A stretch of DNA of 24,962 nucleotides from a virus (taxonomy: Duplodnaviria; Caudoviricetes), in IMG/VR virus record IMGVR_UViG_3300012952_000128, positions 1-24,962 of that record. One strand, written 5' to 3'. Each line of letters opens with the position of its first letter. Position 1 is the stretch's first letter. Under the pieces are notes generated by a model, which worked only from the letters and a program-made list of their open reading frames with translations, was not told the DNA's origin and searched no databases. The translations under genes were made by a program, and so were the position numbers. Shown one piece after another: positions 1 to 24,962 of the stretch.

Positions 1-344
1 AGCTCGACCTCGCTCGGGGCGATGCCCGGGGTGACCTGCTCGAAAATCCGAAACTCGATGGTCCTCGTGGATCGGTCGTAGCTGTGAACGATCATCTTGA
101 ATGAATCGTTCGGAGCGCCCGGCATGAACGCGGTGCAGACGCCCGCGATGTCGAGTGACCCTTTGCCAGGCAGCGTCACGAGGTAGCGAAACTGACCAGG
201 CGCGGGCGAGTCAAAATCCACCTGACATTGCGGCGGGGTGACCTGCAGGCGTCCCGGGTCGGAGAGCACTTGCAGATGACCCGCGAGGAGGACGTCTCCA
301 GGCCCCATCGTGGTGAAAAAGTCTAGCGGTCGTTGGATCGGCAT
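1..344 (-). CDS. Hypothetical (probable virion) protein, 3' end runs off the window
   Basis: Not in the ORF track. ATG at 344-342 overlaps the upstream TGA (TGATG coupling). The frame MPIQRPLDFFTTMGPGDVLLAGHLQVLSD... stays open to position 1. Lies downstream of the capsid gene. Confidence 0.75.
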   Translation of the reverse strand, partial: MPIQRPLDFFTTMGPGDVLLAGHLQVLSDPGRLQVTPPQCQVDFDSPAPGQFRYLVTLPGKGSLDIAGVCTAFMPGAPNDSFKMIVHSYDRSTRTIEFRIFEQVTPGIAPSEVE

Positions 345-1621
345 CAGTCGTCCTTCTTCTTCGAGGGCTTGAGCGGCGGCCCGGAGAGCTTCGGAGCGGG
401 GGAGGGGGAGGAGCTCACGGTCGGCACGCCGAGGTTTGACCAGGCATCCCCCAGGTCATAAATCGGGCCGTCCGTGCTATCGATCGCCGTGGTGTTCTTT
501 TGCATCACCTGCAGATTGATCGCGGGCGGAAGCCTGGGCAGATCCAGAGGGTCGTTCAGGTACGGATTGACGCCGCCCCGCGGGAGCGGGCGAGGCGCGA
601 CCATCGGAGAGCCACCAGGCGCGACAGGCGCGACAGGCACCGAGCACCATACGCGGATGATCGGGGCGGCCTTGGCCACGAGCTCAAACTCCCCAGAGGG
701 TAGCTCCGTCTGCGACAGCGACGTAATCACTGCGCTGAGCTGCGTCTGTACGACCGCAGGGCGCTGGCGGAAAGCCTCGGCCTCACCCGAGCTCCATGGG
801 AACCTATAGGGCGTAAGGGTAGGCGCGATGACCCCAGCGTAGGGCGCGGTGTAGTAGTTATCTCCCGTGGGCGCAGCGCCCAGAGATAACGAGCCGGAGA
901 CCGGGCCTCTGGCCGCGTTGACGGTCTGGACGCCACCAGGCCCCCAATCGACCTCGGGGTGATACTCGCTGAGCGCGTTGCCGCTGACGCTGGCGGTCAC
1001 CCAGAAGGTCCGCTCAAGCGCTCGCTGGAAGCTCGCAATCGCGGTGTGCTCCCAGTTAGACGACGTGATCTCTGAGGATCCGAAATCCGCGGTGATCTTG
1101 TACGGCGGGAGCTCCCAGTTCAGGCCCACCTCGTAATAGGCGAGCTCTCCGAGCTCGTCCTCGCCCGGCCCACCCAGCACGCCGCATACGACCTGGCCAT
1201 GTGTCGATCCGAGGTTGGTGTCATCGACCAGGCCGAACGGGTAAAGGCCATTCGTAGGCCACGCTTCGGCGAGCGTCGGGCTGGTCACGTTAGAGACGAA
1301 GAGGCCGAGCGCTTCGCGGTAGGGCAAGCGCCGCGTGCCCGAGCCCGTGACGAACACACCCAGGCTCGTGGCGTTGTATGGCTGGCGCTGGATGTTGAAC
1401 GTCTGGGTCGGGCCGCTCGTGATGACGCCCGGGAATGGAAACGCGACAGGGAGCAGCGGATCGGTAAACGCGGGCGGCTTCGTCAACATCTCCGATGCGC
1501 CAGGTAGATACTCCTCATCGAAGGAGCCAGGCGTGCCCGCGAGATGCGAGAGAGAGAACGCCGCAAACACACGACCGGAGCCGTGCGCGTGCGGAAAATT
1601 TTTGTTGCTCATATTCGGCAT
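344..1621 (-). CDS. Pro/Gly/Ser/Thr-rich hypothetical protein, probable virion structural or decoration protein
   Basis: 425-aa ORF with GGAG upstream, directly after the major capsid gene. Function inferred from position only. Confidence 0.7.
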   Translation of the reverse strand: MPNMSNKNFPHAHGSGRVFAAFSLSHLAGTPGSFDEEYLPGASEMLTKPPAFTDPLLPVAFPFPGVITSGPTQTFNIQRQPYNATSLGVFVTGSGTRRLPYREALGLFVSNVTSPTLAEAWPTNGLYPFGLVDDTNLGSTHGQVVCGVLGGPGEDELGELAYYEVGLNWELPPYKITADFGSSEITSSNWEHTAIASFQRALERTFWVTASVSGNALSEYHPEVDWGPGGVQTVNAARGPVSGSLSLGAAPTGDNYYTAPYAGVIAPTLTPYRFPWSSGEAEAFRQRPAVVQTQLSAVITSLSQTELPSGEFELVAKAAPIIRVWCSVPVAPVAPGGSPMVAPRPLPRGGVNPYLNDPLDLPRLPPAINLQVMQKNTTAIDSTDGPIYDLGDAWSNLGVPTVSSSPSPAPKLSGPPLKPSKKKDD

Positions 1622-1635
1622 TGCGACGTTCTCCA

Positions 1636-1665
1636 GAGCGAGGCGGCGGTAAGACCGCCTCGCTC
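1636..1665 (-). other. Strong GC-rich stem-loop after the capsid gene (mRNA stabiliser, processing site or weak terminator)
   Basis: GAGCGAGGCGG (1636-1646) pairs perfectly with CCGCCTCGCTC (1655-1665), 8-nt loop. No U-tract follows on the minus strand. Confidence 0.6.
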
Positions 1666-1671
1666 AGCTCA

Positions 1672-2907
1672 TCACGTGGCGAGGGCGATCCGGGCATTCC
1701 AGCCGGGCGCCGTGTTCCCAAGTTGTGAATAATATCCACACCTTACGGTCACACTGTCCGCATTATCAGTACGCAAGAACCGTAGTCCGTCAGTCATGAG
1801 GATCTTCGGTGCCATGCCCAGCGAATACAGCTTCCATGTGTCCATCTGGACCATGTAAGCGACGCCGGTGGGGCAGTTGGGATCGGCGACCACGCTGACC
1901 TGGCCGCTCGGGGTGTAGACGCGGACCGAGTCGAAGAAGACCTCGGCCACGTCGCTGGAGCGGACCACGTCGTAGACGACCTTGGACCCGAGGGACTTAA
2001 TGAGCTCGCTGTATGACAGCGGGTTCATAAATACCATGTCCGGACGGCCGCCTTCTCTAAACAGAAGCGAGCCAGCGCCGATCAACGCTTCCTCGATGGT
2101 CTCGGCGGTGCCATCATATCGCTGACCTGCGAGGCGGCTGGCATCAATTCCACGATCCACTTGGAAGAAATCTGGCGTCACACCAGACACCGGAGCGGTC
2201 GCCGGAAGCCAGCCAGCCAGGCCAGCCATCTTGAGCGGGTCGCCGCCGTTCGCCGCGTCGCCTAGCTGGAACAGCGCGTCGCCGATGGCGATACCAGCGA
2301 GAGCGGTGACGGTAAACGTTCCATTGTCGCGGTTGATGGTGTCGATGGTCGTACCGATACCACCGCCGGTCGTCGCCGCTGCGGGGGTAGCCGCTGCGAC
2401 AGACACGAGCGTCATGCCGACCTCGAAGAACACGATGTCTGACGGGTTGGTCAGCGTGATCTCGTTGACGACGATATTGGCTACCTCGCCGCGAACACCA
2501 AACTGGTCGCGGTAGAGGTTGCCAGCGAGGTCCTGAGTGAGGGAGCGGAGCGCTCCATCAATCTCGGAAGCTGCGGCCTCCATGAACGCATTTGGACGAC
2601 CCACCGAGGCTTCGAGAGTCTCGTTATCGATGGCTGCGACCGAGTAGTTCCGGACGCGCTTCAGAACGAAATCGGTGTACTCGCCAGGCGTCTGAACGTT
2701 CTGGTTGTTCGCGTCGGTGAACGTCGCCGAGCGTCCCTGCGGCGTTCCAAACTGCACCGGGATGGGCAGGTTCTTACCGCCGAAATACTCGTATTTCGGG
2801 ACGGCCGCGAGGAATGGGTTGTTGCGGTACACGAGGTTCTTGACGCGAAGGTCCGTGTAATGGACCTTGAGCGCCGCCTCAAATGATTCGAGATTGAGAG
2901 CTGTCAT
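1672..2907 (-). CDS. Major capsid protein
   Basis: 411 aa, in portal-scaffold-capsid order, with strongly biased codons and tandem TGA TGA stops. Sequence pattern (LKVHY...NPFLAAVPK, GLAGW, VADPNCP, YSQLGNTAPGWN) resembles HK97-fold coat proteins. Confidence 0.85.
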   Translation of the reverse strand: MTALNLESFEAALKVHYTDLRVKNLVYRNNPFLAAVPKYEYFGGKNLPIPVQFGTPQGRSATFTDANNQNVQTPGEYTDFVLKRVRNYSVAAIDNETLEASVGRPNAFMEAAASEIDGALRSLTQDLAGNLYRDQFGVRGEVANIVVNEITLTNPSDIVFFEVGMTLVSVAAATPAAATTGGGIGTTIDTINRDNGTFTVTALAGIAIGDALFQLGDAANGGDPLKMAGLAGWLPATAPVSGVTPDFFQVDRGIDASRLAGQRYDGTAETIEEALIGAGSLLFREGGRPDMVFMNPLSYSELIKSLGSKVVYDVVRSSDVAEVFFDSVRVYTPSGQVSVVADPNCPTGVAYMVQMDTWKLYSLGMAPKILMTDGLRFLRTDNADSVTVRCGYYSQLGNTAPGWNARIALAT

Positions 2908-2916
2908 TTTTCAGGC

Positions 2917-3711
2917 CTATCCTTCCCACGACAAAAGCTTTGCGGCCTCTGCGAGACTGGCATCGCGATTTAGGTTGGGATCCTGGCGCAAGCGCTGGTT
3001 TTCCTCGGTCTGCATCGCGTTTGTCAGCGTGGATGATGGCGCAGGAATCGGAGCGGGAGGCTTCCCGCCGTTCCCCTGCAGTTTGTCTTGGATAAGCTTT
3101 CGAGTCGCTTCGGACTCCAAGAGCTTATCGATTTGACCGGTGAGATGGGCCTCCACTTTACGAGCGGCCTCCTGCTCACTCATGACCTCTCCGGTGCTTT
3201 GATGGTGCTGCGTCATGAGCTGCCAGACCTGATCAGCGCTCCCAGTAATACGGGTGAGCGGAGTATCCTCCGCGCTGCTGATATAGGTTCTGACCTGCTC
3301 CCGAGCCTCTGTCAGTGCCGCATCCATCCTCGCTTGATCGGCGGCCTCACGTTGCTGACTGAGCTCCTGGCGCATCTGCGCCATCTCGTCGCGGATACCC
3401 GCGACAGGATCTTCCTGGGTGGCCAGGCGCTTCGATACATCCTCGCGCTTGATGCCCGAGCGCTCAAGGAACGCCACCGGGTCGGCCTTCGCCAGCTGCT
3501 GCAGAGCTTGGCTCTGCTGTACGGCAGCGTGCTGGTCCTCGGCAATCTGCCGGGCCTCGCGGCTGCTCTTTTCCTGCGCCATCAGCGCCCGGAGAGCCTC
3601 GGCGGCCTTGGGGGTGTTGATGTAGTCACGATCCGCACGCGGATCGGCTGCAGGGGTTTCCGGCGCTTCACTTGCCGGTTCACTCGTTGTCGGTGTTTGC
3701 TCGTCTGACAT
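2917..3711 (-). CDS. Capsid scaffolding protein (putative)
   Basis: 264 aa, with acidic/Pro-rich N-terminus, Gln/Glu/Ala-rich coiled-coil core and short C-terminal helix. Lies between portal and capsid. Confidence 0.7.
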   Translation of the reverse strand: MSDEQTPTTSEPASEAPETPAADPRADRDYINTPKAAEALRALMAQEKSSREARQIAEDQHAAVQQSQALQQLAKADPVAFLERSGIKREDVSKRLATQEDPVAGIRDEMAQMRQELSQQREAADQARMDAALTEAREQVRTYISSAEDTPLTRITGSADQVWQLMTQHHQSTGEVMSEQEAARKVEAHLTGQIDKLLESEATRKLIQDKLQGNGGKPPAPIPAPSSTLTNAMQTEENQRLRQDPNLNRDASLAEAAKLLSWEG

Positions 3712-3719
3712 TGCGTTCC

Positions 3720-5552
3720 TTAGACCGGCATGGTGCCGTCAGTAGCGCCAATTGCTGTAGGCGGCGCTCCACCCATCCCCGGAGCCGGTGGGGCTCCAGG
3801 CATCATCATCCCCTGCGCATTCGCCAGCGCTTGCTGTCTCGCCTGCTCCATCATCAGGTGCGTCTGCGCGAGGTACTCACGCATCAAGGAGAGCCGCTCG
3901 GGCTCGACGTTGTTTTGCTCCGCCTTCATGAGCGCGGCGGTGACCTTCTTCAGGGCGAGCTGATGGTCCTGATAGGGCTCGGGCGGTGTATAGACGCCCT
4001 CGTCGAGCATGAGCTCGACGTTCCGGTCGATGAGCGTGGACGCGGCCCGGTCCAGGCTTAGCTTTGCTTCGAGGTCCGGGAAGTCGAGCAGGTCCTTTGC
4101 TTCCTCGGGACCGACCAGGCCGAGGGCGATCATCTGCTCGACGAACGCCAGGCGGCCACTCGGGGTGACCGGCAGGCTGGAGCTCGGGTGCACCTTGAGG
4201 ACATAGCTGTCAGCGTCCATGTCCACGGCCTCCCAGTCGACCACGTCGATCGTCTTGGAGTCCTTCGCCACCACCACGCTGTGTCGGTTGTCCTCGGAGT
4301 AGATGTCTTTCCCAAGGCCGACGACCTGGCGCGCAGCCTCGACAAAGAGCTCCTCATACTGGCGGCTCACAGTGGTGAATCTGAGGGACTCAACGTCCTG
4401 GTATTCGCGGAGCGCCGCTCCGCTGTTGAGGCCGGCTGGCTTCATGCTCGTGGCTGCCATCTGGCTTATGCCTGCGATCTCGAATGAGCGGTTATACAGC
4501 CGCTCAAGGTGGTCGAAGATCTCCCGGTTCAGACTCGGCGGCGTCATCTGCACAGGCGGCTGACCGGTGTACGGGATGATGGTCCCGATCTCATTGTTGA
4601 AAAATGATTTGCGGATCTTGGAGCCGTTCTCGACGTAGATGCGGGGCACGCTCATCAAGTGAAACGCTCGCTGAATCTTCATCAGCAGTTTATTGATCTC
4701 GACCTGCATTCCCTGAATATCGCAGGCGACGCCCTCGCCCCAGAATCCAAGCATCGGGTCAGTCCAGCGCACGAACACGAACGGAAAGCTTCCCTTGTCC
4801 CACTGCTCATCCACGAGGGTCGCGTTGCTGATGCAAATGACGTGGCGGCCGTCCGTGGCACCTTCGCCTGATGGCAGGTGCCACGCTTCGAGCACTTCGA
4901 TCTGATCGACCAGGGTCGTGTTCCCGAAGTCGATGTTATCGGTGGTGCGGCTGGCCTGACGAATCTCAGCGGCGTGATTCGGGAACAGCCTCAGCAGCAC
5001 CTGGCGATCGATGAATTTACGCTGGTAGAAATTGCGGGGTGAGCCATAGAAGCCATCGACCGGGTCGACGAAGAGCTCGCCCGGAAAGACGCGCTCAAAC
5101 TGCACCTCGCTGCCCTTGCGGTAGATCTTCAGACAGCCCGTCCCGAGCACCGCCGCATCAAGCAGGACCTTCGGCGCGAGCTGGTAGAGGCCGCCCTGGT
5201 AGAACGCTTGATCTGTGAACTGCTCCAAGAGGCGCGCCCGCCGCTGTAGGCTCCAATTTCCCCCGTGAGTCAGAAACCGGGGCCTCGGGCGCTGCCTCGA
5301 CAGTCGAGATACTGCGGTGTCACAAACGGCCTTGATGACGTTCATCGTCACCCGAGCAGTATCGACAACCTGATTATGGGAAAACGGCGTGTATCCCCCA
5401 TACTCGCTGTTTCCATAGAGCCGCACATAGCGCAGCAGTGAGGACAGACGCAGCGTGTCAGCGGTCTCGATGACACGGAACGCCTCTACCACGTCGCCAT
5501 AAGGCTGGTCAGCGGTCCACCATTGTAAGGCGATGTATGGCTCTTCCTGCAT
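3720..5552 (-). CDS. Portal (head-tail connector) protein
   Basis: 610 aa between terminase and scaffold, with P22-like portal features (DAAVLGTGCLK, FPFVFVRW...GFWGEG, IAGISQMA...SGAAL) and a Gln/Met/Pro/Gly-rich C-terminal tail. Confidence 0.85.
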   Translation of the reverse strand: MQEEPYIALQWWTADQPYGDVVEAFRVIETADTLRLSSLLRYVRLYGNSEYGGYTPFSHNQVVDTARVTMNVIKAVCDTAVSRLSRQRPRPRFLTHGGNWSLQRRARLLEQFTDQAFYQGGLYQLAPKVLLDAAVLGTGCLKIYRKGSEVQFERVFPGELFVDPVDGFYGSPRNFYQRKFIDRQVLLRLFPNHAAEIRQASRTTDNIDFGNTTLVDQIEVLEAWHLPSGEGATDGRHVICISNATLVDEQWDKGSFPFVFVRWTDPMLGFWGEGVACDIQGMQVEINKLLMKIQRAFHLMSVPRIYVENGSKIRKSFFNNEIGTIIPYTGQPPVQMTPPSLNREIFDHLERLYNRSFEIAGISQMAATSMKPAGLNSGAALREYQDVESLRFTTVSRQYEELFVEAARQVVGLGKDIYSEDNRHSVVVAKDSKTIDVVDWEAVDMDADSYVLKVHPSSSLPVTPSGRLAFVEQMIALGLVGPEEAKDLLDFPDLEAKLSLDRAASTLIDRNVELMLDEGVYTPPEPYQDHQLALKKVTAALMKAEQNNVEPERLSLMREYLAQTHLMMEQARQQALANAQGMMMPGAPPAPGMGGAPPTAIGATDGTMPV

Positions 5553-5554
5553 AG

Positions 5555-5770
5555 CTATGAGGAATAGTATAGCAATTCCTCGTCGGGTATCTCTTCCTCT
5601 GTCGTCTCCTCGGGTTGCGGGAAAGAATCGCCGCTAATGTCCATGGCGATTTCTCCGATCTTGAATTGAGTTACCCCAAGGAACTTCAACTGTTTAACCA
5701 GGTTGATTAGCTCTGGAACTGTCTTGATCTCCAGACTCGGAGCTTTTTCCTCTTCACCATCCCGATCCAT
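5555..5770 (-). CDS. Small acidic hypothetical protein
   Basis: 71 aa with GGAGGTG RBS. Overlaps the terL end by 17 nt and fills the terL-portal gap. Confidence 0.7.
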   Translation of the reverse strand: MDRDGEEEKAPSLEIKTVPELINLVKQLKFLGVTQFKIGEIAMDISGDSFPQPEETTEEEIPDEELLYYSS

Positions 5771-7172
5771 CGCTCACCTCCAAATCATCCCACCACGTAC
5801 GATCAAGCTGCTTGTCTAGCAGCCGCTCTTGTTCCTCTTCGAGCTGGTCTTCCTGCTGTTTCCAGTACTCGGGTGAGCCATGCCTCGGGGCTTCCGGGAT
5901 GATCTCGTCACGCCAATACTGATGACACCACCGCCAGGCGTATAGATACGCGTCCGCTAGATGGTCCTCGCAGCGCTCGTGAGGGGCCAGGCGGTGATCA
6001 TCCCACTGCAGCGCGTGCAGCTCGTCGAGCAGCGGCCCGTTATATCCTTCGACGATGGAGGCCACCCCGGTGGTCATGTCCCCAGACAACAGCTCGATGT
6101 ATGCCCTCTTCTCGCGCTTCTCCGCGTTCTTGATCTTCAGTCCCCAGCGCTCGGACATCTCAGCGGCGTAGGCTTTGCCCAGGCCGCCCGCGTCAGCGAC
6201 GATTGATTCGAACCTGAATTGACTGTTCAGGTCGGAGACAATCTGGGCGACGTCGCTGGGGAGCAGCTTGGTCTTTTTGAACGACTCGACCACGACCAGG
6301 CGGCCGGTGGCGGTCGAGTAAGCGCAGATCACAAACGCGGTCGAGTCGATGTAACCGAGGTCGAGCCCGAGTACGTATTCCCACTCATCATCGGGCAGCT
6401 CGGCGATCACCGGGATGTTGGGATAGATGAGGCTGGAGCTGTCGCGGATCCATTGGCCTTTGTACTCGCGCAGATATGTCGGGTTCGATTGGCTCCAGCC
6501 ATAGCGCCTGCAGCGGTCCTCCAACCATTGCGCAGCTCGCGGTATGTGCGGGTTGTCGAGCAGCGTCCAGTGATGCACTGACCAGGCGGATTCAGGCTGG
6601 CTGGCGTCGTAGAAGAACCCTCGACAGATGGCGTTAGGCGTCCCGGCGAGAACAATGGAACCGTCATAATCGAGGACGGCGGGCTCAAGAACGTCGCTCA
6701 CGAGCTCGGCGAGGTAGCTCTTGAAGGCCTGCGCCTCATCGACCACCACCAGCGGGTATTTCGGGCCTCGTAGGCGCTGGATCTCTTCCTCGGTGCTCGC
6801 GCCCGTCAGGAAGATTTGCGAGCCATTCGGCAGCGTACACGAGAGCTCGGCGGCGTTGAATCGCAGCCCAAGCTCGTTGCGTCGGTCGAGCTCTTGAAAC
6901 ACGGGCCACACGATGCGCTTCGCCTGCTGGCGAGTGATCGAGATGACCGGGATCATCGACCCTTCGAACGTGAACGCGGTATCAAGCGCCAGGACTGACA
7001 GAGCGAAGCTCTTGCCCGCTCGGCGCGAACATAGAGCCACCTTCGTCTTGCTCTCGTCGTCCAGGAGCGCCCTCTGCTGCGGAAACAGGAGCTTGCGGAA
7101 GTCCAGGCTCGCTCTTCTTCTTGCGCGTTCGCTTGCCTCGGCCAGGATTCGGCGAGCTCTCCTCTGGTCCAT
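5754..7172 (-). CDS. terL: Terminase large subunit
   Basis: Q motif (LFPQQR), Walker A (CSRRAGKS), Walker B (VVVDEAQ), coupling motif (GTP), RNase H-like nuclease motifs (GLDLGYID, DHLADA). ATG 7172 (MDQRR) preferred over the track's TTG 7346; start uncertain. Confidence 0.93.
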   Translation of the reverse strand: MDQRRARRILAEASERARRRASLDFRKLLFPQQRALLDDESKTKVALCSRRAGKSFALSVLALDTAFTFEGSMIPVISITRQQAKRIVWPVFQELDRRNELGLRFNAAELSCTLPNGSQIFLTGASTEEEIQRLRGPKYPLVVVDEAQAFKSYLAELVSDVLEPAVLDYDGSIVLAGTPNAICRGFFYDASQPESAWSVHHWTLLDNPHIPRAAQWLEDRCRRYGWSQSNPTYLREYKGQWIRDSSSLIYPNIPVIAELPDDEWEYVLGLDLGYIDSTAFVICAYSTATGRLVVVESFKKTKLLPSDVAQIVSDLNSQFRFESIVADAGGLGKAYAAEMSERWGLKIKNAEKREKRAYIELLSGDMTTGVASIVEGYNGPLLDELHALQWDDHRLAPHERCEDHLADAYLYAWRWCHQYWRDEIIPEAPRHGSPEYWKQQEDQLEEEQERLLDKQLDRTWWDDLEVSDGSGW

Positions 7173-7362
7173 GCTGGAGCCAGATTGCTCGTGCGTAGGG
7201 GACTGCGATGGTGCGGGAGTCGGAGCGGATAAAGATCGTTTTTTCATCGGTCCAGATCTCCAACTTGTCCCCGGCCTTGAAGCGCTTCGAGGTGCGCCCC
7301 ATGCCCCTCCCCGGGTCAGGCGTGTAGTGCTCGAATTGAACGTCACTTACGTTGATTCTCAT
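6982..7362 (-). CDS. Hypothetical protein whose C-terminal half overlaps terL
   Basis: ATG coupled to the upstream stop (ATGA). The first ~65 aa look globular; the rest is a basic, low-complexity tail inside terL. Confidence 0.6.
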   Translation of the reverse strand: MRINVSDVQFEHYTPDPGRGMGRTSKRFKAGDKLEIWTDEKTIFIRSDSRTIAVPYARAIWLQHGPEESSPNPGRGKRTRKKKSEPGLPQAPVSAAEGAPGRREQDEGGSMFAPSGQELRSVSPGA

Positions 7363-7829
7363 GGCTCAGCTCCCCAATCCTCGGGTAGCGCTGTGAACAG
7401 CGCGTATGGGTTATAGATCCAGCCCTGGTCCTTTGGCCTCATGGCATCCCAGGCGGTGGTCTGATGGGTGGTGAATTTGAAGCGCACATCCTCATGCGCG
7501 AGCAGCTCATCAAGCATGAGCTGCATGAAACCCTGCTTTCGAAGCGAGTGCTTCACGTAGATGTAGTGCAGCATCAGGATCTGCGGCTGGCGCTCGACGC
7601 AGGCCCACCCAATGATTTGATCCGGGTCATCCATGTTGCACAGCACCAGCAGCAGCGAGCGCGGGATCAGCGTCTCCAGGAGCTTGTGGTGCATCTGGTA
7701 GTAGATGTCATTGGGCACGCCCTGGGTGAACGTACCCCCGGCCCGCATGGACTTGAGCCAGGAGTTGGTCACGAACGCGATATCCGAGCTGCGACCTTCC
7801 CGGAGCTGTACGACCTCCTCCTCAGTCAT
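7359..7829 (-). CDS. GNAT-family acetyltransferase-like protein
   Basis: 156 aa. IIGWACVE strand followed by LHYIYVKHSLRKQGFMQLML, matching GNAT acetyl-CoA-binding motif A. GNAT-like N-terminus QLREGRSSD. Confidence 0.65.
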   Translation of the reverse strand: MTEEEVVQLREGRSSDIAFVTNSWLKSMRAGGTFTQGVPNDIYYQMHHKLLETLIPRSLLLVLCNMDDPDQIIGWACVERQPQILMLHYIYVKHSLRKQGFMQLMLDELLAHEDVRFKFTTHQTTAWDAMRPKDQGWIYNPYALFTALPEDWGAEP

Positions 7830-8002
7830 CGCATGTAGCCCTTCACCACGGTCACGAGCGCCTGCACCTCGACCTGAAGCTCTTTGATGCGCTTCTCATG
7901 GCGGTCGATCTCCGCCATGATCCGCCGCACTTCGAACGAGATTTGCTCCACTCGGTGAACGGGTGAGCTTGTGGGTGGAACCGGGCGATCACCTACAGCC
8001 AT
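7826..8002 (-). CDS. Small coiled-coil hypothetical protein (58 aa)
   Basis: Below the ORF-track cutoff. GAGGAGG RBS; MAVGDRPVPP...IMAEIDRHEKRIKELQVEVQALVTVVKGYMR. Start and stop both overlap the neighbours' stop and start codons. Confidence 0.7.
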   Translation of the reverse strand: MAVGDRPVPPTSSPVHRVEQISFEVRRIMAEIDRHEKRIKELQVEVQALVTVVKGYMR

Positions 8003-8475
8003 CATTCCTCCTCGCCCTTCTCGGGCTTGAGTACCTGCAGATACTTCCGAGCTTCCTCGGCCTGCTCCAAGAGCTGAGCGTCCGAGAGCTGAGCAGGATC
8101 GGAGCGCTGCTCCTGGGCGCGCTCTTCCTTCATCAATTTGACGACGGCCTCGGTGACCTTGGCAAACTTGCCAGCCTCGGCAGCGGTGAGCTCCTCGCCC
8201 GAGCCGGTCTTAGCGCGCATCGCTGCGAGCTCCGCAGCGGCCACATGATACGCGTCCCCGAGGAGCTGGCCGATGTGAGGCCGAAGGCTCACCCGGTAGG
8301 TCCTGGCCTTCACCAGGCGCTCACGAGCGTGGATGTACTCAGTCGGATGAGCCCCATCATCCCTGCTGGGCTTGATGGGCGCTGGGCGCAGCTGTTCCTG
8401 CTCGCGCATGTACTCGTCAGCGCGCTCACCACTCTCGACGGTTACGATCCGCCTCCTGGGCTTGTCTTCGCTCAT
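8002..8475 (-). CDS. Putative terminase small subunit
   Basis: 157 aa, helical, first gene of the packaging/head operon, GAGGA RBS. C-terminal DPAQLSDAQLLE resembles the 'LSDEEL' tails of TerS proteins. Call is largely positional. Confidence 0.5.
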   Translation of the reverse strand: MSEDKPRRRIVTVESGERADEYMREQEQLRPAPIKPSRDDGAHPTEYIHARERLVKARTYRVSLRPHIGQLLGDAYHVAAAELAAMRAKTGSGEELTAAEAGKFAKVTEAVVKLMKEERAQEQRSDPAQLSDAQLLEQAEEARKYLQVLKPEKGEEE

Positions 8476-8495
8476 GTCCTCATTGCTCCGGTGAC

Positions 8496-8524
8496 AGGAT
8501 ACAGTAGTGCAGATTGCTTAACAA
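8496..8524 (-). promoter_or_regulatory. Candidate sigma70-type promoter for the packaging/head operon
   Basis: TTGTTA (8524-8519), 17-nt spacer, TATCCT (8501-8496), in an AT-rich patch ~20 nt before the ATG at 8475. Confidence 0.5.
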
Positions 8525-8614
8525 TTATCAAGATTGGTACGGATATTGCGCATTACAGTCCAGGTTCACTTTCCGGGATTGCCCTTAGGTTCCAATATCT
8601 TACATGCTAGTTCT

Positions 8615-8643
8615 TTCAATGATTTGGCGGAGTATGATAAACT
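8615..8643 (+). promoter_or_regulatory. Candidate sigma70-type promoter firing into the structured non-coding block
   Basis: TTCAAT (8615-8620), 17-nt spacer ending in TGn, then TAAACT (8638-8643), i.e. an extended -10. No credible plus-strand CDS follows. Confidence 0.45.
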
Positions 8644-8648
8644 CCCCC

Positions 8649-9407
8649 TAACGCTCGTTTCGGGTTAACGACAGAGCAAACTTTGTAGGTTGCGCTCTAC
8701 GTTGAGCCGAGCCCCTAGAGCAGGCCGGAAATGCAACCGGTGGAAAGACCGTCAGTCTTTACCACTTCCACCAGGCCAGGAACTAGACAGGCGGCTGCGC
8801 CTCAAGCGCAGTAGCCGACTGTCGTAAGCGTTGCAGGCTCGGCCAGATATAAACTAAGCGGCCGGTATACCCCATGACGTAGGGAGTCCACGGGTAGCCG
8901 AGAGCTGTATTTGTTTCTGGGATTCGATCTATTTAAGCCTCGATCCAGTTACGAGCGCGCCGCGCCCGCTCTGATGGCGGCGCGGCGCTCGTTGCGCTCC
9001 AGGTTCGCGACCGTAGCAGCGCACCAGGCGGACTAGACGCGAGCTCACCCCTGCTTGAATGGCCTGCGACAGGCGCAGGCAAGAAGGCTTGGGAGGAGCC
9101 AGTTAGAGCTGCGCGCTTATCGACAAGAGCGAAGAGGGCCAGGCGGGCACCGAGCTGGGTGGGGAAGTCTGCAAGCTCGGTGCAGGCCGGTGGCTCGTGT
9201 CCAATCTGGGCTCATGTCGGCGCTGCGCAACCGAGCTCCGAGTAACACCCGGTGCGATGGTAGACGCGCTTTCAGTACGTAGGAAACCCGCGCCGTCCAA
9301 GCGCGCTATCCAGCCTTTCTCTTCATTGCCCATTCGTCTCGCGCTGGTCGCGAGACCTCGGGGCGAGCTCTCCAGGCGTCTCACCCTGGTGTCGTCTCGC
9401 GTCTGCC
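8649..9407 (+). ncRNA. Candidate large structured non-coding RNA (or structured DNA element), family not recognised
   Basis: More than 15 mostly compatible, nested helices by eye, e.g. 8706-8713/8836-8843, 8732-8737/8830-8835, 8739-8745/8766-8772, 8951-8992 hairpin, 9035-9043/9396-9404, 9111-9118/9299-9306, 9147-9156/9174-9183, 9336-9343/9349-9356. Plus strand suggested by the promoter and several G-U pairs but not certain. Confidence 0.55.
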
Positions 9408-9450
9408 CGGGATAGACAACGGTTACCAAATGGGTACTTTTTGTGTGGAG

Positions 9451-9514
9451 GGTACCCCCCCTAACCCCCCCACGGGGGTATCAAAGAGGGCCCCGGGGGG
9501 AGGGGGTTGATACC
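9451..9514. other. C/G homopolymer tracts; candidate packaging (pac) or genome-terminus signal
   Basis: GGTA-C7-TAA-C7-AC-G5 ... CCCC-G6-A-G5, with inverted repeat GGTATCAA (9477-9484)/TTGATACC (9507-9514). Lies in the non-coding interval upstream of the terminase operon. Confidence 0.45.
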
Positions 9515-9692
9515 GCAAGAAAAGTTACCCACGTGTGCCATGATACCTGCAAGGGCACATGCATGTGTGCCACTGTTCCACCCACGGGACAATGTTCAGT
9601 GCATGCGCGCTTGCGCAAGTGGCACACTTCTGTGCCGTGATACATGCTACGGATCTTGCACCCCGTATCATGATACGTATCACGCGTGATAC
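9478..9692. repeat. Cluster of short TGATAC/GTATCA and TGTGCC/GGCACA repeats
   Basis: TGATAC or its complement at 9478, 9508, 9541, 9638, 9665, 9671, 9677, 9687. TGTGCC or its complement at 9534, 9554, 9566, 9621, 9631. Confidence 0.8.
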
Positions 9693-9768
9693 ACGCGTTC
9701 CACATCCCCCCTGGCCTCGACTCGTTGCACGTGAGATGCACGGTCCTAACGCGTCTAGAGGCCAGTCA

Positions 9769-9957
9769 CTACCGCACAGTGTGAAGATTATTCACAGTGG
9801 GTGTCAAGCCTACACCCTTGAGGTAAGCGCTCCTGGCCCTGGTCCAGCACTCGTAACTGCACACCCTCACGAGCCTCTCGGGCGTCCAGAATCCCCCCAC
9901 CCGCTGCGCTCTGCGCTGCTTACAGACGTGACAGGGCGTCATGAGCTCGCCTGGCAT
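9769..9957 (-). CDS. Small zinc-finger-like protein (CxxC...CSxxC)
   Basis: TPCHVCKQ...VRVCSYECW pattern. Start at 9957 or 9942 is more plausible than the track's 10044. Confidence 0.5.
   Translation of the reverse strand: MPGELMTPCHVCKQRRAQRVGGFWTPERLVRVCSYECWTRARSAYLKGVGLTPTVNNLHTVR
9778..9807 (-). promoter_or_regulatory. Candidate promoter with a palindromic operator, pointing into the repeat/structured region
   Basis: Perfect TTGACA (9807-9802), 18-nt spacer, CACACT (9783-9778). Palindrome TGTGAA-N5-TTCACA (9780-9796) overlaps the spacer and -10. Confidence 0.45.
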
Positions 9958-10114
9958 AGGAGCTCGAATCGCGCTCGTCTGCGGTGCGCAGCTGCTCCAG
10001 GACAGCCACCACGCGAGCGCTCGCACGGATGCGCTCGGCTGCATCCCGGAGCTCGTCGATCACGTCCAATAGCTGGGACGTCTCTCGGTCAATCTCTGCC
10101 TGACGCCTGTCCAT
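9920..10114 (-). CDS. Small coiled-coil hypothetical protein
   Basis: 64 aa, helical heptads, purine-rich upstream sequence, collinear with neighbours. Confidence 0.55.
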   Translation of the reverse strand: MDRRQAEIDRETSQLLDVIDELRDAAERIRASARVVAVLEQLRTADERDSSSYARRAHDALSRL

Positions 10115-10364
10115 TCTCGACCCCTCTGCTCGCTCGTGACCCGAGCTGCATCACCGCCCCTTCGAGCGCCGTCAGCGACCTTTGGAGCTCGCCCACAACC
10201 TCGACCAGCCGCGCATATACAGCGCGCTGGTCGTCCCTGTGTGCGTCCCCGAGCTCCCGCAGGTCCTTACGCATGCGCTCGATGAGCTGCGACTGCTGCC
10301 AGATGACCCAGCCAGCGACACCGAGGGCACCGCCCGCCCCTGTGATGACCTCCAGTCCGTCCAT
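10089..10364 (-). CDS. Single-TM plus coiled-coil membrane protein (holin-like)
   Basis: MDGLEVITGAGGALGVAGWVIWQQ hydrophobic segment then coiled coil. ATG is 2 nt after the hydrolase stop. Confidence 0.55.
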   Translation of the reverse strand: MDGLEVITGAGGALGVAGWVIWQQSQLIERMRKDLRELGDAHRDDQRAVYARLVEVVGELQRSLTALEGAVMQLGSRASRGVENGQASGRD

Positions 10365-10366
10365 GA

Positions 10367-10933
10367 CTAGAGTGTACGCCCAGGACGCGACCAGAACAGG
10401 TTGCGCGTCGCTCCACACGAGACCGGCCCGGTGCGCTTTGGACGCCCGTCCATATGCCCTCCCCAGTGGAACGCGTCAGGACACGGGTCATCGAGCTCGC
10501 CAGTCGCCACCAACACCACCAGGAGCTGCACCTTCCGCCATGCGTCCCGCATCTGCGACCACTGCCCGCCGGGCCAGCTCGCTGGCTGCGGCTGGACCGG
10601 CTTCCACACCAGCTCAAGGATCCAACGTCGGTGAGCCCTCACGTGGTCAATCCCTCGCGCTGCGTCCCGGTGGATGCGGCAATACCTGCGCGCCATCTCC
10701 GCCGCCGTGACCCCCGCCTGGCGCGCTCGCTTGGCCAATACGTGAGCGATAGCGATGACGTCGGAGGTGTGACCGCCAGACTCCGCGACCACGCATTGTG
10801 CGATCGGCAGCAGCGCTGCGCCTATCTCGGGCGATGAAAAGACATCGCCCTCAGCCTCGGCGCTCACGGCGTTGGGAAGCGCGAGCAGGGCTGAGGCGAG
10901 GGCGATGAGGACCGAGTAACGTATGTACGTCAT
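10367..10933 (-). CDS. Secreted SleB/Hydrolase_2-like cell-wall hydrolase (putative)
   Basis: N-terminal signal peptide (VLIALASALLALPNAVSA). IAQCVVAESGG...IAIAHVLAKRA matches the SleB catalytic-Glu helix pattern, and DDPCPDAFHW resembles DPTxGAxxY/F. Confidence 0.55.
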   Translation of the reverse strand: MTYIRYSVLIALASALLALPNAVSAEAEGDVFSSPEIGAALLPIAQCVVAESGGHTSDVIAIAHVLAKRARQAGVTAAEMARRYCRIHRDAARGIDHVRAHRRWILELVWKPVQPQPASWPGGQWSQMRDAWRKVQLLVVLVATGELDDPCPDAFHWGGHMDGRPKRTGPVSCGATRNLFWSRPGRTL

Positions 10934-10985
10934 AACCTAGTCTAGCGCGTAGCTACACACGCCAGCTAGACCAGGACGGTGGCTG

Positions 10986-11162
10986 TCAGTGTTGGTACGA
11001 GGATCGCAGCACCTGTAGGAGAGCGTGCTCCATCTGCCGTCCCAGCTCCACGGCTACGAGGTCGCCGCGCTGGTGAGCGTGCATCCTCAGCGCTGTCAGG
11101 GTGTCCAGCATGTCCCACGCTCGGGACTGCTGCGGTGTGCAGTTGGGTCGAGAGGGCAGCAT
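10986..11162 (-). CDS. Hypothetical protein (58 aa)
   Basis: ATG 11162 coupled to the upstream TGA (TGATG). Confidence 0.5.
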   Translation of the reverse strand: MLPSRPNCTPQQSRAWDMLDTLTALRMHAHQRGDLVAVELGRQMEHALLQVLRSSYQH

Positions 11163-11515
11163 CAGAACGGCCTCACGCGGTTGTGCATGCCTTCGTAGGA
11201 CGCACACAGCATGGTCATCGAGTCGCGGAGCTGCGCGAGCCGCGCCCGCAGGTGCTCCGAGCGCAGCACCAGCGCATCCGGCACGTGAGAGCCCGAGAAC
11301 CGGTCGAGGTCGGTCCGCAGCCTGGCGAGGGCGTCATCGAGGGCCGCAGCCTCACCCGCCACGTCCTGAAGTCCCACACGAGCGGCCAGCGTCCCGTCCT
11401 CCAGCACAGCCCGAGGCGACTCGGGCGGGGCGGTGAATGCGTACGGGTTAGCCCCGGCCTCGGCCTGCGCCTCGGCCTCCTGCGCCTGGAGCGCCTGATC
11501 ACCTGACTTGCTCAT
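11162..11515 (-). CDS. Hypothetical protein
   Basis: 117 aa, GGAGG RBS, ATGA overlap with the upstream gene. Confidence 0.65.
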   Translation of the reverse strand: MSKSGDQALQAQEAEAQAEAGANPYAFTAPPESPRAVLEDGTLAARVGLQDVAGEAAALDDALARLRTDLDRFSGSHVPDALVLRSEHLRARLAQLRDSMTMLCASYEGMHNRVRPF

Positions 11516-12009
11516 GCCTCGCCTCCCTTCACGGTCCTGAACTGCTGTGCGTTTGCGTCATCGAGCTGTTCGCGTGTGCTGGCCAGCTCCCGGGCCACAT
11601 GGCACAGCTCTCGGGTCTGCCACCGCACGAGCCAGATCAGCTCACGGATGGTGTATTCGGTCTGCGTCACCCGGTCGTACGCGTCCTCCTGCGACCGGAT
11701 GAGCTGCGCTAGGTCGACGCTCATGATCGCCGTTTCGAGCCGCCCGAACGCGGACACCAGGGCGGTGGGATAGTCCGGCTCGCTCGGCGGCATGTCCACG
11801 CTCACCTGATCGAGCAGATGCGCGGGAAGCTGATCGAGCCGCACGGGCTCGCCCTCCTCTGCAGCCTGGCGAGGCTGCTCATCACGAGCGCGCATCACCT
11901 CCGCCTGGACGAGGCGCATGCACTTGGGGCACGTGAGTCCGAACGTGGTGTCGGTCATCTGAGCGCGGGGCGTCTCCGTCCCGCAGTAGGCGCAGGCTGC
12001 GCAGCTCAT
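11512..12009 (-). CDS. Hypothetical protein with N-terminal Zn-ribbon (CAYC...CPKC) and C-terminal coiled coil
   Basis: 165 aa, GGAGG RBS, ATGA overlap, two CxxC pairs. Confidence 0.7.
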   Translation of the reverse strand: MSCAACAYCGTETPRAQMTDTTFGLTCPKCMRLVQAEVMRARDEQPRQAAEEGEPVRLDQLPAHLLDQVSVDMPPSEPDYPTALVSAFGRLETAIMSVDLAQLIRSQEDAYDRVTQTEYTIRELIWLVRWQTRELCHVARELASTREQLDDANAQQFRTVKGGEA

Positions 12010-12206
12010 GATTTGTCCTCCATGCGCTGGACGGCCGCGACCGCCTCCAGGGCCATCCGGTAGCTCACCCCGATGGCGCGGATGTGCGCCACCACGAACG
12101 AGCGTGGGAGGGTCTTGGTCGGCTCGGCCTCGTCGAAACCGCGCTCGCCGATGGTCTCGAACTCGTCCGCCAGCCTGTTCAGGATCTTGATCATCTCATC
12201 ACTCAT
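12006..12206 (-). CDS. Hypothetical protein
   Basis: 66 aa, GAGGAG RBS, overlaps both neighbours. Confidence 0.7.
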   Translation of the reverse strand: MSDEMIKILNRLADEFETIGERGFDEAEPTKTLPRSFVVAHIRAIGVSYRMALEAVAAVQRMEDKS

Positions 12207-12381
12207 GGTCTGTATCTCCTCGCTCGCTCGGCTCGTAGCCCGAGCACAATCGATCTCGGAACTCGTACATCTCCTCGGGGGTCGGCTCGGTGACGTGACC
12301 CCCGAGCGCTGCGAGCGCCAGGGTCACGAGCATGCCCGCCAGAAACGCCCAGAGCAGTCGCTCGCTCTCCTGCTCGCTCAT
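12199..12381 (-). CDS. Small membrane protein
   Basis: True start probably ATG 12381 (GAGGGAG RBS, ATGA overlap), not 12876. One TM segment LLWAFLAGMLVTLALAALGG. Confidence 0.65.
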   Translation of the reverse strand: MSEQESERLLWAFLAGMLVTLALAALGGHVTEPTPEEMYEFRDRLCSGYEPSERGDTDHE

Positions 12382-12671
12382 GGCTCCCTCAGGTATTCGA
12401 GGATGTCGCATTCGATGCTGTCGCGCTGACCGTCGTCCAGCTCGACGGGTGCGCCCTTCGCCGCGACCGTGACGCCACCGATCACCAGGGCCTCGGCCCG
12501 GGTCGCGGCCTCCAGCACGGCGTGAGCGGACCATGAGGGATCGGTCATGCCCCCGCGCTGCGCGGGCTCGACGTGAAACTCGACCTCGATCTCGGTCTCG
12601 ACCTCGATCTCGACCGCGTCCTCGCCGCCGCCCGTGATGGTGAGGGTCTCGATGACGTGGAAGTTTTTCAT
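12378..12671 (-). CDS. Acidic hypothetical protein
   Basis: Start MKNFHVIET at 12671 with ATGA overlap. 97 aa, Glu-rich beta pattern EIEVETEIEVEF. Confidence 0.65.
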   Translation of the reverse strand: MKNFHVIETLTITGGGEDAVEIEVETEIEVEFHVEPAQRGGMTDPSWSAHAVLEAATRAEALVIGGVTVAAKGAPVELDDGQRDSIECDILEYLREP

Positions 12672-13195
12672 CGCTGCCCCCACTCGCGGACCTCGTCGAG
12701 GTGCTGCGTGTCCACCCAGAACCACCCCTTCTCCAGTCCGATACGGCCCATTCCGTAAAGCCGATCCGCGAGACTCGCAGCGCGGTCGCGGTCAGTCTCG
12801 ACGCCGAAGGTGTCGTTGACCTCATCGACCAGCGCCTGGCGGTCGCTCGCACTGAGAAGCTTCTCGTACTCTGCACGGATGCACGAGCGCGCCCAGTCGG
12901 CGGCGTTCTCGACGGCCCTCAGACACGCCCGAGCAGCACGAATGTCGGTCACGATGATCACCCGCTCACAGCGCGGGTGCGCCCTGCGCAGCTTGCGCGC
13001 AGCCTTGCCCGCTGCCCCGCCGAGCTGACACGCGTCGTCGAGGCTGAGATCCTCGGAGTAGACGGGCACCGCCCGCTTGGTGGTGTAACTCCCGATGCCG
13101 TTCGTCCAGTCGGACTGCATGACGCAGCCGCCGCGCTGGACGAGCAGCTCTTGCAACATTCGGCGCTGTGTCTTGGTGTGTTTGATGACGTTCAT
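12668..13195 (-). CDS. Hypothetical protein
   Basis: 175 aa with GAGGAG RBS. Confidence 0.7.
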   Translation of the reverse strand: MNVIKHTKTQRRMLQELLVQRGGCVMQSDWTNGIGSYTTKRAVPVYSEDLSLDDACQLGGAAGKAARKLRRAHPRCERVIIVTDIRAARACLRAVENAADWARSCIRAEYEKLLSASDRQALVDEVNDTFGVETDRDRAASLADRLYGMGRIGLEKGWFWVDTQHLDEVREWGQR

Positions 13196-13229
13196 GGCTC
13201 TAGTCTCCTCGTTGCTCAGGTGGTTCTAA

Positions 13230-13640
13230 TCAGTGGATGCGGCGGGCCGAGGGCCTGCGCTTCTTCGTGGGGGCCGGAGCGGTCTCGATGACCGGCTCGA
13301 CGATGGTGGGCACCGCGCTGACGCGGCGGGCGCTCACGCGGCGCGGGCGGCCGCTGACCTGGCGGGCGGTGCGGCGAGCGGCGCGGACCTCATCGCGGCT
13401 CGGGACGGGCTCACCGGCGAGGCGGTGACGCGCCTGGACGGTGTGGTAGCAGTGCCCGTGGACCTGGAACCCCTTGCAGGTGCAGGCGATGTCCGAGCCG
13501 TCAGCCTCGCGGCCGGTCAGGGTGTACTCGTTGCCGCTCTCGGCGACGAACGGCATCACCATCGTGCCGTCGGCGCGCACAGTAAAGCGCAGGCGGCTGG
13601 TGGTGTCGGTAAGGCGTGTCGTGGTGTTCTCGTTGCTCAT
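13230..13640 (-). CDS. SWIM zinc-finger domain protein
   Basis: SGNEYTL...CTCKGFQVHGHCYH fits the SWIM CxC...CxH motif. Arg-rich tail. Probable start MSNENTT at 13640 after an AT-rich gap. Confidence 0.7.
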   Translation of the reverse strand: MSNENTTTRLTDTTSRLRFTVRADGTMVMPFVAESGNEYTLTGREADGSDIACTCKGFQVHGHCYHTVQARHRLAGEPVPSRDEVRAARRTARQVSGRPRRVSARRVSAVPTIVEPVIETAPAPTKKRRPSARRIH

Positions 13641-13715
13641 GAGTAAAACATAAGGCCGAAACGCCGATTTGATTAGCCATGCAAATTGCAAAACACCTGT
13701 CCACCGGTGGGACAA

Positions 13716-13967
13716 TCACCCGAGCCGCTCGCGGACCTCCTCGATCGTCAGGCGCTCCACAAATACCGGGGTGCCCTCTCCGACCCATGCACTCGTGATG
13801 TTGAATGCGATGTGCTCGTCGACGTGCTGCTCGGGGCATCCCTGGGCCACCAGGAGCTCGCGCACGGCTGCGAGGTCATAGACCAGAAGCACTTGACCCC
13901 CCTGCGTCCCGAGGCCGAAGAGCGCCTCGTCTAGTCCGTCTGCGGCCATCGGTTCCCGCTCACTCAT
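13716..13967 (-). CDS. Conserved phage hypothetical protein
   Basis: ADGLDEALFG...VYD...FNITSAWVGEGTPVF is a pattern I recall from uncharacterised aquatic-phage proteins; function unknown. Confidence 0.7.
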   Translation of the reverse strand: MSEREPMAADGLDEALFGLGTQGGQVLLVYDLAAVRELLVAQGCPEQHVDEHIAFNITSAWVGEGTPVFVERLTIEEVRERLG

Positions 13968-14826
13968 AGTTCAGCTCCCATGCGTCATCGCTCACGCATC
14001 CTCGGTCCAGGATGAGTCTGGCGCGCTGCCCGACGATTTGCCCGACTTGGGGCACGACGGCGTTACCGAGTGCGCGGAGCTGAGCCAGCCGTCCGGGAAT
14101 CCCATCAGCCAGCGTACAAAATGGGGGCTCAGTCGACCGCCAATGCTCTCGGGCTGCAGCCGCGCCAAAGGCTTTTCCAGGCTCTGATATGGGCCTTCGT
14201 CGCGCATCTCGATCCGCGCCTTCCTTTCGAGGTTGGCGGTCGGCGTAGGCACCCGCAGGATCCCCTTCTTGGCCAAGGTCGGCAAGCTCGGTCGATACGG
14301 GGCACCCGGAACCGGCTTGCGGTTGGATCCGTACTGCGAGGTGGTGGGGGTCGGCAGCAACGATGAAAAGTCGCCGCCGCAGGTGGGGCGCTCCGGCGTC
14401 CCGCGCTGATACAATTTCCCATTCCGCATCGTACCCGAGCGCGGCAAGGTCTCCGAGAACTCGGTCGAGTCCTCGAATAGCGAGCGCTGCGACGTTTTCC
14501 ACGATGACAAGTCGCGGTCGTAGCTCGCGAACCAACCGTGCATATTCGCTCCAGAGTCCCGATCGTTCTCCATCGATGCCCGCCCCCTTGCCTACCGTGG
14601 AAATGTCTTGGCAGGGAAACCCGCCGCAGATGACATCGCATCCGGTGAAGTCGTCGCCGGTCACCTCGCGCACGTCCTCGAAGCGCTGCGCCTCGGGCCA
14701 GTGATGCGCCAGCACCTGGCGCGCAAATGCGTCTTGCTCGACCTGCCACCGGGTCACCCCGAGCCCGGCCCACTCAAGGCCGAGCTCAAGGCCCCCAATC
14801 CCTGAGAACAAGCTCAGGATGTTCAT
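13960..14826 (-). CDS. C5 DNA cytosine methyltransferase, large (alpha) polypeptide
   Basis: Motif I SLFSGIGG, IV GGFPCQD, VI ENV, VIII PHLRRRLF, X LGNAVVP. Motif IX is absent from this frame. Confidence 0.92.
   Translation of the reverse strand: MNILSLFSGIGGLELGLEWAGLGVTRWQVEQDAFARQVLAHHWPEAQRFEDVREVTGDDFTGCDVICGGFPCQDISTVGKGAGIDGERSGLWSEYARLVRELRPRLVIVENVAALAIRGLDRVLGDLAALGYDAEWEIVSARDAGAPHLRRRLFIVAADPHHLAVRIQPQAGSGCPVSTELADLGQEGDPAGAYADRQPRKEGADRDARRRPISEPGKAFGAAAAREHWRSTEPPFCTLADGIPGRLAQLRALGNAVVPQVGQIVGQRARLILDRGCVSDDAWELNYE
13992..14543 (-). CDS. Methyltransferase small (beta) polypeptide nested in the +1 frame
   Basis: ORF wholly inside the MTase gene. GGAG lies 5 nt before ATG 14543. 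Contains motif IX-like RLSPHFVRWLMGFPDGW and two PTPT repeats. Confidence 0.75.
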   Translation of the reverse strand: MHGWFASYDRDLSSWKTSQRSLFEDSTEFSETLPRSGTMRNGKLYQRGTPERPTCGGDFSSLLPTPTTSQYGSNRKPVPGAPYRPSLPTLAKKGILRVPTPTANLERKARIEMRDEGPYQSLEKPLARLQPESIGGRLSPHFVRWLMGFPDGWLSSAHSVTPSCPKSGKSSGSAPDSSWTEDA

Positions 14827-15011
14827 GGCTGCTCCAGTCTCAGGATCTCCTGACTCGCGAGATGGAGCAGGGTACCGAGGGCGTATGGCTCCTCGGTGAC
14901 CTGATGCGTGCGGCCATACCTGTCATGGATGACCGCACGCCAGAGCTGACCGTCCCGCCCTACCTGTATTTGATAGTTCCGAGACGGCCGCTCGCTCTCA
15001 GAATGGGGCAT
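14823..15011 (-). CDS. Hypothetical protein
   Basis: 62 aa, GGAG RBS, stop overlaps the MTase ATG. Confidence 0.6.
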   Translation of the reverse strand: MPHSESERPSRNYQIQVGRDGQLWRAVIHDRYGRTHQVTEEPYALGTLLHLASQEILRLEQP

Positions 15012-15294
15012 CGCTCCGCTGCTCGGCGGGAGCGGAGTTCAGCCACGCGAGGATCTGAGGCTGGTCACAGCGCACGTCCACAAACCAGCGCTTGCCCTCG
15101 GCGAGCGAGCGCAGCCAATCGGTGATCATCTTCATGGGGTACTTCGACGTGTCACCGCCCTCGTCACTCTTCTCCGCGATGCTGATGCTGATGCGATTGC
15201 TCATGCGCTGATTGCGCCAAGCGGTGAGGATGTCGAACCGCTCCTCGGTGTTCTCTTTGTTGGTGATGCTGACGCTGAATAGAGGTCCTGCCAT
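14998..15294 (-). CDS. Putative single-stranded DNA-binding protein
   Basis: 98 aa, beta-rich, ends SDAPF like the SSB acidic-PF tail. Follows the exonuclease-annealase pair. Confidence 0.5.
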   Translation of the reverse strand: MAGPLFSVSITNKENTEERFDILTAWRNQRMSNRISISIAEKSDEGGDTSKYPMKMITDWLRSLAEGKRWFVDVRCDQPQILAWLNSAPAEQRSDAPF

Positions 15295-15346
15295 TGTTCT
15301 GCCTTTCGTTACTCGCTACTACTCACGGACCGTGACCCACCGTGGG

Positions 15347-16108
15347 TCAGGAACGACTGGTGTCTTGGATGGTGTACGACTCGGGCTCCTGCGCCTGGTC
15401 AGGCCGCGGCGGCCTGGTGTGTGCGCCGCCTCCCAGAGCCTCCTCCCGCGCCACCCACGTACTCATGAGCTTGCCGTAGCTCCCGCTGAGGTCATCCTGC
15501 AGGCTCTTGATTGCCCCCTTGAGTAGGTCGTCGCCATAGAGCTCGGCGAGCGTGCGCTTCGATGCGATGGAGTCGGCCAGCGCCTTGTGCCTGGCGTCCA
15601 CTGGCGCAGCCTTTGCGCCCCCGTTCACCGGGCGTGTGGGCTTGGTGCCCACGCCCGGCCTGGGCGTCGCTGGTGCGGTCTCTGGCGTCTCCTGCGCAGG
15701 CACGTCCTCCCCAGCATAGATGTAGTGACCGAGGCCAAAGAGCGCGAGGCACTTGGTCATGGCTCGCTGACGACAGTCGTTGATCTGTCGGGCGGTGGGC
15801 TGAGCTACCGCCTTGTGTCGGTGGTCCATCACGGGCAATGACATCTCGCGGCGCAGTCCCTCGATCTCAATCGAGCAGAACACAGCGCAGGTGCCGTCCT
15901 CGTAGGTCATCACATCGCGCTCTCCGAAGCGCTCATAGGTGAGCTGCGCGTCTGGGTAGTGCTCCATCAGCACGCCCCACGCCCATGCCCAGCTCAGATA
16001 CGAGAGACCGTTACGCTTCTGAACTCTCTTGCTCACGTCGATGGCGCTCAAGGTCTGCCATATCTCCGCCGCCTTCTTCCTGCGTTGCTCCGGTGTCATT
16101 CTCATCAC
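15347..16108 (-). CDS. Sak-type (DUF1071, Rad52-like) single-strand annealing protein
   Basis: IDVSKRVQKRNGLSYLSWAWAW...YPDA, LPVMDHRHKAV, INDCRQRAMTKCLALFGLGHYIYAGED are the characteristic DUF1071 motifs. AGGAGG RBS. Confidence 0.88.
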   Translation of the reverse strand: MMRMTPEQRRKKAAEIWQTLSAIDVSKRVQKRNGLSYLSWAWAWGVLMEHYPDAQLTYERFGERDVMTYEDGTCAVFCSIEIEGLRREMSLPVMDHRHKAVAQPTARQINDCRQRAMTKCLALFGLGHYIYAGEDVPAQETPETAPATPRPGVGTKPTRPVNGGAKAAPVDARHKALADSIASKRTLAELYGDDLLKGAIKSLQDDLSGSYGKLMSTWVAREEALGGGAHTRPPRPDQAQEPESYTIQDTSRS

Positions 16109-16259
16109 CTCCTAGTCCATGGCGCTTCTCAGCCATGGTCAGTACTCGCTTGATCCCCGCCGCCGCTGCGCGGGAGAAGTTCACGCCCGGGTCAACCTGG
16201 GCGATGCGGCGCATCCGCTTCCTGTGATCGTCAGGGATGTATATCGTCACGTACGCCAT
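16011..16259 (-). CDS. Ribbon-helix-helix (Arc/CopG-like) DNA-binding protein
   Basis: GGAGGAG RBS before ATG 16259. YVTIYIPDDHRKRMRRIA...NFSRAAAAGI gives an alternating beta strand plus two helices. Confidence 0.6.
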   Translation of the reverse strand: MAYVTIYIPDDHRKRMRRIAQVDPGVNFSRAAAAGIKRVLTMAEKRHGLGGDENDTGATQEEGGGDMADLERHRREQESSEA

Positions 16260-17091
16260 CAAACTCCTCCCAGAACTGCGACACCTGCTCACCGAGGTAG
16301 TCGCAGAAGTCATGGTCACGCATGCACACCCACGCTCTGAGGTCCATGCCGCCGATGTTCGTCACCAGCATCGACCACTGCGGACCAGCGCGCCTGGAGC
16401 CGAGCACCGCGAGCTGCATCTGCACCTGATACGCGTGCTGATAGGGGATGCCCCACGTCTCGTGATGCGCCTCGGGTCCGCGCTCGAAGAGCATCTTCGG
16501 ATCGCGCTCGCCGCCCTTCGGTTTGAAAATGGCGCGCTGGCGCTTCATTTTGACCTCTACGAGCCCGGGGCCGTACTCCTGACCGAGGCGGTAGACCTCT
16601 TTGCGCAGGGGCCCTAGCCAGCCTGTGTCACGCTCATCGCGGCCGTCGAGAAACTCCGGGTGAGCCTGGACCTCCCACATGGGATCGGGCAGACACCAGC
16701 CGTCGATGGTCGCTCCCATGCGCGGGTACGCAAGGGATTCATACATGTGATTCACGCGCACCATCGGCACGCCGATGATGTGACCCGCATCGGCGAGGAT
16801 GCGAGGCTCGCAGCGTGAGCCCCACGCCATCGCCGTGTTGACGGTAAGCTCCTGGCGCTCGCGGAACTTGCGCAGCAGCGCGGCGCGCTCGCTCATCCCC
16901 CAGTCTGCGGCGTCGCGGCGGTGGTACTGACACTGGCCGAGCAGCGCAGACGCCCAGGAGGCGGTTAGGTTCTGCCATCGGCGGGCCTTCCATGCCTCGG
17001 TGTCCTCGCCCGCATCGCCGCCGTAGAGGCATGCCTGCGGGTCTACCCCTGCCATCGGGTCGATCCCGACCCGCTCCATATCGTCGCTCAT
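16231..17091 (-). CDS. YqaJ/lambda-exonuclease-like recombination nuclease
   Basis: W...R...LTAS, AMAWGSRCEP, MGATIDG, LVEVK, YQVQMQLAV are YqaJ-family PD-(D/E)XK motifs. Start 17091 with GAGGGG RBS. Confidence 0.85.
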   Translation of the reverse strand: MSDDMERVGIDPMAGVDPQACLYGGDAGEDTEAWKARRWQNLTASWASALLGQCQYHRRDAADWGMSERAALLRKFRERQELTVNTAMAWGSRCEPRILADAGHIIGVPMVRVNHMYESLAYPRMGATIDGWCLPDPMWEVQAHPEFLDGRDERDTGWLGPLRKEVYRLGQEYGPGLVEVKMKRQRAIFKPKGGERDPKMLFERGPEAHHETWGIPYQHAYQVQMQLAVLGSRRAGPQWSMLVTNIGGMDLRAWVCMRDHDFCDYLGEQVSQFWEEFDGVRDDIHP

Positions 17092-17114
17092 GGTGTCCCC
17101 TCGTTGCTCAGGTG

Positions 17115-17156
17115 TTGACGTCCAGAGTGATATACGTATATGGCCATAGGGAGCAA
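17115..17156. promoter_or_regulatory. Symmetric divergent control region between exonuclease and helicase genes
   Basis: 12-bp palindrome ATATACGTATAT (17130-17141), with TTGACG (+, 17115) and TTGCTC (-, 17156) equidistant from its centre. Confidence 0.5.
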
Positions 17157-17170
17157 GGGGGAAATGAGTT

Positions 17171-18025
17171 ATGCAGACATTGGCTGACCTCGTACACGAG
17201 GCCATGGGGAGCGGATTGCTCCAGCCGAATCCACCTCAGTGGATGCGCCTGGGGCTACCGGAGATCGATCGAGCGATGGGAGGAGCGGGCATCCAGCCCG
17301 GAACGGTGGGCATACTCGGAGGGGGAACAGGGTCCTGTAAATCGACGCTGGCGATGCACATGGCGTTGAACTCTGACGACCAGTGGGGGGTGGTGAGCTT
17401 GGAAGACAACGCGGCTCAGCTGGGGCTGCGGGCGGTGGCCATGGCAGCGCGCATCGACTCGCGGCGGCTGCTGCGGGGGACCATGGGTCTGGAGCTGGAC
17501 AGCAGCGTGAGCGAGCTGCTCGATCGTCAGTTTCCGCTCTTCGAGTGCCCCACCGATGCGACGCAGGAGGAGGCGCTCGTGTGCTGTCGTCGCCTGGCGC
17601 AGGCCGGATGCAAGGTGATCATTCTGGACTATCTGACGAAGGTGAGGTCAGACCCAGGAGCGGACCGGCGCAGCGACATACAGCGGCTCTGGGCTGGCCT
17701 GCAGCGCTGCGCAGTCGATGAGCAGGTCGCGGTGATCGCGGTGACCCAGCTCAATCGTTCGAGCCAGCGAGGCGAGCCGAGCTTGCAGAGCCCGAGCGAG
17801 TCGAGCTCTATCGAGGTCGAAGCGCGCTTTGCGCTCATGGCCTGGACAGCGCCCGATGAGCTGAGAGAAGACACCCAGGTGATCAGCGTGAAGCTCGCCA
17901 AGAACATCTGGGGAGGCGTCGGCACCACCGATCGGTTCGTTCGCTCCGGTGCCAATCTGGTCCATGAGTCAGAGTGTGGCTATGGCCTTTCACCGAAGGA
18001 ATACAGCGATGACCGACCACGCTAA
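17171..18025 (+). CDS. DnaB-like (SF4) helicase, C-terminal ATPase domain only
   Basis: GLPEIDRAMGG, Walker A GGTGSCKST, SLED, Walker B IILDYL, TQLNR, SSSIEVEA, AKN. Confidence 0.85.
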   Translation: MQTLADLVHEAMGSGLLQPNPPQWMRLGLPEIDRAMGGAGIQPGTVGILGGGTGSCKSTLAMHMALNSDDQWGVVSLEDNAAQLGLRAVAMAARIDSRRLLRGTMGLELDSSVSELLDRQFPLFECPTDATQEEALVCCRRLAQAGCKVIILDYLTKVRSDPGADRRSDIQRLWAGLQRCAVDEQVAVIAVTQLNRSSQRGEPSLQSPSESSSIEVEARFALMAWTAPDELREDTQVISVKLAKNIWGGVGTTDRFVRSGANLVHESECGYGLSPKEYSDDRPR

Positions 18026-18467
18026 GATCGGACGCAGGAGCCGCCAGAAGGGCGCTCAAGGCGAGCGCGACGTCGCCAATGAGCTACGCGTCATCTATCC
18101 AGACGCGGCCCGAGGTGGGCTGCTCCAGACCCAATACGGGCGCGGGTCGAATGCCTGCGACGTCGAGCACACCCCGTGGTGGGTGGAGGTGAAACGAGGA
18201 GCGCGCCCCAACATACAAGGGGCGTTCGAGCAGGCCACGAGCGAGACCGACGGGAGACCGCCGCTGGTGGTGAGCCGGAAGGATCGCTCTGTGTGGCTGG
18301 CGACGATGAGCCTGGAGCGGTTCATTCACCTGGTGCGGATCATCCAGGAATATCAGAAGGCTCTCGATCCAGAATTTCAGATAGTAGCGGCGGAGTCTGG
18401 TCCCCAAGCATCAAACGATATTGACTCGTCATCAGCTCCCGAAGCTGCCGACGCTGACGATTCGTGA
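18009..18467 (+). CDS. Holliday junction resolvase-like PD-(D/E)XK nuclease
   Basis: SRQKGAQGERDVANEL, CDV, WVEVKR, PLVVSRKDRSVWL. Start taken at ATG 18009, overlapping the helicase end. Confidence 0.8.
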   Translation: MTDHAKIGRRSRQKGAQGERDVANELRVIYPDAARGGLLQTQYGRGSNACDVEHTPWWVEVKRGARPNIQGAFEQATSETDGRPPLVVSRKDRSVWLATMSLERFIHLVRIIQEYQKALDPEFQIVAAESGPQASNDIDSSSAPEAADADDS

Positions 18468-18930
18468 GGCCCGCCCACACGTCCTCTGTCTGGATGCCGC
18501 GGGAAAACACGAGCTGAGGGTTACGCGTGGTGTGACCCCTGCTCGTGTGGCTCCAGACGTCGAAGCTGGGGCCGAGGTGGGCTGCTAACTCTCGTGCGAA
18601 CCATTGGCCCGTCGAGCAGGCATAGAGGATGATGGTTGCGCGGTCGGTGCAGGACTTGATCCCCTCGGCCAGACACTCCGCGCCCGTCTTGCCCGTGAAG
18701 CCAAGCTCAATCCCGGAGCGCCACCCATGGCAGAAGAAGGCCAGCTGTGCCGCCTGGCGGCTCTCGCGGCTCCAGAGCTCGGCCAGCACCAGATCACGAA
18801 GCTGTCCCTTGCTGCGTGCCTCGGGATCGAGAAGCACCGCGTGACCGTTGTTCATCTCGCACCACTTGCGGGCCTCCGGGATGAATGCGCCTGTCGCGTC
18901 GTGTTTGCCTGGGCTGTTGGTGCCCCGCAC
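18340..18930 (-). CDS. Caspase-like (clan CD) cysteine peptidase-fold protein
   Basis: LAFFCHG and IILYACSTG give a His-Gly / Ala-Cys dyad, each after a hydrophobic strand, as in CHAT, C80 and DUF4347-type domains. GTG start is weak. Confidence 0.6.
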   Translation of the reverse strand: MRGTNSPGKHDATGAFIPEARKWCEMNNGHAVLLDPEARSKGQLRDLVLAELWSRESRQAAQLAFFCHGWRSGIELGFTGKTGAECLAEGIKSCTDRATIILYACSTGQWFARELAAHLGPSFDVWSHTSRGHTTRNPQLVFSRGIQTEDVWAGLTNRQRRQLRELMTSQYRLMLGDQTPPLLSEILDREPSDIPG

Positions 18931-18935
18931 GAATG

Positions 18936-19169
18936 CTAGAGCTGGTCGTCCGGGTGCGGCGGCGGGCTCGGCTTGGTCAGGGGCAGCTTGAGCTTGCGGT
19001 GGCTGTCCAGTGGCTGCAGGACGCTCAGCCGCGCTAGCGTCTGCTGGATCTTCAGCAGCGCGGCGTCGTCTTTTGGGGTGGGCGTCAGCCTGGTGATGAA
19101 GCTCGCCGCAGCCACGAGCGCGCCCGCTGCGGCCACGAGTTCACCCCAGTGATTGAGCAGCCAGCTCAT
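18936..19169 (-). CDS. Holin-like small membrane protein
   Basis: 77 aa. WLLNHWGELVAAAGALVAAASFITRL hydrophobic segment followed by TPTPKDD, a motif I recall from small phage membrane proteins. Confidence 0.6.
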   Translation of the reverse strand: MSWLLNHWGELVAAAGALVAAASFITRLTPTPKDDAALLKIQQTLARLSVLQPLDSHRKLKLPLTKPSPPPHPDDQL

Positions 19170-19651
19170 CGCCCCGAGCTCCGCCAGATGCGCAGCGAGC
19201 TCTCGCCCGTGTTCTGGACGTACGACAGATACTGGATCGGATAGCGAGCGTCTCCGACGCCCTTCATAAAGAGCTGCGACATGTCGAAGCGGACCGTGGT
19301 TCCGCCTGGGATATAAAGTGGCGCTTCGTTGTCCGGGATGGGGTTCGGGCCGGGGCTCGTGGCGGTGCTGGTGGGGTCGATGAAACCAGGATCACCGGCA
19401 AGCTGCGGGCTCACTGGTGCAACGGTCGAGCCGAAGAACCGCACCCAGACGCCATTGATGATCGGAGCGCCGACCGACTGAATCGAGAGGAAGTTGGTCA
19501 ACATGGTGTGCGATCCATCGGGCGCGCTTCCCGTGATGTCCATGGGAACACCCGGAATGTAAAACACGTTGACGTCCGTCGTCGCCTCAAGCGAATACAT
19601 CGCGATCGGCGGTCTGATTTGCTGTGCCTTGTCCACGTTTGCGCTGCTCAT
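19166..19651 (-). CDS. Hypothetical protein, probably virion-associated
   Basis: 161 aa, GGAGG RBS, ATGA overlaps at both ends, beta/Pro-rich. Confidence 0.7.
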   Translation of the reverse strand: MSSANVDKAQQIRPPIAMYSLEATTDVNVFYIPGVPMDITGSAPDGSHTMLTNFLSIQSVGAPIINGVWVRFFGSTVAPVSPQLAGDPGFIDPTSTATSPGPNPIPDNEAPLYIPGGTTVRFDMSQLFMKGVGDARYPIQYLSYVQNTGESSLRIWRSSGR

Positions 19652-22600
19652 GCGTCCGCCTCCAATCGATCACTAATGGTCTGATATCTACCTGAGCTGC
19701 TGCGCGAGGCTGCGGGCATGCGTGCCGCAGCCTGCGCCGCTCGACGTTCATTGAGCCCGAGCGCCTGGGCTTGCTCGGGTGTCTGCGCTCCAGCGTAGCT
19801 CTGCTGGAACGCGAGCAGCGCCTGACCGGTCATCAAGTTGGTCCCAGGGATACCCATCATCAGCCCCACCTGAACGCGGGTTGCAAACGGCGGGTTCTTG
19901 CCCTGCATTTGCTCCGCTACCCGCAGCGCCATCTGCGCGAAGAGGTCCGGGTAAACCGCCTGGATGGTCTCGGCCGTCTCGCTGCGCAAGCGACCTTCGC
20001 CCAGGTCCTTGAGCATCACCAGCGGATCATTCACTGCGCGGTAACGCGTCAGCCAGCTCTGCATTTCTCCCATGCTCACCGCGCCCGGCTCGCCTGGATT
20101 CAGCGGGTCACGAGCTCCCTGCGGCATCTCCTCGGCCAGGTAGAACAGGCCCCGGGTCATCTGCATCTGCACCTCAGACGCAAGCGCGGGCGACGCCTCC
20201 ATGATCCCCTCTGTCGCCATGCCCGCCATCCCCGCTGCGAACGATGGGTTCTGTAAGAGCCCCTCGATGTCCGCCCGCAGCGCGCCAAATGTTTGTCGCT
20301 GGTCCTCGGCGCGCATCTCATCGAGCTCTGTCGTGGTAGGCATTCCCACCCCGCGGGTCACCGCCGCGCCAATGCGAGCGGGTGAAAGCACCACCCCCGC
20401 GCCCTCCCGCCGCGCAGCCTCGAACGCCGGGCGCATCCGCTCGACCGCCTGGTCAAGCCGCGCGGCCCACTGGTCCGCCGCCTCCAGAACCTTGCCGCTC
20501 ACCCCGGCTTTGGTGACCAATCGACGAGAGAGGTTTATCGGTTCTTTGATCCAGTTTGGAAGCATCGAGATCGCAAAGTCCGCCGCGCTCGTCCCGGCAT
20601 AGTCTCGGGCGCGCTCCAGCAACGACGGCTCGTCCAGCGCCTCCGCAGCCTCGGGAGGTAGCGGCGGTTTCATCACGGTCTCTGCCTGGATAAAGACCCC
20701 ATCCTCCGAGTCTGCCAGCCGCTTGCCCTCGTCGTAAAGAGCGCGGGCGGTGCCTCTCGCCTGCAGGCCGGGGCGGATTCCGTCGAGCATCTCATTAAGC
20801 GCCGCCGCCTCCTTGGCCAGGTCGTCTTTGATGCTGGCGGGTGCCGAGTCCACATATGTGGATAACTGCTTTTGATAGTCCTCAAGCGCGGCGGATACCT
20901 CGGTGAGGTTCGCCCCGGAGTCGTTGCGCACGCGCTGGATCATAGCGTTGACGGGCTGGCCATCCTTGCCCAGTAGACCGGTGGAGTCCTCCGCGCCCTT
21001 GACGCCAAAGAGCCTGGCGCGGGATCCCTGCAGGCTCTGCAGCGCCGCCTGATTGCCCTCGACGATTGTGCCGTAGTCCCCAAAGATTCCACGGGTCGAA
21101 GGCGTGCCGAGCTGACGCCCTCGGAGCTCGTCGACCTGCGCCTGCAGAATCACCCGCGCATCCTCGGGCGCGCCCTTCATGGCCCGCTGCAGGACGTTCC
21201 CGGCCTCATTCATCCCGAGATAGCCGTTACCCAGATTGCGGGTTCCGTTGGCCTGCTCGCGCATGCTCTTGTCTTTGACTCGCTGCAGCTCACCGAGCAC
21301 CGCCCGCCCTGCGTCTGTTGAGAACCAACCATCCGCGAGCTGCTGCCCCTTCTTCGCGGCCTGGTCGAGCGCGGTCATGACCTCGGTCACCGCTCCCCGC
21401 GCTGCTGATAGGACCTCCTTGGAGCGCTCCACGAGCGCAGGCTCACGCCTGGCGATCTCCGTCCCATAGATGGTCTCGGGTCGTGTGACGCCCTTACGCT
21501 TGCGCTTCTGCGCTTCAATCGCGATGTCTTGCGCGGCCTTCTGAGGACTACGGATGGCGGGCGGATTGATCTCGATGTCGCGCAGCCGCTGCTCCATCTT
21601 ATCGAGCGCCGCGAAGGCCTCCTCTGTCTTGCGCATGCCAGAGCCGGTCGTGGCGTTGCGCAGGTCACTGGCAAAGCCTGCGGGCGATTGCTCCCACGCT
21701 GCTACGACTTGGGGATCTAGATGGCGGCGGTTGGTGTCGATCCACTCGCTGATTTTCTGCTGCGCACCTTCGCCCCCGTCGCGCAGCTTTCGCCGCCATT
21801 CGTCGAGATCTTTGAAGCTCACCGGAGGCGGAGCGCTCGCGGTCTGGGCGTTGGTCAAAAGCTGCTTTGCGGCGTTGTCCTGCATCCGCGCTAGCTTGTC
21901 CCGACCGATGCGGTAGCCACCGCGCATCATCGCTCCGCCCACCCCGAGCCCGAGCCCCCACGCCACGCCGTTCCCTGCGGCTCCCAGGAGCTGCGCGGCT
22001 GTTAGCTCCGTGTTCTCTAGCGCCGCCTGGGCACGGGCCGCTTGCATCTCGCCGAACGCAGCATCGGCCGCCAGAGGCGCAACGCTCAGCCCCTTGTTCG
22101 CAGCCCAGAGGGCCGCGCCTCGGGTCGCGCTCGATGAGGCCGCAGCCGTGGAGCGGGTCGCGAGATAGTTGGTGAGCTTTGCGATGGGGCTCGCCGCTTC
22201 TCCTGCGCCCAGCATCCATGCCGCGCTCCGAGCTCCCCCGCTGAGCGTGGCCATCGAGGTGATCTCACCCGCCAGCCCACCAATCGCCGCGACGCCTGGT
22301 CGCGCTTCCGCAGCTACACGCAACCTGGCCCGAGCGGCGGTGTTGTCGGCAGCGTCCATGAGCAGCCCGGCGGTGGCGACGTTGCCCGCGGTATAGAGTC
22401 CCACCTCGCCCGCGCTGAGCGACGCGGCGAGCGCCTCGCGCCCCCGGTCACTGAGGGTGTTGACTCGATTCTCTAGATACTGCGATCGGGTCTCGTCGGT
22501 CTCGCCTACCCGCTGATAGGTCCCGGGCATGGACTGATACTCGTCCTCGGTGACCCACCCCGATTTGCCGAACGCGACATCATTGACCAACAGCCAGCGC

Positions 22601-22980
22601 GTACCGTTATCGTCGACGCGCTCCATGGAACCGGGCTCGCCGCGCAGCGCCTCGACCATCTCCCCGACGTAGTCTTCGCCCTGAAGCGCGCCGCTCACCG
22701 CCTCCGGGTTCTGGAAGACTCCTTCGCCTGCTTGCCCAGTGACCGCGCCCGTAATGGCCTGGCCGAGCTTGCGCTTAGCGGTCTCTTCGCTCGTGACCTC
22801 GTCGGTATAGCGCGGAACGGGCGCGCCTGTCTCGTCGGCCTGACGCAGCCCCTCGGCGGCGGCAATCTCCGCCGCCTGGGCCGCTTCCCGCATCTGCTCC
22901 TCTGTGATGGGAGTGTCAGCGGTGGGGCCTGGCGCTCTGCGCCACACCCCATCAGGACCTTTGACGAACTCATCAGCCAT
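19648..22980 (-). CDS. Large internal virion / DNA ejection protein (putative)
   Basis: About 1110 aa, Ala/Gly-rich and helical, with a hydrophobic Gly-rich patch (GVAWGLGLGVGG). Start MADEFVK at 22980 has a GAGGA RBS and overlaps the upstream stop region. Size and position fit podovirus ejection proteins. Confidence 0.65.
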   Translation of the reverse strand: MADEFVKGPDGVWRRAPGPTADTPITEEQMREAAQAAEIAAAEGLRQADETGAPVPRYTDEVTSEETAKRKLGQAITGAVTGQAGEGVFQNPEAVSGALQGEDYVGEMVEALRGEPGSMERVDDNGTRWLLVNDVAFGKSGWVTEDEYQSMPGTYQRVGETDETRSQYLENRVNTLSDRGREALAASLSAGEVGLYTAGNVATAGLLMDAADNTAARARLRVAAEARPGVAAIGGLAGEITSMATLSGGARSAAWMLGAGEAASPIAKLTNYLATRSTAAASSSATRGAALWAANKGLSVAPLAADAAFGEMQAARAQAALENTELTAAQLLGAAGNGVAWGLGLGVGGAMMRGGYRIGRDKLARMQDNAAKQLLTNAQTASAPPPVSFKDLDEWRRKLRDGGEGAQQKISEWIDTNRRHLDPQVVAAWEQSPAGFASDLRNATTGSGMRKTEEAFAALDKMEQRLRDIEINPPAIRSPQKAAQDIAIEAQKRKRKGVTRPETIYGTEIARREPALVERSKEVLSAARGAVTEVMTALDQAAKKGQQLADGWFSTDAGRAVLGELQRVKDKSMREQANGTRNLGNGYLGMNEAGNVLQRAMKGAPEDARVILQAQVDELRGRQLGTPSTRGIFGDYGTIVEGNQAALQSLQGSRARLFGVKGAEDSTGLLGKDGQPVNAMIQRVRNDSGANLTEVSAALEDYQKQLSTYVDSAPASIKDDLAKEAAALNEMLDGIRPGLQARGTARALYDEGKRLADSEDGVFIQAETVMKPPLPPEAAEALDEPSLLERARDYAGTSAADFAISMLPNWIKEPINLSRRLVTKAGVSGKVLEAADQWAARLDQAVERMRPAFEAARREGAGVVLSPARIGAAVTRGVGMPTTTELDEMRAEDQRQTFGALRADIEGLLQNPSFAAGMAGMATEGIMEASPALASEVQMQMTRGLFYLAEEMPQGARDPLNPGEPGAVSMGEMQSWLTRYRAVNDPLVMLKDLGEGRLRSETAETIQAVYPDLFAQMALRVAEQMQGKNPPFATRVQVGLMMGIPGTNLMTGQALLAFQQSYAGAQTPEQAQALGLNERRAAQAAARMPAASRSSSGRYQTISDRLEADA

Positions 22981-24955
22981 CCGGTCTATCCTCTCGAACG
23001 TTGCTGCGCCCTCGGAACGTCTGAGCCTCGAACCCGGGCAGCAACACCCCATTGTTCGCCATGATCGCGGCCTGGTTACGGACCGTATCGTTCATCATGT
23101 CCGCCGCATTCTGCCAGACGGCTCGGCGGGACGCTTTGTCCTTAAACAGTCCCATGTCCCACATCCAACCCTCTGGATCACGGAACACGTCGCTGTATCG
23201 CTCAAACTCGTTTCGATCCAGCACCCCGCCGCCGAGGAGACGGTTATAGATGCTGACGGCGGTGTTGATGTCATTCACGACGTCAGGGTCATCAAAGAGG
23301 ACGGCCCCATCCTTACGCGCGAGCATCCGCTGGGCGATCTTCCCAAACTGGGCCGCGTCCTTGGAGAACTCCTTGAGCTTGTTGTTATCGGCCTTCCAGT
23401 CGCCGTCATACGTGCCGGGATCGACCTGGATGTAGGCGCGGCCATCCTCGCGCAGCACGCGCCGCTGCTGCCCCTCTGGCAGCTTGACGCCCGGAGGAAC
23501 CGCGACCTTCTTGGGGCGGAGCTCTAGCCTTCGCTTCTGGGCCTTCTCGCCGAGCCCGCTGATCTCCATCCGGGCGGTGTCGACGATGACCACGGAGTTG
23601 CCCTGGCCAAATGCGCGATAGGTGGGACCGCCCTGCTTTTGGGCGAGCGCCTCGATGCGGCGCAGGTCCTCGGGCGTCGGAGCGCGGCCAAGATCTTGCT
23701 GTCGCACCGCGGGGAGCTCAGGCGGCGTAGCCTTGCGCGCTGCTCGCCGTTTCTTGAGCGCGCCGCGGGCCTTGCCCTCCGCTTGCTTGGCTTGCTGCCG
23801 GGCGTTCTGCCCGAGCGCCTCCGTCGCCGCCTGGGCTTTGCCGACGCCACCGGCCGCCGCCTGCGCTGCGGCGTCCTGCTGGCTTTCGGGTGCGATGGTT
23901 TGCCCCGCGCTTGCTGCGATCATCTCTTGCGCCTGGCGCAGGGGTAGCGCCATCCGCAGCCCGTAGCTCTGGCGGGTGAGCTCCTCGACAAGCGACGCAT
24001 ACTTGAGCTGAATGTTGGCGATGGTCTCATCACCACGAGCGCGGAGGATCGGATCATTGGTCTGCGCGACCATGGCAGCGATCCTGTTTTCCGAGTAGCG
24101 AAGGAGGGTTGCTTGCATCGCGTTACTCGCCGCGAGGTCATCCCGGTACGCGCCGCGCATTTCCTGGGCGAGGTTAAGCCCCATCGTCGCGGCAAACTGC
24201 TTGTTCCGCATCGCCTCCTTCTGAACTTCCATGTCTCGGGCGATGGCCTGGTCGATGATCTTGAGCGCGACGTTTGGGCCGCCCGTTCGAGCGGATAGCA
24301 TGGCACCCGTCGCGATCGATAGCGCCGCGCCGAAGCTGGCAGCTTGCGCTCCTGTTCCGAAGAGCCGACCCGCCTGGGGAGCGGTCGCGCCGATCTCATC
24401 CGCCTGCGCCTGAAGCTGGCGGGTCTGGGCGATGCTGGCTTGCATCGCCTGCTCGCGCATCTGCCCGAGTCGCAGGCTCTCCTGCTCCATGGCGTCAGCG
24501 GTCTCGTTGAGAATCTTGGCGCGCTCGGCTTCCTGCTTAATAAAAGCGTCGGTGAGCCGACCTTGAACGCGCTTCTGCTCCTCCATGGCGTCACGCACGC
24601 CAGGGAGGCCCGGGGCTTGGGTGATCTTCCCCTCGACCGTCGCCATGGCTGGCCCACGTCCTCGGGGCTGCGCTCTCGGCTTCATCGTGTAGACGGTGCC
24701 ATCAGGGGCGGTGTATTGCCCTGTTTGGATGTCCTCCTTCTGCTGGGTGGTCAGAGGATCGGGGGCGGCGGGTTTACCCGCGAGACGGCCTTGCACAGCC
24801 GGACTCGGTCCGGGCGGCGCGGGAGCTCGGCGCGGAGCCGGGGGCTCAGCGCGCAGCATCTCCGGCGGCTGGTCGTCCTGACCCGGCTCTTCGGGCACCA
24901 CGCGAAACTGGTTATTTCCCCGGGGCGGGGACGTGCCGAGGCTGTTACCGCTCAT
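22973..24955 (-). CDS. Internal virion / DNA ejection protein (putative)
   Basis: 660 aa, Gln/Ala-rich coiled coil with a hydrophobic patch (FGAALSIATGAML) followed by NVALKIIDQAIARDMEVQK. Adjacent to the larger ejection-like gene. Confidence 0.6.
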   Translation of the reverse strand: MSGNSLGTSPPRGNNQFRVVPEEPGQDDQPPEMLRAEPPAPRRAPAPPGPSPAVQGRLAGKPAAPDPLTTQQKEDIQTGQYTAPDGTVYTMKPRAQPRGRGPAMATVEGKITQAPGLPGVRDAMEEQKRVQGRLTDAFIKQEAERAKILNETADAMEQESLRLGQMREQAMQASIAQTRQLQAQADEIGATAPQAGRLFGTGAQAASFGAALSIATGAMLSARTGGPNVALKIIDQAIARDMEVQKEAMRNKQFAATMGLNLAQEMRGAYRDDLAASNAMQATLLRYSENRIAAMVAQTNDPILRARGDETIANIQLKYASLVEELTRQSYGLRMALPLRQAQEMIAASAGQTIAPESQQDAAAQAAAGGVGKAQAATEALGQNARQQAKQAEGKARGALKKRRAARKATPPELPAVRQQDLGRAPTPEDLRRIEALAQKQGGPTYRAFGQGNSVVIVDTARMEISGLGEKAQKRRLELRPKKVAVPPGVKLPEGQQRRVLREDGRAYIQVDPGTYDGDWKADNNKLKEFSKDAAQFGKIAQRMLARKDGAVLFDDPDVVNDINTAVSIYNRLLGGGVLDRNEFERYSDVFRDPEGWMWDMGLFKDKASRRAVWQNAADMMNDTVRNQAAIMANNGVLLPGFEAQTFRGRSNVREDRPDG

Positions 24956-24962
24956 CGCTTAC

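Follow-up and report, generated by a model that had tools for sequence, protein, structure and literature searches.

The window, the whole 24,962-nt stretch of uncultured tailed-phage DNA analysed here, carries on its + strand, opposite to the terminase operon, a folded non-coding element of 763 nt (8650-9412) that is conserved, covarying, uncatalogued and present in two phage clades, A and B; the element is real. It is probably an RNA, and its function, in every step, is what we infer: in the best reading, to which we give a probability of roughly 0.35, it would be a folded RNA that serves as primer precursor at a replication origin without an initiator, resembling ColE1/MRB RNA II in action while unrelated in sequence. 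If this is true, a tailed phage has an RNA-primed origin, and a role is suggested for folded elements ahead of terminase genes; otherwise the element still adds either a new phage RNA of large size or a folded ssDNA signal of unusual length. To our knowledge, RNAs this large have rarely been described from bacteria or phages, and we know of none from a phage with an assigned function.

Family searches recognised terL, portal, an SU10-like capsid protein, Dcm, Sak, a YqaJ-like exonuclease and a DnaB-like helicase domain in the window. The terminase large subunit (5754-7172, - strand; phrog_2 E 3e-42, PF03237) is T4-like, and the first gene of the packaging operon is a 157-aa ORF (8002-8475, - strand), a putative TerS by its position. 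Neither family searches nor a PDB profile search gave a match to this ORF, an Atlas lead of 0.87 to a T5 TerS cluster lies under the Atlas bar, and the ORF is 40-41% identical to its clade B counterparts. Three of four viral contigs with this ORF (L002, L003, L004) start in or just ahead of it, perhaps because a genome ends or an assembly breaks there. Different inserted ORFs separate the terS-slot gene from terL in close relatives (L012 at 3329-4624; L105, L109, L112); they are labelled methylase-like or PAPS-reductase-like from reading the sequences by eye. The gene-free stretch to which an earlier note on this DNA had drawn attention is real, and at 8476-9768 its extent is larger than was reported there. 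Beyond it lie three small minus-strand ORFs (9769-9942, 9920-10114 and 10089-10364), whose differences from the relative L001 resemble third-position changes as judged by eye; inside the 3' end of the first, at 9776-9814, a palindrome (TGTGAA-N5-TTCACA) and a minus-strand TTGACA are nearly invariant in L001 and two contigs of the RNA library X1, and may be an operator or promoter. An Atlas search with ORF 11512-12009 yielded no family. The closest terL copies among genome bins are in two Myxococcota bins (100% and 54%), and members of the terL cluster also occur in bins labelled Planctomycetota and Hyphomicrobiaceae; the phage host is therefore only putative.

L001 comes from a 34.9 kb record (G003; 89% complete by CheckV) that is collinear with the window and whose two ends join when aligned onto it. 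It is the sole full relative found, so that clade A comprises two full sequences, 81-89% identical across alignable blocks; identity is 82% over 8665-9116 and 97% over 8600-8664. The element is 763 nt long in both. No conserved protein-coding signal was found in it: no frame is conserved with L001, given 1-nt indels and 56-nt swaps, the longest stop-free stretch in any frame is at most 102 codons, and three ORFs inside the element match no family. Compared with shuffled sequences on both strands, as the earlier note had proposed, the element folds with z of -3.41 (+) and -2.46 (-) by RNA energies, and of -6.19 and -4.23 by DNA energies. Folding z alone lends weak support because coding windows can score equally low (150-nt windows attain -3.65 and -4.1), and the RNA and DNA values do not discriminate RNA from ssDNA.

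Covariation argues for the fold. Among 125 pairs predicted from the window, 9 are compensated in L001, compared with 1.17 +/- 1.05 under a null that ignores clustered changes and template switching, and this count was reached in 1 of 5000 randomisations; 22 pairs are broken (28.7 in the null), and therefore part of the single-sequence fold is wrong. In a curated set of 131 pairs, picked with the window and L001 both in view, 114 are unchanged, 13 compensated, 2 one-sided and 2 broken. An X1 contig adds partly independent changes, 17 of its 27 listed differences being common to L001.

From its 5' end, the element starts with a hairpin at 8666-8704, where two pairs are compensated relative to L001 and one goes from U.G to C-G. 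Domain 1 (8706-8843), also named in the earlier note, is kept: its closing helices (8706-8711/8838-8843 and 8733-37/8830-34) are invariant, and both enclosed hairpins hold with compensation, in part at 8739-8772 and by four pairs at 8786-8823, where bulges are retained. The pairs of a hairpin at 8868-8896 are unchanged in L001; in the X1 contig, A-U turns into G.U at 8869/8895. Two adjoining hairpins (8952-9023) follow; the first (8952-8991) has three compensated pairs, seen in X1 too, and the second (8993-9023) is unchanged. The 3' domain (9027-9407) is closed by a candidate helix, 9027-32/9402-07, which is invariant, with one G.U. It contains a variable junction (9111-9306) closed by GCGCGC/GCGCGC, in which a 56-nt side domain comes after the core in the window and a 56-nt one before the core in L001. 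The core itself (9185-9246) consists of nested stems around the loop AATCT and has a homologous block in the element of the sister clade. Two 3' hairpins (9336-9391) show one compensated pair, in 9336-9356, and one A-U to G.U change.

The earlier note had drawn this 3' domain as a ladder of long-range helices. All seven long-range helices that it named in the element can pair in the window, six perfectly and 9044-51/9360-67 with one mismatch; in L001, 9111-16/9301-06 is unchanged, and three rungs fail, namely 9035-43/9396-9404 (4 of 9 mismatched; its place is taken by 9027-32/9402-07), 9044-51/9360-67 (3 of 8) and 9084-89/9312-17 (3 of 6), which leaves much of the ladder unsupported. Two of its hairpins likewise fall, 8917-8948 (4 of 10 pairs tried mismatch, the register being approximate) and 9147-9183 (5 of 10 broken). 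Those in the regions 8667-8703 and 8951-8992 and at 8993-9023 are kept in L001, as are the side hairpins 9062-9080, unchanged, and 9336-9356. It is most improbable that these hairpins are neutral and have merely been homogenised by template switching, with ordinary promoters and packaging sites among them. Such a process would fit the local position of 11 of the 13 curated compensations, the excess of transversions over transitions in 8665-9116 (49 to 29) and a clade A of two full sequences; it would not fit bulges and mismatches that are kept while adjacent pairs change, two compensations that span some 85 nt, or a core that persists between clades whose terL is 54% identical.

The candidate extended -10 promoter of the earlier note (8615-8643, + strand) is present as the sigma70-like TTCAAT-17-TAAACT with a TG extension and a predicted start near 8650, under the threshold of the promoter tool; it scores 9 in our own scan, where two of 56 rows score 10, and the region is covered by contigs of X1 and of a second library, X2, with few differences. 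No minus-strand promoter or terminator was called within the element. The 131 curated pairs contain 7 G.U positions and no A.C on the + strand; four variable positions turn G.U there (8666, 9155, 9383 and, in X1, 8869), and the terminal pair at 8732 turns C.A. A scan under strict stem criteria showed a signal for neither G.U nor A.C. The + strand is thus favoured by the conserved promoter-like site and the G.U changes, the latter a small count. A 4-bp hairpin with T5 (9424-9442, + strand), for which the tool called no terminator, is a weak possible 3' end. In the X1 contigs, one of which begins upstream of the promoter candidate, depth is 7.5 and 4.4 over the element, 6.4 over the terS-slot gene and 8.1 over a downstream box array; such similar low depth over element, promoter and flanks fits DNA carry-over, and the lack of any excess over the element comes from assembled contigs, which cannot reveal expression level. 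X2 spans little of the stretch.

The second clade comprises five loci (L106, L109, L111, L112, L200) with terL 53-56% identical to that of the window. Each has a conserved gene-free block of 440-510 nt preceding the homologue of ORF 8002-8475, whose folding z ranges from -1.3 to -4.0 whichever strand is taken. This block covaries, with 25 of 111 and 28 of 112 pairs compensated on the two strands, folding being equal on both; G.U counts do not decide its strand. L200 lacks one entire 66-nt side domain. The core of some 50 nt shared with window 9185-9246 was detected by blastn between L001 and L109 (E 3e-5), and a covariance model built from clade B only, its borders set with the blast match known, matches the window core at E 2.9e-4 and gives the core the top score in each clade A genome (28.8 and 24.1 bits, the runner-up reaching 11.7). 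Model R1 gave one match in 72 other loci (E 0.69) and matched 4 of 150 genomes at E <= 0.01 (26-30 bits), in each case in a long open frame where the motif is absent; since these chance scores equal those in clade A, homology of the core rests on the small search space and the shared position. Several units of tRNA arrays in other phages, with tRNA-like starts and ends and long inserts (L194 2430-2780 and equivalents in L198 and L191), one holding a second T-arm-like hairpin, fit the core pattern and not model R1; ARAGORN calls no tRNA in that stretch of L194. Each of the five clade B elements has at its distal border an invariant palindrome without covariation, TCTCATG-N6-CATGAGA (L109 1596-1615 and equivalents), which may be an operator.

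In clade A the core lies on the strand opposite to terL, and in clade B on the terL strand. Its U.G pair is retained in 7 of 7 sequences on the core's own strand, which has no evident promoter upstream in clade B; an invariant TTGACA (5 of 5 loci), called as part of the promoter TTGACA-18-TACTAT in L200, faces away from terS like the promoter of the window. Of the facts that none of the readings explains in full, this inversion of the core is the chief one. The element may instead be a large RNA of GOLLD/ROOL type that stands free and acts in trans, read from its own promoter at 8650 to about 9440, possibly self-assembling by loop-loop contacts, with its gene inverted between the clades, an alternative that we regard as only slightly less probable than the primer-precursor reading. 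Precedent for large phage RNAs of this kind exists (PMC12286853, PMC5737381). Side domains gained and lost as modules, conserved bulges and unpaired linkers, G.U without A.C among the curated pairs, the possible T5 hairpin end, a candidate pseudoknot in which one U.G turns to C-G (8801-07/9087-93) and the retained U.G pair would all suit it, and it accounts for the inverted core better than the primer-precursor reading does. It does not account for the clade B promoter, which is conserved facing the other way, and the element has no conserved GNRA or UNCG loop, no tRNAs nearby and no X1 depth excess, to the extent that contigs can show one.

The primer-precursor reading draws on what lies beyond the element. 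C-runs at 9454-9471 are followed by a G6AG5 run at 9495-9506 (+ strand), identical in L001, and an array of TGATAC/GTATCA boxes with palindromes (9478-9692) holds 8 of the 14 boxes in the window, likely protein sites in dsDNA. Although 9405-9830 is conserved, 1 of its 115 predicted pairs is compensated, and so the region reads as dsDNA sites. In 6 of 7 loci the G-run is on the strand leading away from terS, with GATAC boxes beyond; L111 has no G-run on that strand. ColE1 RNA II is 555 nt long, and in ColE1-type hybrid sites the promoter lies some 500 nt upstream of a G-rich run. A layout of this sort, a promoter-like site followed at some distance by a G-rich run, is present in 6 of 7 loci; from TTGACA to the G-run there are 492-551 nt in 4 of 5 clade B loci, and from promoter to G-run 880 nt in the window. 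The ColE1 and MRB plasmids replicate from RNA primers that are unrelated to each other (PMC6380287, PMC3035462), the MRB RNA II being at least 465 nt (PMC3035462), and G-rich runs stabilise mitochondrial R-loop primers (PMC3488243). By analogy, host RNA polymerase would start near 8650 and read away from terS, and the transcript would fold. Some of it would not end at the weak hairpin (9424-9442) but extend to the G6AG5 run and stay annealed there to its template, forming an R-loop. This RNA would serve host enzymes as primer for the leading strand, and the phage DnaB-like helicase would be loaded on the strand displaced.

A common layout in both clades, with a promoter-like site at the terS end facing the element and a G-run and box array beyond it, supports the primer-precursor reading, as does a gene complement in which a helicase is encoded and no initiator, primase, polymerase, integrase or reverse transcriptase was recognised in the window and the relatives scanned. 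The DnaB-like helicase (17171-18025, + strand; 284 aa, C-terminal domain only) is the sole replisome gene recognised. With the RusA-like resolvase that follows it (together 17171-18467; match on the L202 copy), it makes up the only recognised + strand genes of the window. Helicase, Sak, exonuclease and RusA were also recognised among the 36 proteins scanned in G003, and no initiator, polymerase or integrase was, the large ORFs 3329-4624 and 15559-19278 being outside that scan. The primase domain Toprim_4 is absent from 2 of 2 records and the reverse transcriptase PF00078 from 4 of 4 (control searches were positive in 3 of 14); many small ORFs of the phage match no family, and a small unrecognised initiator may hide among them. 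After Sak, a 98-aa ORF (14998-15294, - strand) with no family match ends in DAPF, which we take to resemble an SSB C-terminal tail. Against the primer-precursor reading, the core is on the predicted transcript in clade A and on the opposite strand in clade B, which is hard for one conserved RNA fold; L111 departs from the G-run rule; no RNA I-like antisense unit was identified; and the distant relatives L114, L151 and L158 have G/C runs and box arrays ahead of the operon without the long element, so that these may be packaging signals. Across 20 distant loci, sliding z-scores are low mainly over repeat arrays.

Mini-hairpins bear on the same question. GA-flanked cGNAg mini-hairpins are a motif of ssDNA priming sites, and such loops are described as much stabler in DNA than in RNA (PMC13037366). 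Among 46 loci, 12 occur in 107 kb upstream of terL and 1 in 368 kb elsewhere, an enrichment that suits the primer-precursor reading; they are found in 7 loci of three lineages, on either strand depending on lineage. All five clade B loci carry the motif, as GA-GC-GAA-GC-GA in four and as a longer-stemmed GCA version in L112; the window, L001 and L012 have none, which counts against that reading. In L136 (3400-3650), five clustered copies that follow an A-rich and a G/C run ahead of the terminase operon have the look of an ssDNA priming region. Selection could also act on pairing in ssDNA, as a priming or helicase-loading signal exposed in replication with transcription incidental, an explanation we hold to be unlikely. 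The clade B mini-hairpins favour it, the motif changes strand by lineage as the core does, and covariation cannot tell RNA from ssDNA (PMC5737381); base counts are strand-symmetric (A-T +1/-4, G-C +14/-1), which would equally suit a sense-antisense pair of the primer kind. Besides the missing motif in the window, 760 nt far exceeds the 223-349 nt of plasmid motifs proposed as ssDNA (PMC5737381), a conserved promoter-like site stands at the 5' border, and the energy z-scores give no preference for DNA.

The earlier note had linked the element to packaging or replication, and replication, by RNA or folded ssDNA, appears to fit the context best. An RNA that binds the prohead or terminase, as phi29 pRNA does, would agree with the fixed place beside the terS-slot gene in two clades and with the candidate loop pairings; we judge it very unlikely, because the large terminase is T4-like and no phi29-type motor, terminal protein or protein-primed polymerase was found. 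The TerS slot is moreover filled by an ORF, and pRNA is 174 nt long and is reported for no phages but phi29-like ones (PMC11476376).

Judged by Rfam, tRNA, intron, retron and pRNA tests, the large folded element fits no catalogued family, which upholds the novelty claimed for it. ARAGORN and Rfam gave no tRNA or tmRNA match, no group I or group II core model matched the element, which is intergenic, and no reverse transcriptase is linked to it as for retron or DGR RNAs. A resemblance to domain V of group II introns, seen in clade B, was dropped for want of Rfam support, and so was a 3' motif resembling group I. A pattern scan of metagenomes returned 76 loci, 75 due to chance and one the window's own record, and two further clade A patterns found only the record of L001 in viral contigs. 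Among GenBank phages no DNA match went beyond E 0.3, and the best terL matches were 23-30% identical; 401 genomes of the phylum of G001 gave 9 short GC-rich matches only. The literature searches gave no description of the element. The supplement files of PMC10690425 that were searched gave 0 matches; candidates there are at most 151 nt, so a fragment of the element could be listed.

Among known systems, phi29 prohead RNA is likewise a non-coding unit near packaging functions, whereas here the motor type differs and the element is four times longer and shows no similarity. The GNA mini-hairpin ssDNA signals (G4 origin, ssiA, N4 promoters) share their motif with the sister element and, in the same interval, with two further relatives; the element of the window lacks it and is several times larger. 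GOLLD and ROOL are, like the element, phage-borne, 500-800 nt long and multi-domain with variable peripheral parts. In the window and 5 loci nothing reached the gathering score of their covariance models, and by E-value there were only weak unrelated matches; the tRNA neighbours that they often have are absent (0 tRNAs by ARAGORN in the window, G003 and G004), pseudoknots are only suggested, and the element is known from sequence alone. From ColE1/MRB RNA II it differs in being carried by a tailed phage, with no sequence or model match to RNA I/II in the Rfam search, no antisense RNA I found and an origin role that is a candidate one; the likeness lies in a long, non-coding, folded and here predicted transcript unit beside a candidate origin, with no initiator recognised and a similar length in clade B. 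We advance tentatively, as a proposal more apt to fail than to hold, that a tailed-phage family may start replication from an ornate primer RNA of 500-850 nt without an initiator protein, which would make a third independent RNA-primed class beside ColE1 and MRB.
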